A DNA stretch of 64,000 bases from a virus (Duplodnaviria; Heunggongvirae; Uroviricota; Caudoviricetes), in IMG/VR virus record IMGVR_UViG_3300042922_000323, positions 60,977 to 124,976 of that record; one strand, given 5' to 3'. Made by a program: the position numbers and the translations under genes. The notes under the pieces were generated by a model. The model saw nothing but the letters and a program-made list of their open reading frames with translations. It did not search any database and was not told where the DNA came from. This document shows positions 1-64,000 of this stretch, piece after piece. Position 1 is the first letter of the stretch. Each line of letters begins with the position of its first letter.

Positions 1-3000
1 ACTTCGCATCTTCATATCTTGGAACATTTTAGTGGCTACAAGTTGCTTTAGCCCGTATGAGTTAGCCCAGTCTACTACTTGTCCACCTGTCTTACGTTCG
101 CCTTTAGCCGCCTTCCACAAATCCATGTCAAAGAAGTGTTCCTCTTTGTCTCCACCGCTAATAATTAAGTGGTTAATCGTCCTAGAGTTATCAATGGTTT
201 TACTGACACTAACTATATTCTCAGTATCCCTAAAGGTGTAAACTGGAATTGAGCTATACATTACAGGTGTTGCCCAGTAAGTACCATAGTAGTCGCATCT
301 CTGCCAATAACCAACATTCTGGCATAGCTCGTCCGCCGCATCACCTAAATTAGTACCAACTTTGAACGGGGTATTAATCCACACACAAGGGTTTCTATAT
401 CCACCATCTACAGGCAGACTATCTATTGACTTAACAACGGGTATGTTATCCTGTATTGCAACATATGTTCCGTTTGTAGGTGATAGGTCAGTGTAGTATG
501 ACTCTTCTACCACTATGTCAGGGTAAGCTAAGTCATCTGACTTAACTCTCCAAGAACTCATTCCCGCCTTACTAGCCATGTCACAAATAACCGATGAAAC
601 CAACCATGCAGTATTCTCGTCTTCTGGTGGGTACTTCAACTCGCTGTAAATATAGTAGTTGTTAAGTTTCTTCATCATATCGGTGCATCTAATGGTGAGT
701 GTTCTACTCTCGGAATCCATATCAACACTATCTATCAACCCTGTAAACTTCCTTGCGGGCTTATCACCGTAACCAATGTATATTCTTATAGGTGTATTTT
801 CATCCAACACTCCTATAATATCATCACCCTCGTACTCAACATACGGAGAAACTTGTGTAGCTTTACCACTATAGGAGTTGGGTTTGTAATCAGGAGAGTA
901 GAAGCCATCTTCGTTAGAAATAGTGATAATAGCTTCGGCACTTCTCATTTCATATTTGTTGTCAATCTCTACGGATATTACGTTTGGTAATGTGTATGTT
1001 CTATCGAATATGAAATTCCCAGTGTTAACTATCATAGAACTACTTTCCTTGGTCATTAACTGTCCAAGGTCTTCCCTAATATAGGAAATATTATCATTGT
1101 AATCTACTTCGTAGTAACCGTCCTGAGCTTTACCTCCATTAGCTATGGTCTCTCTAAGCTCTATTGTATCTCCTCTTTTCAATCTGCCTACAACATTGGC
1201 GAATGTAGACTTTCCATCCTGAATCTCTGCTTCATCTGCTGTTATAGTAATCCATTTTGAATCAACTGTGTTAGTGCTCACAACCTCTGCGGTTGACGAA
1301 TCATCTTTATTATTTTTATACAAGAACTGGTATAACGCTATCTCACCAATCCTAACATCGTCATTTCCTTCAATATTTCTTTCTCTCTCAATCTTAATGG
1401 TATGAGTACCACCAGACACAGGGGTTGAGAATGTCTGCCAGGTGTCAAACTTACCTGACCTAGACAGTACTACTTTACCGTCCACGTATATATTAAGTTT
1501 GTTACCCTGTGCACAGTCAAGTTTATATTTAACGTCTAATCTTCCTGCATTGAATACCGTTTTAGCAATTTGCACGTAATACTTCCCGTAAGTGTTCGTT
1601 AATGGGGTACAGTACAAATAGTTGGTTCTGTTTATCCAATCAGTAGAAACCAACCATACTGGCTTACCTTGGTAAGTAGTCTGCTGATATGTATTCTCAA
1701 CAGAAGACAGATAACCATACTGACTAAAATTGTCGTAGAACAACTTGTCGAGAGCATAGTCCGAAGTAATCGGTTTGCTGTTAGGTGTAAAGTACTTGGC
1801 GAGTACATAACCTACCTGTGTATTAGAGTACTTTACCTCATACCAAGCCCCCTCGTCATTTGTAACAGTCTGGTAATACTCAAATACATGTCCTGTATTG
1901 AAAGCTCCAAGAGTTGCGGCAGACACTGTAGGTTGCTTTCTGACATTTACTGCTGAACCCTTTATTGAACCAAAGGTTGAAGAAATAGACTCACCACCGA
2001 CATCGTCAGGAACGTCCCATGCTGTGGAATTAGTCATTATAGTCTGTAAGCAAGTCCATGTTTCATCAATCCACGATTGTCCGCTACCTGACCAAGTATA
2101 GGCTGTCCCCATATCTCCGCCATTGTGAAAATATTCCACATCGTCCTTGGTAGTGGTCTTAAAATTCTTGCTTTTCATTGAATCATATACACGCTTCGCT
2201 CCATAATACATCTGGTTATCAAAACCTTGATATTCGGGACGTGGGTGACCTTCTGCCCCTGTTACATCGTACCCAAGTATGGCATTTAAAGGCTCTTGAC
2301 CTGCTCCTGTAGTACCCATCTCAGTTTCATGCTGTGCAATTGCAAGTAGGAATCTATAATCTACGCCAGGGTACTTAGCCGCCTGAGTCTTTGCTGAAAG
2401 AATAATCTGCTGTCTTCTAGTAAGTGTTGAGCTTCCACCAGTACCACCGTCAAGGGTTACATACTTTCCATACACGTAGCCAGTGTCAGCCCCTGCTTTA
2501 ACTTTGTACCACTCACCAGTCTTACTAATAATTTCAAGTGAACTACCTTTAGCTAAAGTCTTTATAACCTTTGTAGTAATCTTCGGATATTGAAGTAAAT
2601 TAAGTACACTGGCATTAACTGTACCTGTCTGCCCCTCACCTGCCTGTATTGTAGCAACCTCACTAATATGGGAACTTCCCGTAAGATATGGAGTAGGGTC
2701 AACTGACTCACCAATATCTGCCTTTGTAGCATTTACACGTACATCAAAATGAAGGTGAGCACCTGTAGACCTGCCCGTGCTACCCATTTCTCCAATATGC
2801 TGTCCTTGTATAACTGTATCACCAGTTTTGACTAAAAGCTTAATCATATGTAGGTATCTGGTCATAATACCGTTGGCGTGTAATATCTGAATCATATTAC
2901 CACCAGTATCTGACCAACCCGCAAATGTCACAACTCCGTCAGCAACACAAAGAATGTCGTCACCTTCTCCACCGTCCATATCTAATCCGTGGTGCATTTC

Positions 3001-3294
3001 TGTCTTAGAATGGTCAAACGGGTTAGGTCTCATACCCCACTTACTTGTTATGACAACCTCTTTAAAATCCTTTCTTAAAGGGCATATCATATAAGAAGCA
3101 GAAGTTTCGTTTTCAGCCCCCTTTACAATTGCAGGGTCTGCTGAACTAGTCAAAAACTTAACTGTATCTATTTCAGTAGTTCCAGTAGGGTTGAAAACGA
3201 GCTTATCAACCTCCACTCGAATACTCACTCTTTTATTGCCAGTTTTAAGTTTACTTGCCAGTAAAGCTTTCTCTACTGGGTCAATATATTGCAT
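1..3294 (-). CDS. Tail-associated cell-wall hydrolase, multi-domain. It has an N-terminal tail domain, M23 peptidase motifs (HHGLDMDG and GSTGRSTGAHLHFDV), an SH3-like segment and a further muralytic-like region. The C-terminus is truncated by the window start.
   Basis: The reverse strand has an ATG at 3294 and I read the frame as open all the way to position 1. The M23 signatures sit at about 2760-3000, translated by eye. It is the last gene of the tail operon, after the tape measure and distal tail genes. An ORF with no stop inside the window would be absent from the ORF track by construction. Confidence 0.75.
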   Translation of the reverse strand, partial: MQYIDPVEKALLASKLKTGNKRVSIRVEVDKLVFNPTGTTEIDTVKFLTSSADPAIVKGAENETSASYMICPLRKDFKEVVITSKWGMRPNPFDHSKTEMHHGLDMDGGEGDDILCVADGVVTFAGWSDTGGNMIQILHANGIMTRYLHMIKLLVKTGDTVIQGQHIGEMGSTGRSTGAHLHFDVRVNATKADIGESVDPTPYLTGSSHISEVATIQAGEGQTGTVNASVLNLLQYPKITTKVIKTLAKGSSLEIISKTGEWYKVKAGADTGYVYGKYVTLDGGTGGSSTLTRRQQIILSAKTQAAKYPGVDYRFLLAIAQHETEMGTTGAGQEPLNAILGYDVTGAEGHPRPEYQGFDNQMYYGAKRVYDSMKSKNFKTTTKDDVEYFHNGGDMGTAYTWSGSGQSWIDETWTCLQTIMTNSTAWDVPDDVGGESISSTFGSIKGSAVNVRKQPTVSAATLGAFNTGHVFEYYQTVTNDEGAWYEVKYSNTQVGYVLAKYFTPNSKPITSDYALDKLFYDNFSQYGYLSSVENTYQQTTYQGKPVWLVSTDWINRTNYLYCTPLTNTYGKYYVQIAKTVFNAGRLDVKYKLDCAQGNKLNIYVDGKVVLSRSGKFDTWQTFSTPVSGGTHTIKIERERNIEGNDDVRIGEIALYQFLYKNNKDDSSTAEVVSTNTVDSKWITITADEAEIQDGKSTFANVVGRLKRGDTIELRETIANGGKAQDGYYEVDYNDNISYIREDLGQLMTKESSSMIVNTGNFIFDRTYTLPNVISVEIDNKYEMRSAEAIITISNEDGFYSPDYKPNSYSGKATQVSPYVEYEGDDIIGVLDENTPIRIYIGYGDKPARKFTGLIDSVDMDSESRTLTIRCTDMMKKLNNYYIYSELKYPPEDENTAWLVSSVICDMASKAGMSSWRVKSDDLAYPDIVVEESYYTDLSPTNGTYVAIQDNIPVVKSIDSLPVDGGYRNPCVWINTPFKVGTNLGDAADELCQNVGYWQRCDYYGTYWATPVMYSSIPVYTFRDTENIVSVSKTIDNSRTINHLIISGGDKEEHFFDMDLWKAAKGERKTGGQVVDWANSYGLKQLVATKMFQDMKMRS

Positions 3295-3306
3295 TGAGTT
3301 CACCCC

Positions 3307-4530
3307 TTATTTAAAGGCTTCCACCATTATTTTTCTGAACCTATTTAATAGTACCGCTGCTTCCGCTCTTGTTACAGGTGTGTCAATTCCAAACTTTCCA
3401 TGACCTTCACCATTGAATAAAAAGCTTCCATCAGCACATCTCATGTCTTCTAAGTCCCTAAAGTGTTCCCACCAATACGGCTTAGTAGCAGAACTTATAG
3501 CATTTTGAACATCTAAATACTTAGATGAAGTCTTGGTACTTCTCGGTGGTTCAGTATCTGAATACCTATAGTATAGGTTCATTCTCAATTTATTCAGCAG
3601 ACAAATGAAATCTATTCTAGGTAACTCTAGGTTAGGAAAGAATCTATCGTCATATTTAATGTTATCTGAGTGTGGTTGAACCTTAATGTATCGTGGCTTT
3701 GAAGTATACTCATATCTGGTGAGTACTGTACCTGTTATTATGCTGTTGTTAAGGCTATAGTGAACATACAGCCTACCATTCTCAATGGAATAATCACTGC
3801 TTTCCTTTATTAATGAAGAGTTCTCAACTCTCTTTAACTGAACTCCATTACATGACAAGGTCTCGGTATTTCTCAGATAAAATGGGTCATACACATACTG
3901 GTAATCACCTGTTATATTCAAACTTGCATAAGGCAACATCACAGGAGTACCATTATCAAGTTCTCTTATACCTGCTGTGGTTCTCACAACATTTTCATCG
4001 TTATAAATGTACTTTACATCTGTGGAACTCGGGTATTCCTTGACAGTAAACCATATCCCGTCGAAAGCTACAATGTCGAAAGTCGAGTTCTTGTATACCT
4101 TTTTATAGTAGCTGTCAATACTTGCACTATTTCGTAGCCAGGTATATTCGGTTATTATCTTAACAACCAACTGTGGTTCGCCACCATACACCAATCGCAC
4201 TACGGCATTTGCAGGTATCATCCTTCTGAATTTAATACGGGTTGTTCCCTTAGTTGTGTCAGGTGTTACTTCATCCAGTACTACAGATATTCCGTCAACA
4301 AACGCAATAAGAGGGTTGCTATCTGTAGCCTTAACCACAAAATTAACAACCTTCTCACTATGTGCTGACTTCTCTGAGTATGTGAAATCTATAGCTTCCT
4401 TACCTTCTTGAAAGGCATTGTATTCAATGCCCTCCAACAATTTTGAGCCATCAGCCATAGTCAAGTCTGCGGCTTCCTCTATGTGGTTGTAGTACCAACT
4501 GTAGGGTTGGACATCAATAAATCTGCTCAT
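3307..4530 (-). CDS. Distal tail or baseplate protein (407 aa). Its C-terminus is an SLH-like domain (…GKFGIDTPVTRAEAAVLLNRF…).
   Basis: ORF track. It sits between the Dit-like gene and the tail lysin. The C-terminus carries the TRAE motif typical of S-layer homology (SLH) domains. Confidence 0.5.
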   Translation of the reverse strand: MSRFIDVQPYSWYYNHIEEAADLTMADGSKLLEGIEYNAFQEGKEAIDFTYSEKSAHSEKVVNFVVKATDSNPLIAFVDGISVVLDEVTPDTTKGTTRIKFRRMIPANAVVRLVYGGEPQLVVKIITEYTWLRNSASIDSYYKKVYKNSTFDIVAFDGIWFTVKEYPSSTDVKYIYNDENVVRTTAGIRELDNGTPVMLPYASLNITGDYQYVYDPFYLRNTETLSCNGVQLKRVENSSLIKESSDYSIENGRLYVHYSLNNSIITGTVLTRYEYTSKPRYIKVQPHSDNIKYDDRFFPNLELPRIDFICLLNKLRMNLYYRYSDTEPPRSTKTSSKYLDVQNAISSATKPYWWEHFRDLEDMRCADGSFLFNGEGHGKFGIDTPVTRAEAAVLLNRFRKIMVEAFK

Positions 4531-4534
4531 TTTA

Positions 4535-5617
4535 CTACCCCCTCAACATTCTTTCTATCCATTTACGAGTGTTATTCAACATTGTTATAGCTTCTGCACG
4601 TGTAGCCCTGGCATTAGGTCTGTACGTGTAAACAGGGTTTCCTCTGCCATCTTGTGTAGATACGATACCCACATTAGCTATTTCCTGAATATCGTTATAT
4701 GCAAAGTGCTTACCGCCATTTGTGGTTACAGTGGCACTTACTGTAGTACTTAAACTATTAAAAGTGACCCCATTATAACTTGACAATTTAGGTGTAAGTT
4801 TCAATATGTTATATCCATAGTCTATACCAAAGTAGTCTTCATACCCCGCATCTTTTAATTGTTCTGCAAGTTTTGAAGGAATTACAAAACCTTCTATATT
4901 ACCTACAGCTACGGTGCTAGATGCTAAAGCGGCTATGTTACCTACAGCACTTGTCCCCGTAGACGTAGTAGCCTTGTATCCTCCATGAGCATTTGGTATT
5001 GTTAAATCAACATACTCACTCAACCCCCCGAATGTTAGGCGTATCTTCTGGTCTTGCCGCAGGTAGTATCCGTAATTAGTGAATTTAATGGTATGAACAG
5101 CCCCTGCTTCTAAGTCTGTATATTCAGCTAGTGAATCGGTAACTTCTCCCTCACTCTTTCGCACAGCCACAAGTTGAACCTTTACATCATATCTCTGACC
5201 TGCTTCTACCCTTGCAACTGTGGGTTGTTCAAGAATAGCTCCCATGTATATGCCGCCACGTTCATCATAGTACTTAAATGTATTGCCCATGTAGAACATA
5301 AAGTCCGAATAAGAAATACCGTCAGGGAATATCAATCTTAATTCAATTTTAAAAGAAGCTTTACCAGTGCCATGAATAATGGACTGACCACTGGCAAGTT
5401 TTATTTCCACATTTTTAGCAGTAGGAGAAGGAGGAGTATACTCCTCCACTATCCTTGCTATCTTTAAGTCTTCCCTTGTGACTCCATCAACAATAGGCTT
5501 AGCTATACTATTGGCAACCTCTGTCCAACCGTAACCAGTCTCCATAAACAATCTTCGTATAAAACTACTGTTGGTTTGGTATGCCATGTTGTTAACCATA
5601 GGTAGTTGCTGTGACAT
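4535..5617 (-). CDS. Distal tail protein (Dit-like, 360 aa) with a C-terminal SLH-like motif (…RPNARATRAEAITMLNN…).
   Basis: ORF track. It lies immediately downstream of the tape measure gene. It has a C-terminal TRAE motif. Confidence 0.45.
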   Translation of the reverse strand: MSQQLPMVNNMAYQTNSSFIRRLFMETGYGWTEVANSIAKPIVDGVTREDLKIARIVEEYTPPSPTAKNVEIKLASGQSIIHGTGKASFKIELRLIFPDGISYSDFMFYMGNTFKYYDERGGIYMGAILEQPTVARVEAGQRYDVKVQLVAVRKSEGEVTDSLAEYTDLEAGAVHTIKFTNYGYYLRQDQKIRLTFGGLSEYVDLTIPNAHGGYKATTSTGTSAVGNIAALASSTVAVGNIEGFVIPSKLAEQLKDAGYEDYFGIDYGYNILKLTPKLSSYNGVTFNSLSTTVSATVTTNGGKHFAYNDIQEIANVGIVSTQDGRGNPVYTYRPNARATRAEAITMLNNTRKWIERMLRG

Positions 5618-5633
5618 TCAAATCCCCTCCATC

Positions 5634-8600
5634 TTAAATCCTAAAGTTTCCGACCCTTCTACGGTACTGGTCAACAAGAGCATTTGTAATCTGAATGTTC
5701 TTGCTCTGTTGGTCTCTAATTGCATCAACTATAGGACGGGCAATATTCTTTTCAACTTCATCCTTTGTTGAACCGTATACATTGTCAATTCTAACGGTGA
5801 CGCTTGTTCCACCTTGGGTTATTGCAAGACTCTTCTCAGAGCTTCCGCCTAACAGGGACTCCTCATAAGTTAGAGGTTTTATACCCGAAGGAATGTTAAA
5901 TGTTGCCCCAGTCTGCATAGTCTTGTAAATCTTAACCAAGTTGTCACGGCTCTCCGCCTGTAACTGAGCAATTCTATTGAGAACATTTTCTCTATCATCC
6001 CCACTCAGAATATCAGCCTGTGCCTGTAACTTAGAAATAGAACTTGCTATCTCGCTGTTTCTATTCTGTAGAGCCTGTCTCTCAATACCTTGGTAGTAAG
6101 CTGAGTCTTCGCCGTAACCCTTCAATAAAGCATCATCTAATGCTATTTGAGACTTGGCATCAATATTGCTCAATTTAAGGCTTAGCCTACTATTTATATC
6201 ATCCACAGTACTCAGAATTGACTGGTACTTATTAACGCTAAGACCATCTATCTCTGCTTTCAACTGCTTAATTTGAGTCTCGTAATCCAGTTTTTCCTGA
6301 CCAACTACAGTTCCATTGTCTATCATGGACTGTAATCCGTTAATGGCTGTATGTTTAGCGGAGATTGCGGTAGTTATTCCGCTATTGGTAGCCGCCAGGT
6401 ATTCCTTAGAAGTCTGAGAATGTCCACCAAGTAAAGCCGCCGCCTGTGCTGACTGAGTTTCTGCATCAGCAGAAGCCACTGCACGCTCAGCATCATTGAG
6501 ATATTTTTCCCTTTGAGCGGTTGTTACTGCCTGTCTTCTCTGTTCCTCGTAAGCCGTCTGTTGCTGTTGCAACTCTTGGTAGTTCTTGTTAGCTTCTTTC
6601 CAAGCATCGTTAGTCTCGTATGTATCAGGCATAGCCTTCTCAATCATACTCATACGGTCTTTGACCTGTTCCGCCGCATCTTTAAATGCCGATATAACTG
6701 AGTCTAGCATAGAAACAGTTATCTTACGCACTTCATCAGAATCGCTTCTGTAACCCTGCATCATTAATGACTGGTTTTTCAATGCAAACTCAGTACTATA
6801 ATTGGAAGTATTGTAACCCAACTCAGTATTAATACGGGAAATCATCTGCTGTCCTTCTTCCACAGAAGTAACATCAGACCAACTAGTTTTTTGGCTATCG
6901 GCATGTGCCCCACCCGCCAAGTGTAGGTACGTAGCATCATACTTCTCTTGCTCTTTTTTCTGTTCCTCCGCCGCAAGTCTGTTAGCTTCCTTCTCTTTCT
7001 CGTCGAACTTCATCTCTTTAGCAATCTCTTCGGAAGACTTACCCTCAACAACTGCTTTCCACCACATTGCAAGGTAATCACCTGCTGACGTACCGTTTGG
7101 GCTAAGAGCACCAACGATAGCGTTATAGTTCATACCTATAGCTCCTATACCTGCTGAGAGCCTATCTTTGCTAGTTCTGTTCTTGTTGAAGTTCATTACA
7201 GAAGTTAAGGTGTTTTTGTCATTTGTAACATTCTGGTTAGCACTGGCGGCTTCTGTTAAAAGCTGTGCTTGTGCGGCATTGCCTACAACCTCCATACCTG
7301 CTGTTATTGCAAGCATAGTACCCGCACCCTTCAACGCTCCTAAACCCTTTGCCCCTAAACCCTTCAATCCTGCACTAGAGAACACACCGCCTAATGGAGT
7401 ACCTTTAGGTGTAACATTCAAACCGTTCAACTGGTTAAGGGTGGCTATATATTCTTGTGCTGAAATTCTACCTGCTTTAAACTCGGTAGAAAGTTTCACA
7501 ATAGCTTCATCTAATGAATAAGTTTTTCCTTGTGCTGTCATCTCAGCCTGTCCCAACGAATTAACGGTAACTTGGAACTGACTTCCTGAAATTCTAGCCG
7601 ATGCAAATGAAGTATTTAACTTCTTCATTCGTGCATCTAGTTTCTCAGTGTTAGCCCCTAACTGGGTATAAGCTGTCTGTAAACTACCTAACTGCTCGGT
7701 ATTCTGTGCTATCTTGGAATCAACGTCACCAGTCTGCTTCTGTACCTTGGTAGCTCTATTTGTACGCAGGTCTACAATGTTTGTAGCGTGCTGTACCTTC
7801 TGCTCTCCAAGAGTTATTTGGTTACCCAGGGCAGCTAATGAAGCTTCTTTTCTAGCTATGGCTCTTTGACGTTTAGCTATCTCTGTAGCATCAGCGTCAG
7901 GTCTTAATGAGTACTCGTTTAAGGCTGTCTTGTCCGCCGCAATTTCGTGAGTCATACGTTCCTGTCTGGCTATACGGTCAGCCTGGTCTTTTTCGAGTTC
8001 ATTTTTACGGGCTACTGCATTTGCTATGCCAGAAGAAAGTGCCGCCTGTTGTTCCACAAGGGAAGCTCTTCTTCTGCCAAGGTCAGCGTTGTTTCTAGCT
8101 ATAGGTGAAGCTTTAGCCATAAACTCTTCTTCCATTATAGTGCTCTTAATTCCACTCCATGCTTTCTGTCCTGCTTGCTTAGCTCCAAACGCTATAAGCA
8201 TGTTAGCGGCAAAGTGTAATGCGTTTGCAAAATCTTGTGCGTTATCACGAACAACCCTCATTATACCCATCAAGGTATCCATAGCTTCGCTTACATCTGG
8301 TTTGAAAGACTCAATTACAGAGAAAGAAGTAGTTTCCCACATAGTTCTAACTCTCTGACTCTTACCTTCCCATGTGTTAGCGAGAGCACCTATCATGGCA
8401 TCAACTTCTGCTTCCGCCGCACTCTGAATTTTCTTAATTAGTTCATCAGCAGACCTAGCACCATTTTTTGTTTCTTCCTCTGACAACTTATCCATATCCT
8501 GCATAAGTGAGGCTATATTTAATGCTCCACCAATTTGGAACTTCTTAAATACTTTAACCATCATATCCATTGCTTCTTGTTCCTGACCTCTTGCTCTCAT

Positions 8601-11600
8601 TTCAGAAGCAACATCAATAACATCTAAGAACATGTTATACCCGCTCTTAGCTCTTGTTTCTTCCCTACCATTGGCTTGTTTAGTGGTAACATAAGGGTCA
8701 AGTCTTTCATAACCAGGGGTCTGAGAGAAGTTATGGAGGTAGTTTGCAATCTCCTCCTGGTAAGGGGACATCAATATAGACTTCCAGAATGTACCTGCGT
8801 CTTTACCTGAAGCCGCAGTTGCTTGTACAAACAAGGACTGCATAGCCGCACCAGTAGCAAATGCTCTATTCTGCCAGTCAGCATACTTTTCACCCTCATT
8901 TTGTGGAAGTATGGCTCTCCATACACCACCAGACTTACCCATCGCTTCTAATATGTCATTAGAAGTCGCCTGTGACAGCATGGCAGTCTTAATAACCATG
9001 TTAGATACTTGGTCTAACTGGTAACCATTAAAGCCCCACTGGGACGCTATAGCTTCAAGACCTTTAGCCGCATCTTCGGGAGAAATTTCATCACGTTCGG
9101 TTGCGTATATTTTACCTGCCGCCCTAGAGAGTGCTAACGCTTCATATGGGTCGTCAAGTCTTCTACTTGCAATCTGCCAAATCTTACCCATATCAGCCTG
9201 TGGAATAGCGTATGCTATAGCTGTATCTTGTAAAGGTCTTATAGCACCTTCTCTTGACATGTACTGTAATCTGTTCTGTTCTTCCTGAACATACTTATCT
9301 CTATTAGTCGCCAACTCTGCATCAGAAATACCATATGAACCCAATCCAAGAGCTTGCTCATTACGCAGTTTTACTCTGCTCTGTGCGGCTTCACTCATAT
9401 TATCTTTTGCTATAAAGTTCTGTCTTGCTTTTTCTAAATCGTAGTCAAATGACTTAGCTGACTCCCATGCGTCCATCATCATAAACATAGGAGCACTCAT
9501 TAACTGGTTCGCTACAATATATCTCATGGTGTTTATAACAGCACCTTGGAAGGTTCTAGTGTCTCCACCTGAACTTAATCTAGTGCCTTTACCGCCTATT
9601 CCAGGTACAGCCGCCGCTACAGGCATAATTTCCTCACTTGCAGGAGTAGCACTAACAGACCTTTTAGCTCCCGTGTTTACAGCAGAAGTAAGCTTCTGTT
9701 GAGCCGAAGCAGAAGGAGTATAACCAACACTAACGGGCATAAGTTTCATAGCTCTTATTTCGTTAGTCATAAACTGGAACTGTTCATTAAGAATTTGTTT
9801 AATCTTCTTGACAATTTCCTCTTGGAGGTTAGTCATACGTCTAGTAAGGTCATGAACAGCTTCTATGTTAGGCTGAATATCAACCTTACCTATTGCTTCA
9901 TGGTAATCCTTAATAGCCTGTACAGTGTTCCTCTGTAATTGTTGGTGGAACTTCTGCATAACAGCCGCCATGTTCTCCCTCATTATTTTATTCATGAGGT
10001 CTTCCCCACCTGCTTCCTGTGAAAGTACAGGGTTTGCAGAGTTAAATTCATTAACAGTCATGTTAGCTTCTTTAGCTAAAGCCTTTCTAACTGCGGGGTG
10101 TAGTGAGGAATATTTAACTTGGTAAGGAGCAGTACTGTCGGCTGTCATCATAGATGCTGAAACCTTACCGATATAGTTTGTTAGGTAATTGTTCAGAGCA
10201 TTATCTAATCCACCTATTGCACTTCTTACATTAACACCTTCTGTAAGCTGTTCGCCACTAACGGTGTTAAGGTCAGTCTCAACCTGTACACCCGCCCTCA
10301 TAAGCATTGAAATAAACCCGTTCTTCACAGGGTCTATAACTGCAACCTTTAACTCAGCAGGACTAATGCTGAACTCACCAACATTAGCTGTAGTAGTTAC
10401 AGGGGTTTCGTTTGGCTTGATCTTAGGAGGTCTTCCTCTCTTCTTAGGCGCAGGAGTAACTTCTGCGGTGGTTGAAGGAAGTGTACCACCCACAAATCTC
10501 TCAACACTTGCTTGAATGGTTTGCTCAACTTTCTCTGTAGCTAATTTAACTAACCACTCTAAGTTGAGGTCAACAGGCTCTCCGACTATAACCTTAGTTT
10601 GCTCAACTACTTTTTCAAGTGAAGCCGCCGCTTCTAACTGAGCCTTAACAACACCTTCACTGCTTGCTATAGCAGTTTTCATTGGGTCTAGTATAGCCTT
10701 TTGAGCTTTATCAAGCATACCAAGTATATAATTATCTACGAATGTAGCAATATTGCTAATAACGGACTTATACTGACTTACATTTAATGTACCTTCTGGT
10801 ATAGTAGCTATGGCTGTTTCAGCTTCAACAATAAAATTATAGATTCTAGCCATAGTTGTAGCTTTTAAATCAGATATTGCACTGGCTATCCTCTTAATTT
10901 CAGTGGCAGAAGAACCCATTTGTAATCTTCCTAAGTCAGAAGTTATAGCAGTAATCTCCTGTGCTATAGTACGAAGGTTCTCTCTAAACCTGGTCATGTT
11001 TGTATCAAAGTTTGGTATAGCCGCCAAAACCTTATCATCACCAATGATAAAATTATCAATGTTTGAAATCTTCTCTCTAATGTTGTTCATTAGAGCAACA
11101 AGCTTTTTGGAGTCAACCTTAATAGGAGGTATCTCAGGAAATTCAAGTTTAACTACAGATGCTAAAGCATCATTCAACTTCTCTTCCACTGTACCCAGTA
11201 GTGCCTTCATGTGGTCACCAGTAACTCTCAGGTTTAATTTAGGTTTATTACCACCTTCCATCTCGTCCTTAAAGAAGTCCCACTCAAACTTCAAACTTTT
11301 TTGAAGTGAGGTGTTTATAAAAGACTCAAACTTCTCCTGAATGAGACTTCTGTGAGCCTTGGTTAATCTAACTTTAGACAGCACAAAATCATCAAAGCTT
11401 ATATTTCTAACAAGCCCATCCCTTATATTGTCAACTAATTTTTTCTGCTGTGCTTGGTTAAGAGATATATCAAACTTTTGGAAGTTACCCTTAAACACAA
11501 GCTCTTTATTAAGCAGAGCATAACCAATAGCGTCCTCAATTCTTTGTTTAAGCTTAGTGCTTAACTCAACAGTTTCGGGAGCAAGGTTCTTGCTACTAAC

Positions 11601-11786
11601 TTTCTTTAGCTCTCTATTTATAACACCTGATATGTCAAGGTTAGCTTTCTTTACAGCTTCGGATACAGAAGAAATTTTCGCCGCCTGTTCCGACATAACT
11701 TGACCAAAAAGTTCAGCATCATCCATAGCTGAACCAAAATCCATAAGTATTTGGGTACTTAACGAGTATTCAGCATTTTCTGCCAT
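5634..11786 (-). CDS. Tail tape measure protein (2050 aa).
   Basis: Very long ORF, coiled-coil and Ala/Gln-rich, placed right after the G/GT chaperone pair. An RBS (AGGGGTG) precedes the start. Confidence 0.85.
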   Translation of the reverse strand: MAENAEYSLSTQILMDFGSAMDDAELFGQVMSEQAAKISSVSEAVKKANLDISGVINRELKKVSSKNLAPETVELSTKLKQRIEDAIGYALLNKELVFKGNFQKFDISLNQAQQKKLVDNIRDGLVRNISFDDFVLSKVRLTKAHRSLIQEKFESFINTSLQKSLKFEWDFFKDEMEGGNKPKLNLRVTGDHMKALLGTVEEKLNDALASVVKLEFPEIPPIKVDSKKLVALMNNIREKISNIDNFIIGDDKVLAAIPNFDTNMTRFRENLRTIAQEITAITSDLGRLQMGSSATEIKRIASAISDLKATTMARIYNFIVEAETAIATIPEGTLNVSQYKSVISNIATFVDNYILGMLDKAQKAILDPMKTAIASSEGVVKAQLEAAASLEKVVEQTKVIVGEPVDLNLEWLVKLATEKVEQTIQASVERFVGGTLPSTTAEVTPAPKKRGRPPKIKPNETPVTTTANVGEFSISPAELKVAVIDPVKNGFISMLMRAGVQVETDLNTVSGEQLTEGVNVRSAIGGLDNALNNYLTNYIGKVSASMMTADSTAPYQVKYSSLHPAVRKALAKEANMTVNEFNSANPVLSQEAGGEDLMNKIMRENMAAVMQKFHQQLQRNTVQAIKDYHEAIGKVDIQPNIEAVHDLTRRMTNLQEEIVKKIKQILNEQFQFMTNEIRAMKLMPVSVGYTPSASAQQKLTSAVNTGAKRSVSATPASEEIMPVAAAVPGIGGKGTRLSSGGDTRTFQGAVINTMRYIVANQLMSAPMFMMMDAWESAKSFDYDLEKARQNFIAKDNMSEAAQSRVKLRNEQALGLGSYGISDAELATNRDKYVQEEQNRLQYMSREGAIRPLQDTAIAYAIPQADMGKIWQIASRRLDDPYEALALSRAAGKIYATERDEISPEDAAKGLEAIASQWGFNGYQLDQVSNMVIKTAMLSQATSNDILEAMGKSGGVWRAILPQNEGEKYADWQNRAFATGAAMQSLFVQATAASGKDAGTFWKSILMSPYQEEIANYLHNFSQTPGYERLDPYVTTKQANGREETRAKSGYNMFLDVIDVASEMRARGQEQEAMDMMVKVFKKFQIGGALNIASLMQDMDKLSEEETKNGARSADELIKKIQSAAEAEVDAMIGALANTWEGKSQRVRTMWETTSFSVIESFKPDVSEAMDTLMGIMRVVRDNAQDFANALHFAANMLIAFGAKQAGQKAWSGIKSTIMEEEFMAKASPIARNNADLGRRRASLVEQQAALSSGIANAVARKNELEKDQADRIARQERMTHEIAADKTALNEYSLRPDADATEIAKRQRAIARKEASLAALGNQITLGEQKVQHATNIVDLRTNRATKVQKQTGDVDSKIAQNTEQLGSLQTAYTQLGANTEKLDARMKKLNTSFASARISGSQFQVTVNSLGQAEMTAQGKTYSLDEAIVKLSTEFKAGRISAQEYIATLNQLNGLNVTPKGTPLGGVFSSAGLKGLGAKGLGALKGAGTMLAITAGMEVVGNAAQAQLLTEAASANQNVTNDKNTLTSVMNFNKNRTSKDRLSAGIGAIGMNYNAIVGALSPNGTSAGDYLAMWWKAVVEGKSSEEIAKEMKFDEKEKEANRLAAEEQKKEQEKYDATYLHLAGGAHADSQKTSWSDVTSVEEGQQMISRINTELGYNTSNYSTEFALKNQSLMMQGYRSDSDEVRKITVSMLDSVISAFKDAAEQVKDRMSMIEKAMPDTYETNDAWKEANKNYQELQQQQTAYEEQRRQAVTTAQREKYLNDAERAVASADAETQSAQAAALLGGHSQTSKEYLAATNSGITTAISAKHTAINGLQSMIDNGTVVGQEKLDYETQIKQLKAEIDGLSVNKYQSILSTVDDINSRLSLKLSNIDAKSQIALDDALLKGYGEDSAYYQGIERQALQNRNSEIASSISKLQAQADILSGDDRENVLNRIAQLQAESRDNLVKIYKTMQTGATFNIPSGIKPLTYEESLLGGSSEKSLAITQGGTSVTVRIDNVYGSTKDEVEKNIARPIVDAIRDQQSKNIQITNALVDQYRRRVGNFRI

Positions 11787-11850
11787 TCAAATCACCCCTA
11801 ATTAAAAAAAATACCGTCCCTACCAATATAGAATAGGCAGGAACGGAATA

Positions 11851-12581
11851 TTATCCACCACCGAGAGCCTGTGATAAAAGATTAAATCCTTCTTCATCAA
11901 GCACTACATAGTCATCATCGTTATCAGAATTTTCACTGTTTTCACCCGCTTGTGGGACACCTCCAAACATACCACCCAGTCCTGCTGTACCAAGAGTAAC
12001 CTCAAACTGGATATGCTTGTTAGTTTGTGTCATCAACTCTACTATCTGAGGTAACGTGTACTTTTTTATCGTCCACTTATCCAGATTACAGTAGTGGTGA
12101 AGACGGAAGAATATTTCTCCCCAGTTTATAGGCTTACCTGTATCAGTATCACGGATACCAGTATCAGGTGTGTCTTCTCCCCCTTTAGGGCGTACTACTT
12201 TTTTAAGCCATTTAAGCCTATCAAAATGTCACAAATCTTTCTTGCTGTTACAACATCAACATATTTATCCAAGTACTCTCTGGTTAAACTATATGGTTTA
12301 AATGCTATCTCCAACATTGTGAATAACCCTTCAACACGTTTAGTGTCAAGCTCAGCATTTCCAGAAGGTACAAAGTTAAGAGCGACATAGTCCACATTTA
12401 TAACTTTAAGCAAGTCCATTATCTTTCTAGCGTCCATAAGATTAGAAGGAGGAATCTTGTATGTCTTACCATCTCTAAGACGTATCTCTTCATCATCCTC
12501 AAACCAGATAGCCGCAACTTTATCTGCTTCTTCCTGTGTAATAACATCTACCTTGGTGTCTTCTTTTTCAAGTTCTGCCAT
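11851..12581 (-). CDS. Tail assembly chaperone GT fusion made by programmed -1 ribosomal frameshifting at A_AAA_AAG (plus coordinates 12198-12204).
   Basis: The 61-aa ORF 11851-12036 is in the -1 frame relative to G. Translating by hand from the slip site (…KKVVRPKGGEDTPDTGIRDTDTGKPINWGEIFFRLHHYCNLDKWTIKKYTLPQIVELMMTQTNK…) shows no stop until 11851. Confidence 0.6.
12195..12581 (-). CDS. Tail assembly chaperone (G-like, 128 aa).
   Basis: Position between the major tail protein and the tape measure. It ends at the slippery sequence A_AAA_AAG. Confidence 0.6.
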   Translation of the reverse strand: MAELEKEDTKVDVITQEEADKVAAIWFEDDEEIRLRDGKTYKIPPSNLMDARKIMDLLKVINVDYVALNFVPSGNAELDTKRVEGLFTMLEIAFKPYSLTREYLDKYVDVVTARKICDILIGLNGLKK

Positions 12582-12690
12582 TGATAAAACCCCCTTAATA
12601 ATTTATCCCCCGTTAAAATAAAAAGAAGGCAAGGCTAAAGGTTGAGAAGGGGGAAATCCCAACCCCGTTACTAGCCTTGCCAAACTTCCA

Positions 12691-13509
12691 TTATATTCTG
12701 CTATTAGCGGAATATCTCTTTATTGTACCCATTCTACCGTCTGCTCTTTCAGGGTCAATAACTTTCAATGACACGTTCATTGCAGAAGCAGTAGCTCTAG
12801 CTGCATCAATAGAGAATGAACCCTGGGCACGGCATGAGAACAACTCAGTTTCAATACCCTGGTAAGTTCCATCCTTCTGTTGGAATGAACCGTGGTGAAC
12901 TACAATTACAGGGAAAGGAACTTCGTCAACAAGAATAGGAGTCATGTCAACAGTTTCTTTTCTCTTATAGTTTATAGCAATATCTTTGTTAGCATCAGCC
13001 ACATTGAACTCCAATGAAGTTGAACCTACTACTGTAGTAGTATCCAAAGCATACTCTCCTGCCTGTGGGTTAGATGCAACCTTGGTAAGCAATTTGTTTC
13101 CATTAATGAATCTTACCTGGAAGTCACCATCAAATACTGTAGCGGCAAAATCAGGTGTATAATCACCAGTTCCATTAATAGTCCCCTGTTCATTAAGAAC
13201 ATACACGTAGGCATCGTTACCAGTAGTAACTCCCTCCTGAACGGTAGAACCTAACATCAGAGATACTGCGTCCAAATCAAACTTTGCGTCAGTAGCAGTA
13301 ATTTCTATAGCTTTTGACTTAATCAAAGTGTCTATAGCAAAAAGACCGTCACCGCCGAAAATGTCTTCAATGTCAACTGTGAAAGTAATTTTCAAGTCCT
13401 GTAAGTTACCAAGTGTAACTACTTCTGTTCCGCCCTGGGCAGTAGTTCTTTTAGCCATAAAAGTACCTACGCCTTTAATTATCATCTTCTTAGCCATCTC
13501 GACCTTCAC
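12691..13509 (-). CDS. Major tail protein (272 aa).
   Basis: Position immediately upstream of the chaperone genes. Size and composition fit siphovirus major tail proteins. Confidence 0.55.
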   Translation of the reverse strand: MKVEMAKKMIIKGVGTFMAKRTTAQGGTEVVTLGNLQDLKITFTVDIEDIFGGDGLFAIDTLIKSKAIEITATDAKFDLDAVSLMLGSTVQEGVTTGNDAYVYVLNEQGTINGTGDYTPDFAATVFDGDFQVRFINGNKLLTKVASNPQAGEYALDTTTVVGSTSLEFNVADANKDIAINYKRKETVDMTPILVDEVPFPVIVVHHGSFQQKDGTYQGIETELFSCRAQGSFSIDAARATASAMNVSLKVIDPERADGRMGTIKRYSANSRI

Positions 13510-13588
13510 TCCTTTATCTTTAATCGAAATAATATCCTCAATTGTACTCTACTAGCATAGATTAGACTAAGTTTGTTTAGTTCTAACG

Positions 13589-14023
13589 CTAATCAACTAT
13601 TGTAATAGAGAATGTTAAAATTGAGGTAAAGCAATACGTATTGTGGAGGTTAACCGAACTCTCATGCCCATCTTCAAAGCAAGCTTCGTAACTTTCTACG
13701 GTTTCAAATGGGTTAATTTCACCGTCAAAAAGTTCCTTAATTCTCTTACTAATAGAAAGAGCTAATTCCACGTCATCCTTAGTATAGACATCAAATACAA
13801 AAGTGGCATTATACACATTATCGTTGTTTCTATCTCTGCCATCCCCAGGTACTTTATAGTACGTAATCATGGGAATATTCTTATCCAAATCCTGTGGCTG
13901 AGACCTCTTTTGCACTCTTTTAGCTTTGGCTAATGCATCTCCACCTGGTATCTTTAATAGTGAGAGCATTGTTGTATCACTAACAATAACCTTAAATATC
14001 CCCGCATATAAGTCAGCTAACAT
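13589..14023 (-). CDS. Tail terminator or tail completion protein (144 aa), putative.
   Basis: Synteny only. Confidence 0.3.
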   Translation of the reverse strand: MLADLYAGIFKVIVSDTTMLSLLKIPGGDALAKAKRVQKRSQPQDLDKNIPMITYYKVPGDGRDRNNDNVYNATFVFDVYTKDDVELALSISKRIKELFDGEINPFETVESYEACFEDGHESSVNLHNTYCFTSILTFSITIVD

Positions 14024-14034
14024 ATCACTACCCC

Positions 14035-14763
14035 CTAATCCCTTCCTAATACTATCCTTGGCGTTACCTTCATGAACTTACCTGGGTGTACCTTTTTTAT
14101 TGCCTTTCCATAAATCTTAGCTATATCATCCTTGCAACTCATATAAGCTTTTCTATACCAATGGTAAGCTTGTACGTCATCACCAATATACTTTCTAAAT
14201 CCTGGGTCAGTCTCACCACCTCTTGGTGAATGGGTAGTCCTTAAATTACCTCCCATATCAACCCATGTGCCTCCATCTTCATGTACAGAACGAGTAACAA
14301 TCTCTCTACCGTACCTATGGGGGTTTTGTGCTCTTATACCTGCCGCCGCCACACGATAGGCAGAAACAGGTAAATTTTCAGCTTGCTTGCCTGTACCATA
14401 TTCATAATACCAACCAATATGGGAATCCTTAAAATTATTAGCCATAGCTCTTACGGCTGTTCTAAGAATGTTGTTACCTTCCCATTTTATCTGGTCTGAT
14501 ACTATGGACTTTAAAAGAGCACCTTTTCTCTGCGCATCACTGGTGGTGCTACCGTCTGCCAAATGCACTTCATGTTGTTTAATCTTTCTACCCTTGTAAT
14601 ACACAGTTCTTACAGCATTTAAATTTAGTGCTTTGGCTTCCATAGTTACTCGGTCTTGAAGTAAGTCTCTGACTTCCTTCATAGCCTTTTTCAATTCCTG
14701 CTGTAACGCATTTATATACGCCTTGGCATCAAAGTAAATGTACTTCCTACTCTTACCCGCCAT
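14035..14763 (-). CDS. Head-tail joining or minor structural protein (242 aa).
   Basis: Synteny only. Confidence 0.3.
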   Translation of the reverse strand: MAGKSRKYIYFDAKAYINALQQELKKAMKEVRDLLQDRVTMEAKALNLNAVRTVYYKGRKIKQHEVHLADGSTTSDAQRKGALLKSIVSDQIKWEGNNILRTAVRAMANNFKDSHIGWYYEYGTGKQAENLPVSAYRVAAAGIRAQNPHRYGREIVTRSVHEDGGTWVDMGGNLRTTHSPRGGETDPGFRKYIGDDVQAYHWYRKAYMSCKDDIAKIYGKAIKKVHPGKFMKVTPRIVLGRD

Positions 14764-14767
14764 GCAA

Positions 14768-15379
14768 TCACGCCCTTGTCTCAGACTTAACCTGTAGAAC
14801 TACAACGCCTGGGTAACTAATATAGTCTGGTTGAATTACTTTTAACGGTAGTGTTTGTATACCATTAGTAAGAATAATTCTGTCTAGCTCTGCAATCTGT
14901 ACTCCTGGGGCAAATATAACATACTCAGTGTCAGGGTGTAATCCTGTGTCATACAGTTTTAAGTCAGGTGAATTTACCTGTGTATGGCATTTAAGCTGAC
15001 TGTACTTGACCTGTGGCTCTTTTGTTATATTACCTCTGTCATCTGCTGTCTCTATATCATCGCCCATAATATCTAGTGTGGAATTACACACCATCATATG
15101 AGATGCGTTAGTTGCCACCTTCCCACGAATCATCTCAGGGTAAACAGCCACTAATATGTAGTCTTCATTGGCGGGTATATTATGACATACATACCCGTTA
15201 TCTACAGGCACTTCTGGAAGAAAATATCCACGCCTAAAATGTTCAAGAGATAGGGTTGAGTTGAACTGCTTTGAAGCCCTTCCTATTAAAGCACGTGTAG
15301 ATGCAACAACACCATCCGTGTCTACTATATCAACAGGGACTCCTTCTCTACGGACTATAGCCTGTTTTTCACGTACCAC
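14768..15379 (-). CDS. Head-tail connector protein (203 aa), putative.
   Basis: Synteny only. Confidence 0.3.
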   Translation of the reverse strand: MVREKQAIVRREGVPVDIVDTDGVVASTRALIGRASKQFNSTLSLEHFRRGYFLPEVPVDNGYVCHNIPANEDYILVAVYPEMIRGKVATNASHMMVCNSTLDIMGDDIETADDRGNITKEPQVKYSQLKCHTQVNSPDLKLYDTGLHPDTEYVIFAPGVQIAELDRIILTNGIQTLPLKVIQPDYISYPGVVVLQVKSETRA

Positions 15380-15391
15380 TCAAATCACCCC

Positions 15392-15823
15392 TTAAATAGT
15401 ATCTCGGTCATGTGTTATAATGTTAACTATAACGGTAGTTGAAGAACCGTCGTCTATGACTTCTACTGTTGTTATTTCCCCTAATGACTCTTCAAAATCA
15501 CCTAAGAACTTTTGAGCCATCATCTCCCAGTTAACACTTGCTTTCTTCCACTTGGTATCAAGTGTGGAAACTTCTGTATTTAAGCGTCTAGGCATGGACG
15601 GGGCTACAAGGTAGCAAATATATGACATGGTTGCGTTCTGTAGGTATATTAAATCTACAGCGTCTGTAATACTTGCATAATTAGGTACTCTTTTAGCAAC
15701 TACGGCTTCTGCCAAATCTTTAACCATTGGCAGGTTAAGGTCTTCATCAGGAAGTTCATCATCAAATACACCTAGCTTGGCTCTTACCTGTGCTTCAAAA
15801 GAACCTGTTGTTAAAATAGCCAT
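15392..15823 (-). CDS. Head-tail adaptor protein (143 aa), putative.
   Basis: Synteny only. Confidence 0.3.
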   Translation of the reverse strand: MAILTTGSFEAQVRAKLGVFDDELPDEDLNLPMVKDLAEAVVAKRVPNYASITDAVDLIYLQNATMSYICYLVAPSMPRRLNTEVSTLDTKWKKASVNWEMMAQKFLGDFEESLGEITTVEVIDDGSSTTVIVNIITHDRDTI

Positions 15824-15840
15824 GTAACCCCCCTCCTCCC

Positions 15841-16173
15841 TTATTTCAACTGTGTAACTTTAACTGTTGGTCTTGTTTCTGCAAAGAGCACAATACCTGT
15901 GTCAAAAGTCATACTCTGTCCTACAGCTATAACTTCTCTATTGTCGTAACCAATTACTTCATTAGTCACATACACTTCCCCGCCACCAAGATTTTCAACA
16001 GCTATCTTCGTTGCATCATCTACAAGCTCTACGGGAATATTGCTAAAGAGTTTAAGCTTATACTCCCTTTCAGAAATTACTTCGTTTGTAACGACTTCCT
16101 TAGTAGTCTCCACTACATCTGTAACTACTGCTTCCTCTATAACTTCTTCTGAGACTTTCTTTTTGGTTGCCAT
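15841..16173 (-). CDS. Acidic structural protein (110 aa) directly downstream of the major capsid gene.
   Basis: ORF track, with a tight operon arrangement. Confidence 0.3.
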   Translation of the reverse strand: MATKKKVSEEVIEEAVVTDVVETTKEVVTNEVISEREYKLKLFSNIPVELVDDATKIAVENLGGGEVYVTNEVIGYDNREVIAVGQSMTFDTGIVLFAETRPTVKVTQLK

Positions 16174-16253
16174 CGTAAATCCTCCTTATACTAAAATGGT
16201 CGCTACTGTCTGGTTTTAGCCAGTAGTAGCGACCTATTATTCAGTGACTAAGC

Positions 16254-17222
16254 TTACGCCATAATCGGGTCTACTGCGTTTGCAAACAAGAATCCTGCCA
16301 CATTAGAAATAATCTTATGTGCGTACCATCTTTCTGCTTCAACAACTGTAGCTCTTCTGCCCTGTTCGTACCACTTACGAACCTGAACAGCACCCGCTCC
16401 GTCTTTGTTCCACATAAATGAGTAACCAAGAGCAAGAGTCTTTTTACCTGGGTTTTTAGGAATGTACGCCAGTACTGCTGAGTTACCCCATATGTAACCA
16501 AGGGAATCTGCCTGTGCAGGGTTATGAGAACCTGAAACAAGAGCGTTACCTACAATTATGTTGTCCACATCAAATGCGGCTTTCATAAGTTCTACAGTAA
16601 CCATTCCTCTTTCCACGTACTTAATTATTTCTAGCAGTTTTGGGTGGAATTTGAGTACGTTGTAAACTGTTCTGGAAATAACTAAAGTATTAGGAACAAT
16701 ACCTGACTGTTTGTGCATTTTTGCTCTAGCACCTTCTATGTCTATAACTGGGTTAGAGTTAGCATAGTCAGACCACTTAGCAGGGTTTGCACCACCACCG
16801 CCCATGTCATAACTGAAACCTGTGGCATAGTTTGAAGCATCCAACAGCATTTCTGCGGCGGCAACTTCCTTATTTAACAGAATTGCTTCTGAAACAAGTT
16901 CTGTTCCGTCAGATTCCAACTGGAATACGTCATCAGCGTTCTGTAGCTCTTCATCAGCAATAGCATGTCTAATTGCGTGTCCTTCTACATAGTACTGGTC
17001 ATCTGACATTGTCCAGGTAATTTCATGTGCTTCTGTACCAGGTGCTCTCTTGTCATCATGTGTTCTAAACAGTTCTTTACCATATACATAATATTTGTCA
17101 GACTGTTTTTCCACTGTAACAGGGAGGAATATCTGGTCAGCAATATAAGCTTCATTCTTATACCCGATAGAGATGTTGGAAAGCATCTTATCAATATGCA
17201 ACTTCTGTAAAGGCATAGCCAT
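16254..17222 (-). CDS. Major capsid protein (322 aa).
   Basis: Size and position after the protease/scaffold and decoration-like genes. The composition is typical of an MCP. Confidence 0.7.
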   Translation of the reverse strand: MAMPLQKLHIDKMLSNISIGYKNEAYIADQIFLPVTVEKQSDKYYVYGKELFRTHDDKRAPGTEAHEITWTMSDDQYYVEGHAIRHAIADEELQNADDVFQLESDGTELVSEAILLNKEVAAAEMLLDASNYATGFSYDMGGGGANPAKWSDYANSNPVIDIEGARAKMHKQSGIVPNTLVISRTVYNVLKFHPKLLEIIKYVERGMVTVELMKAAFDVDNIIVGNALVSGSHNPAQADSLGYIWGNSAVLAYIPKNPGKKTLALGYSFMWNKDGAGAVQVRKWYEQGRRATVVEAERWYAHKIISNVAGFLFANAVDPIMA

Positions 17223-17249
17223 TATATATTCACCTCTCCTTTAATCAAA

Positions 17250-17660
17250 TTAAACAGTAAACTGGTGTTTCTCAAATCTTACAGGAATTATATCTCCGTC
17301 TACCCCTGCTTTTTCAGCAAAGCCAAGAACGTTGTATTTTCCTGCGGCGGTTGGGCATTTCATTACCGCTCCACCGGCTTTAACAATTACTCTGTCGCCA
17401 TAGGCTACAACACCAGACAACTTAACATCTGCAATGCACTCAACCTTAACAGCAATATCTCTTCCACCCTGGTTTCCACTTGCATGGAAAGGAATGTCAA
17501 GTCTCTCGTCGTTATCTACAACTCCAAGTACATACATGTTGTCAGCAGTTGGAATCTTGCAGAAACCTTCTGTATCACCGTAAGTAACAGCGGTGTATCT
17601 GGCAATACCTGCGTCCTGAATCTTGTAGGTCAACTGTAATCTAGTCAGCATACCTGCCAT
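17250..17660 (-). CDS. Small capsid-associated protein (136 aa), possibly a decoration or DUF2190-like head protein.
   Basis: Position immediately upstream of the MCP. Size fits. Confidence 0.35.
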   Translation of the reverse strand: MAGMLTRLQLTYKIQDAGIARYTAVTYGDTEGFCKIPTADNMYVLGVVDNDERLDIPFHASGNQGGRDIAVKVECIADVKLSGVVAYGDRVIVKAGGAVMKCPTAAGKYNVLGFAEKAGVDGDIIPVRFEKHQFTV

Positions 17661-19111
17661 TATTTATCACTCCCATCTTCGTTTTTAGCGTACTTCTCGT
17701 ACATTAACTTAGTTGCTTCTTTAATAGAAACACTGTTTGCTTTTGAATACTCAATAGCCTTATCAGCTACATAAGCTCTGAACTCGGCTTCATCTTCCTG
17801 TGAAGGAACATCACTGTCTTTCTTAAACTTAGCATCAGCTTCGGAAGTTCTAGCTCCCGCAAATCTGGTGTTAAACTCGTCTTCAAAGCCTTTCAGAGTA
17901 CCCTTAATCTCGTCAATGGAGAGTGTACCAAGGAACTTTTCAAACAGGTCTCTGTTGAAAGCGTTACCCTGTGCTCTAACTCCTGCGTCGAGAGTAGAAG
18001 TAATTAAGTCTGACCTGTAAGTGTCAGCCACACCTGCTTTTTCAGCAAGTTCTTTATTCTGCTTGTCAAGTTCAGCAATGGTTTTATCTCTCTGTGCTAA
18101 TTCACCATTAGCAGTATCAAGTTCACCCTGAACCTTTGCAAGTTCAGTATTTGCTGTATCTCTCTCACCAGTAACTGTAGTCAAGAGTTCAGTTTTATCT
18201 GAAACTTCTTTGGTCAGTTCAGTGAGTTTAGCAGAAAGAGCTTCCTCTGAGTCGAACTCAATTCCAAACTGCTTCATAACCTCAGTAATTTTAGCTAATT
18301 CCACGTTATCTTCACTCCTTTTTCGTAATATCTCAGCACCATTCGTCCGTTCGTCCGTATCAGTAAGTAATACAGAACCATCTTTCGTGTAGTACTGATA
18401 AATCTTCGCAGACAAAGGTATGTTTTTGAAATCATCAACTATAAGTAGATTAGAACCCTTATCGAAATCTCTAACGCTTTCTTGCGAAAATTCCTGCTTA
18501 ATCGTAGCTCTATTGCACGCACCCGCATAAACTAAGGAAAGTTCTAGTAATTCTCCCTCACCGTCTTCACCTACAACTACAAGGCATCTCTGCTGTCTAA
18601 AGACACCATCATCACCTTTTACTTCATAAGTGCGACCAGGTATGTGAGAACACTTGTCCCAATCTCTAATGTCGTTACCGCATACGGAACATTTCCACGA
18701 GTTAGCGTTAAATCCAATAGATACATCAAAAATAGTTCCTGCATCTATTCCTTTAGCAATGTCATCGGTAGACATTCCACCTTGCGTCATTCTTCCAAGG
18801 TCTATGTAATATTCACCGTATACCGAGTTCATTACTTGCCCACCCTCTACGTCCTGTTGCATCTTAGCATCAAATGAACGACCTACTGGTAGTTGCCTGT
18901 TGTTATGGTTCATAAGCAACGGAGCACCAACCTGTGCATCTTTCATTAACTTTCCTAAGAATGTAGGGTGTAGAGTAGAATGGTAGCATGTCTCCTGGTC
19001 ATCAATCATTAAAGGACTAAATACAAAAGTGTTTTCTTCTGTTCTAGGACTCTGAGCGAATTTATTAACCTTTGTTAATTGCTCAGTAGTAGGTTTAGCC
19101 ATTCTTATCAC
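17660..19111 (-). CDS. Prohead maturation protease and scaffold-like fusion (483 aa). The C-terminus is coiled-coil (…ELAKVQGELDTANGELAQRDKTIAELDKQNKELAEK…).
   Basis: Position between portal and capsid. The C-terminal heptad-rich region is typical of scaffolds. The protease assignment is inferred, not motif-proven. Confidence 0.4.
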   Translation of the reverse strand: MIRMAKPTTEQLTKVNKFAQSPRTEENTFVFSPLMIDDQETCYHSTLHPTFLGKLMKDAQVGAPLLMNHNNRQLPVGRSFDAKMQQDVEGGQVMNSVYGEYYIDLGRMTQGGMSTDDIAKGIDAGTIFDVSIGFNANSWKCSVCGNDIRDWDKCSHIPGRTYEVKGDDGVFRQQRCLVVVGEDGEGELLELSLVYAGACNRATIKQEFSQESVRDFDKGSNLLIVDDFKNIPLSAKIYQYYTKDGSVLLTDTDERTNGAEILRKRSEDNVELAKITEVMKQFGIEFDSEEALSAKLTELTKEVSDKTELLTTVTGERDTANTELAKVQGELDTANGELAQRDKTIAELDKQNKELAEKAGVADTYRSDLITSTLDAGVRAQGNAFNRDLFEKFLGTLSIDEIKGTLKGFEDEFNTRFAGARTSEADAKFKKDSDVPSQEDEAEFRAYVADKAIEYSKANSVSIKEATKLMYEKYAKNEDGSDK

Positions 19112-19155
19112 CTCTCACAAAATATAGAATAGACACTTTGATACAAAACCCCATC

Positions 19156-20613
19156 TTATTGAGATGGAGTTGTATCAGGTGTTCCTGACGGTGTAGCACC
19201 GTCTTTATTTTTAGTTGGTTGTAGGTGTGCCCAGTCTGGTTCAGGCATTACAGGAGCATGTCCAACTGCTTTCATAGCCGCTTCATCCTGGTCTATCCAA
19301 CCTTGGTCTCTCATAAATGCGTAGTTCAATAAAGCAACCTGTTCAAACTGTGCCTGTTCGAGTTCAGTTCTAATTTCAAGTGGCTTAAATTTAAAGTTAA
19401 CAATAGCTTGCTTTCCTCTAATATTAAGTGCCAGTGTAAGTGCTCTACTGAGAACTGTCTCTACCACCTGCTGAATAGCTTCTACGCCCTTCAAATACAG
19501 CTTAATCTCAATCTTTGCAAAGGACTCTGTATTACCAGTAGACCTTCTACCAAGAATAGTTGAGAGTGTCTTTAGACCACTCATGATAAGGTTATCTATA
19601 ACCTGCATCAGCTTCTGAGGGTCTATCATTGCTTTCGCTTCGCCCGCCATGCCAATTTCAACACTATCAAAGTGAACAAAAGCGTCGTCGGGTTCAAGCG
19701 CACTGTACATATCAATAATCTCTTGAAGTCTATCTTTGAGCCATTCTTGCTTTTTCTGCTCGTTGTTTCTAATTGAAATAGGCATACGGTTAAGAAGAAC
19801 TTCTTCTATGACTTTTAAATCAAGTCTTGGGTATCCTTGATTATGAACAACAGCCTTTAAATCGTTAAGAATCTGTAACTGAAAAATAACCATATGAATA
19901 GCACTCATTATAGGAGACCTACCATATGGGTCATCTATTCTTTCATCAAGACCTTCATAGAAGAATGTAGGAATATCAAGGTCTACAGACCTCATGTTTT
20001 GAGAAGGTTTGTATCTCTGACCGTCATATACAAAGTCTACAGTGGCAGGGTCTACTGGTGCTATGAAAGCCACATCATCTCTCTTAGGTGTTAGGACTAA
20101 TTCGCAAGCCGTAGCTCCTCTGGTTACAACAGACTGAATCATCTGGTTAATAACTCTATCAATGGAACGTGACTTTTCAAATTGAAGTACATTTGGAGCT
20201 TCAAATCTAGTAAGTAGCTCCTTTAGGTTCTTCTCACCTGTAGGGTCAGGATTACCATTAAGCTTTTTACAGGTAATTGAATAACCACTATTGCTCATTC
20301 TAATAAAGTTCCATAATGCAAATGACAAATCAGGGTGAGCATCTGCAAATATATCTATTAACTGGTCAATAGTGTACTGACTAAATCTTCTCTCGTCCAA
20401 ACCAAGGTCAGTCTGAACACGTTTACTAAGAACCATTCCGACACCACCGCCACCTTGGGCGAACTTAGGAATAGTTGTCCTAGCTCCCCCAAAGTCTGGT
20501 GCGGGGTCGATGTCAGAAATAGGCTTTAATTTCTTTGCGTAGTTAGAAGATACGTTCTTCCCACTACGGGAGAACCTACCAAACAAACCGCTAATGCTAT
20601 CTCTTAAACCCAT
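19156..20613 (-). CDS. Portal protein (485 aa).
   Basis: Size and its place in the morphogenetic operon downstream of the terminase genes. Confidence 0.6.
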   Translation of the reverse strand: MGLRDSISGLFGRFSRSGKNVSSNYAKKLKPISDIDPAPDFGGARTTIPKFAQGGGGVGMVLSKRVQTDLGLDERRFSQYTIDQLIDIFADAHPDLSFALWNFIRMSNSGYSITCKKLNGNPDPTGEKNLKELLTRFEAPNVLQFEKSRSIDRVINQMIQSVVTRGATACELVLTPKRDDVAFIAPVDPATVDFVYDGQRYKPSQNMRSVDLDIPTFFYEGLDERIDDPYGRSPIMSAIHMVIFQLQILNDLKAVVHNQGYPRLDLKVIEEVLLNRMPISIRNNEQKKQEWLKDRLQEIIDMYSALEPDDAFVHFDSVEIGMAGEAKAMIDPQKLMQVIDNLIMSGLKTLSTILGRRSTGNTESFAKIEIKLYLKGVEAIQQVVETVLSRALTLALNIRGKQAIVNFKFKPLEIRTELEQAQFEQVALLNYAFMRDQGWIDQDEAAMKAVGHAPVMPEPDWAHLQPTKNKDGATPSGTPDTTPSQ

Positions 20614-20625
20614 TTATGACCCTCC

Positions 20626-21402
20626 TTATGCTACTAAATCATCTATTGCATGGAAAACTGCTTTCCTTTTATCAGCAAACAACTGTACTGCTCCAAACCC
20701 AGTCCTGTTCATTGCATAACCTTTCTGTTCTCCGTAACCGCCATTACCTACGGCAGTACCTGTATTAACGAACAGTTGGTCTAACTCAGCACATTGGTCA
20801 CTACCAGGCTGTGGAAGAGTAATTTTCTTGTTGAAGGCAAACAATTTATGGGTGTGTCCCATCATATATACATGAGACATTGAAACCTCACGCATACTGA
20901 GAAGACCGTTTATAACACTGGTTTCTTTTGTGCCACCTGTAGCTCCGTGCCATGCGTGTATGGAATATGTAAGACCATCACCTGTATTAACGTTCACCAT
21001 TCCTTGGAACTTACAATAGGCATCATGTCTATTGAGTCTATGAGACAGTTCTTCGGTTATCTCGAAGGAAGTATCTCTTATAATTCTTTCTTCGTGGTTA
21101 CCTTCAACAATGCAATCTATAAGGTCTGCGTATGGTTTAAATGTCTCTACAGCAATCTCAAACTGTTTTTGTGTTGGGTAATTTTCATCATATACAGAAC
21201 GCCCAACAGAAGTCTTAGTGGCAAGTTCCAACAGGTCTCCCATCAGAACTATGCGACATCTATTTCTGTTTTTGTCTACAAAATTCAAGGCATCTTTAAG
21301 TTTTGCTTCATCAAAATACTTGTTACCGAAGTGAATGTCCCCTATAGGCACTATGAACATTGACTTGTGTGTGCCTTTGTATCCGCTTAATACTTGTTTC
21401 AT
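20626..21402 (-). CDS. Calcineurin-like metallophosphoesterase, with motifs GDIHFG, GDLLE, GNHE and GHTHK.
   Basis: Phosphoesterase motifs read in the translation. I placed the start at the internal Met (MKQVLSG…), which is preceded by GGGGG about 7 nt upstream. The ORF track start is 21471. Confidence 0.7.
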   Translation of the reverse strand: MKQVLSGYKGTHKSMFIVPIGDIHFGNKYFDEAKLKDALNFVDKNRNRCRIVLMGDLLELATKTSVGRSVYDENYPTQKQFEIAVETFKPYADLIDCIVEGNHEERIIRDTSFEITEELSHRLNRHDAYCKFQGMVNVNTGDGLTYSIHAWHGATGGTKETSVINGLLSMREVSMSHVYMMGHTHKLFAFNKKITLPQPGSDQCAELDQLFVNTGTAVGNGGYGEQKGYAMNRTGFGAVQLFADKRKAVFHAIDDLVA

Positions 21403-21626
21403 GTCTTGTCCCCCTTCTATAATGAAACGATTACTTCCATAGATTAGACCGATACAAAGAAAAAACCACACCTAAACGAGCGGGTGCGGCGGAAAATATT
21501 GTAGTTTTCTATAGAAATTAACTTCCCCTTAGAACCAAGGATATAGGGTGGATATATAAATGATAAGCGAGCATAGCGAGCTTGCATATCATTTACTTGT
21601 ATGAATATATTATTGTATATACTTCC

Positions 21627-21693
21627 GTTCTAAATTTTAGAACACGTGTGTTCTAGTTTTTAGAACATGCGTGTTCTATTTTTTAGAACACAG
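21627..21693. promoter_or_regulatory. Three tandem ~23-bp palindromic repeats of the form GTTCTAnnTTTTAGAACAnnnG.
   Basis: Read directly: gttctaaattttagaacacgtgt, gttctagtttttagaacatgcgt, gttctattttttagaacacag. They lie in the terL-phosphoesterase intergenic region. Confidence 0.6.
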
Positions 21694-21701
21694 AAATTTA
21701 A

Positions 21702-23414
21702 CTATTTTCTCCTAGCTCCTGCTATTACTGGCATAGCGAAGTGTTCAGTAGCTTCCACTTCATCATTGGAACAAATGTAAATTGCTCCCACACGAGAGTC
21801 ACTAAAGTCCTTACATTTATCAGAATCATGGTCAATCTTATTTCCATTTATTATCTTTAGTGCCTTTAATTCGGAATTTGGTGACATAACACTCTCATAG
21901 CGTGACTGGTAATCCAACAGAGAACACTGCCCAGTGTATATTAAAGCTTTTGCGTTCTGGTACAGTTGTAGCTGAAAAGGGTTAGACCAGTTCTTATCTT
22001 CGGCTTCAACTCCGTAAGACATCAATCTCTGAACAACTTCTGCGGAGTTAAACTTATCGAACAGAGCCTTTTTGACATGAACCTGCTTACATATCTGTTC
22101 TATAATATCTGCTACGTTTAAAAGGTCTACGGGAAGTCTATCCTTCTTACTAGGTCTCCATTCTAATACTAGGTCTTCAACAGGTTTGTTAAACCACTTC
22201 TGTATAGTTTCACCCTCCTCAACCACCTCAGTAATAGTTGGCTCAGCATGTACCAGTGTTAGAATGTAACTATCGGTATTAATACCTGCGTCACCTCCGA
22301 GGTAGTAAATATAGGAGGGGTCAAGTTGGAGGTTATGTAATACAAGCCCTACAAAGTGCCTTTCTTCCCCATTATTTAATGTTCTTGTTGTAATTTTCTC
22401 TTCTATTAAAAGAGCAGGGCACTGTGACGTTTTTCCTATCATAGTACATTCATCTATTCTTTCAGGGAACTGGAACAGACCATCACGGTAGGCAGGTGGA
22501 ATACACTCGTATTTCATTTTTGAACCTTCGGGGTCACGCTCATAGTCCTTGTTTAGAGACTCACGTTTAATCTTAGGGTTAACTTCCCATGACTTACCTA
22601 TCATGGCATGAACCTGCGGGTCACCGTTCTTAACAGCTTCATTGTATTTTTTCATCATATAGTCGTCCTGAGAACGAGGGAATGATATAAATAATAGAAG
22701 CATCTTATTATTATAACGAGATACAGCAGATGAACGCAGGGTAGAATAGCAACTATCAGCCTGGTCTAATTCAAAACCACCTATTTCATCAAATATAATG
22801 ATTAAAGGGTTAAATCCCTCAAATGAGTCGGCTTCTGAATGGGCACTATGGGCTGTAATATTCTTGTAAAACCTTATCTGGTTTTTGGTTAACTGAAATT
22901 CATTATACATTGTAGGGAACACACCAGTTCTCTTAAACCATTTACAGTTCATAAGACGTGCTTTGAACTTCTTAAAGAACACGTTATTAGCCTGGTAAGC
23001 ATTAATGGCTACATTAATTAAGTCTATAGGCTCGTCCTGACCAAATCCAAAGTACTGGTGGGGGTTATTCATACAGCAAAGCAAGTAACATACGTATGTA
23101 AGGATACCAGATATAAGGAAGTCCTTACCTGAACCCTTACCAAACATAACTACCATCTCAGTTACTTCTCTTAGTGCGGCTCTACATTTCTTTTCTTCCC
23201 CTGTAAATTTAAACCAAACTACCTCGTTAACTTTTTCTAGTAGCTCAGTCTGCATACCTGGGTAAGGGTTCTCACCCAAAAATTTTTTATCCTTAAAGAA
23301 GGTAACAAGGTCAACAGGTTCTTCACGCCACGTACCTTTATGTTCCTTCTTATCCTCGGCAAGGTTTACAAGGTCGTCAAGAAGTTTGCCTAATATGGCA
23401 TTGTCTTTAGCCAC
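21702..23414 (-). CDS. terL: Terminase large subunit (570 aa), with a Walker A motif MFGKGSGKD.
   Basis: P-loop, size, and position upstream of the portal. Confidence 0.85.
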   Translation of the reverse strand: MAKDNAILGKLLDDLVNLAEDKKEHKGTWREEPVDLVTFFKDKKFLGENPYPGMQTELLEKVNEVVWFKFTGEEKKCRAALREVTEMVVMFGKGSGKDFLISGILTYVCYLLCCMNNPHQYFGFGQDEPIDLINVAINAYQANNVFFKKFKARLMNCKWFKRTGVFPTMYNEFQLTKNQIRFYKNITAHSAHSEADSFEGFNPLIIIFDEIGGFELDQADSCYSTLRSSAVSRYNNKMLLLFISFPRSQDDYMMKKYNEAVKNGDPQVHAMIGKSWEVNPKIKRESLNKDYERDPEGSKMKYECIPPAYRDGLFQFPERIDECTMIGKTSQCPALLIEEKITTRTLNNGEERHFVGLVLHNLQLDPSYIYYLGGDAGINTDSYILTLVHAEPTITEVVEEGETIQKWFNKPVEDLVLEWRPSKKDRLPVDLLNVADIIEQICKQVHVKKALFDKFNSAEVVQRLMSYGVEAEDKNWSNPFQLQLYQNAKALIYTGQCSLLDYQSRYESVMSPNSELKALKIINGNKIDHDSDKCKDFSDSRVGAIYICSNDEVEATEHFAMPVIAGARRK

Positions 23415-23416
23415 GT

Positions 23417-24022
23417 TTATACCCCCTTGCCGCCACGGTTAATAATCTCAGCAAACCACTGAGTACCCTTAACCATCTTTAATTTGTCTACTATAGAAGG
23501 TATAGCTTGTGGAGCTTCATCCTGTAATACATTTAATACAATCTCCATGAATTTACGTATATTATTGTAGTCATTAACTTCCTTCTGAATGTTGGTCATC
23601 TGCAACAGTAACTCACGCATCTCAGAAACAACCGCCTTAAAACGATACGGGTCAATATATCTTCCTTTGGAGATAGCATCGTCTTCCATAAGTTCAAGCA
23701 GAGTTTTAGTCTTGTGGAACAGCGAAGTTACCTCAAATATAATATCGAAGGTATCGGAAACAGACTCAGCTAATTTCTTTTTCTGAGCAACTGTAATTTG
23801 TGTATCTAAGTGGGGTACTTTCTCCAAGAACCTCATTACACAGTATTTATCAATAGGGTCTTCTTGCGGTACTTTACCACTTGAATTACAGGCATCTGCT
23901 ATGGTCTGGTATGAATCACCTTCCACACGCATACGTACAACATCTTTTTCAAGGTCATACTTAACTATTTTGGACTGCTTAGTAGAACTTACAACTACCT
24001 CATTTTTACTTTTATCTGCCAT
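23417..24022 (-). CDS. terS: Terminase small subunit (201 aa), putative.
   Basis: It is immediately upstream of terL and adjoins it. It has an HTH-like segment. Confidence 0.45.
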   Translation of the reverse strand: MADKSKNEVVVSSTKQSKIVKYDLEKDVVRMRVEGDSYQTIADACNSSGKVPQEDPIDKYCVMRFLEKVPHLDTQITVAQKKKLAESVSDTFDIIFEVTSLFHKTKTLLELMEDDAISKGRYIDPYRFKAVVSEMRELLLQMTNIQKEVNDYNNIRKFMEIVLNVLQDEAPQAIPSIVDKLKMVKGTQWFAEIINRGGKGV

Positions 24023-24206
24023 TTATGTCACCTCTCATGTTAATTAACGCACTGATGCGTACTATAAAATCGGGGATATAGTTGGACATATCTACGCTCC
24101 CTTACGTTCTTAGAGTAGACCGTTGTGCAATAAATCACACTTTTTAATAATCCACTTAACTTTGAGATATGACGTGCGTATAAGTATCCTGTAAGAAGTA
24201 AACTAA

Positions 24207-24563
24207 ATGGAGGATTTCATAATGGACAATGTTCTTGAAACGCTAATTGGGATGGTGGCTACAAAGCCGATTAATATTACAGTCAACGTATATAATAGAC
24301 CTGATGCTACACCAGTAGCGTCGTTATTAACTACGCTTGACGGTGATGATTGTGACGGTGAATGTGACCTATGTGGTTGTTGCTGTGATGACGTTGCAGA
24401 GGATTTTGATGAAGTCATTGATTGCGATGACTGTGAAGAAGCTAAATACGCACAGATTTGGGAAACTTTTAAGGGCATTATTGTTCAACAGATGCCAGGT
24501 GGCGAACAGAAATTGGAGCTACTTAAACTCATGAGTTATTTAGAGAATACCATTCTCGGTTAG
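24207..24563 (+). CDS. Acidic, Cys-rich hypothetical protein (118 aa; …CDGECDLCGCCCDD…).
   Basis: ORF track. It is transcribed divergently from terS. Confidence 0.4.
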   Translation: MEDFIMDNVLETLIGMVATKPINITVNVYNRPDATPVASLLTTLDGDDCDGECDLCGCCCDDVAEDFDEVIDCDDCEEAKYAQIWETFKGIIVQQMPGGEQKLELLKLMSYLENTILG

Positions 24564-24705
24564 CATAACCTCCATAAGAAAAGTAAGATATATCCTCTAA
24601 GGATATATCTTACTTTTCTTATATTTTCACATCGCTAACTACATCCTTTTATCAACCTTAACTTCATTGGTTGGGCGTTTGCTCAAATTTTATAGGGGGT
24701 ATTAT

Positions 24706-24972
24706 ATGTTAAATGAAGTATGCTATAATGAAATTGGTAAAGTGAACCTTGAAAACAGAATAACTAATATTTGTGAATTGCCATTAACTCTTAGCGTAGC
24801 CGATATTTCAAAGGTTTTAGGAATTTCTAAACATAATGCCTACTGCCTATGTCATAACAAAGGATTTCCTTGTATACAGGTTGGTAAAAGGCTAGTGATT
24901 CCTAGACCTGCATTTGAAAGATGGATGGAAAACCCATTTATATTTGAAAGTGAGGAAAAACTAGATGGCTAA
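24706..24972 (+). CDS. xis: Excisionase or DNA-binding protein (HTH …LSVADISKVLGISKHNAY…).
   Basis: HTH motif. It overlaps the integrase start. An RBS (AGGGGG) lies before the ATG at 24706. Confidence 0.55.
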   Translation: MLNEVCYNEIGKVNLENRITNICELPLTLSVADISKVLGISKHNAYCLCHNKGFPCIQVGKRLVIPRPAFERWMENPFIFESEEKLDG

Positions 24973-26122
24973 GAAAAGAGAAAATGGCGAAGGAACTATT
25001 ACAAAATTAGCGAATGGAAGTTACATGGGTAGAATACTTCTAGGTTACAAAAGTGATGGCAAACAAAATAGAAAAAGTGTTTATGGTAAAACCAAAAGTG
25101 ATGTAATTCAGAAACTTCAGGAACTGTCCCTATCTAAAGTTCATGGTCTAAAAGAACCAAGTAACATGCCATTAGGAACGTGGCTTTTATATTGGTTGGA
25201 GAATTTCAAAAAACTAAGGTTAAAACCAAAGACCTATGAAGTTTACGAAACGCAAGTGGTATATAACATTATACCCTTACTTGGAGATATACCATTAAAA
25301 GACTTAAATACCCTACAAATACAGAAATATGTTAATGATAAGTCTCAAACACTAGCTCCCGCTACTGTCCGAAAGCAGTTTAGTATACTAAACTCAGCAT
25401 TGGATAAAGCAGAAGCAAACGAATTGATAACTAAAAACCCATGTAACCACGTAGAATTACCTGTTTTGGAGCAAAAAGAGATTAGAGCCTTAACACTTGA
25501 TGAAGAGAGTAAGTTCATTGAAGTTTCTAAGAATGATAAACTCTATTCACTATTTGTCGTGGCTCTTGATAGCGGTTTAAGACTTGGTGAAATACTTGCC
25601 CTAACCTGGAATGATATTGATGTAGATAAAGCTGAAATAAACGTCAATAAAAATGTTATATATGTCAAGGATTATGAAAATAAGTCCAAGACCAATAACA
25701 TTATTGCAGTTCAGGATAATCCTAAAACAAAGTCCTCTATAAGAAAAGTACCGCTCACTCAAAGGTCTCTGAATTTGTTAAAGGAACTTAAATCAAAAAC
25801 AAATTCCATTATAGTATTTGCTACAAAAACAGGGAACTATTTAAACCCTAGAAACGTGGAACGGTCATTTGTAAGAAATGCTACCAAAGCAGGAATTGAA
25901 GGTTGTAACTTTCATACTTTAAGACATACATTTGCTACAAGACTTTTTGAACGAGGTATATTTGTAAATGTTGTGTCAAAATTATTAGGTCATGCTAAAA
26001 CTTCAATAACAACCGACATTTACATTAGTGTAATACCATCACTAAAAAGTAATGCAATAAAAGCATTGGATTTACTGCACTCTGAGCAAATGCAAAGTAA
26101 ACCACTCGCAAACCAATTATAA
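24965..26122 (+). CDS. int: Tyrosine recombinase (phage integrase, 385 aa).
   Basis: C-terminal catalytic motifs HTLRHTFATRL and …TDIY are conserved in phage integrases. Confidence 0.9.
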   Translation: MAKKRENGEGTITKLANGSYMGRILLGYKSDGKQNRKSVYGKTKSDVIQKLQELSLSKVHGLKEPSNMPLGTWLLYWLENFKKLRLKPKTYEVYETQVVYNIIPLLGDIPLKDLNTLQIQKYVNDKSQTLAPATVRKQFSILNSALDKAEANELITKNPCNHVELPVLEQKEIRALTLDEESKFIEVSKNDKLYSLFVVALDSGLRLGEILALTWNDIDVDKAEINVNKNVIYVKDYENKSKTNNIIAVQDNPKTKSSIRKVPLTQRSLNLLKELKSKTNSIIVFATKTGNYLNPRNVERSFVRNATKAGIEGCNFHTLRHTFATRLFERGIFVNVVSKLLGHAKTSITTDIYISVIPSLKSNAIKALDLLHSEQMQSKPLANQL

Positions 26123-26415
26123 ACCAATTAGCATGATTTTTGATGATTTTAGAGGGTTTTAAATACCAGTATATGGTAAATAAGGAGGTGAATACGCTGA
26201 ATAAATCAACAATAAAAAAATCCCGAACCCGCCCATTCACAAGGGATTCAGAGATTTTTTGTTGGAGCTCCCATCCAGATTCGAACTGGAGACCTCATCC
26301 TTACCATGGTAGGTATCAGTTTTGATACATCCGATTGAAGTCAGTAATATCAAGTGTTTCAAGGTTTCACTTTTTATAAAATTAATGATTTAAACCAATC
26401 ACAAACCAATTGGCT
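26101..26415. mobile_element. attP-like region. Its core holds the 3' end of a tRNA (T-arm plus acceptor) on the minus strand at about 26263-26294. Direct repeats AAACCAAT(T/C)A(T/C)AAACCAATT(A/G)GC flank it at 26108-26132 and 26388-26412.
   Basis: The reverse complement reads GGTCTCCAGTTCGAATCTGGATGGGAGCTCCA, with no matching 5' acceptor strand nearby. The repeats flanking the core look like arm-type integrase binding sites. Confidence 0.5.
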
Positions 26416-26502
26416 ACTGGTAAGAACATGGCAATTCACTAAATTATTTCTTGTGTATTTGTACTATTTTGGAATATAATAGTAACAAAGGAGGAATTTT
26501 AT

Positions 26503-27054
26503 ATGAAGAGAGTTATTGGTGTATTACTAAGTATTGCGCTAATTTTTTCCAGTTACACTTCTTTTGCAGCCGATGAATTAAAAGATTCTAAGGTAATTGA
26601 ACGGCAGATTTATAGACAGGACATTTCAGTGGACAAGATGAAGCTGTTCCAATACAACGGAGAGTATTACATAAGTCTGGATAATTTTAAGCGTATTAAT
26701 GGGTTCAACGTGACATGTGATACTTATGGTAATATGTTGTATGTATTCATTAGCAGAGCGAAGATTAAGTACTTTGATTATTACTTCGATTATGATGCGA
26801 TGCAGTATGAGGAAAAGGTTAAAGTAGACAGGAGTACTTATACCTCAGGGGTAGCATTGCCAATTAGTTTAAAGAAGGAAGATTACCCAAATCTTTCGTC
26901 AATGTTTGAGAAGGTACACTCTACCTATTGGTTCATTCCTATAAGCTACATAGTAACCATGACAGGTGGAACATTTGATGTAAGTGAAGATAAAGCGGTC
27001 ATTGACTACGGGTACACACCGTCAGTAGACCCAAGAGAAAAAGGAAGGCAATAA
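26503..27054 (+). CDS. Secreted protein (183 aa) with an N-terminal signal peptide. Moron-like cargo.
   Basis: Hydrophobic N-terminus MKRVIGVLLSIALIFSSYTSFAAD. A strong RBS (AAGGAGG). It is followed by a hairpin terminator (aaagccttcctttttctctttt). Confidence 0.5.
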   Translation: MKRVIGVLLSIALIFSSYTSFAADELKDSKVIERQIYRQDISVDKMKLFQYNGEYYISLDNFKRINGFNVTCDTYGNMLYVFISRAKIKYFDYYFDYDAMQYEEKVKVDRSTYTSGVALPISLKKEDYPNLSSMFEKVHSTYWFIPISYIVTMTGGTFDVSEDKAVIDYGYTPSVDPREKGRQ

Positions 27055-27136
27055 AAGCCTTCCTTTTTCTCTTTTGTATTGAACATAGGACAAACTTCGC
27101 TAATTATGTTAACATTTATTATGTAAATATAAATAT

Positions 27137-27865
27137 CTATTTTCCTAAGTATTTAAGCACTGCGTTCATTACTACTGCCATTTCCTGTCTGCTCATTTTC
27201 TGCTTTGGGTTAAAGTTACCATCACTGCCATTCATTATACCAAGTGCTTTAACCTTTTTAACAGCGTCCTTTGCGTAAGCTGAAACTTGGTCAAAGTCCT
27301 TGAACGGTAAAGTAGGTTGAGTAGCGTTCGGTACTTCAATAACCTGTTCGTCCTGAATAAACACTTTAAGCCTACCGAACTTTTTAAACGAGGTTAATAG
27401 TCCAGTTTTTACAACTCCGTTCTTGGTGTTTTGTGCGTGAGTTACACCACTCCCGTTATAAGTACCAACGTGTACCATATACCCACTTGTATTAGGAACG
27501 AAGCAAAGGTCACCTTCCCTTAAATCTTCTTTCTTAATCTCAACGCACATGTCATGGAACAGCATGTCAGCATTGTAGTCTCTGCTGATTAAACCCAGTT
27601 TAGTTAGAGTATAAACAACGAGACCACTGCAATCAAAGTACTCTTTGCCAATCCATTTTTCTGCGGTCACCCCGCCACTCAGGTAGTAGTGTTGTCTTCC
27701 AAATGTGGCAATAAGCTTATTCAGTTTTTCCATTGTGAGCTTGTCATCATTCTGACCTCCCCACACATATCCCTGACCGACCTTTGAATTTACAATTTTT
27801 AAGAACTCAGCCCTTAAACTCATACGTGCAACTCCTTTCTTAATAAGTGTGTCTGTCATATTCAA
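27137..27865 (-). CDS. NlpC/P60-family cell-wall peptidase with a C-terminal SLH-like domain (242 aa).
   Basis: A Cys-containing NlpC/P60-like core (…YFDCSGLVVY… ; …MVHVGTY…). The C-terminus …FNPKQKMSRQEMAVVMNAVLKYL is SLH-like. Confidence 0.6.
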   Translation of the reverse strand: MNMTDTLIKKGVARMSLRAEFLKIVNSKVGQGYVWGGQNDDKLTMEKLNKLIATFGRQHYYLSGGVTAEKWIGKEYFDCSGLVVYTLTKLGLISRDYNADMLFHDMCVEIKKEDLREGDLCFVPNTSGYMVHVGTYNGSGVTHAQNTKNGVVKTGLLTSFKKFGRLKVFIQDEQVIEVPNATQPTLPFKDFDQVSAYAKDAVKKVKALGIMNGSDGNFNPKQKMSRQEMAVVMNAVLKYLGK

Positions 27866-28034
27866 TCCCTGAAAAACTACGGTACTGTTTCAGCTTGTAC
27901 ATCACGAACTCAAAAACGTCTTGATTTAAGATGTACTTCGGAACTGCCATTTCTAAATTTATAATGATAGTCAGTACCTTGTCGTCATTGACGCTTTCGA
28001 TTAGGTCTTTCAATGTAGCGTACTCCATGTTCAT
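27840..28034 (-). CDS. Small hypothetical protein (64 aa).
   Basis: ORF track. Confidence 0.25.
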   Translation of the reverse strand: MNMEYATLKDLIESVNDDKVLTIIINLEMAVPKYILNQDVFEFVMYKLKQYRSFSGIEYDRHTY

Positions 28035-28056
28035 AGCCCTCCTGTTAGGAGTATTA

Positions 28057-28131
28057 TGGCATACCCCGCAAGATTTGAACTCGCATCTAACAGTTTTGGA
28101 GACTGCTGTTCTACCGTTGAACTAGAGGTAT
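28057..28131 (-). tRNA. tRNA-Trp (anticodon CCA).
   Basis: The reverse complement ATACCTCTAGTTCAACGGTAGAACAGCAGTCTCCAAAACTGTTAGATGCGAGTTCAAATCTTGCGGGGTATGCCA folds as a cloverleaf with anticodon loop CTCCAAA. It closely resembles Bacillus tRNA-Trp. Confidence 0.85.
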
Positions 28132-28256
28132 ACGTAACATATATAGGATATGTCAGTAAGCTATAAGCCTAACAAAAAAGCGGTCAGTGACCATGAGTAA
28201 ACTCACAATATGACCGCCGACTATGTTTTTACGAGTTTACCATAGACTATCCTCGA

Positions 28257-28472
28257 TTAGTAAATTACATATGGTTCTTGTACGCCATGACCACAACAAG
28301 CGTGCTTAGCACCCTCTACGTATCCAGTACACGCATCATATCCTTCTTTTGTAGGCATACAGTTACATCTTTTGCAAGGTCTTTCTAATTCAGCACTTTC
28401 TAAAGTGTCTTCATACACCCACTGGTTTTCAATAAAGACTATAGCATGTCCTCTCTGGTTACTTTTAATCAA
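28257..28472 (-). CDS. Cys-rich small protein (71 aa).
   Basis: ORF track. It has multiple CxxC or CxC motifs. Confidence 0.4.
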   Translation of the reverse strand: MIKSNQRGHAIVFIENQWVYEDTLESAELERPCKRCNCMPTKEGYDACTGYVEGAKHACCGHGVQEPYVIY

Positions 28473-28478
28473 AGCTTA

Positions 28479-28700
28479 TCACTTCCTATCCTTAAACAAT
28501 TCACAATGACAGTGTCCTACTTCTCTCATTACCTTGCATGGACACAGCGTGTCTTTACAGTGTGCATACTTTGGTACACAGGGACAGTACCCGCCTGTCT
28601 TATCAAGTCCTTCTAAAACACTGAAAGCATATGGCTGTTCATCCACTACTTTAGTTCCAAGTCTCTTGGCTATTACATTAGCCCATTTTATAGTAAACAT
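28479..28700 (-). CDS. Cys-rich small protein (73 aa; CPCVPKYAHCKDTLCPCK…HCHC).
   Basis: ORF track. Confidence 0.4.
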   Translation of the reverse strand: MFTIKWANVIAKRLGTKVVDEQPYAFSVLEGLDKTGGYCPCVPKYAHCKDTLCPCKVMREVGHCHCELFKDRK

Positions 28701-28744
28701 TTAACATCACCTCATAAAACTTATACGAAAGGAAAAGCCGAGAG

Positions 28745-29902
28745 TTAAATCTCGGCAAATACCTTACTCGCTTCACTTCGCACGTCCTCTGGTAGAACGA
28801 TAATGCCAACCAGTGGGTTACCTTTACACTTATCAATGAACTGTAATAATCCGTTATTACTGACGTACTTCGCTTCTGCTTGCTTGTAATCCCCTGTGAA
28901 TACAACGCAAGAGTTCTTTCCAAGTCTTGAACCCACAAGCTTAAATATCTTCAACGTCAAGTCCTCTGCTTCATCCACAAGCATGTATGTATTGTCATAG
29001 GTCTTGCCCTTCATATGGAACGGAATCGCTTTGTCCAGTATACCTTGGTTCATCATTCTCTCAGCGTCCTGCTCGCCACCGTCCAAGCAGTCAATTATAG
29101 GTTCAAAAAACGCCCCTGTCTTTTCCTCCAAGCCGCCAGGTAGGAAGCCTATATCCTCGCCAGAGCCGATTGGGTTTCTTACCATTAAAAGTTTACCATA
29201 ACCATCCTTGCACCAGGTTAGATAAACGCCCATAGTCGCCGCCAACTTCGTTTTACCACTACCGAAGTTACCTGCTATAACTTTAATCGGAATGTCTTTA
29301 TTCATGAGCATATCTAAAGCACATCTCTGCTCAAAGTTCCATCCTTCAATAACGCTCTCAGGAGGAAGTTCTAAATCCACGAGCTTGCCGCCGCTCATTC
29401 TACATTCCAACTCGTCCCCTGTCTCAGTGTTCTTAAACAGGAAGTACTTATTTTCAAAGGACTCAATTTGCCCGTTCTCTAACATCTCGAACTCACTTTT
29501 AATATCCTCTGTATTACCCTGTATTACTTCGTACCCTGTGTAAGCAGGTATGTAATACTCTTTCCAACTTACTCCGACAGAATCCGCCTTTATCTGCATG
29601 TTTATGTCATTTGTCAATAATACGGCTTTGTTATCCTTGGCACACATTATAATCTTATTGTCACGCTTGGAAGCGTCCCAGTCCTTGGGTACTTTGTAAT
29701 TGTCCTTTGCTTCAAATGTCAAAGTTCCATTTACTTGTGCTTCCTTTATCAGCTTGTGAGCCAGTCTTGCATTGTGTCCGACTTCCCTGTCCTTCTTCAA
29801 CCCGTCAATCTCTTCCAACATAATAGAAGGAAGTATAACAGGTTTAAATTTTAACACTGCCTTTGGGTAAGAAATTAATACGTTTGTGTCAATAACGTAC
29901 AT
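28745..29902 (-). CDS. PIN-domain and PhoH-like ATPase fusion (385 aa), of the YlaK/PhoH2 type.
   Basis: N-terminal PIN signature (MYVIDTNVLIS…). A Walker A motif GNFGSGKT. PhoH-like proteins are common in phage genomes. Confidence 0.8.
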   Translation of the reverse strand: MYVIDTNVLISYPKAVLKFKPVILPSIMLEEIDGLKKDREVGHNARLAHKLIKEAQVNGTLTFEAKDNYKVPKDWDASKRDNKIIMCAKDNKAVLLTNDINMQIKADSVGVSWKEYYIPAYTGYEVIQGNTEDIKSEFEMLENGQIESFENKYFLFKNTETGDELECRMSGGKLVDLELPPESVIEGWNFEQRCALDMLMNKDIPIKVIAGNFGSGKTKLAATMGVYLTWCKDGYGKLLMVRNPIGSGEDIGFLPGGLEEKTGAFFEPIIDCLDGGEQDAERMMNQGILDKAIPFHMKGKTYDNTYMLVDEAEDLTLKIFKLVGSRLGKNSCVVFTGDYKQAEAKYVSNNGLLQFIDKCKGNPLVGIIVLPEDVRSEASKVFAEI

Positions 29903-30090
29903 TAGTCATCGTCCTCCTCGTCACCTGGTTCATATTTAAAGCCAATTACGTTTTCATTGCCTTCTTCCGTTCCAGGTGCTTCGTCAGTTCCGTCGTCAAT
30001 TGCTTCATGTACTTGTCTTATTTGTTTAACAACTCTTCCCTTGTAGTCATACTTAAATGCCTTTATCTCGACGAACTCTCTTCTTAGCAC
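29902..30090 (-). CDS. Small acidic protein (62 aa).
   Basis: ORF track. It is operonic with the PhoH-like gene. Confidence 0.3.
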   Translation of the reverse strand: MLRREFVEIKAFKYDYKGRVVKQIRQVHEAIDDGTDEAPGTEEGNENVIGFKYEPGDEEDDD

Positions 30091-30328
30091 GGGACATCAC
30101 CCTCTCCTTGGATATTTCCCCCTCACATAAATAGAGTAGTCCTTTTAGCAAATACTCAATCACTGGCATAGTTTACGTAAAAAGTTGATATTTTGAGTAT
30201 CTGCCCGTATTATCCAGCTAAAATAGCTTCTTCCTTAGATTTTAGAATTATCATAAATATCCATATTTATGGGTTTTTAGTAGTTTTCTGTTATAATATA
30301 ACAAAATTCTACATGGAGGTGTTTCCCA

Positions 30329-30913
30329 TTGCTTCAAATATTCTTAACAGAGTCACAACCAGAAGACTTTAAACAGGTGAATCAGAATTTGTTCCCAGAT
30401 GCACCTACTAAATGCATGTTCAAAGATTGTAATATGCCAGTGAAGATGCATAAGCATGGGTATTATAAAAGGTATGTTATAACTCAAGGATTTTGTGATT
30501 ATGTATATATAAGAAGATATATATGTCCGAGTTGTAAGCATACAGTTTCTTTTATGCCAAGTTTCCTAACCCCTCAGTTTCAGTATGTAACGCCTTACGT
30601 TATAAAGTTTCTTCAAGATTATTTCTACAGCAACCAGTCAATAAGGAAGTATACTGACCAATTTTATAAAGAAAATGGTCATTTCAGTCGCAGACATCTA
30701 AAATATTACTCAAACCGTTTATTTTCTAATCATAAATCTATTCAACAGTACTTTATCTCAACTAAGCAAAACTGGGTTAATGTAGATGATATGAAAGATA
30801 GCAGAACATTCGTAAAAGTATTTTTAGAAGAAGTTAATTCAGCATCTATAAACCACTTGCTATGGGACTTTTTTTCTAAGACTGGTAGCAGTATCTTATC
30901 CCCAAATAATTAA
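30329..30913 (+). CDS. ISL3-type transposase N-terminal zinc-finger-like protein (194 aa). There is no DDE domain, so it is probably a transposase remnant or a domesticated zinc-finger protein.
   Basis: The motif …CNMPVKMHKHGYYKRYV…YIRRYICPSCKHTVSF… matches the zf-ISL3 pattern. TTG start with RBS GGAGGT. An extended -10 (TGTTATAAT) lies upstream. Confidence 0.4.
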   Translation: MLQIFLTESQPEDFKQVNQNLFPDAPTKCMFKDCNMPVKMHKHGYYKRYVITQGFCDYVYIRRYICPSCKHTVSFMPSFLTPQFQYVTPYVIKFLQDYFYSNQSIRKYTDQFYKENGHFSRRHLKYYSNRLFSNHKSIQQYFISTKQNWVNVDDMKDSRTFVKVFLEEVNSASINHLLWDFFSKTGSSILSPNN

Positions 30914-31195
30914 TATACATAACAACATAACTTACCCAGTTCCGAGACCGCTCATTATGTATTATTCTATTTTCAGCACCAAAGAATATTTGAAAATTGA
31001 CAATTTAATCAAAAACTGTTGGAAGTATCTATTGATTTGAAAATTGACATTTTCAAAAAATTTTCCCAGGGGTGTTACGAAGCCACACCCCCGCCGAAGG
31101 CTGTAATCCAAAAGCCAAGGCACTGGGGGGGTCTCACGCTTACGCTTATGTCGGCTGTTAATTCTCTTCCAGTGCCCATACTTCCGAAAATAGTT

Positions 31196-31230
31196 TGTTG
31201 ACGGTTTGTGTGAACGGCGGTATGGTATCG
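31196..31230 (+). promoter_or_regulatory. Sigma-A-like promoter: TTGACG, 17 bp, TATGGT.
   Basis: Read directly: ttgacggtttgtgtgaacggcggtatggtat. It sits at the start of a ~330-nt GC-richer untranslated segment before the 31561 gene. Confidence 0.45.
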
Positions 31231-31560
31231 GTGTCAGCTTGGTCACCACGACAAGCAGACAAAGCAAGACAGCAAGACAGTACAAGTTCTTTGAAAAGTT
31301 TATATACTGTGCTTTAAGCACAGCCGTTGCGGGTTCGGTGAGTAATCCGCCACGAAGTCCCCAAGGCAAGTATCGCATTAGCGTACCTAGTACGGGACTG
31401 GGAACACTTAGCAAGCACTTAGTGCTAAGCAAGTACCGACTGGTTGAACCAGTTAGTGCAGAGCATTGTCTGACAACACACAGTCACACAGGCAAGGTAC
31501 TCAACAGGGCTACTAGACAGTATCTAGTATGCTACTTTTAAGTGTTGAGGTGTTATATTA

Positions 31561-31958
31561 TGCCAAAAGTAGAAAGAAAAATCAGTGTACAGAACGTGAC
31601 TATCGAGAACAAGAAGTATATCCAGGTGTTAATCCCTGACTATGAGCAGAACAAGGAGCTTTTGGAGCTTGAACTCTCTAACTCTGGTAATAGCTTTAAT
31701 TACGCTAATACTAGGGAACAGGCAGGTTACTTGACAGTACAGGTTAATACCTACGTCAAGAAGGACACTATGGAGTTATTAAAGGCTCACGAAGCATCAG
31801 AGGACGCTAAAAAGCGTATGCGTGAAGAGTCTGAGAAGACCGCTCAACTAGCTCAAACCGTTGAGAAGTTAAGCCCATTGCTTAATAACCCGAATCTTGA
31901 CAAGCTGTTATCCCTTGACCAGGATAAGCTTACAGCGTTACTGGCAAAAGTTAAATAA
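31561..31958 (+). CDS. Hypothetical protein (132 aa).
   Basis: ORF track. I trimmed the start to an ATG with RBS GAGGTG. Confidence 0.5.
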
Positions 31959-32063
31959 ACCCCATGTGGGACACGGCACTAGTAGCCGTGTTGAGTACCT
32001 TGATGTGTGACCGCCCATAATGTGTCTTATGGGCGGTGAATATATTACTCTAGGAGGATGACC

Positions 32064-32453
32064 ATGTATAAGCCATCAGTAGGTGCTAGACAACAGAGTA
32101 AAGGACACACAGCCCCACTTAGGGACAGTGTTAATATACTCTTTGATATAGCTATAGATTCAGTCAATAAGTCTGAGAAAGAACAAGGACGTAAACTAGC
32201 GTTCATCATGCGACAGCAGGACGCAGAACTAACGTACAAGCAACTTTGGAACAAGTATAACTCATGCCCACATTGTCGCCTAACACTCACTTCTAGTGGG
32301 TTTTGTGACGAATGTGGTTATCAAAAACCACGTGGCACATGTAAGACCTGTGCCTTTAACCAAGAAGGTAAGTGCCTTAATAGACAAGGCGTTGAAGGAC
32401 AGAAGATAGATGTTATCGAGCTTGATAGGTGCGATAACTGGGCAAGGGCTTAA
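32064..32453 (+). CDS. Zinc-ribbon protein (…CPHCRLTL…CDECGY…CKTCAF…).
   Basis: ORF track. RBS AGGAGG. Confidence 0.5.
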   Translation: MYKPSVGARQQSKGHTAPLRDSVNILFDIAIDSVNKSEKEQGRKLAFIMRQQDAELTYKQLWNKYNSCPHCRLTLTSSGFCDECGYQKPRGTCKTCAFNQEGKCLNRQGVEGQKIDVIELDRCDNWARA

Positions 32454-32831
32454 AACCCTTCCCACTTCTTCTTTTAAAGCCTTTGGACTAGAGGGGAACG
32501 TCTGCCCTTTTATCTAAAAGGTGTAGTATGTACTTGTCCTAGCGGCTTTGATTTAAACTGGGACTATCCTAGTGGATTTGGTTCAAACATGGAAACTTTT
32601 AGCAATATTTCACTGCTCATAGGCATACGTTGAGAGAGCGAAGCCTAGTAGTTTTGGTCTACGGTGGTGTAGTTATGAGATACACTACCATAGGTCAGGA
32701 CTACGTAAAACGATATAGCTGTGACACTCTAGGAGACATTCTGACACTAGTAATGGTGTGGGTGTACTCCAGTTGTGTTGCACAATATGACGTGTTGTAA
32801 TGACAATGTAGGTGTTTAAGGAGTGATACAA

Positions 32832-33080
32832 ATGAGTGTTGAGCTTAAAAAGATAGTGGACAGTATAGAGTACTATCATATTAACAAGGATGAAACTCTT
32901 ATAGGGGAGTATAGTATATACAAAGACAAAGTGTGTATAGAGTTCTTCTCTGATACTGTTGATGTAGATACTCTATGTTATATAGTTAACCATGTAAAGC
33001 AAGTTGCCCCGCCCGCCATTCAAACAAAGATAATATGCAGGAAACCGAGAGGTGTTGGTAAGGTAGGCATACGTGTATAG
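32832..33080 (+). CDS. Hypothetical protein (82 aa).
   Basis: RBS AAGGAG. It is preceded by a repeated inverted motif. Confidence 0.45.
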   Translation: MSVELKKIVDSIEYYHINKDETLIGEYSIYKDKVCIEFFSDTVDVDTLCYIVNHVKQVAPPAIQTKIICRKPRGVGKVGIRV

Positions 33081-33099
33081 AGTTTAAGGAGGGCTATAT

Positions 33100-33366
33100 A
33101 TGTTTCATACTGAACAAACAGATGTAAGTGAAGTTCTTATATACAGAGAACCAAGAGACATGACTGATGAAAAGAGTGATTGTCTTATAGGCAGTCTTAT
33201 AGATAATGGTTATGTAGTTGGAGTTAGAGCTTCATACACAATTAAGTTAAAGAAAGTAATACATCTACAAGATATGTCTCTACTCTTAGTATATCTCTTA
33301 TCTTATATAGGTGGTGGATTACATATAGAGTGTGATGACTGTTACATTAAAGTAGAGTATGAATAA
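33100..33366 (+). CDS. Hypothetical protein (88 aa).
   Basis: ORF track. RBS AAGGAGGG. Confidence 0.45.
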   Translation: MFHTEQTDVSEVLIYREPRDMTDEKSDCLIGSLIDNGYVVGVRASYTIKLKKVIHLQDMSLLLVYLLSYIGGGLHIECDDCYIKVEYE

Positions 33367-33402
33367 GCCGCCCGCCAACATTAAAAATGGAGGTGATATA
33401 CA

Positions 33403-33636
33403 ATGAGCAAAGGCGACAAAAAGTTAGTCGAAGTTCAAGTGCCAACCAAACGCATATTTGATGAAGTATTTGACTGGATTACAAGTGCTCTTGAAGAAAA
33501 ATTAAGGAAAGATGGTGTTCCCGAAGAGCAAATAGAACAAATATTTGAGGAACAAGTAGAGCCAAAGATACTGAAAGAGTTAACTTTCACACGAAAAGAA
33601 GGTTTTAAAGCAGTTTTTCAGATAAAGGAAGTATAG
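33403..33636 (+). CDS. Hypothetical acidic protein (77 aa).
   Basis: ORF track. RBS GGAGGTG. Confidence 0.45.
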   Translation: MSKGDKKLVEVQVPTKRIFDEVFDWITSALEEKLRKDGVPEEQIEQIFEEQVEPKILKELTFTRKEGFKAVFQIKEV

Positions 33637-33775
33637 TAAAATACTTACCACCAAGTAATAAAAACCCCCAAAACAATAGATATAACCTACATTGTGATTA
33701 CAGCACGTCATGTTGTAAAGGCTAAAGTAATGGCGTGTTGTAATGACTATCTAGGACTCTACAGGAGGTCACAGT

Positions 33776-34111
33776 ATGTTTATAAGTGTTAAGAGGTTAG
33801 TCACAGTTAAGGTGACAAAGTGTGTAGTAATGGTTGGTGGAATGATAGTTGATGTTGTTCCTATGATTGAACTTACTGCCGAGATAGATGAAGTGACTAT
33901 AATATGTGAAGTAGAGAAGAGAGTTAGTAATCCTATTAGAAGTATTAATGATATGTTAGCTAGTATGTCTACTAGTGATATGTCTCCTACTCCTCTATAT
34001 AGTTCTGCTAATAGTAGATGTGATTTATGTGGTAGAGAGATAGAAGATTATATGGATGGAGAGATGTTCACGCCCGCCATGTTCAAAAATAGGATGGGGG
34101 CACTGATATAA
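33776..34111 (+). CDS. Hypothetical protein (111 aa).
   Basis: ORF track. RBS AGGAGG. Preceded by the inverted motif pair. Confidence 0.45.
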   Translation: MFISVKRLVTVKVTKCVVMVGGMIVDVVPMIELTAEIDEVTIICEVEKRVSNPIRSINDMLASMSTSDMSPTPLYSSANSRCDLCGREIEDYMDGEMFTPAMFKNRMGALI

Positions 34112-34295
34112 GTTAGGAGTTGATACAAAGGTGGAATACATTATAAAAAAGCTTGCGGAGGTTCTTCTTCGCCCCTTGAACCCCAAAAAGAAAAAGTAAA
34201 TCCAAATAAACCGAGCCTAGATAGCGATTACAGCACGCCATGATAATGATTGGTGGGTGTGTTGTGATGACAGTGTAGGACTAAGGAGGAACTGT

Positions 34296-34463
34296 ATGGA
34301 TGATAAGAAATTCAAAGCATTACTAAGAATAATTTCATGCCTGTTCTCAGCAATGTTAGCTCATATGTTAGATTGTGATGCACAGGCTAGAACATATATA
34401 GAGCACGGTCAAAATGAGCTAGAATCTCTGATAAATGATGTTAGCCCTAATAAGGGCAATTGA
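34296..34463 (+). CDS. Hypothetical small protein (55 aa; MDDKKFKALL…).
   Basis: An internal Met with a strong RBS (AAGGAGGAA). Preceded by the inverted motif pair. Confidence 0.4.
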   Translation: MDDKKFKALLRIISCLFSAMLAHMLDCDAQARTYIEHGQNELESLINDVSPNKGN

Positions 34464-34472
34464 GGTGACTTT

Positions 34473-34931
34473 ATGGATAAACTTAATATACAAACTAAGC
34501 AAGTAGAAGGTCAACATGGTACATATACAGAGTTCATAGTAGCTGATGAATGTGCTAAGTGTGGTGGAGGTTGTTGTAAACAAGGATATGAACCTGATAG
34601 GGTTTATCAACAGAGATACACTGAGATAGGGATAGCACCCGCCAACCCCAAGCAAGCAGAATTGAAAGATAAGATAAGGGAAGCTCACGGTATAGAATAC
34701 AGGAACTTACTTGATGAAGCACGTACACTTGGATTTAACTTACATCAGTGTAGGTTTCTAAGTGATACTGGTTGTGTAATACCAAGAGAAGAGCGTACCG
34801 AGATATGTCGTACTTATCTGTGTCATCCGTTGTGGACTAAACGAGCCGAAGAAATGAGAAGGCAGGAACGTAATGAGTATCAACGAGAGTACAGAAAGAG
34901 AAAGAAACAATTAGTAGGGGTGAGTGCATGA
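34473..34931 (+). CDS. YkgJ-family-like putative Fe/Zn-chelating Cys-cluster protein (152 aa; CAKCGGGCC).
   Basis: The CxxCGxCC motif is characteristic of the YkgJ (UPF0153) family. Confidence 0.45.
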   Translation: MDKLNIQTKQVEGQHGTYTEFIVADECAKCGGGCCKQGYEPDRVYQQRYTEIGIAPANPKQAELKDKIREAHGIEYRNLLDEARTLGFNLHQCRFLSDTGCVIPREERTEICRTYLCHPLWTKRAEEMRRQERNEYQREYRKRKKQLVGVSA

Positions 34932-34997
34932 GTGGTTGCCCTTTTGAACACGGAATACCGTGTAGTAAATGCCCTGACAAATGTATAGCTAAAGAAG

Positions 34998-35231
34998 GTG
35001 AATGACTTTATACACGTAGAGCTTAAAGAAATAGAAAGTGCAGAGCACGCCACCAAATATTCAATATTAGTTGGTGGTTGTCCTATAGGTGAGTGCTTAC
35101 ATACTAGAGAGATTTATTTGTGTATTACATTGTATAACTCTCATATTGGTATAAGTATACTCACTGCTGTATTGCAAGAAGTAAAAGAGAAAATCCCCGC
35201 CGCCAAGAGCGTAAAATTTGAACACGATTAA
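34998..35231 (+). CDS. Hypothetical protein (77 aa).
   Basis: ORF track. Confidence 0.35.
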   Translation: MNDFIHVELKEIESAEHATKYSILVGGCPIGECLHTREIYLCITLYNSHIGISILTAVLQEVKEKIPAAKSVKFEHD

Positions 35232-35307
35232 TATGTTTAGTCCTACACTGTGATTACAGCACACCCATTATCAGGTGTTCTATAATGCTTGTTGAGGAGG
35301 GTTTGTT

Positions 35308-35469
35308 ATGATAAAGATATTTAATATAGTCGCCATATTACTTGTGGCGGCTTTGTTTTTAGCTATCTTTAAACTTACGGGAGCAGTGTGCATATTTGTA
35401 AGTTTGATTATAGTAATTGGTATATGTGTGGTTCTGTTCTATGAAGCAGAGTCCAATACTACAGAATAA
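35308..35469 (+). CDS. Small membrane protein (53 aa, two predicted TM helices). It is not in the ORF track because it is under 60 aa.
   Basis: Translated by hand: MIKIFNIVAILLVAALFLAIFKLTGAVCIFVSLIIVIGICVVLFYEAESNTTE. RBS GAGGAGGG. Confidence 0.4.
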   Translation: MIKIFNIVAILLVAALFLAIFKLTGAVCIFVSLIIVIGICVVLFYEAESNTTE

Positions 35470-35484
35470 GTGAGGTGATTGGGT

Positions 35485-35889
35485 ATGGAAGACAGGTTTT
35501 TAATAGATAATCAAGTGGTGTTACGTTTGGTTAAAGAGTGGTCTGAATATGGCAGGCTTATTATAGCGTTTGACGTTGATAGTACTGTTAAAGACTATCA
35601 TAACCTTGGTGATACATACCCAAGAGTAATACAGTTGCTAAGGGATTGCAAAGAGTTTGGTGCTCACTTAGTAGCATTTACTGCCTGTGAGGAATCTCAG
35701 TTCCCTGATATAGAGAAGTATTTACACGACAATAACATACCTTATGATGGTATCAACAAGTCCCCCGACTTTGTACCATTCAAGGGTAGGAAAATATATT
35801 ACAACATACTGTTAGATGATAGAGCGGGACTACGTTCTGCGTATCTATGCCTTAAAGAAGCACTACGAGTAATGAAGGATGGTGATTAG
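35485..35889 (+). CDS. HAD-superfamily phosphatase (5'(3')-nucleotidase or PNK-phosphatase-like), with motif I FDVDST and a DD motif (NILLDD).
   Basis: The DxDxT nucleophile motif read in the translation. Confidence 0.55.
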   Translation: MEDRFLIDNQVVLRLVKEWSEYGRLIIAFDVDSTVKDYHNLGDTYPRVIQLLRDCKEFGAHLVAFTACEESQFPDIEKYLHDNNIPYDGINKSPDFVPFKGRKIYYNILLDDRAGLRSAYLCLKEALRVMKDGD

Positions 35890-36118
35890 GTTGGGTAAGG
35901 TTTTAAGTCAGCTACAAATAGATAGGCTTGTAACAACAATGACTAATGGTAAGTGTAGGTATTGTCAGTATAAACACTTTTGTATACCTGATGAATGTTT
36001 AACACGTAGCCAAGATGATGGCGTATGAAAGCCCCTTAATGGGCATTATAGAATACCTGATGAATCGTAGGCACAGTACAATGCTCACTACAAAGAAATA
36101 ATGTGTTGAGGTGATTAT

Positions 36119-36457
36119 ATGTATAACTTGGGTCAAATTGTTTATCACGTTCCTACAGAGCGTGTTATTTTATATGCAGGTACAAATATTCAAGATGGTA
36201 TAGCCGCCACCGTTTGCTATGATGAAATACTACAGCCGTTGGTAGGCATTGATTTAAAAGATGCGGTAGCTCTTAGAAATGGTAGAACAGGTAATGTAGC
36301 ACTAGGAGCACTGCACATGGCTGAGCATCTAGGTGTTATGCAAATCAAAGAAGATGCTAAAGCATTTGCAATTCAGAAGCTAAGAGAGTCCGCCCTTAAA
36401 GTTAAGGTCGGTTTATTAATTCCACAGATAGAGAAGGTTGAAGAAGCCGCAGTTTAA
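36119..36457 (+). CDS. Hypothetical protein (112 aa).
   Basis: ORF track. RBS GAGGTG. Confidence 0.45.
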   Translation: MYNLGQIVYHVPTERVILYAGTNIQDGIAATVCYDEILQPLVGIDLKDAVALRNGRTGNVALGALHMAEHLGVMQIKEDAKAFAIQKLRESALKVKVGLLIPQIEKVEEAAV

Positions 36458-36525
36458 TACCTTTGTAGTGAGTGTTGTGATGTGCCTAATTAGACGCACT
36501 ATAATACCTATTAGGAGGTACACAA

Positions 36526-36672
36526 ATGAAAACTGCCGAAGAAATCAAGTTTGACCTGTTTTGTGACAGGTTGTTTAAATATGGTACATACGCTATGACA
36601 AGCCTTATATGGTTAGGCATAGCAAGTTTAGTAATTCATAATACGATGATTGGTTTGGGGGTGATTCGATGA
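36526..36672 (+). CDS. Small membrane protein (48 aa).
   Basis: Hand-translated MKTAEEIKFDLFCDRLFKYGTYAMTSLIWLGIASLVIHNTMIGLGVIR. RBS AGGAGG. Not in the track because it is short. Confidence 0.35.
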   Translation: MKTAEEIKFDLFCDRLFKYGTYAMTSLIWLGIASLVIHNTMIGLGVIR

Positions 36673-36926
36673 ATCCTGGTCAGTACATAACATTACAAAT
36701 AGCTAATGTTATATGGTTCTTGATTATGTTGATTACTATGCCACTATGGATAATACCAGTGATATTGATAGCCGCCGCCGTTGGTGGTTTCAAGTACTTC
36801 TGGTGGTTCTTCAAGATATGTTATGTATCATTCAGAAGTGTATTTAAGTTACCACAATGTGTTGAACAAACAACACTTTGCATATCCGCTATTAAGAAGA
36901 GTGAGAGGTGGTCAAATATGAGATAA
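36669..36926 (+). CDS. Membrane protein (85 aa).
   Basis: ORF track. Hydrophobic helices. Confidence 0.45.
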   Translation: MNPGQYITLQIANVIWFLIMLITMPLWIIPVILIAAAVGGFKYFWWFFKICYVSFRSVFKLPQCVEQTTLCISAIKKSERWSNMR

Positions 36927-37160
36927 CACCGGCAATACAATCTTTGACCTTAAAAACTGAATATTAAATTTAGAAGAAAGGGTAAACAAGATAGTTTATC
37001 TATTTCCTGAGAATTATTTGTGTAAAATGACTATTTCAAACATCAAGCCCTGTGAGTGCGGGGCTTGATATACCCCTTTAATAAGTACTATAGTGTGCCT
37101 AATAACTATATCGTGTAGGCTTTTGTATAATGTCTTCAATAATTACAGGAGGAATCCCAA

Positions 37161-37382
37161 ATGACCAAGGATACAAGGAAATCACACGTTGAGAATGTAA
37201 TGGAAGCACTTTCATTAGTAGGTGATTATGTTACAGCTAACCACATTAAGACATGTAATTGTAATGTGTGCAAAGCTTTAAAGAAAGGCACTGTATCAGC
37301 ACGTGCCTTATATAAAGAAGTATCCCCCGAAGGTGGCAAGATAGATGACGTAAAGCCACCGAGGGTTCACATATCTCACTAA
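37161..37382 (+). CDS. Hypothetical protein (73 aa).
   Basis: ORF track. RBS AGGAGG. Confidence 0.45.
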   Translation: MTKDTRKSHVENVMEALSLVGDYVTANHIKTCNCNVCKALKKGTVSARALYKEVSPEGGKIDDVKPPRVHISH

Positions 37383-37394
37383 GGAGGAATAGTA

Positions 37395-37586
37395 ATGCCA
37401 ATTCAGTACTACGTATTAAAAATCAAAGGTTACCACGAAGTGACCACAAATCTACCAGGTAGCTTCATGCATGGAAGAGATGAAGTGATAACATCTAAGC
37501 CAGTAGATTCACAGACTGCATATGCTATGTGCAGACGATTAAATAATCCAACACAGACAGTAAGAAGGCAGTTACAAACTGCTTAA
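37395..37586 (+). CDS. Hypothetical protein (63 aa).
   Basis: ORF track. RBS AAGGAGG. Confidence 0.45.
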   Translation: MPIQYYVLKIKGYHEVTTNLPGSFMHGRDEVITSKPVDSQTAYAMCRRLNNPTQTVRRQLQTA

Positions 37587-37695
37587 TTAACCATATATTG
37601 AAGACATTATAGAAAACCCTACGGCTTCGCAATCTCAGTCATATTCTGCATAATGCCCTCATACGGGGGTAACTTTTGAAAATGAGGTGATAGTC

Positions 37696-37911
37696 ATGAG
37701 CTACGATGTAAGAGTGGCAAAAGGGACAAAGATAACTCCAACCAGAAGTGGTATGAGAGTTACCAGTGAAAAGGATGGGGTGCGTACAAGCGTTAGCCCT
37801 AATGGAGTCGGTATGAGTATCGACGTAGGCAATGGTATGAGAGTTACCAAGCCGATTAAAGGAAAATCCCGAGTGACGATGCGGGTTGGAAACATGAAGA
37901 TTTCCATGTAA
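37696..37911 (+). CDS. Small protein with internal GMRVT or GMSI repeats (71 aa).
   Basis: ORF track, trimmed to an ATG with RBS GAGGTG. Confidence 0.4.
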   Translation: MSYDVRVAKGTKITPTRSGMRVTSEKDGVRTSVSPNGVGMSIDVGNGMRVTKPIKGKSRVTMRVGNMKISM

Positions 37912-38040
37912 AGTCAACAGGTTGTAGGTAAGCCGTGTGTAAAACCTACCCCCGAAAGGGTGAGTAACACCAGATGTTATGGGTACTATGAGAACCCTTA
38001 AAATAAAATAAATTGGCTATGAGCCAGGAGGATATGAATT

Positions 38041-38802
38041 ATGAATACTAAAAAATTGTTTGGCATTGACACCATCGGAGCTATCGGAGGAGATAGATTC
38101 AAAGCAAGCTTTAATGGCTTGGCTATCAAGAACGATAGGGGCGAGTATGTTACATACGACGCTAAGACAAACACTATCACCAATGTTGGTGACCTTGTGT
38201 TTGATGGCTTCGATACCGTGTTTGCCATCCCAACCCCAGTAGTTACTGTTGGTGACCTCATTCTCAGAGGTGACGAGCCAATGTATGTCAAAGCTAAAAA
38301 CGATGACGGTTCATTGGTTATAGTTAATCCTATCAATGACAGGGAAGAGACTTACTTGCCACAGAAGATGCTGTTCGGTTTCAGAATCTATGTGAAAGTG
38401 TTCTCACTGTTCAGTTCATTCGTTCCAAAGGACGGAGATGTTAAGGATGGTAATCAGTTACAGAACCTTATGTTACCGCTTGCAATGATGGGTGGTTTCA
38501 GTAAGGACGGCAAGGCTGATGGTGGACTGGCTGACATTATCCCATTCATGATGATGTCAAATATGGCAGGTGGAAATGCTGATGCTAACCCACTCGCTTC
38601 ACTGTTTGGTGGTGCTGATGCTTCCAATCCTATGACTGCAATGCTCCCACTGATGTTACTTGGCGGCAAAGGTGACAAAGGCGGACTTGGTGACATGTTA
38701 CCACTTATGTTATTAGGTGGTGGCAATCTGTTCGGAGGAGCTGCTCCTGCCGCTTCCGCAGGAAAGAAGAAATCAGCGAAGGATAAGGTTGATGGGGATT
38801 AA
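38041..38802 (+). CDS. Paralog A of a two-gene family (253 aa). It has a conserved N-terminal domain and a Met/Leu/Gly-rich repetitive C-terminus (MLPLMLLGG repeats).
   Basis: About 60 percent identity by eye with the next gene across the first ~150 aa. The tail is low-complexity. Confidence 0.55.
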   Translation: MNTKKLFGIDTIGAIGGDRFKASFNGLAIKNDRGEYVTYDAKTNTITNVGDLVFDGFDTVFAIPTPVVTVGDLILRGDEPMYVKAKNDDGSLVIVNPINDREETYLPQKMLFGFRIYVKVFSLFSSFVPKDGDVKDGNQLQNLMLPLAMMGGFSKDGKADGGLADIIPFMMMSNMAGGNADANPLASLFGGADASNPMTAMLPLMLLGGKGDKGGLGDMLPLMLLGGGNLFGGAAPAASAGKKKSAKDKVDGD

Positions 38803-38973
38803 TGCTAATCCTTAATAAGTTACCATAATATTTTTGATCGACGCATAAAGCCTTGCGACTGTGAGGCTTTATGCAATTAATAATGTTTATAAAGGACTAA
38901 TTTATTGGGGATTAGTCCTTTTTTCCTGATACCCAAGACAAATACATGTATTTATTCGGAAGGAGAATGTTCC

Positions 38974-39825
38974 ATGAACGTAAGAAATTTATTCGGAGTT
39001 GACACTATTGGTGCAATCAAAGGCAATCAGTTCAAGCCATCCATGATGGGTTTGGCAATCAAAAACGATGCAGGTGATTACGTAGTATTCGACCCTAAAA
39101 CCAACACAATAACCAATGTTGCTGACATGGTGTTTGATGGTTTTGATACCGTTTTTGCAATCCCAACACCTGTTGTTGCTGTAGGAGATTTGATTCTCCG
39201 TGGTAGCGAACCACTGTACATCAAGGCGATTAATGATGATGAATCAATCACCGTTATTAATCCTGTGAATGACAGACAGGAGAACTACTTACCACAGAAA
39301 ACCTTATTTGGTTTCCGTGTGTATGTAAAAGTGTTCTCATTGTTCGGTAGCATTATACCTACTGCTAACGGTGATGGAAACGTCAACGGTCTCAGTGGTA
39401 TGTTACCATTCCTGCTCATGAGCGGTGGACTTGGTGAAGGTGGAGATATGAAGGATATACTTCCACTGATGCTGTTCGGTAACCTTGGTGGTGGAAACAT
39501 ATTCGGTGGCACAACTGGGGATGAAAACAAAGACCAGGCAAACCTGATGAACACTCTGATGTTCATGACTCTCTTCAGTGAGAAGAAAGATAAGGGGGCT
39601 AAGTCTTTCACTAAGGCTGTTGATGTTAAAGCGGCTTCTGCCACTACTAAATCGGTAGTTGACAGAGAAACTTACGTGTCCAAGGTGAAGGCAAGGCTAC
39701 ACAGTCTTCCATCATCCAAGGAAGCCATTGTAAGAAAGGAAATTGATCGCAGAAAGAAAGCCAAAGGTCTTTCCGTTCTGAAATGGGAAGAAGTTGAAGA
39801 TGTAATGAATCTGCTCGGGGTCTAA
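38974..39825 (+). CDS. Paralog B (284 aa from MNVRNLFG…) of the same family, with a Lys-rich C-terminal extension.
   Basis: Alignment by eye with 38041-38802. I trimmed the start to an ATG with RBS AAGGAG. Confidence 0.55.
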   Translation: MNVRNLFGVDTIGAIKGNQFKPSMMGLAIKNDAGDYVVFDPKTNTITNVADMVFDGFDTVFAIPTPVVAVGDLILRGSEPLYIKAINDDESITVINPVNDRQENYLPQKTLFGFRVYVKVFSLFGSIIPTANGDGNVNGLSGMLPFLLMSGGLGEGGDMKDILPLMLFGNLGGGNIFGGTTGDENKDQANLMNTLMFMTLFSEKKDKGAKSFTKAVDVKAASATTKSVVDRETYVSKVKARLHSLPSSKEAIVRKEIDRRKKAKGLSVLKWEEVEDVMNLLGV

Positions 39826-39991
39826 TAAACCCTGGGCTATTCGCCCTTACCCAAATGAGGGTATTATGAAGAATATGGCTGTGATTGTGAATCTCTCAAC
39901 TGTTAGACGTTGTATAATCTCCATCGAGAGAGGAGGGTGTATATGAGAGTGACACCTGTAATAAGTGTTAATAGTGGGAGGTTGACTAATT

Positions 39992-40507
39992 ATGACCAGA
40001 AAAGGAAAGATACCACGGGCAGTCAAAAGGATTCAAAGAAGAAGGGTAAAGATAAAACAATCAATCCAAGCTTCCGAGCCTGTACCGATTCAACCCGTAA
40101 TGAAGGGTACAGAGTTTGAGTGGTTCAAACGTGATTCCTACGCCATTCGTGGTGAAGAAAAACTACTGAAATTCTTGAATCCATCAAAGAATGAAGAAAA
40201 TGCATGTAAGTTCATCAATTTGAAGTTTCATGATGGTGATGAATATACCATCAACCTGAGTAAAAGTAAAAAGAGCCTAGACTTCATATATTTTGAAAAT
40301 AAGCAAGATATGTCGGTTAGACTTTATTCCCCTTCAGGACACAGGATAATAGTAAATCTTGATTATGCAATAAATATAGACAGAGTATTCACTGTCTTAC
40401 AGCTTGAAGGGTTGTACGATAGAAAAGAATACGATACATTGTACGAAAAGTACATTGAACCACAAGGTAAAACAAGCGGTGTGGTTGCAAGTGCTTATAG
40501 TAGATAA
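39992..40507 (+). CDS. Hypothetical protein (171 aa) with a basic N-terminus.
   Basis: ORF track. RBS GGGAGG. Confidence 0.45.
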   Translation: MTRKGKIPRAVKRIQRRRVKIKQSIQASEPVPIQPVMKGTEFEWFKRDSYAIRGEEKLLKFLNPSKNEENACKFINLKFHDGDEYTINLSKSKKSLDFIYFENKQDMSVRLYSPSGHRIIVNLDYAINIDRVFTVLQLEGLYDRKEYDTLYEKYIEPQGKTSGVVASAYSR

Positions 40508-40598
40508 TTTAATGGAGGAACTTATATGTGTAAAGATTGTGTTGAAAGAGATAATTGTATCTCTTCCGAGTGTCCATTACATGTGATTGGAGGTGTTA

Positions 40599-41282
40599 AG
40601 AGTGTCAGAAGAGAAAAAAGAAACCACCGCCCCGTCAGGGTTTCTCGACATGAAGAAGATTCAAGAGATAGTCGAGGAAATAATAACAAAAGGGAGGTCG
40701 CTGTATAACAACGACCCAAAATGCTATACAAAAGGTCGTGGCGTTGATGATAACGCTTTTATGCATGAGCATTGCACAAGAAAAGCTATTGAGGAAATGA
40801 TAACTGAGAAGCTTGAAGGTGTGAGTGTGAATGATATTTTAGCGATACTGAGTTTCAGTATGCTCCACTACTACATCATAAAGGTTGAGCGTTGGGAACA
40901 CTTTCTGTACCCTGACAAAGACCGAGATAAAATTACCCTTCAACAAGCATTTAAGGGTAAGGTTACCGAAGAAGGTATACATGAGTTTGCTGAGCATGTA
41001 CTTTACTTCTGCTGTAGAATTTATTACTACGCTCTTGTAGAAAAGAAACGTATTGATAAAGAAAACAGGAAGAAAGAGGAGGAAAAGTTAAATAATACAG
41101 GTAGCAAATCTGCTACTACTGGTGTGCAATCAAGCACAGTGACATATACTTCTCGAAATTCAGGAAATTGGGTAAATGGAGCATGGCATCATCAAAGTTG
41201 CCAATGTGAAGCTTGTAAAGCTAAGAATAAGCCCGCCAGTGTCGGTTTCGGAAGTGGTGGACGTATGGTATACCCTCTTTAG
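40599..41282 (+). CDS. Hypothetical protein (about 228 aa).
   Basis: ORF track. I prefer a GTG start with RBS GGAGGTG. Confidence 0.4.
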   Translation, partial: RVSEEKKETTAPSGFLDMKKIQEIVEEIITKGRSLYNNDPKCYTKGRGVDDNAFMHEHCTRKAIEEMITEKLEGVSVNDILAILSFSMLHYYIIKVERWEHFLYPDKDRDKITLQQAFKGKVTEEGIHEFAEHVLYFCCRIYYYALVEKKRIDKENRKKEEEKLNNTGSKSATTGVQSSTVTYTSRNSGNWVNGAWHHQSCQCEACKAKNKPASVGFGSGGRMVYPL

Positions 41283-41348
41283 TTAATGCCCTTGATGGGC
41301 ATTATAGAACGTCTAACAGTTGATAGGGTAATGAAAGGGTGATACATA

Positions 41349-41723
41349 ATGCTGATTATCAAGTACAGTGAACGGGGAGACCCAGTACCTGACCATGAAT
41401 GTGAAGAACTTATAATGGATTCAACATTGAGTCCAATTGACTTCACTAGCCACCTCAACGTGTCTACAGAAAATGTAATTGAAGCCGCCAGAGCGTTGAT
41501 AGCGGAGGGTAAAATTACCCCAAGTAATGTAAAAATATTTATATTCGATACAGAGCTTGAAGTTAATGAGTATGGGGAAATGAAAAATCCTAAAATACTC
41601 CCTGACCATAGCCTACAGTGGATAAGACGAGTTGTTATGACAGGTATTGAGAGAAGGAAGAAACTAAGAGAGAAATCAAACGCTAGTGATAGCGATGATA
41701 ATAAAATAAGTGTTGAGGAGTGA
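41349..41723 (+). CDS. Hypothetical protein (124 aa).
   Basis: ORF track. RBS AGGGTG. Confidence 0.45.
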   Translation: MLIIKYSERGDPVPDHECEELIMDSTLSPIDFTSHLNVSTENVIEAARALIAEGKITPSNVKIFIFDTELEVNEYGEMKNPKILPDHSLQWIRRVVMTGIERRKKLREKSNASDSDDNKISVEE

Positions 41724-42352
41724 TGAACATGCCATTTACAGGTAACGTAAGACCAATAACAATTAAGAAAGGCATGACCTACATTAAGACTGCTACAAAG
41801 AGATTGGAAAGAATCATCAAGCAGTTGGAAGAGTATGGTGCGTGGGACAGTAAGAATAAGATACCATTGGTTAGTACTGACTATACTCTGGAAACAAACC
41901 ACAGTAAAGCAAAAGCAGAAGTAAAAGCTCTATTACAGAGTTTCTTCGACTTGACCGCTGAGATTGAACTTACCAGGGAAGCGATGGATAGAACAAACTT
42001 AACAGCTACAATCACTGTAGCAGGTAAGACAATGACCATCCAGAGAGCCTTAATCCTCAGAAGGATGACCGCTCCATTTTACAAATCATTAAGAACGGCT
42101 TACAACAAGACAGTTAAGGTGGCTACTTCAAAAGTAGAACAGTACAATGTTGGTGTTGTCGCCATGAATAAAGATGCAACACCCGAAGCTGTTGAAGCAC
42201 TTAAAGCACAGCTTGAAGTATTCATACCCCGTGACACTGTTGATAATGTTGAAAATTTCCTCGCAGAGTTCCTCCAAGAAGTTGATGGTGCTCTCGATGA
42301 TGTAAACGGTACACAATCACTCATTTGGGGTGATGATACCGCCATAGTATAA
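41723..42352 (+). CDS. Hypothetical protein (about 209 aa).
   Basis: ORF track. An ATG overlaps the upstream stop codon. Confidence 0.45.
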   Translation: MNMPFTGNVRPITIKKGMTYIKTATKRLERIIKQLEEYGAWDSKNKIPLVSTDYTLETNHSKAKAEVKALLQSFFDLTAEIELTREAMDRTNLTATITVAGKTMTIQRALILRRMTAPFYKSLRTAYNKTVKVATSKVEQYNVGVVAMNKDATPEAVEALKAQLEVFIPRDTVDNVENFLAEFLQEVDGALDDVNGTQSLIWGDDTAIV

Positions 42353-42488
42353 GAAATTAATCTTGCTTGCATATCGTAGTAAAGCTACGAGAAAGACCAA
42401 ACAGTGCCGTCAAAAGCACTCCAATGCTAATGGAGAAAACGAAGGCAGGTAAGCCGTACATCTGCGGGTGTATCGGGTGCTTGACGAT

Positions 42489-42569
42489 TCTGAGTGCTTA
42501 GTCCTCATGTGTTTATGTACTAGATGTGTTTAGTCCATAAGTGCTAGATGTGCTAAGTCCTCATGTGCT
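42489..42569. repeat. Three direct ~24-bp iteron-like repeats (AGATGTGYTWAGTCCWYAWGTGCT) with a 24-bp period.
   Basis: Read directly: …gagtgcttagtcctcatgtg… / agatgtgtttagtccataagtgct / agatgtgctaagtcctcatgtgct. They lie in a 350-bp intergenic region. Confidence 0.6.
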
Positions 42570-42699
42570 CCTTCAAATCCCTACTTTGACTTACTTTGTG
42601 GTTGGGTATTTACTCGCCATAATGACAGCATGGTTGCTGTGTAGTTTTGAGGGTAGGGCTGATATGCAAGCAAGTTTAATATATAACAGGAGGTTTGTT

Positions 42700-43140
42700 A
42701 TGTTATTAAACTTACATGTAACAAGATTTGACCGAAGCGTAATGTGTAAAATTGTGAAGCAAGATAAGAGTATCACCAGAACTTATGGTGAGGATATTAG
42801 AGTGCTTGCAGAACTGAGTGTAAATAGGTTCATAAAAGATATTAAATCCTGTGATGCTCCTGAAATCAAGAGTACTGCTAGAACATTATTTATTCGGGGT
42901 GAGGAAAAAGGTAAAGACAAACAACCTATGACTTACACAGCTTCCAGTATACCTGTAGCTGATGCGATATGTGAAGATATAGTCCGACTATGTGCTATGG
43001 TTAACGGCATGAGTCCAGAGAATATAAATGTAATCAGAACTGATACACTTGGTTCAACTTATGAAAGACAATTGAACGGTACAGGTGACCCCGATGTTGA
43101 AGGGGTTATAATATACACCTACGAGGAGGTGTTGAAATGA
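42700..43140 (+). CDS. Hypothetical protein (146 aa from MLLNLHV…).
   Basis: An internal Met with RBS AGGAGG. The ORF track start at 42541 would run through the iterons. Confidence 0.45.
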   Translation: MLLNLHVTRFDRSVMCKIVKQDKSITRTYGEDIRVLAELSVNRFIKDIKSCDAPEIKSTARTLFIRGEEKGKDKQPMTYTASSIPVADAICEDIVRLCAMVNGMSPENINVIRTDTLGSTYERQLNGTGDPDVEGVIIYTYEEVLK

Positions 43141-43541
43141 GATTGAAATTACTTGTTTTGAGACAGGATACGAAGGTGCTTATGAAGGTAGTACATCAGG
43201 AAGGTTATAATTATAACTTTCATCTTCCTTTGCAGAAATTTTTTACTCAATTAGAGTCATGCTCGTGTCCTGAATTAAATCGCCCTAAAGTGTTTGTACG
43301 GGGTGATGAAGGTGGTGAAGACAATAACATAGTGCCATCAGTATTTTATCGTCAGGAAGAAGCTGACCAAGCCGCTAAAGAAATTATAAATCTGTGTGCT
43401 AAAGCTAATGACATTACTGATTTTACTATTGATGTACGTCCTATATTTGCGAATCCTTATGAAGTTGCAATAAATGGAACATCTGAGAGTGATGGTGAAG
43501 TATTCGCTTACATTCTTGTTCCAACTGTAACTAGTATTTAA
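43137..43541 (+). CDS. Hypothetical protein (134 aa).
   Basis: ORF track. RBS GAGGAGGTG. Confidence 0.45.
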   Translation: MRLKLLVLRQDTKVLMKVVHQEGYNYNFHLPLQKFFTQLESCSCPELNRPKVFVRGDEGGEDNNIVPSVFYRQEEADQAAKEIINLCAKANDITDFTIDVRPIFANPYEVAINGTSESDGEVFAYILVPTVTSI

Positions 43542-43547
43542 TATATC

Positions 43548-43645
43548 GGAGGGGTAGCACAGTGGTTGTGCGTGGGCATGGAGGGTAAGAAACATTCGTT
43601 ACTAAGTGTCCCCCAAGATGTCAGTTCGAGTCTGACCTCGCTCCT
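43548..43645 (+). ncRNA. Aberrant tRNA-like sequence (~98 nt). The D-arm (TAGCACAGTGGTTGTGC) and T-arm (GTCAGTTCGAGTCTGAC) look canonical. The acceptor pairs only if one nucleotide bulges, and no clean anticodon arm is present.
   Basis: Folded by hand. It may be a degenerate or insert-containing tRNA. Confidence 0.3.
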
Positions 43646-43952
43646 AAATATAAATGTGGTGTGCCTAGCTTCTGAAAGCAGTCACATCACGTCACCCATC
43701 TTATCGTGGGCTACAGCGTCCAAACCTGTAGCCCACGTTGCTTCAAATCAATGCCAAGGTACATACCCAGTGCAATAATCAGTGGGTATCCCTCGTACCA
43801 TTGATGGAATAATTAGGTGTACCGAGGAACAGGCAAGGAGTTTAAGCCTGTAGTATAAACAAGATACACTGGATAAACGGTTGCAAACGTACAGCCTTGT
43901 GAAGGTATGTACCTTGTTCGGCGGGGATATACAACCAACCCCGCCATAGCAT

Positions 43953-44029
43953 GGGGGAATAGCCAAGTTAGGTAAGGCAATAGATTGCAAATCTATGATT
44001 CGGCAGTTCAAATCTGCCTTCTCCCTCCA
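43953..44029 (+). tRNA. tRNA-Cys (anticodon GCA).
   Basis: GGGGGAATAGCCAAGTTAGGTAAGGCAATAGATTGCAAATCTATGATTCGGCAGTTCAAATCTGCCTTCTCCCTCCA folds as a cloverleaf with anticodon loop TTGCAAA and an encoded CCA. It resembles Bacillus tRNA-Cys. Confidence 0.85.
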
Positions 44030-44159
44030 AATAGTATCACAGAACAAGAGCAGGTCGGCTAGTCACCGAATAGTACTAGACCTTAACGCTAGACGTGACA
44101 ATCTGGTGGACAATAGGACAAACCCTATAACTCTGTGATACTACACCTAAATTTTATAT

Positions 44160-44352
44160 GTGCCTGTAGCTCAGCGGATAGAGCACAGTTAAACAGGAGA
44201 CTGGTTGCAATACCTGAATTTTGCAGATGCACCGAAAGGCATGTAAAGCCGACGTTGGTGAAATTCCAACTGACTGAAACGTGTAGGGAAGCCTGTTTGT
44301 AGGGTATACGCTTACGAAAGGAGCGTCAGTTCAAATCTGACCAGGCACGCCA
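44160..44352 (+). ncRNA. tRNA-like gene with a ~115-nt intervening segment. It has a perfect 7-bp acceptor (GTGCCTG/CAGGCAC), a canonical D-arm at the 5' end, and a canonical T-arm plus GCCA at the 3' end.
   Basis: Read directly. The anticodon arm could not be placed by eye. It may be an intron-bearing or insertion-disrupted tRNA. Confidence 0.45.
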
Positions 44353-44567
44353 CCCCGTAAGGGGCATAAAAGTTACCTCCGTACATATACAGACAGGACT
44401 AAGAAATTAGTCCTGTGTTGACCTTATATACATGAACTTGTAGACGCTTGTGCACAGCTACGGAACAAGGCTATATGGATGACACCACAGGAGTCATGAC
44501 CTGGGTCATGTATCATGATAGTGTATATAAGGCGAACATAGGATTAATTTAGAAAGGTGGTGATATT

Positions 44568-44831
44568 GTGGATAATCAGGTTAAAGCCGGTGATTTTGTA
44601 AGTAGAAAACGCACGTCCGTCAGCCGTGAGGAATTTAGTAGGATACTGGAAAATTTCAAAAAAGAAGATGTTGATACCATGAAAGACATAAATAACCCTA
44701 TTTATGAATGGAAATGTATATACGCACAGGATAGTGATGAAAAGTATGGAAGAATCATGGTTAGTTACAATATGAAAGTATGGCGTAGGCAGACTATGGG
44801 TGAATTCTACGGTAGCAGTACTGTTGACTAG
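44568..44831 (+). CDS. Hypothetical protein (87 aa).
   Basis: ORF track. GTG start with RBS GGTGGTG. Confidence 0.4.
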   Translation: MDNQVKAGDFVSRKRTSVSREEFSRILENFKKEDVDTMKDINNPIYEWKCIYAQDSDEKYGRIMVSYNMKVWRRQTMGEFYGSSTVD

Positions 44832-44847
44832 AGGGGAGGTGAACTCA

Positions 44848-45057
44848 ATGCCTGAGAATACAGACTGCATTAAAGGCAGACCTTGTTTAATTGAAGATGT
44901 TCATTCAGGGCAGTCAGTAACTCGCACCTGTTGTTTCTTTTGTAATAAAAAGCAAACAGCGGCGGGGTTATGTCCATTTCATTGTCATGTTAGTGGCAAA
45001 GCAAGGAATAGTCTATGCAAAGAGAAGTTGGAAGAAAGGTATGGTGATATTGAATGA
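44848..45057 (+). CDS. Cys-rich small protein (69 aa from MPENTDC…).
   Basis: ORF track, trimmed. RBS GGGGAGGTG. Confidence 0.4.
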   Translation: MPENTDCIKGRPCLIEDVHSGQSVTRTCCFFCNKKQTAAGLCPFHCHVSGKARNSLCKEKLEERYGDIE

Positions 45058-45227
45058 GTGATGATAAGAAATTGTTCGAAGAAATCAAGAGACAGAATGA
45101 TGAAATCATTCGTAACCAAAATAAGATTTTGGAAAATCAGAAAAAGAATGAAAAAGACCCATTCGTTGAGATGCAGGAAGTATATTACAAGACACCGAGA
45201 AGTGGTTTAACATGAGGAGGTAATAGT

Positions 45228-45506
45228 ATGGACAAATTATTTATGGTTGTGGCGGTAGAGCCTAACAATATTGAAGTACCTTGTAGATTTTCTACAGAAG
45301 AAGAATCTTTGGAAACATTCCTAAAAGAACTATTTCCCGAATGTACTCTCATAGACAATAAGATGGCGTTATACGATTTACAAGATGATGACCCAAGATT
45401 CCATGAAGTATTTACAGGGTTCTACGGTGGTTGCGGTGCTCCTGGGAAGTTTATAATCAAACCTGTTGAGCTAGATACTAAGGTAGTACATTGGGATTTG
45501 GATTGA
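45228..45506 (+). CDS. Hypothetical protein (92 aa).
   Basis: ORF track. RBS GAGGAGG. Confidence 0.45.
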   Translation: MDKLFMVVAVEPNNIEVPCRFSTEEESLETFLKELFPECTLIDNKMALYDLQDDDPRFHEVFTGFYGGCGAPGKFIIKPVELDTKVVHWDLD

Positions 45507-45518
45507 GGAGGTAGAATT

Positions 45519-45977
45519 ATGTTAGCGTTTTGGATAGTATCGGGTGTTTTATACTACCTAATAGGTTGGATAGCATTTGTAGGAATGTATAAAAAACTAT
45601 ACCGTGAGGATTGGGAAACTGGTGCAGGGATAGCAACATTTTTTGCTTTATGGATTGTATGGTTTATAGCTTTATACGTAAGGCAGTATCTGGAAAATGA
45701 ACGCGAGAAAGCGGATACTTATGAAATAAAAGTGGATACAGCTAAAATATCTGATATGGAAGGTATAGTATTCAAGTACTCGCACTATATGGGTGGACAG
45801 TTTGCTTATTATAACTTCGCTACAGAGGGCTATGCAGGGTACATAAAAATAGATGTAAGAAAAGTGGACACTACAACCATAAAGAAGATAGTCAAACTAT
45901 TGACTGACTGGGGCGAAAAAGAAAAGGAAAAGAACGCATACATCAAGGCTTACTCAGATGTAAATAACAGGCTATAG
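45519..45977 (+). CDS. Membrane protein (152 aa, N-terminal TM helices).
   Basis: ORF track. RBS GAGGAGG. Confidence 0.45.
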   Translation: MLAFWIVSGVLYYLIGWIAFVGMYKKLYREDWETGAGIATFFALWIVWFIALYVRQYLENEREKADTYEIKVDTAKISDMEGIVFKYSHYMGGQFAYYNFATEGYAGYIKIDVRKVDTTTIKKIVKLLTDWGEKEKEKNAYIKAYSDVNNRL

Positions 45978-45996
45978 GAGGTATGTGCGATGTCAA

Positions 45997-46235
45997 ATGG
46001 AGATGTATACATATGCGGAAACACTGAAACACATGATTACATTGGGTATAAATCAGGATATGCAATGTTACCCGCAAATGTAATAGCGGGAACACAAGAA
46101 GTTATGCAAGGGATAAAAGAAAAGTTTTTTCAAAATAGCAATATGAAAGTGATGTTATACCCGCCAAACGATGAACATTTAAAACAGTATCCTTTATACA
46201 CGGTTAATAGTGTAGAGCATTATGAAAGGTTGTGA
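45997..46235 (+). CDS. Hypothetical protein (MSNGDVYICG…).
   Basis: ORF track, trimmed. RBS AGGAGG. Confidence 0.4.
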
Positions 46236-46611
46236 ATTGGTGAAAGCATCATATGATTTGTTGATAAAGTTTAAAGAGTTTGAAACTAAGCGTCAAGCCG
46301 CCAGTAAAGAGGTTGAAGAGTTTTGTACTGAGAAAATGATTGAGGTATCTAAGGGTTACACTCGTGGGGAGATTGAGAAATTTCGTATGTTATGTGATGT
46401 TATACTGTTACATAATGGTATTACTCCTAACGCAGTATTCTCAACAATAATCGGCAGTACTCTTACACCAGGATTTCTATTTATCTTCTTACAAACTCAC
46501 CTTATAAGGTTTATAGTAATCGCTGTTTTGAGTTTATTATTTCTGATTTTTGGTTTATCCTCAATGGTAACTGGCAAAATAGTCACAAAGAAGTATAATA
46601 AATTGATTTAA
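46222..46611 (+). CDS. Protein with a C-terminal TM segment (129 aa).
   Basis: ORF track. Confidence 0.4.
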   Translation: MKGCELVKASYDLLIKFKEFETKRQAASKEVEEFCTEKMIEVSKGYTRGEIEKFRMLCDVILLHNGITPNAVFSTIIGSTLTPGFLFIFLQTHLIRFIVIAVLSLLFLIFGLSSMVTGKIVTKKYNKLI

Positions 46612-46670
46612 CTACTGCAGTACCCCCACGTATAAGTACTATGTAAGATTATTTATACGAGGTGTTTATA

Positions 46671-47054
46671 GTGAAAGAAAGTACTATGACGAGGGGAAGG
46701 GTTGCTGTATATGTACCCGACCACCCGAAAGCTAACAACAGGGGTTACGTTTTGAGAGCCAGGTATGTTATGGAACAATACCTGGGAAGGTATTTAACTT
46801 CTGATGAAGAAGTCCACCATATTAATGGCAACAAGACCGATGACAGAATAGAGAACCTAGTAGTGCTATCTAAGTCTGACCACGCTAAACTTCATATAGA
46901 ACAGGGCGATTTTGGTACTGGTAAAAGGCTAGATATTACTAAGGTCATGGAACTAAGGCAGTTAGGATTTGGCTATAAGAAAATAGCTAAAGAGTTAGGT
47001 TACCCTGTGGCTTCTGTAAAATCAGCCGTAAGGAAGATAGAAAGAGCCGCATGA
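46671..47054 (+). CDS. HNH endonuclease with a C-terminal HTH (…EVHHINGNKTDDRIENLVVLSKSDHAKLH…).
   Basis: HNH motif read in the translation. GTG start with RBS GAGGTG. The ORF track starts at 46662. Confidence 0.7.
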   Translation: MKESTMTRGRVAVYVPDHPKANNRGYVLRARYVMEQYLGRYLTSDEEVHHINGNKTDDRIENLVVLSKSDHAKLHIEQGDFGTGKRLDITKVMELRQLGFGYKKIAKELGYPVASVKSAVRKIERAA

Positions 47055-47293
47055 TAATAAATTTCCAATATTTGGGGATGATTTTGGTATCGACGGGCTT
47101 ATGAAGTGTTGTTCTCGCCCGAAGTCGCCCGTGGCTTCGATAAAACGGGCACTAAATTAAACGCTAAAAACGTATTAAATGCAGTAAAAGGTTTCTTTGC
47201 TTCCCTCGTACCAACTCCCGCTTTTGCAGGAGCTTGTGCGTAAGCTAGAGCCTTTCAAAACACCACACCTGCTACGGGTAAGTGGTTGAGGTC

Positions 47294-47477
47294 GGAGATA
47301 CATAGTGATAGTTTCCTGCATCGTTAATGCAGGTGGTGGATGGCTACGTAAACCAATACGTGCCCCAGTTTCAGCAGGTTTGTCAAACCGCCCCGCCAGG
47401 GTTAAAAGGCTACGGCGTGAATAAAGAACAACAGGGATTAGGTTCGGACACGGGTTCAACTCCCGTCATCTCCACCA
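47294..47477 (+). ncRNA. Candidate structured ncRNA (~184 nt) with a tRNA-like 3' end (T-arm ACGGGTTCAACTCCCGT, acceptor CATCTCC, A, CCA) pairing with a 5' GGAGATA. A rho-independent terminator (47479-47511) follows.
   Basis: Read and folded by hand. The internal hairpins (CCTGCATCGTTAATGCAGG, GGTTTGTCAAACC) lie in a region with no convincing ORF. Confidence 0.4.
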
Positions 47478-47478
47478 T

Positions 47479-47511
47479 AAAAGGCAGGATTAAACTCCTG
47501 CCTTTTAATTT
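47479..47511 (+). terminator. Rho-independent terminator (ggcagg…cctgcc followed by a T-run).
   Basis: aaaaggcaggattaaactcctgccttttaattt. Confidence 0.6.
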
Positions 47512-47623
47512 GTGCCTATTTACCCTTGCAACGGACACCTTCCAGTGGGAGGTAAGAAGAGTAATAGGCATAAATTAAAGGGCAGAATGTCCTAAAAACA
47601 AAATGTATAAGGAGGTCACGCAT

Positions 47624-48022
47624 ATGTGTCAACATTGCAGTGGAGTAAGAAGGTATGCACCAGAGTATAAGGCTTTAAAAGAAGACCAGAATGGTTCTGG
47701 GGTAGTAAAGATTCAGGGTCGTCCAGTACAGTTTATCAAGCAGGGTAACAGAATTATCGTCAAACAGCATTTGGTAACTGATATAGGCGAAGTTGTGGGT
47801 ATCTGCGAGAAGCACGATGGTGATGCTTACAGATGCAAACTGGGTGTAAAAATCTCATTGGCTAAAGCATTGAAAAAGCTCCTTGTCAAAGAAAGAGAAT
47901 TACACGAGCAACACTTACAGCCAATAATCACTCAGTATGATTCATTGGTTGAGGAAATTACCCAGGCTATGCCTGATACTACCCTAAAAAGAATCAGACC
48001 AAAGAGGTCAATAAGTGAATAA
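47624..48022 (+). CDS. Hypothetical protein with an N-terminal CxxC (MCQHCSG…).
   Basis: ORF track, trimmed to an ATG after AAGGAGG. Confidence 0.45.
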   Translation: MCQHCSGVRRYAPEYKALKEDQNGSGVVKIQGRPVQFIKQGNRIIVKQHLVTDIGEVVGICEKHDGDAYRCKLGVKISLAKALKKLLVKERELHEQHLQPIITQYDSLVEEITQAMPDTTLKRIRPKRSISE

Positions 48023-48182
48023 GTAAGGGAGGGAAACCTTATGTTTCCTATGATGGTTGTTATAATTTTAGTAGGAGCACTGCTCCTATGGTTTGCACTT
48101 GCCCGCCTGTTCAAATGGATTGGTGGCGGAGCACAAAAACTAATTGAGCCGCTAAAAGAAGCGAGCAAGGAGGATATGGACA

Positions 48183-49100
48183 ATGGAAACAAAATATAAC
48201 GTAAAAAAGGGTTTCAAAATAAAACTCGGAGGTATCATAGTAGCCGTAGTATTGGTACTGGCTCTGATAGGACTGCTTATCTGCTCAACAACGATTAAGG
48301 CAGGTTACGTTGGCGTTGTTTACAATGCTAATGGCGGTATTGAAAATACTGTTTTAAACCAGGGATGGTATACAGTAGCTCCTTGGAAGCACGTTACCAG
48401 TTACCCAGTAAGTACTGAAACAGTGTATCTCAGTAAAGGTGTTAAAGAAAGTGGCAAGGACGATGATTCTGTGATGGCGGGTACTGCTGATGGAAAGCCT
48501 ATCAATATGGACGTATCATATACATACCATTTTGATTCGTTGAAGGTGAAAGATATATTTACAAAATTTCGTGGTCAATCTGCGTCCGCCATAGCTGATA
48601 GCTACATAAGACGTTTCATTAAGGATGACTTAAATGAAATCTCTACCCAGTATGGCACGTTTGATGTGTATGGTACAAAGAGAACCGAGGTAGCACAGAA
48701 GACTTACCAGAAGTTAACTGAGGACTTAAAGAAGGACGGCATTATCATCGAGTCATTCAGTATCACTGATGTAAGACCTGACGCTGAAACTACCAAAGCA
48801 ATACAGGCTAAAGTCAATGCTATTCAGGCATTGGAACAAGCCAAGGTTGAAAAGGATAAGGCAGTGGTTGAAGCTGATAAGAAAGTAGCTGTTGCCAAAG
48901 GTGACGCTGATTCAGCTAAGATAAAGGCTGATGGTGAAGCGTATGCCAACAAGGTAAAACAGGCTTCGATAACACCTGAACTCATTCAGTACACACTGGC
49001 TACGAAATGGGATGGAAAACAGCCTATAGTGGTCGGTGGTAACGGTGCAATACTTGATTTGAGTAAGTTGATGACTGATAATACTGCCGCCACTAAGTAA
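48183..49100 (+). CDS. SPFH (band-7, prohibitin or HflK/C-like) membrane protein (305 aa).
   Basis: An N-terminal TM helix followed by an SPFH-like domain and a coiled-coil Ala/Lys-rich C-terminus. Confidence 0.6.
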   Translation: METKYNVKKGFKIKLGGIIVAVVLVLALIGLLICSTTIKAGYVGVVYNANGGIENTVLNQGWYTVAPWKHVTSYPVSTETVYLSKGVKESGKDDDSVMAGTADGKPINMDVSYTYHFDSLKVKDIFTKFRGQSASAIADSYIRRFIKDDLNEISTQYGTFDVYGTKRTEVAQKTYQKLTEDLKKDGIIIESFSITDVRPDAETTKAIQAKVNAIQALEQAKVEKDKAVVEADKKVAVAKGDADSAKIKADGEAYANKVKQASITPELIQYTLATKWDGKQPIVVGGNGAILDLSKLMTDNTAATK

Positions 49101-49371
49101 TAGGCGGTCTGTTGGTGGGGCGGAAACCCGCCCCGTCACTATTTAGGAGGGGTTGGTATGTGCGTTAGAATTTGTAAGTGTAATTCATGCTATAAGAAAC
49201 AGACGTGTACGGACTGCCCACACATAAGTCGGCATAAAGATGTTAACTGTGCCACTAGCGGTGTAACAGAATGTGACCACTTTGTGCAGTATAAATAATT
49301 ATGGAATTATACAATCCTATGAGCCGCCCTGCATTGCGACGACTTGATAGTGTAGAGAACCCAAAATGTTG

Positions 49372-49440
49372 TTCCGTGTAGCTTAATGGTAGAGCAGCCC
49401 CCGAGGGGGGCGGATATTGGTTCGAACCCAATTACGGTAA
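49372..49440 (+). ncRNA. tRNA-like sequence with a non-canonical anticodon arm. The stem is GCCCC/GGGGC with a 5-nt loop, which alternatively folds as a 6-bp GC hairpin with loop GAG. It may be a pseudo-tRNA.
   Basis: D-arm TAGCTTAATGGTAGAGC and T-arm ATTGGTTCGAACCCAAT are canonical. The acceptor has one mismatch. No CCA is encoded. Confidence 0.3.
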
Positions 49441-49487
49441 TGGTTGGTTCGTAGGATTATATAATCCCATAATAGGAGGTATTTTAT

Positions 49488-49799
49488 ATGGAAAAGCCAA
49501 CAGTTGAAGAAGTAGAGAAGGTAATCAATTGGTTAAATACTACATCACTTACTGTACTAAATTTATATAGCGCAGAAATACAGATTACTTCTCATTTACT
49601 AAAGAAGGCAAAGCTGTCTCTTGAAGAGAAACAACACATGTTTGTATGTACATGCTGTAATAACATGTTTGAAGTTAACAATGTTGACATTGACAAGCAC
49701 AGCATATCAAATTGTCCTTACTGTGGGGTTATCGCAAAAGAAACATTCTTGGGCAATACTACTGAAATTATTGAAAGATGTACGGTAAGTAAGGGGTGA
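49488..49799 (+). CDS. Zinc-ribbon protein (103 aa; CTCCNN…CPYCG).
   Basis: ORF track. RBS AGGAGG. Confidence 0.45.
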   Translation: MEKPTVEEVEKVINWLNTTSLTVLNLYSAEIQITSHLLKKAKLSLEEKQHMFVCTCCNNMFEVNNVDIDKHSISNCPYCGVIAKETFLGNTTEIIERCTVSKG

Positions 49800-49803
49800 A
49801 AAA

Positions 49804-50121
49804 TTGAGAAAATATATTGAGGTTTATAGGGATTTTAAGGGCTTAACTGAGATTCAAAAGAATCGTAAATCTCGTGAAGAGCCTTGTGAGGTACAAGGTA
49901 CTGTGGTTGATGTAAGTGAACCAAGCATAGGTATATGTGTGTCCGTCAAGGTCATCGGTGCTGATATGTTTGATAGTGTAGTATTTTGTTACTTCTCCAA
50001 AGAGTTTAGATTTGCTTTTGCAGAACTTAATAAGGGTGACAAAGTAGTTATACAAGGCACATTCGTTCTAAATTCCAAGTTTTGGGAATTGCACAGGTGC
50101 TATAGTATAACAAAAGCTTAG
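49804..50121 (+). CDS. Hypothetical protein (105 aa).
   Basis: ORF track. TTG start. Confidence 0.4.
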   Translation: MRKYIEVYRDFKGLTEIQKNRKSREEPCEVQGTVVDVSEPSIGICVSVKVIGADMFDSVVFCYFSKEFRFAFAELNKGDKVVIQGTFVLNSKFWELHRCYSITKA

Positions 50122-50136
50122 TAGTTTTGTGGGTAC

Positions 50137-50238
50137 TTATACGTATTCCCACGCTTCACAATCTCCACACAGGAGTTGACAGTGTAGACCCACTGTGAGT
50201 CCAGTTGGTTGTGACTTGTGGGAATAAGTATAAGTACC
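50137..50238. repeat. Large inverted repeat. The 24-bp arms GTGGGTACTTATACGTATTCCCAC and GTGGGAATAAGTATAAGTACCCAC flank a ~54-bp core that holds nested inverted repeats.
   Basis: Read directly. It sits at the start of a 500-bp non-coding region. Confidence 0.6.
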
Positions 50239-50638
50239 CACTTTTATACATGACGGTTTAGCCTGTTAGAGTGCGTGAGGGCTTTACCCTCAGACCGTCT
50301 ATATGATTTAACGTAAGGGGTTCGTACAATTAGTATACTAGCAATATGCAGAAGTCGGTAACAAGTACGGTAAGTCTCCGTTGCGGTTTGCGAAGGTTAG
50401 TAATGTGACCAATGTTACACGAGGACTCAGGGACAACCTATAGGACGGAGTAATTCCCAAAAGTGAGAGCAATATGTGAGCTAGGGATTTCGGTAAAAGC
50501 AGTTGATTGTGGCAATAATGCGGAGATAGATTGGCACTCCGACTTTAACTGTAATAAATCCGTCACCCGCCTGTAAGAACTGATAGTGTAGGTTCTTACA
50601 GGTTTAAAAGCTAAAATCACCTTGGAGGTGTTGAATAT

Positions 50639-50971
50639 ATGTACATAGTAAAATCAAAAGATGCTGTTCTCGACCACAGCGTGTATCTCAGGATAAGGGA
50701 ACACGATGGGCGACATTACACAATGAGATACTACCTACTAGGCGATTTGCAACAAGTAAACGTATCTAGTAGGGAGTGTCAGGTAATAGCCAGTGATCTG
50801 GATTTAGACCAGGGTATTCAAAATATGATAGACATATTTGATAGTAATGTAGCTTCTGACCGAAAAGATTACACGGTATCTGACCTTTTCTACCGCAGAT
50901 ATCCGAGTAGCTATAAAGAAGTATGTGACAAGTTTAATAAGCTTTATGATAAAACCAAAAGAATAGATTAG
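50639..50971 (+). CDS. Hypothetical protein (110 aa).
   Basis: ORF track. RBS GGAGGTG. Confidence 0.45.
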   Translation: MYIVKSKDAVLDHSVYLRIREHDGRHYTMRYYLLGDLQQVNVSSRECQVIASDLDLDQGIQNMIDIFDSNVASDRKDYTVSDLFYRRYPSSYKEVCDKFNKLYDKTKRID

Positions 50972-50986
50972 TGTGGAGGTGAACAT

Positions 50987-51376
50987 GTGAGTAAGAAAGG
51001 TAAAAAGACCAAAGAACAAAAGGCAAAGCAAGAGCGAAAGCCCTACATGACGGATAGCCGTCGCTGTGAGATTGTAAACAAGGCAGTCAGAGTACACAAG
51101 TCCCCAGGTTTGAAGTTTATGAATCTTCTTCCTGAGTCTTATAATAAACTCACTAAGATAGGTATTAAGTTGGGCACAGACCAACAACTAAGACACCTAT
51201 ATTCATCCTATGCTAACGGTAATAAGATAAATTACGTTGTTTTATTGTTGGAGGGTTTAGGAAAGGACAAATATTGGGCTATATGGGAACTTGAATTTTC
51301 AAAGATGGGGGAGGATTCTGTTGCAACACCTATTTGGAAAGGCTTTATCAAAGATACTCCGTTCGTTTGGATTTGA
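50987..51376 (+). CDS. Hypothetical basic protein (129 aa).
   Basis: ORF track. GTG start with RBS GGAGGTG. Confidence 0.45.
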   Translation: MSKKGKKTKEQKAKQERKPYMTDSRRCEIVNKAVRVHKSPGLKFMNLLPESYNKLTKIGIKLGTDQQLRHLYSSYANGNKINYVVLLLEGLGKDKYWAIWELEFSKMGEDSVATPIWKGFIKDTPFVWI

Positions 51377-51398
51377 GGTGAAAGACGTGTTGTTAATG

Positions 51399-51716
51399 TG
51401 GGATATTGAGAGTATCACAAATGACAGGTACATACTAGCCGATTCACGGGTATATACTGCCGAAGGGTGCGACCAAATGTTAGTGGTAATAGATGGAAGG
51501 GATATTGTAGCTAAAAGTAAAGAAGTCTCACTTAGGGAAGGTTTACAGACTTTAGTAGACCACTATGACACTAATACCAACATAGACCAGAGAGACTGCC
51601 ATCTTTACTATCTTTTAAAAAACTATGATGGAAGGCTGTTCGATGAATTTCACAAAAAAGTTCGTAATATTCAGGATAGGGATTGTAAGCTCAATTTTTA
51701 CAGTGAGGAGGGCTAA
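51399..51716 (+). CDS. Hypothetical protein (about 105 aa).
   Basis: ORF track, trimmed. RBS GAGGTG. Confidence 0.4.
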   Translation, partial: WDIESITNDRYILADSRVYTAEGCDQMLVVIDGRDIVAKSKEVSLREGLQTLVDHYDTNTNIDQRDCHLYYLLKNYDGRLFDEFHKKVRNIQDRDCKLNFYSEEG

Positions 51717-51719
51717 GCT

Positions 51720-52112
51720 ATGAGTTATATGATTGTTACAAAAGTAAAAAGCATAGTGCATAGTAAATACGTCCTTGCTGAATGTAAGGTTAAAAATGAC
51801 AATAATAGGTGGGATAGAACACTGCTTGTCGATTGGGGTGAGGATGGCTATAATTCTGATGGTGACAGCCGCCGCAGATTCAAGCGAGATGATGTAGTGG
51901 TATACGACAACAGTATGATAATACCACAACCTGACATAACTCACGGATTAACATATCTTCTTGATTTGTTTGATAATAATGTACCACCTAACTTAAAAGA
52001 AATGAAGATATTTCACTATTTTCAAGCTACAAAAATGCACAGGGCTATTGATTTTATGAATAGGGCCGAAGTGACAAAGGAAAAGAATAATTGTTTGAGG
52101 GGGTGGTGTTAG
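51720..52112 (+). CDS. Hypothetical protein (130 aa).
   Basis: ORF track. RBS GAGGAGGG. Confidence 0.45.
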   Translation: MSYMIVTKVKSIVHSKYVLAECKVKNDNNRWDRTLLVDWGEDGYNSDGDSRRRFKRDDVVVYDNSMIIPQPDITHGLTYLLDLFDNNVPPNLKEMKIFHYFQATKMHRAIDFMNRAEVTKEKNNCLRGWC

Positions 52113-52459
52113 TGCCTTACATAGTCAATAATGTCAGAATCTTTGGTAATTATGTAACTAACACACATTACATGGAATTATACTTGTGGCAATCAACAAA
52201 TTTATGGAAACATATAATGTTTACAAAAAACTTGGAAGGTATAGAGCCAGAGGGTGACACTATTGTGTCAGAACATTGTGACACAATAGAGAAGGGCGTT
52301 GAGGAAATGCTTAAAAGGTTTGATTGCAATATGCCCAATAAATATAAAATAATGTACATTAACTCTCCACTGGCGGAATATAACAAAATGCTATACAACA
52401 AGGCTGCCGAAGAGATTAATAAGGTTATCGAAGCTGAGAAGGGGGTGATGTTGATGTGA
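52111..52459 (+). CDS. Hypothetical protein (about 115 aa).
   Basis: ORF track, trimmed to a GTG after GAGGGGGTGGTG. Confidence 0.4.
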
Positions 52460-52713
52460 AGCAGGTAAAAGATATTTCTTATTTGAACCTCATGGTTGAT
52501 GTCAGCAATGTTATTGCAAAAAAACCTACGTGTTTTATAGGCACTAACTTCGGAGGTGTAATACTCGTAAAGCTTTATGACGAGGGAAATGTCAGGTACA
52601 GGCTGTATCCAGTGCACAAGTTCAGATTGAATAACTTTTTTCCTATAGCGTCGCTATTGGAATTGGCTCAATTTTTTGAACAACTCAAATGGAAAGCGAC
52701 AGGGGTTAGATAA
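52456..52713 (+). CDS. Hypothetical protein (85 aa).
   Basis: ORF track. GTG start after AAGGGGGTG. Confidence 0.4.
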   Translation: MKQVKDISYLNLMVDVSNVIAKKPTCFIGTNFGGVILVKLYDEGNVRYRLYPVHKFRLNNFFPIASLLELAQFFEQLKWKATGVR

Positions 52714-52726
52714 GGGAGGAATGAGT

Positions 52727-52975
52727 ATGTTGGGGAAGAAATTTCCTGTAGTTTTACTACTGTCTATACTAGTTATTGTGCTATCTTCCTGTGGTATAGA
52801 GCTGCCTAAAACTGATACGCAGGAACTAGCCGAAAAGCTAAAAGGTAATGACAGAGTAGAAATTGTATACTTCGGAAGGTTTGACGGGTACAACGGTTGG
52901 GTGACGATATTTAAGGATAAGGAAACTGGTACTGAGATATTTGTCACTGATTCAGGAATTACAAAACTAAATTAA
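52727..52975 (+). CDS. Putative lipoprotein (signal peptide with lipobox LSSC).
   Basis: MLGKKFPVVLLLSILVIVLSSCGIE… RBS GGGAGGA. Confidence 0.5.
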   Translation: MLGKKFPVVLLLSILVIVLSSCGIELPKTDTQELAEKLKGNDRVEIVYFGRFDGYNGWVTIFKDKETGTEIFVTDSGITKLN

Positions 52976-52989
52976 AAGAGGGTGATAAG

Positions 52990-53694
52990 ATGCAGTCTAC
53001 CAAGGTGAAAATGGCTGTGGCATTAGTTGCAGTCATGGTAGCATTAGCTGTTCCAAACTACACCATTAATGGTGATAGTGAGACAGTGACTACTACCGCA
53101 GTTACGGTGGCAAAACCAACGCCACAACCACAAGTAACTGAGATAGCCAAAGTCGAAGAACCTCCAAAACCAAAGGTTGAGGTCAAGACAGCAGAACAGA
53201 AGAAGCTTGAAGAAAAGCAGGACAACATTAAGGCGGTTGCAGTGATGATGCAAGGCTATCGTGAAGAGCCAGGGTCAAGCGGTGTTAAACTTAATGATGC
53301 TACGGCTCAGAAATATGCTAAAGCGTTCATAGATGCTTGTGAGGAGTATAAAGTTCCTCTTTACACAGCACTAGGAATGGGTTGGTATGAAAGTGGATTT
53401 GATAAAAAAGAAGTTTCAAGCTGTGGGGCTGTAGGTATTATGCAAGTAATGCCAGGTACAGCTAAGAAGTATGGAGTAAGTCGTGAAGAACTATTTAACC
53501 CGCTAGTAAACATTAAAACAGGTGTACATTATCTGGCTGATTTGAAGTATTCTTCGGGTTGTAGTTGGGACACCGCCATTCGTGGTTATAACCAAGGATT
53601 ACCTAGAGCTATAGCAAAGCCAAGCAGGGGCGGTAGTTATCTTAAAATTGTGCGAAAGCATAGTACAAACATGAAAAATGCAGTAGGAAATTAA
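52990..53694 (+). CDS. Membrane-anchored lytic transglycosylase (SLT or GH23-like; …YESGF…GIMQVMPGT…).
   Basis: SLT catalytic-region motifs (E-S-G-F and G-I-M-Q-V) read in the translation. An N-terminal TM helix. Confidence 0.6.
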   Translation: MQSTKVKMAVALVAVMVALAVPNYTINGDSETVTTTAVTVAKPTPQPQVTEIAKVEEPPKPKVEVKTAEQKKLEEKQDNIKAVAVMMQGYREEPGSSGVKLNDATAQKYAKAFIDACEEYKVPLYTALGMGWYESGFDKKEVSSCGAVGIMQVMPGTAKKYGVSREELFNPLVNIKTGVHYLADLKYSSGCSWDTAIRGYNQGLPRAIAKPSRGGSYLKIVRKHSTNMKNAVGN

Positions 53695-53709
53695 TGGAGG
53701 TGACCTAAT

Positions 53710-54255
53710 GTGTTGAGAGAAGTCATTTACTGGGTGTTGCTTATAGGTTGGGCGATAACAATTGTTGTTACCACCATAAGAGACGTTAAGAGGAAGGATG
53801 ACGAAAAAAGTAGACTGGAATTAAATGTGGAAAGTTTGACCTTGGAGTTAAGTCTCCAAGGTCTTTTAATGCACAGAAAAAATCAGTACTACTGGGATGA
53901 AGTGATAGAAATATCACGTTGTGGTAAGTACAATAGCCACTATAAAGTCCGTGTACCTTCGCTAAATATTGAGGTAGAAGGAGAGTGGTTTGAGGAAGCT
54001 ATTGAAAAAGTCAATCAAGCCATAAAAGAGTACCATGAAAATATGGAAAGCAAAGCATACGAAAGGTGTCAGTGCTGTAGCAGTGCTCGGTACGGTAGTT
54101 GGCTTAGGATTAAGTGCTCTAAAAACCGTTTTGAGCATGGACGAATCCCTTATGAGTGTGAGTTATTCCAAGGAGGACTACCACAGGAGGAGGAATATGC
54201 CAATGGAGCAGACAAAGACAAATGTAATAGCACTACCCCCGCCGAAGGTCAGTGA
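53710..54255 (+). CDS. Membrane-anchored Cys-rich protein (181 aa).
   Basis: ORF track. Confidence 0.4.
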   Translation: MLREVIYWVLLIGWAITIVVTTIRDVKRKDDEKSRLELNVESLTLELSLQGLLMHRKNQYYWDEVIEISRCGKYNSHYKVRVPSLNIEVEGEWFEEAIEKVNQAIKEYHENMESKAYERCQCCSSARYGSWLRIKCSKNRFEHGRIPYECELFQGGLPQEEEYANGADKDKCNSTTPAEGQ

Positions 54256-54601
54256 AATATTGAAAAAAATAACTGAAAATAAACCAATAAACGCTACAGG
54301 GCTTGTAACTCCTCAATTAATTGAGTTACAAGCCCTTAATGTTGTGGAGATTTCACTCGGCAGAGTTTATTCTTTGCCTTATGTCATTATTCGTAATGAT
54401 GGTGACAACCAGTTGGGGCTATATAATCCTACATCTAACGTAGTGTTAAAGTATTTTCCAGTTGGTTCAACTATCCGTGAATTGAACGACTCATTACGAC
54501 ATGGGCGTATAGTTTGTTGGTACAGTACTTTAGGTGATTTCGTAAATAAGAGAAATAGAGTTCCTTTGGAGTTGGGGGGTGTTAAGGATGTCAGCCATTG
54601 A
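54202..54601 (+). CDS. Hypothetical protein (about 133 aa from MPMEQTK…).
   Basis: ORF track ORF 54035-54601, trimmed to an ATG after GGAGGAGGAA. This avoids a long overlap with the upstream gene. Confidence 0.4.
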
Positions 54602-54884
54602 TAAGATTGCGAAAGAACGCACACGAATTGAAGGCTGTGAGTATTCCTCCATTGACGAAGCCATGAGAGACTTGTTGGCGATGCTAAAAGATTGTGGGTA
54701 TATAACCCGCAATTGTTACAAGTCTATGACAGGTATGTTAAAGTCTAAGCGTTCAAGCCGCTTTGCGGTATTAAAATACATCAGACGACATGTACCAAGG
54801 GTTGTAGTTGTTCCTCGCATAGATAACGTAAAAGTTGTTTTTGTAAGGGGTGGAGGTTTTAGTGAATTATCGAGATGGAGATGA
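54588..54884 (+). CDS. Hypothetical protein (about 98 aa).
   Basis: ORF track, trimmed. RBS GGGGTG. Confidence 0.4.
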   Translation: MSAIDKIAKERTRIEGCEYSSIDEAMRDLLAMLKDCGYITRNCYKSMTGMLKSKRSSRFAVLKYIRRHVPRVVVVPRIDNVKVVFVRGGGFSELSRWR

Positions 54885-54955
54885 AATAGGAGGTGGGCAA
54901 ATTGCCAAGAAAAGTAGTAAAGAAAGAAACAGAATTATCAGGAGGTAATGACGTT

Positions 54956-56506
54956 ATGAGTAATCCAGTACAGGCAGAAGATGTTATTAAGCCAGAGCAG
55001 TTGAACCTTATTATTTTGGCTTGCACTGACTGCGGTCAGGATTGCAGTAAATCTTATGGTGAGGTTGATGGCAAGCCTTTCTGTGACAAATGTTTTGATA
55101 AGAATTTCCGAGAGTGCACTGATTGTGGTAAACTCAAACCAAAAGCTGATGGAAAATTCTTCAAAAGAAAATTCTTTTGTATTGACTGCTATGACAGGAA
55201 GTACACCCTATGCGGACACTGCCACGAAAAGCTTGCAAAAGAAGATGCTAAAGAGCATGACGGAGTTCTGTACTGCCCGAAGTGCTTTGAAGAGCTGTTT
55301 GTAACATGTACTGACTGCGGTGCTGTTATGTTAAAAGATAGCACCGTAGTTCATGAGGGCAAGCATTACTGTCAGACTTGCTATGATGCAATGTTTGTAG
55401 AGTGTGTTGAATGTCACGCAAGAGTTCACAGAAGTAGTATTGTCCTGGTGGACGGTGAACCTTATTGTGGTCATTGCTTTGAGACTCAAACAGTTGAGTG
55501 CGACCATTGCCACAGAAGAGTAAACATTAACAATGCTCACGAAGATGAATATATTCACCTATGTAGTGATTGTTATGACAGTAACTATTACACTTGTGAT
55601 AGTTGTGGTAACTTTGTGCACGGCAATGATTTGGTGAGCAGAGGAAGTCAAACATTCTGCCCCGATTGTGCCCCTACGAGAGACATTCATGACTACTCGT
55701 TTAAACCTACCCCAAGATTCTACGGCGGATTTGACGAATTTGCCACATTCATGGGTGTTGAACTTGAATGTGACAGTGCAGGTGAGGACAGTGACAATGC
55801 AAGAAGAGTACTGAATATTACTAATGCAGAATACCGACTGCTCTATTGTAAGCATGATGGTTCACTAAATCGTGGATTTGAAATGGTTACCTATCCATGT
55901 ACCCTTGATTGGCACATGAATAAGTTCCCGTGGAAAGACGCACTGAAAAAATGTAGGTCAATGGGCTACAAGAGCCATGACAGTGGTAATTGTGGTCTAC
56001 ACGTACATATCAGCAGAAAAGCTTTTGGTACATCATTGGAAGACCAGGACGTTAACATCATGAAGTTATTGTTCTTCTTCGAGAAGTTCTGGACTAAGAT
56101 GGTTAGATTCTCACGAAGAACTGACTCTCAGCTTTCAAGATGGGCTAAAAGATATGGAATGAAGAGAACGCCGCAGGAGCTTCTGAATACTGCTAAAGGT
56201 TCAGAAAGATACTACGCCGTTAACCTTTGTAATCAAAAAACTATTGAGTTGAGATTGTTCAGGGGTACTCTTAAATATTCCACATTCATTGCCACTCTAC
56301 AGTTTGTACATGAACTTGTACGTATACTGAAAGAGTCATCAGTTGATGAAGTTACAAATACAAACTGGCTTGACTTTGTTAGGAAGATGAATCCTGAGTA
56401 CAGAGAACTCGGGGAATATCTTGAAAGAAGGGGCTTATCTTCTGAACCCATGACTACTGGCGTAGCTCGTGAGGATACAGATAACGACGAAGATACCGCC
56501 GCATAA
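54956..56506 (+). CDS. Fusion of an N-terminal seven-repeat LIM-like zinc-finger array (C-x2-C-x8-14-C-x2-C-F/Y) to a C-terminal amidoligase domain (Amidoligase_2-like, of the glutamine-synthetase or GCS-like fold; …GVELECDS…HDGSLNRGFEMVTYP…NCGLHVHIS…).
   Basis: Motifs read directly. The start is an ATG after GGAGGT, in frame with the ORF track ORF 54893-56506. I recognise the amidoligase fold by motif only. Confidence 0.55.
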   Translation: MSNPVQAEDVIKPEQLNLIILACTDCGQDCSKSYGEVDGKPFCDKCFDKNFRECTDCGKLKPKADGKFFKRKFFCIDCYDRKYTLCGHCHEKLAKEDAKEHDGVLYCPKCFEELFVTCTDCGAVMLKDSTVVHEGKHYCQTCYDAMFVECVECHARVHRSSIVLVDGEPYCGHCFETQTVECDHCHRRVNINNAHEDEYIHLCSDCYDSNYYTCDSCGNFVHGNDLVSRGSQTFCPDCAPTRDIHDYSFKPTPRFYGGFDEFATFMGVELECDSAGEDSDNARRVLNITNAEYRLLYCKHDGSLNRGFEMVTYPCTLDWHMNKFPWKDALKKCRSMGYKSHDSGNCGLHVHISRKAFGTSLEDQDVNIMKLLFFFEKFWTKMVRFSRRTDSQLSRWAKRYGMKRTPQELLNTAKGSERYYAVNLCNQKTIELRLFRGTLKYSTFIATLQFVHELVRILKESSVDEVTNTNWLDFVRKMNPEYRELGEYLERRGLSSEPMTTGVAREDTDNDEDTAA

Positions 56507-56586
56507 TTACTGTTAGCTGAGAGTCACCTGCATAAGTGGGTGGCTCTTTTAATTTACTTATTAAAAACTTAGGAGGTTTGATAATC

Positions 56587-57918
56587 ATGTGTGGATTATA
56601 CGGTTTCATTAACTATTCAGATAAGGAATTTAAGGGTCTTGATGCAGTTGTAGAACTGCTTGGTAAATCCTCCGCCGTAAGGGGTACAGACGCTACAGGT
56701 ATAGCGTACAATATGGACGGTAAGTTGCATATAGACAAAGATGCAAAGTCAGCTTATCAGTTCAAGTTTGATGTTCCTGACAGTTCAAAGGTTGTTATTG
56801 GGCACACTCGTAAGACAACCCAGGGAAATCAAAAGAAGAATTACAATAACCATCCGTTCCGTGGCAAAATTGGAGAGACTAACTTTGCTTTGGCGCATAA
56901 CGGGGTTATTCACAATGACCTGAGACTGAGAAATCAGTTGAAGCTTGAAAAACCAAAGATTGAGACTGACAGTTACGTAGCTGTTCAGTTGATTGAAAAA
57001 CACGGAACTTGGGGTATTGATGCCCTTAAATATGCAGGTGAAATGGTCGAGGGTATGTTCTCATTCACCTTAATGGATGACCAGGATAATTGGTATCTTG
57101 TTAAGAATGACTCCCCGCTCGTAATGCTCCATTTCCCTGAACTCGGGGTGTATGTATATGCTTCAACACAAACAATATTGTTTGAAGCCATACTATATAG
57201 CTCCGCTCTATCTTCTGAAATAATCAGCCCATTCAAGACAGGAGTTGTGAGTGCTGTTCTTCTTGAACCAAAAGCGGGGGATATATGGAAAATAAACAGC
57301 AAAACTGGTGAACTTGAAAAGTCCACATTTAAGCCATCAGATGATAGAAGATACTATGGAAATGGTTATGGCTATAACTCCTGCTACTGGGATGACTATG
57401 ACTGTGGATATGGAAGGGTGTGGGACGCTAAGGCAAACACCTGGAAAGAGAGTTCCACTAGCAGAAAGTCTACAACTACTATTTCCACAACTTCTACTAC
57501 AAGCACTGCCGCAAGCACCACTAAGAAAGAGAAGTCAAAGTATGACCCTGCAAAGGAAGCCAACAGGCTCACAGATAAGGAATACTATGACATGCTGTTA
57601 CAGGTTGCCGAAGGTATGGGGCATGATAGAAAGGATATTCGTATCTTAAAGAACTACGGATATGGGTTGGATGAAATTGAACAGGCTCTGTTTGATAGAA
57701 CACTTGATCTGTTGCTTGAAGAAGCCAAGCAAGTCGTAGGGGACAAGATAGATAATCTTGCAGGAGATACAGAACTTGATAAGGGCGACATTATAACTGA
57801 GGATGGTGCTTCTGTTAATCAGATTCTGAACGAAGTAGATGAAACCAACAAGAGAGCCGAAGCCGCCATAGCGTCGGCAACAGGAATATCATCGTCAGTC
57901 GTTATTGAAGAAGACTAG
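56587..57918 (+). CDS. Class-II (Ntn) glutamine amidotransferase-like protein with an N-terminal Met-Cys nucleophile (MCGLYGF…) and a Ser/Thr-rich, coiled C-terminal extension.
   Basis: MCG at the N-terminus after RBS GGAGG. A GATase-II-like core follows (…GHTRKTTQG…). It is adjacent to the amidoligase gene, as expected for amidoligase-GATase systems. Confidence 0.55.
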   Translation: MCGLYGFINYSDKEFKGLDAVVELLGKSSAVRGTDATGIAYNMDGKLHIDKDAKSAYQFKFDVPDSSKVVIGHTRKTTQGNQKKNYNNHPFRGKIGETNFALAHNGVIHNDLRLRNQLKLEKPKIETDSYVAVQLIEKHGTWGIDALKYAGEMVEGMFSFTLMDDQDNWYLVKNDSPLVMLHFPELGVYVYASTQTILFEAILYSSALSSEIISPFKTGVVSAVLLEPKAGDIWKINSKTGELEKSTFKPSDDRRYYGNGYGYNSCYWDDYDCGYGRVWDAKANTWKESSTSRKSTTTISTTSTTSTAASTTKKEKSKYDPAKEANRLTDKEYYDMLLQVAEGMGHDRKDIRILKNYGYGLDEIEQALFDRTLDLLLEEAKQVVGDKIDNLAGDTELDKGDIITEDGASVNQILNEVDETNKRAEAAIASATGISSSVVIEED

Positions 57919-58019
57919 ACATTCTAAGGGCTACCAACCAACTGGGCAGGTTGGTGGTCTCTGTGAGTGCCTAGTCACTCCAATGTAAATTTTAATGTAT
58001 ATAACAGGAGGTGTTATGT

Positions 58020-58271
58020 ATGGCAAGGGTTAGAGAAAAAAAGACCAAAGTAAAAATCAAATGTCAAAGCTGTAGTAAAAGTTTTCCTATCAGCGAATGG
58101 CATAAAGCTACGGAAAGTGCGAGTGGCGGAAGATTGAACCACAGGCTTCCGTATGTCCGTGGAATCAGCGTCAGGTGTCCTGGGTGTGGTTACAATCAAA
58201 ATGTAAACCGTTGCTCTCGTACAATGACAAAAGAAGGCAAGGAGCTTGATGGCTATTATGTAACTACATAG
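58020..58271 (+). CDS. Zinc-ribbon paralog 1 (KCQSCSKSF…EWH…RCPGCGY).
   Basis: Start trimmed to an ATG after GGAGGTG. It shares an N-terminal pattern with the next two genes. Confidence 0.5.
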   Translation: MARVREKKTKVKIKCQSCSKSFPISEWHKATESASGGRLNHRLPYVRGISVRCPGCGYNQNVNRCSRTMTKEGKELDGYYVTT

Positions 58272-58282
58272 GAGGTAAGTTT

Positions 58283-58618
58283 ATGTCAAAAGCACATCAG
58301 AAGGGGACTAAGTCCCAAAGGACAGTAATGCTCAAATGTCCACTGTGTGGTAAAATCCACTCAGCCACCGAATGGCACAACACAGCCCAAAAGAGGTGGA
58401 AAACAATCAGAAAACTCCCTTCCAACAAGCAAAATTGTTGGTTTGAGTGTCCTAGTTGCGGTGAAACTTCTAAAGGCATAGAATTAGTACCCGTTGTTAG
58501 TGTGGGAGGGCAAGTTACAGGCGAAGGTTGGTTCGCCTATTATCACACACCATCAGAAAAGGAGGAAGTAACAGATGTCGCAACTCAAAGTGAAGTGCCC
58601 GCAATGTCAGAAACTTAA
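58283..58618 (+). CDS. Zinc-ribbon paralog 2 (KCPLCGKIHSATEWH…ECPSCGE).
   Basis: ORF track. RBS AGGAGGT. Confidence 0.5.
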   Translation: MSKAHQKGTKSQRTVMLKCPLCGKIHSATEWHNTAQKRWKTIRKLPSNKQNCWFECPSCGETSKGIELVPVVSVGGQVTGEGWFAYYHTPSEKEEVTDVATQSEVPAMSET

Positions 58619-59480
58619 TACTGAGTTATTGTGGAATGAAACTACAGCAGAAAAAACACACACAAACCTGAAAAAGTTAAACTTAATCAGGAGTTGTGAT
58701 AACCACAGCCGTAAGTATTACTGTCCTGAGTGTGAACAGCCGAGTAAGTACAGTGAACTTGAAATAATATCTAATGAAAAGGATATAGGTAGGAGATTAT
58801 TCCTTTCGGCATATGCACAGGTGGCTCTCCAAATTAAAACATTGAGAGCGGCAGGTGTGATTACAGATACGAAGGAGAACATTTTGAAACTACTGCCAGA
58901 GGTAGACCAAGTGTATTCTCTTGTACTCCGTTCATTTGAAAATGCTGAAATCTATAATGATGTTCGTGGAGGTAATTTGAAAAGTGTATCAGGTACACTT
59001 TGCCACCTCGCAAGTTACACGTTAGATGGGGACAGGTTAAAAGAAGAACCACTCGGTGTTCTTACTTTCCAGTATGAAATTAAGAGCAACAGAATATCAG
59101 TAAAATGGAAGACACTTAATCGTGACTCATGGAGCGACCCTGTCAGTTATATAGCTATACACAGGGATAGGGCAAAGAAACGTAGTATTCTTGCTAAGAA
59201 CTATGTGCCGCCTAAGACGAGGATTGGGAGTGATGGTAAGCTGTATGTTTCTTATCCCACAGTGGACGGTAAAAAAATGCAAACCATTAAGCTTGACGAA
59301 TTCATGTCAAGACCTATGGATTTTAAGCCTAACTTGACATTTGACGAGTTCTTACAAATGCTTTGTGATACTGAAACGGTGACTCTTGCTCCACAAGTAT
59401 CATCGGTATCTCTTGAAGAAGAACCACTTACCGACGGGGCAAGTAGCATTAATGCCAGTATCGAGGTAGAAGATTTTTAA
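58575..59480 (+). CDS. Zinc-ribbon paralog 3 with a ~200-aa C-terminal extension (KCPQCQKLNTELLWNE…YCPECEQ).
   Basis: ORF track. RBS AAGGAGGAAG. It overlaps the upstream stop. Confidence 0.5.
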   Translation: MSQLKVKCPQCQKLNTELLWNETTAEKTHTNLKKLNLIRSCDNHSRKYYCPECEQPSKYSELEIISNEKDIGRRLFLSAYAQVALQIKTLRAAGVITDTKENILKLLPEVDQVYSLVLRSFENAEIYNDVRGGNLKSVSGTLCHLASYTLDGDRLKEEPLGVLTFQYEIKSNRISVKWKTLNRDSWSDPVSYIAIHRDRAKKRSILAKNYVPPKTRIGSDGKLYVSYPTVDGKKMQTIKLDEFMSRPMDFKPNLTFDEFLQMLCDTETVTLAPQVSSVSLEEEPLTDGASSINASIEVEDF

Positions 59481-59492
59481 GGCGGTGATAAA

Positions 59493-60173
59493 ATGATTTA
59501 TCTCGACAACAGATACAATTTCCGTCAGATAATAGACCCGAATAATCTAAGAAAGTTATATGTTACAGCAAACGTCACCAGACTTTTAAAAAGTATTCTT
59601 GGTGACGTTGTTGTATCTGCTCAACAGATACTATACTACGGAGAAAATCGTGAACACGATAGCTTTTTAGAACAGACCATAGCTGAAAAACTGGTATACG
59701 TCGAGGATTATAATGAACTTTCACTTGACCAAGGTGACATTTTAATTAAATTCATAAACAACAAAGTAGTCAAGATAAGTTCACCAAACTCTGCGGGGTC
59801 ACTGGACGAGAGTTTAGGGTTTGCATCACTCCCAGGAACTGAGCTTCGGGCTAGTGGCTACAGTGTTATGAAATACATAAAGGGTGATTATAATTCAAAC
59901 CCCCATGTCTACTACACTATAGACGTAACAAATAAACTTATTGAATATTTCGGTAATATTTTGGAAAAAGCCGAACAACTAATCTGGAATACTTATAAAT
60001 CTGATGATAGTTACGCTATTAAAACAGCGAGACATGCGTTAGAATTACCTACTGTGGGTTTTGAGTGTGGTATGGTAGTATTTAGATTTACTGACGGGCA
60101 CATAATGGAGATAAACACTTACGGAGACCTGTGTAAAATAACTGAATCTGAAATGATTGGAGGTGGGAATTAA
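59493..60173 (+). CDS. Hypothetical protein (226 aa).
   Basis: ORF track. RBS GGCGGTG. Confidence 0.45.
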   Translation: MIYLDNRYNFRQIIDPNNLRKLYVTANVTRLLKSILGDVVVSAQQILYYGENREHDSFLEQTIAEKLVYVEDYNELSLDQGDILIKFINNKVVKISSPNSAGSLDESLGFASLPGTELRASGYSVMKYIKGDYNSNPHVYYTIDVTNKLIEYFGNILEKAEQLIWNTYKSDDSYAIKTARHALELPTVGFECGMVVFRFTDGHIMEINTYGDLCKITESEMIGGGN

Positions 60174-61000
60174 TGGTTAACAAATATAACCTTACAAAAA
60201 CTCAGATAGCTGATATGGTTCAAAAATTTGCGAGTATACTTCCAGAGGATTTAATGAATAAAACTATCATTGAAGCATTGGAAAACCAAGCACCTGAGAT
60301 TATGAAGTCTATTGAGAGACATAAGAATGTTCCACAGGCTATAGATGCCTACATGATACGTAATCAGTATAAGTATTTGCAAATAGGTGAAGGCGAGGAT
60401 ATAAGTGATATTGTCAATTTTGATGCCAACACATTTAACTTTGAAACTTGGTCGTACAATCGTCTTGTGCTATTAGCAGAACTTGGGAAATTAAAACCTG
60501 TAAGGACTCTGAAAGGTGAGGGAAACGATTTATTTACTGTCTTCGCCTATAATAGTCACCATATGTTTGGACAACAACTTTATTATGACGGTAGTAATAC
60601 AGCATATAAGTTATACCACAAAGGGTCAATTGAAACCAGGGATAGTTGGGGAGAGAAGAGATTCTATTTCCAATACGGTTCTAGGACTTTGAACCTTACA
60701 GGGGTTTTTCCTGAATTTACAGTTGAGCCACGCAAGGCTGAAGAAGAAGACGTTGTTGTGATACCTTTATCATGGATTGCCTATGAATATGGTGACGGTG
60801 GATATAGAGTCAAGTTCCCTGATGGTTATGGGTATAAAATGTCCTCTGATATGTTTAATAAAATGTCTTTAGGCATAGATAATAATAAAGTTAAGTTGAG
60901 ACTGCCTAAGTCGGTTGCGGCTCATGCAAAAGAAAGACCGAGAACGTACCCACGCTCACTGTGGTCAAGCGAAACAAATAGTTGGGAAGATAGTAGATAA
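60173..61000 (+). CDS. Hypothetical protein (275 aa).
   Basis: ORF track. The start overlaps the upstream stop. RBS GGAGGTG. Confidence 0.45.
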   Translation: MVNKYNLTKTQIADMVQKFASILPEDLMNKTIIEALENQAPEIMKSIERHKNVPQAIDAYMIRNQYKYLQIGEGEDISDIVNFDANTFNFETWSYNRLVLLAELGKLKPVRTLKGEGNDLFTVFAYNSHHMFGQQLYYDGSNTAYKLYHKGSIETRDSWGEKRFYFQYGSRTLNLTGVFPEFTVEPRKAEEEDVVVIPLSWIAYEYGDGGYRVKFPDGYGYKMSSDMFNKMSLGIDNNKVKLRLPKSVAAHAKERPRTYPRSLWSSETNSWEDSR

Positions 61001-61051
61001 CTAAAGCACAGGGCTGTTGCTCTGTGCTTTAATTTATGTGGAGGTGAGAGT

Positions 61052-61297
61052 GTGGTAACAGTAAAGAATAATATAGGCAAAGCGGCTAATTTAAGTATTG
61101 AATTAAAACCAGGCATGACAATGTTACTGGATTGCACGTGTGTAAAACATGCTGGGAATATGGTAGGGCTTAAAGCTAATGCTACGGGCAAGGTATACCA
61201 TGTGTACCAATATGACCACACACAAGGTGTAAATTGTTATCAAGGAACATTAATGGCAGGTAAAAGGCGTATGCCTATGAAAGCTAGGATACTGTAA
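61052..61297 (+). CDS. Hypothetical protein (81 aa).
   Basis: ORF track. GTG start after GGAGGTGAG. Confidence 0.4.
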   Translation: MVTVKNNIGKAANLSIELKPGMTMLLDCTCVKHAGNMVGLKANATGKVYHVYQYDHTQGVNCYQGTLMAGKRRMPMKARIL

Positions 61298-61317
61298 TAC
61301 TTTAGGAGGTAATGTAT

Positions 61318-61776
61318 ATGGCTAACAAATCGGTTAGGATGGTGAGTCAAAAGGTTCATCACATAGTAGATAAAGACCCCATAAATGAGGGGTGCTATGC
61401 AATAATCTTGGAGATTGTAGATGTAATCTATGAAGCCAAGAAACCACTTCGATACCCGCTAATGATTGGTATTGGAGACAAGCTTAAAGCTCAGCGAATT
61501 GCAAGAAAAATGAGTACAACATACGTTGACTGTATTAATGTACTCAGAGACACCACAGACTTGGTAGTTTGTGCTACATGTGACGAGTTGTTCTTGCCCA
61601 ACTCGATGACATTTTTAAATGGCAAGAGTTATTGCCCCATATGCAGTAAAGATGCTATTTTAAAAGCTAATCTTAAAAAGATAAAAGAGAATCTCCTTAA
61701 TCAAGGGGTTGACCCCGCCGAGGTTGAACGAAGACTGGCTTTAGTATCAGGGTCTATACCTTCGGGGGTGTTATAA
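61318..61776 (+). CDS. Hypothetical protein with a C-terminal CxxC pair (about 152 aa).
   Basis: ORF track, trimmed. RBS AGGAGGT. Confidence 0.45.
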   Translation: MANKSVRMVSQKVHHIVDKDPINEGCYAIILEIVDVIYEAKKPLRYPLMIGIGDKLKAQRIARKMSTTYVDCINVLRDTTDLVVCATCDELFLPNSMTFLNGKSYCPICSKDAILKANLKKIKENLLNQGVDPAEVERRLALVSGSIPSGVL

Positions 61777-62085
61777 TTGAAAGTTAAATCTAATAACCTT
61801 TTAATGAATACGTATAATCAATGCGAAAATTGTTTATACGAACTCGTAGGTATAGTAGTGTCTAGCGGGGCTACCGATGAATTTTACGAGAAGGAGATAC
61901 AATCCTACTTTAGGGACACAGAGGAACTTATGGGTATTTTGAAGACGACAGCATTTCACTACAGAGAAACAGGCGACATAAACGATAAAGTATTTGAGTC
62001 CGTTGTGAATAAGGTGAAGAATCTCGACGAAGAAGTAAGGAGATTTAAAAAACAATATTATGCTTACAAGGAAACACGTATATAG
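61777..62085 (+). CDS. Hypothetical protein (102 aa).
   Basis: ORF track. TTG start after GGGGGTG. Confidence 0.4.
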   Translation: MKVKSNNLLMNTYNQCENCLYELVGIVVSSGATDEFYEKEIQSYFRDTEELMGILKTTAFHYRETGDINDKVFESVVNKVKNLDEEVRRFKKQYYAYKETRI

Positions 62086-62156
62086 ACCTCCAACACACAG
62101 CGAAGTTCAGCCCTGGTGAAAGGCGGGGCAATTTTTTTTCTAAGGAGGGATAGAGA

Positions 62157-62537
62157 TTGGCTATTTTTCGTAACAGAACAACTCATAACACGAGTAGGTC
62201 ATACTACCTTGTTAATCAAATAGTTACAGCAGTAGTAAATAGGAAATTTAAAGAATGTACATGTAAAGATTATCCAAACAATCAATGTATTTGTGCTCAC
62301 TGCCTGTTTAAGAAAAACAGACTGGATAAAATAAGTGTTGATACAAAACTAAGGTTCATATATGACCGAGGGAATTACAGTGTTGTAAGCAGTAGCAGTA
62401 ATCCTATCCGAAGTAATGGAGAACCTTACAAGGGAGATTTTTGTGATGTTTGTGGCAGGTCAGACATGGAATTATCTGTGTTACGCAATAGTTTAAAAGT
62501 ATGCCCTATATGCAAACATGCAACCATAAGGTGGTGA
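62157..62537 (+). CDS. Zinc-finger protein (126 aa; CxxC…CPICKH).
   Basis: ORF track. TTG start after AAGGAGGG. Confidence 0.4.
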   Translation: MAIFRNRTTHNTSRSYYLVNQIVTAVVNRKFKECTCKDYPNNQCICAHCLFKKNRLDKISVDTKLRFIYDRGNYSVVSSSSNPIRSNGEPYKGDFCDVCGRSDMELSVLRNSLKVCPICKHATIRW

Positions 62538-62541
62538 CACT

Positions 62542-62841
62542 ATGGCTAAATTTTTGTTCAGTGCTTCTCTCAGTTGTTGTGGCGGAGAAGATGTTGTTTT
62601 ATATATTCCAGATGACATTTTGGAGGAAATGATTACAAAAGATTGTGTTGACGATTTCATGTATGAAGCCGCCAATGACCTATTTAGTATTTGCTCAGAC
62701 TGCGTAGAATGGAAACAAGTTGAGGACAACTATGGATATAATGGCTTGGTTAGCAGGGAAGGAATTATTAATGGGAAGTATAATTACTCGTATTATCGAG
62801 GTAAAAACAAATATTATTACGTGGAAGGGGAAGGTGTCTAA
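62542..62841 (+). CDS. Cys-rich acidic protein (99 aa).
   Basis: ORF track. RBS GGTGGTG. Confidence 0.45.
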   Translation: MAKFLFSASLSCCGGEDVVLYIPDDILEEMITKDCVDDFMYEAANDLFSICSDCVEWKQVEDNYGYNGLVSREGIINGKYNYSYYRGKNKYYYVEGEGV

Positions 62842-63177
62842 ATGTTAGTAAGAACAATTACAAAATGGAATGAAAATATGCAAAAACAGTCAGAAGTTGA
62901 TGAAGCCCTCACAGAGAAGCTGTTGGGGGTGCTGTACAAAGTTAGAGGCATGGTAGCTGATGGTCACATAGGAATTGTACTTCCTTTTGTGGAACTTGGC
63001 ACAATGGATGATGACTCTATGAACAAATTTTGTGCTAAGATTTGCGGTTCACCTATATTTGTGAGTGCCGCCGAGACATTGTATAAACATGGGTTTATGC
63101 TTTCGTTCGAAATAGAAGTAGAGAAGAGTAGAATAGCTCTCGTAGTGCAGGTAGATAGTTCAAAGGCGGTTAGCTGA
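62842..63177 (+). CDS. Hypothetical protein (111 aa).
   Basis: ORF track. RBS GAAGGTG. Confidence 0.45.
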   Translation: MLVRTITKWNENMQKQSEVDEALTEKLLGVLYKVRGMVADGHIGIVLPFVELGTMDDDSMNKFCAKICGSPIFVSAAETLYKHGFMLSFEIEVEKSRIALVVQVDSSKAVS

Positions 63178-63190
63178 GGGAGGTAGCGTT

Positions 63191-63652
63191 ATGATTGAGA
63201 TTAAGGATGGCAACCTTTTAGCAAAAAACAATGATGGGATTATATGCAATCTCGTTAATTGTGTTGCTTCAATGAACGGCGGCTTAGCATTACAGATAAA
63301 GCTTGCATATCCAAAAGTATACGATACATACAGAACTTACTGCGAAGTCAATAAGTTTGATTTCGTTAAAATGTTAGGCACAATGATGCCTATTTGGGTT
63401 GATGGAAAATGTATTGTAAACCTATTTGGGCAGACCACCTACGGTATAGGTGCTTGCTTTATTAATTATAAAGCTCTAAATACGGGATTGACAAAACTGG
63501 CAAGGTACGCAAAGTCCATCAAATTAGACGTAGCAATGCCGTGGGGCATGGGTGCAAGAGATGGTGGCGGAGACTGGCAGGTAATTTACAATATAATTGA
63601 ATCTGCTTTCAAAGATTACAAAGTAACTCTCTACAAGGGTGGAGATTGGTAA
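63191..63652 (+). CDS. Macro-domain (ADP-ribose binding or processing) protein (153 aa; …ICNLVNCVASMNGGLALQI…).
   Basis: An N-x-V-N…GG-L-A motif resembling the macro-domain phosphate-binding loop. The size is typical of a stand-alone macro domain. Confidence 0.5.
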   Translation: MIEIKDGNLLAKNNDGIICNLVNCVASMNGGLALQIKLAYPKVYDTYRTYCEVNKFDFVKMLGTMMPIWVDGKCIVNLFGQTTYGIGACFINYKALNTGLTKLARYAKSIKLDVAMPWGMGARDGGGDWQVIYNIIESAFKDYKVTLYKGGDW

Positions 63653-63675
63653 AATAACTGGTCGGAGGTGATGAT

Positions 63676-64000
63676 ATGAGACACGAGAAGTTCGGTAGAC
63701 TTACAACCATTAGAAAGGACATAAAAAACGGTTCAAAGTTACTAGATATAAAGAATCTTGAAAATCTACAGTATATGAACCTAGAAATCGTAAAGGTTAA
63801 ACCTGATTTTGGTAGTTGGGTTTCTCACCTTTGCTACCACACAGAACTTATAAGAGATGCGTCAGCAGTGGAAGCGCAAAAAATAAAAGTTAAAAAAGTC
63901 GGAAGGTTGGCAGATTGTACATTATGGCTTGGGGTATGCCCTGTATGTTCTAAGTACGTAATCGGTGTACAAAAGGCTGAACCTTATGTATCTAAGAAAT
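63676..64000 (+). CDS. Hypothetical protein truncated at the window end (MRHEKFGRLTT…). C-terminus not seen.
   Basis: ATG after GGAGGTG. The frame stays open to the end of the window. Confidence 0.4.
   Translation, partial: MRHEKFGRLTTIRKDIKNGSKLLDIKNLENLQYMNLEIVKVKPDFGSWVSHLCYHTELIRDASAVEAQKIKVKKVGRLADCTLWLGVCPVCSKYVIGVQKAEPYVSKK

Follow-up and report, generated by a model that had tools for sequence, protein, structure and literature searches.

An obligate gene pair of phages and integrative elements links a LIM-like zinc-finger–amidoligase fusion to a class-II glutamine amidotransferase-type protein, a candidate protein-modification module

Two consecutive genes in the window, by which we mean the whole 64,000-nucleotide stretch of Caudoviricetes DNA that was analysed, encode an amidoligase fused to an array of seven LIM-like zinc fingers and a stand-alone class-II glutamine amidotransferase (GATase-II)-type protein. 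Phages and small integrative elements both carry the pair; it is common on the mobile elements of gut Clostridia, and the subfamily is confined to mobile elements. Our favoured explanation, to which we give a probability of roughly 35%, is a two-protein module on a mobile element in which a protein- or peptide-directed ligase would form a gamma-glutamyl-type bond and its partner would hydrolyse that bond. We rate this ligase–hydrolase reading only slightly above that of a glutamine-dependent amidotransferase split over two proteins.

Gene 1 is present in the list of open reading frames (ORFs) at positions 54893–56506 (+ strand; 537 aa). The earlier note had described a two-part ORF of 537 codons beginning at 54956; such an ORF exists, with both the Pfam LIM model (PF00412; 36.5 bits, cut-off 22.9) and Amidoligase_2 (PF12224; 32.9 bits, cut-off 22, residues 317–474) above their cut-offs, and there is indeed an ATG with its own AGGAGG site at 54956, but this codon lies inside the ORF, which opens at GTG 54893. 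TTG 54902 is also preceded by an AGGAGG site at good spacing and, judging from these upstream sites, the real start is likely to be either TTG 54902 or ATG 54956; the closest homologue is annotated from an earlier start and not from the internal ATG. The gene 1 protein matches PHROG 16683 (‘unknown function’) with an E value of 2.7e-76 and, weakly, the annotated amidoligase PHROGs, and its AlphaFold2 model has a pLDDT of 87.8. Seven tandem single-zinc C4 treble-clef fingers, supported by CxxC spacing, HMM and Foldseek, occupy residues 44–259 (55022–55669, +). They are followed by the conserved linker IHDYSFKPTPRFYG and the Amidoligase_2 catalytic domain at residues 264–515 (55682–56437, +), and by the acidic, disordered C-terminal tail EPMTTGVAREDTDNDEDTAA at residues 516–537 (56438–56503, +), which has a pI of 4.05 and, for residues 520–537, pLDDT values below 50. 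Acidic tails of the form NEPVxxExE[VI] were also seen among homologue sequences.

The 14 CxxC motifs of the array form seven units with a period of 31–32 residues, beginning at C44, C75, C107, C139, C171, C203 and C235. Each unit has the form CxxC-x16/17-CxxC and is separated from the next by 7 residues, so that the seven N-terminal repeats reported earlier stand, as units of regular spacing that are LIM-like by HMM and fold, while the gap between their CxxC knuckles is 16–17 residues and not 8–14. The canonical LIM layout (C2HC plus C4 with a 2-residue spacer) is not found in these units, and the Pfam LIM match spans the second half of the model alone (positions 28–57 of 58). Because of this half-model match, the form of the units and their 7-residue spacers, we regard the array as LIM-like rather than canonical LIM. 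Foldseek likens it to tandem LIM proteins (PINCH1 LIM4-5, E = 5e-5; LMO2, E = 4.5e-4), among them some whose structures were determined together with a peptide ligand (for example LMO2:LDB1 and Lhx3:Isl1), and when the family profile was searched against PDB sequences LIM proteins were the sole matches (PINCH, FHL2 and CRP; E = 1e-4). Among 73 homologues the cysteines from C174 to C259 are invariant and C171 is kept in at least 90%. Fingers 5–7 (residues 171–259) are thus the part that is invariant across the family, and fingers 1–4 are an expansion. Family members carry two to eight fingers, typically three or four, which places the seven fingers of the window in the upper range; the apparently finger-less homologues among the cluster representatives turned out to be truncated fragments. 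The non-cysteine positions of the fingers are far more variable than the catalytic domain. A leucine-rich-repeat (LRR) domain added to one homologue was the sole informative fusion among the long homologues scanned. The array is acidic, with a pI of 5.5 overall and of 5.1 for the three invariant fingers.

The C-terminal half of the protein is an Amidoligase_2 domain with the GS/GCL fold. Its model matches YbdK, GCL, GS, Dop and PafA, with 12–16% identity to the best of these, YbdK and plant GCL, and a sequence search detected no solved structure for the family. The motifs by which the domain had been recognised (GVELECDS, KHDGSLNRGFEMVTYP and NCGLHVHIS) are all present, and this fold match together with the PF12224 score bears out the amidoligase identity; most homologues also carry a precomputed Amidoligase_2 assignment. 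Residues E290, E292, K320, D322, S324, E330, H362, H370, H372, R408, R409, N444, E452, R454 and R457 are invariant in the 73 homologues; E290, E292, E330, H370, H372, E452, R454 and R457 among them are candidates for binding metal and phosphate. The domain is predicted to be an ATP-dependent carboxylate–amine ligase.

Gene 2 (56587–57918, +; 443 aa) starts at ATG 56587, 10 nt behind its AGGAGG ribosome-binding site (56571–56576, +), and the following TGT opens the MCGLYGF sequence that the earlier note had taken for the N-terminal cysteine nucleophile of a GATase-II. This assignment is corroborated by GATase_6 (55.6 bits, cut-off 27), by the fold match and by the full set of glutaminase residues. 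M1-C2-G3 is found in 60 of 60 aligned homologues, and R75, N105-G106 and D128, which are invariant among homologues and align with the motifs of PurF, correspond to the glutamine-binding Arg, the Asn-Gly oxyanion pair and the Asp for the alpha-amine. On this basis the protein is of the stand-alone Cys1 (Ntn) GATase-II type with a predicted complete glutaminase site. Its nearest folds are PurF and GlmS, ahead of EgtC, to which it is about 16% identical, and its best NCBIfam match is the GlmS N-terminal domain. The GATase domain comprises residues 1–256 (56587–57354, +). What had been called a Thr/Ser-rich tail is in fact a disordered linker, rich in Tyr, Trp, Asp and Gly and then in Thr and Ser (residues 257–326; 57355–57564, +), after which comes a conserved helical region containing GYGLDEIEQALF (residues 327–432; 57565–57882, +). 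Residues 257–443 thus consist of linker and helices, and neither Pfam nor NCBIfam gave a second (synthase or acceptor) domain on this protein. In the window 80 nt separate the two genes, including a 13-bp stem-loop followed by a T-rich run (56519–56548, +) that was picked up by pattern in a consensus scan and may be a partial terminator or attenuator.

The fusion of zinc fingers to an amidoligase, described as unusual in the earlier note, defines a family of thousands of proteins. Its members fall into 3,188 clusters at 90% identity and yield some 2,000 representatives at 50% (threshold E ≤ 1e-30), and species-representative genomes contain at least 553 such loci. In 77 of 80 genome loci the ligase gene is immediately followed by the GATase gene; the remaining three break off where the contig ends, so that the GATase gene comes next in 77/77 loci with room for a downstream gene; in 58 of 62 loci the ligase stop and the GATase start overlap or lie within 4 nt of each other (-1 to 4 nt). 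This order is common to phages and islands that otherwise share nothing. Finger number and partner length correlate with a rho of 0.57, which is confounded by lineage and is a hint at most. Neither the window ORFs between 52990 and 61000 nor the Clostridia loci contain an ATP-grasp ligase, COOH-NH2_lig or AIG2/GGCT gene, and PADLOC-DB 2.0 gave no defence match for the two enzymes and five downstream proteins. A megablast of the locus against 50,697 phage records returned no match, and a pattern scan of viral contigs with a single protein gave no confirmed relative. Around the pair, an SLT transglycosylase gene lies 1.2 kb upstream in the window, RtcB is encoded about 5 kb downstream in locus L011, and a finger-less relative in C. 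difficile phage AR1086-1 adjoins the RNA-repair genes RlaP and KptA. Other Amidoligase_2 genes in Firmicutes elements adjoin gamma-glutamyl cyclotransferases.

Several small proteins accompany the pair. Motif search and alignment revealed three zinc-ribbon paralogues downstream in the window: A (58011–58271, +), with the motif CxxC-x8-W[NH]xxT...CPxC, B (58283–58618, +) and C (58575–59480, +), in which an N-terminal ribbon is followed by about 230 further residues that received no Pfam, PHROG, NCBIfam or PADLOC assignment. The same ribbon module is fused to the C-terminus of the ligase homologues P0014, P0015 and P0016, which lends support to the hint that the earlier note gave about these paralogues. 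In phage locus L013, a protein of 116 aa encoded three genes beyond the pair on its downstream side is matched by paralogue B (E = 6e-7). A ribbon is encoded downstream in two phage lineages; a profile search for this family found 5 proteins only, and scans of two islands and one phage locus did not turn it up. DUF960, with a conserved ...AEEY end, lies directly upstream of the pair in about 30–40 of 80 loci, and DUF3846 is fused to or adjoins it in some. We rejected DUF960 as a universal third component, since it is present neither in the window nor in any phage locus; it is a backbone gene of SCC-type elements that do not have this ligase.

The domain identities, the folds, the conserved catalytic residues, the obligate linkage of the genes and their setting on mobile elements are shown by the findings above; the module's substrates, reaction direction and target we infer as follows. 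The LIM-like fingers would dock an extended peptide segment, belonging either to a target protein or to the partner's disordered linker. The ligase would activate a gamma-carboxylate as an acyl-phosphate, most likely that of glutamate, as in characterised enzymes of the fold, and would join it to an amine of the bound protein or peptide, yielding a gamma-glutamyl-type amide. The gene 2 protein, which retains all the residues that hold a gamma-glutamyl group with free alpha-amino and alpha-carboxylate, would act on the gamma-glutamyl bond as a trimming or erasing hydrolase, in a role comparable to that of EgtC after EgtA, PuuD after PuuA or Dop beside PafA. By this means the module would probably modify a protein of the host or of the element during establishment of the phage or island. 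Peptide targeting is suggested because the LIM matches bind peptides, the array is acidic, finger number and surface vary and an LRR fusion occurs, and gamma-glutamyl chemistry because other Amidoligase_2 genes adjoin gamma-glutamyl cyclotransferases and LUZ24-like phages carry both types of partner. Against this favoured reading, equal amounts of ligase and hydrolase for one bond would run a futile cycle unless regulated, the overlapping or closely spaced stop and start codons fit an obligate enzyme complex better, the true amidotransferases PurF and GlmS are nearer to the partner than EgtC is, sequence searches bring up no solved structure for the family, and the role of the fingers could be simply to keep the two proteins joined.

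The main rival is a split glutamine-dependent amidotransferase, which we consider possible. Here the two proteins would form a 1:1 complex in which the GATase-II hydrolyses glutamine and passes ammonia to the ligase, which turns a carboxylate on a finger-bound target into a carboxamide; the acceptor might be a C-terminus, the side chain of a Glu or Asp residue in a protein, or a precursor of the cell wall. The unbroken adjacency (77/77) and the spacing in 58/62 loci suggest translational coupling, the glutaminase residues are all invariant, and the nearest folds as well as the best NCBIfam match are those of amidotransferases. Moreover, glutamine synthetase, a fold relative of the ligase, takes ammonia as nucleophile, the partner's conserved tail and linker suit docking, the zinc module is found now on the ligase (Clostridia) and now on the GATase (UFV-P2, Marvin), as expected of one unit, and the reaction would be complete and productive with two proteins alone. 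Against it, the characterised class-II amidotransferases known to us all fuse the synthase to the GATase domain and the stand-alone ones, such as EgtC, are hydrolases; other subfamilies pair the ligase with a gamma-glutamyl cyclotransferase, which is no nitrogen donor; and the two genes of the window are separated by 80 nt that include a hairpin. We consider it rather unlikely that the pair makes or remodels a small molecule or cell-envelope component (a gamma-glutamyl peptide, a conjugate of an amine, or a precursor of peptidoglycan or teichoic acid), either as the surface change blocking superinfection that was predicted in 2009 or in auxiliary nitrogen metabolism, with fingers that are structural or oligomerising. 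Later papers cite the 2009 prediction in this sense, the pair of LUZ24-like phages together with its ATP-grasp, COOH-NH2 ligase and gamma-glutamyl cyclotransferase genes resembles a small biosynthetic pathway, the best fold matches YbdK and GCL use free amino acids, and the upstream SLT transglycosylase gene would agree with a role at the envelope. Yet the window and the Clostridia islands have the two enzymes alone with no further pathway genes, Pfam and PHROG recognise no membrane, secretion or cell-wall domain on either protein, and two to eight fingers of a peptide-binding type with fast-evolving surfaces, together with the one LRR fusion, are hard to explain in this way.

The small linked proteins (zinc ribbon, DUF960 and DUF3846) speak for a Pup-like system, in which the ligase would attach the carboxylate of a small co-encoded protein to target lysines and the GATase-II would prepare or remove this tag; the ribbons would be the candidate tags in phages and DUF960 or DUF3846 those in islands. 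We hold this to be improbable: none of the candidates has the C-terminal Glu or Gln of Pup (the window's two short ribbon proteins end otherwise, and DUF960 ends in ...EEY), no small protein is universal, with DUF960 missing from phages and the ribbon from three scanned loci, and DUF960 belongs to the backbone of elements that do not have the ligase. In addition, a protein C-terminus lacks the free alpha-amine of the glutamyl group that the GATase pocket takes. More improbable still is a role in nucleic-acid modification, with fingers that bind DNA or RNA and enzymes that act on a tRNA or a modified base by amidating or glutamylating it. Zinc ribbons are frequently nucleic-acid binders, and the neighbours RlaP, KptA and RtcB described above would fit, but the acidity of the array argues against the nucleic-acid targeting that the earlier note had allowed for, the sequence and fold neighbours of the fingers are protein-binding LIM domains, and Pfam and PHROG scans showed no DNA-modification genes nearby.

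As a doubtful but possible extension, phages and integrative elements of Gram-positives might use a previously unrecognised anti-host protein modification that combines a LIM-like reader with gamma-glutamylation of lysine or, with the GATase as nitrogen source, amidation of a functional Glu/Asp. The array would then pick a host protein through a disordered segment, and an arms race with that protein would drive change in the number and surface of the fingers. A target in the host would make the module a new enzymatic strategy in phage–host conflict and a new bacterial post-translational modification; failing that, it would still be an enzyme pair without a known function that abounds in Clostridia of the human and animal gut. 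Should the nitrogen-donor version be true, it would be the first split class-II amidotransferase. Attention was drawn to amidoligase–GATase pairs of phage genomes as early as 2009, in a prediction that is still quoted, and the very large subfamily defined here offers experimental handles: an obligate two-gene unit, a LIM-like peptide-reading array of variable copy number and surface, a docking-type tail on the partner, and, as accessory proteins, the zinc ribbons, DUF960 and DUF3846.

Iyer, Abhiman, Burroughs and Aravind reportedly predicted phage gene pairs of Amidoligase_2 and GAT-II bioinformatically in 2009, and such pairs are said to have been proposed to modify the cell surface and thereby block superinfection. 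Later papers quote this prediction of cell-surface modification, and another citing paper speaks of an auxiliary role in nitrogen metabolism. The literature searched contained no experimental study of amidoligase–GATase pairs beyond the bioinformatic prediction, in agreement with the earlier statement that no such pair has been functionally characterised in a phage; a study of Klebsiella fimbriae was discarded as a functional lead, as it concerns an ATP-grasp enzyme. The ligase family is common to the window, phiEco32, the LUZ24/PaP3/UFV-P2-like Pseudomonas phages and mycobacteriophage Marvin (gp105/gp106). As in these known phage pairs, the ligase precedes the GATase in an early or non-structural region, and gene 2 is of the same stand-alone Cys1 GATase-II type as UFV-P2 gp25 (about 29% identity over residues 1–198). 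In contrast, UFV-P2 gp23 is devoid of any CxxC motif whereas the window ligase has seven fingers; the zinc module lies at the GATase C-terminus in UFV-P2, and on the GATase in Marvin too, but on the ligase in Clostridia; and LUZ24-like phages such as UFV-P2 possess three further enzymes that the window does not have, namely a ligase of the ATP-grasp type, a COOH-NH2 ligase and a gamma-glutamyl cyclotransferase.

Outside phages, EgtA/EgtC of ergothioneine biosynthesis and PuuA/PuuD are analogous ligase–hydrolase pairs. Unlike the window pair, they act on small molecules, require additional enzymes between the ligation and removal steps, lack a zinc-finger array and do not reside on mobile elements. 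In pupylation both the ligase PafA and the deamidase/depupylase Dop have the GS fold, whereas the second enzyme of the window is a cysteine hydrolase of the Ntn fold; no Pup-like modifier ending in Gln or Glu and no proteasome genes were found in its context, and its hosts are mobile elements of Firmicutes, unlike the setting of pupylation. The array shares tandem treble-clef zinc fingers with PINCH, LMO2/4, Lhx3 and FHL, whose LIM arrays bind extended peptides in solved complexes. Canonical LIM domains nevertheless pair a C2HC with a C4 site across a 2-residue spacer and are eukaryotic, while the window carries seven single fingers rather than 3.5 double ones, each with one C4 site followed by a helix and a 7-residue spacer, in a prokaryotic or viral protein fused to an enzyme. 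Finally, MurT/GatD, one of several two-subunit glutamine amidotransferases and the model for the split-amidotransferase reading, has an ATP-dependent ligase and a separate, co-transcribed glutaminase that amidate a carboxylate; GatD is a class-I (triad) GATase, MurT has a Mur-ligase fold and the target is lipid II, whereas the window pair combines a class-II GATase-type protein with a ligase of the GS fold.

The 537-codon ORF that the earlier note had described as a zinc-finger/amidoligase fusion proved to be real and spans positions 54893-56506 on the plus strand. The start proposed for it at 54956 is an internal ATG, with candidate starts further upstream at 54893 and 54902. The N-terminal half of the encoded ligase carries 14 CxxC motifs arranged as seven CxxC-x16/17-CxxC units, whose first cysteines lie at residues 44, 75, 107, 139, 171, 203 and 235, with seven residues between units; the knuckle spacing of 8-14 residues read previously is in fact 16-17. 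Once the cysteines are excluded, the units share just 10-35% pairwise identity, which argues for an old array and not a recent duplication. Both parts of the protein were recognized by Pfam (LIM, 36.5 bits, cut-off 22.9; Amidoligase_2, 32.9 bits, cut-off 22), while the top PHROG, 16683 (E 2.7e-76), is annotated as 'unknown function' and none of the NCBIfam models covered the ligase.

In an AlphaFold2 model built from an alignment with 73 homologues (mean pLDDT 87.8), every finger repeat adopted the hairpin-hairpin-helix arrangement of a treble-clef finger. Foldseek matches to this model comprised two sets, namely YbdK (E 2e-5) and a series of tandem LIM proteins, including PINCH1 LIM4-5 (5e-5), LMO2 with an LDB1 peptide (4.5e-4), Lhx3 with an Isl1 peptide, paxillin and TES. 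Searching PDB sequences with the family profile returned LIM proteins only (E 1e-4), and no solved structure was detected for the catalytic domain by PDB sequence or profile searches. The protein is a GS/GCL-fold ligase whose conserved residue set is intact: E290, E292, K320, D322, S324, E330, H362, H370, H372, R408, R409, N444, E452, R454 and R457 are invariant in the 73 homologues, as are I265 and P272 in the linker between fingers and catalytic domain. Of the 12 cysteines in the last three fingers (5-7), 11 show no variation at all, and C171 shows very little. Outside the cysteines, the fingers vary far more than the catalytic domain (the commonest residue has a mean frequency of 0.40 versus 0.64), and their surfaces evolve fast. 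The array is acidic (pI 5.5). The ligase also ends in a disordered acidic tail (EDTDNDEDTAA, 56438-56503), which reads NEPVxxExE[VI] in the island homologues inspected (P0029, P0096, P0107 and P0017) and might serve for docking or be modified by the enzyme itself.

The downstream gene (56587-57918, plus strand) encodes the partner, a Cys1 Ntn protein of the class-II glutamine amidotransferase (GATase) type, which lacks an acceptor domain but retains the whole gamma-glutamyl/glutamine pocket. Its M-C-G-L-Y-G-F beginning was read correctly, as the true start is the ATG at 56587, ten bases past an AGGAGG; the Thr/Ser-rich stretch taken for its tail is really a linker. Pfam assigned the protein to GATase_6 (55.6 bits), and the family invariants are M1, C2, G3, R32-G33, H73, R75, T78, N87-N88-H89-P90-F91, H104-N105-G106 and D128, among which R75, N105-G106 and D128 match the corresponding residues in a PurF alignment. 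In this fold, Cys1 acts as the nucleophile, R75 and D128 as the glutamine-binding arginine and aspartate, and N105-G106 as the oxyanion pair. Following a Tyr/Trp/Asp/Gly-rich linker, 96 of 120 partner homologues carry a C-terminal motif of the type G[YF]xxxEIExALY. In the window protein, residues 257-290 (57355-57450) form an aromatic, acidic linker segment, YYGNGYGYNSCYWDDYDCGYGRVWD, with the family consensus YGxxxWWxYG; its model has low pLDDT and contains two short strands, and the segment is a candidate ligand of the LIM-like fingers.

An identical entry for the ligase comes from a 125-kb JGI contig, and its relatives are abundant. We found 3,188 at E<=1e-3 in a 90%-identity cluster database, and among 50%-identity representatives 10,944 at E<=1e-3, 7,312 at E<=1e-10 and 2,005 at E<=1e-30. 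Species-representative genomes contain at least 553 loci with a ligase, with two or three copies in some genomes, and the best 80 of these loci all belong to Clostridia (including Oscillospiraceae, Ruminococcus, Butyricicoccus, Agathobaculum and Flavonifractor). The fusion, previously regarded as unusual, is a common architecture in which seven fingers mark the upper range. Among the best 120 matches, one protein has two fingers, 79 have three, 16 four, 7 five, 10 six and 7 seven, and the intact diverse representatives that could be parsed by the motif pattern carry two to eight, most commonly four. In one homologue (P0292, an 820-aa metagenomic cluster representative), a C-terminal region of BspA-type leucine-rich repeats (LRR_5, 324 bits) comes after the fingers and the ligase domain and gives this one enzyme a second type of protein-binding module. 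Clostridioides phage AR1086-1 (OR397124.1, 4677-6866) encodes a ligase relative with a different, 108-aa N-terminus devoid of zinc fingers; it adjoins an RlaP nucleotidyltransferase (RNA-repair pathway), lies near a KptA RNA 2'-phosphotransferase gene and has no adjacent GATase gene.

The ligase and GATase genes co-occur obligately, and the pair is restricted to mobile elements. The ligase-then-GATase order recurs in elements with nothing else in common: the window and a 72%-identical phage relative, a 110-kb phage, a 96-kb phage, a faecal phage fragment, mycobacteriophage Marvin (gp105/gp106), and small integrative elements that encode an integrase, a D5_N primase and, in some cases, a relaxase. 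Among the best 80 genome loci, the GATase lies directly downstream of the ligase in 77, the remaining three stopping 43-222 nt past the ligase match. The ligase stop and the GATase ATG are -1 to 4 nt apart in 58 of 62 scorable loci; in the window the gap is 80 nt and holds a 13-bp hairpin followed by Ts. A serine recombinase is encoded just downstream in 47 of these best 80 loci, where integrase, primase and relaxase are other frequent neighbours, and DUF3846 is found fused to the ligase or adjoining the pair. A 94-aa DUF960 (PF06124) protein, usually directly upstream of the ligase, was present in approximately 40 of the 80 by clustering and in 35 by a stricter motif; it was absent from the window and from every phage locus examined. 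DUF960 is known to belong to the staphylococcal SCC ccr gene complex (PMC10581047), so the pair-bearing islands have an SCC-like backbone. In loci L014-L093 this protein has a conserved C-terminus (...STMLLAEEY), and its gene generally stops some tens of nucleotides short of the start of the ligase gene. PADLOC defence models gave zero matches for either enzyme.

The window itself comes from a large, temperate phage of siphovirus-like type. Its structural genes (terminase, portal and major head protein) occupy 1 to 24 kb on the minus strand. After them come an integrase and, at approximately 31 to 64 kb, small early-type genes in a long block on the plus strand; the terminase shares 52% identity with its counterpart in Brevibacillus phage Jenst. 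A tmRNA is encoded at 47074-47477 (plus strand; Rfam RF00023, 108 bits over the full-length model, gathering score 47), and ARAGORN predicted the tag peptide AKNVLNAVKGFFASLVPTPAFAGACA for it. The phage also has genes for tRNA-Trp(CCA) (28057-28131, minus strand), tRNA-Leu(GAG) (49372-49440, plus strand) and tRNA-Cys(GCA) (43953-44029, plus strand). The last of these is of note because the phage encodes several Cys-rich zinc proteins, namely the ligase with its 35 cysteines and three zinc-ribbon paralogues. A 153-aa ORF at 63191-63652 (plus strand) matches PHROG 335 ('phosphatase', E 3e-31), and its predicted product looks like a Macro domain; in one island (L010), where a primase gene lies directly before the pair, a Pfam Macro-domain protein (4520-5488) is encoded two genes upstream of that primase.

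Behind the pair, a zinc ribbon (consensus KCPxCG-x7-W[NH]xxT...CPxC) is common to the products of 58011-58271 and 58283-58618 and to the N-terminus of that of 58575-59480. The close phage relative (L001) has three copies, an unrelated phage (L013) has one, three genes downstream of the pair, and homologues P0014, P0015 and P0016 carry the ribbon fused to the ligase C-terminus; this fusion and the conserved closeness of the genes together speak for a functional link. A profile search for the family recovered just five proteins, and no other ORF with the motif turned up when the window and the 13 loci scanned were translated in six frames. After the zinc-ribbon genes come two plus-strand ORFs of 226 and 275 aa (59493-61000), which are kept in the close relative and had zero matches in any library scanned. 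Since a strong terminator-like hairpin (61002-61031) lies right behind them, both may be in the same transcription unit as the pair.

Zinc modules also occur on the partner. In UFV-P2 (LUZ24-like), the ligase gp23 lacks CxxC motifs and the GATase gp25 bears a C-terminal Cys-rich module, and in Marvin gp106 has such a module and gp105 a short degenerate finger region. The presence of a zinc module in all three lineages compared, on either protein, suggests that ligase and GATase work jointly at a single site. Longer arrays accompany longer partners (median 312 aa with three fingers versus 338-459 aa with five to seven; paired Spearman 0.57, n=67), which is a hint only, as the many-finger group comes from few lineages.

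Characterized GS-fold ligases (GS, GCL, PuuA-type and PafA) convert a glutamate gamma-carboxylate into an acyl-phosphate for coupling to ammonia, to an amine or to a lysine of a protein; EgtC-like stand-alone class-II GATase folds hydrolyse gamma-glutamyl amides, and extended peptides are ligands of tandem LIM arrays. By analogy, our tentatively preferred reading (probability roughly 0.35) is that the fingers would guide the ligase to a protein or peptide, where it would form a gamma-glutamyl-type bond with an amine, and that protein 2 would trim or erase this bond. The pairing of other Amidoligase_2 subfamilies with gamma-glutamyl cyclotransferase lends this reading further support. In a close rival reading, possible though doubtful, the two proteins would be the halves of a glutamine-dependent amidotransferase and would turn a carboxylate of the target into an amide. 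It accounts better for the translational coupling, the docking-type tail of the partner and its PurF/GlmS-like character, and it would obtain a complete reaction from two proteins, but such a split has no known precedent among class-II enzymes.

The small-molecule or cell-wall chemistry proposed in 2009 by Iyer, Abhiman, Burroughs and Aravind is rather unlikely, and we rank it below both finger-guided ligation and the split amidotransferase, because further pathway genes are absent and the finger array is left unexplained. Pup-like tagging with a small protein seems improbable, and modification of nucleic acids more improbable still.

The window pair belongs with the Amidoligase_2 + GAT-II pairing, which bioinformatic analysis has recognized since 2009. 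We found no experimental characterization of such pairs in the literature, where papers from 2023-2024 merely restate the 2009 prediction, and the interest of the pair lies in this functional question, in the abundance of the family and in its direct testability. Although LIM-like, the fingers do not fit the canonical definition of LIM domains, which calls for two sites and a 2-residue spacer. Compared with the LUZ24/phiEco32-type clusters, the window-type pair has two enzymes only, a LIM-like array on the ligase, a conserved helical tail on the partner and accessory zinc-ribbon, DUF960 and DUF3846 proteins, and it is found in Firmicutes phages and SCC-like islands.
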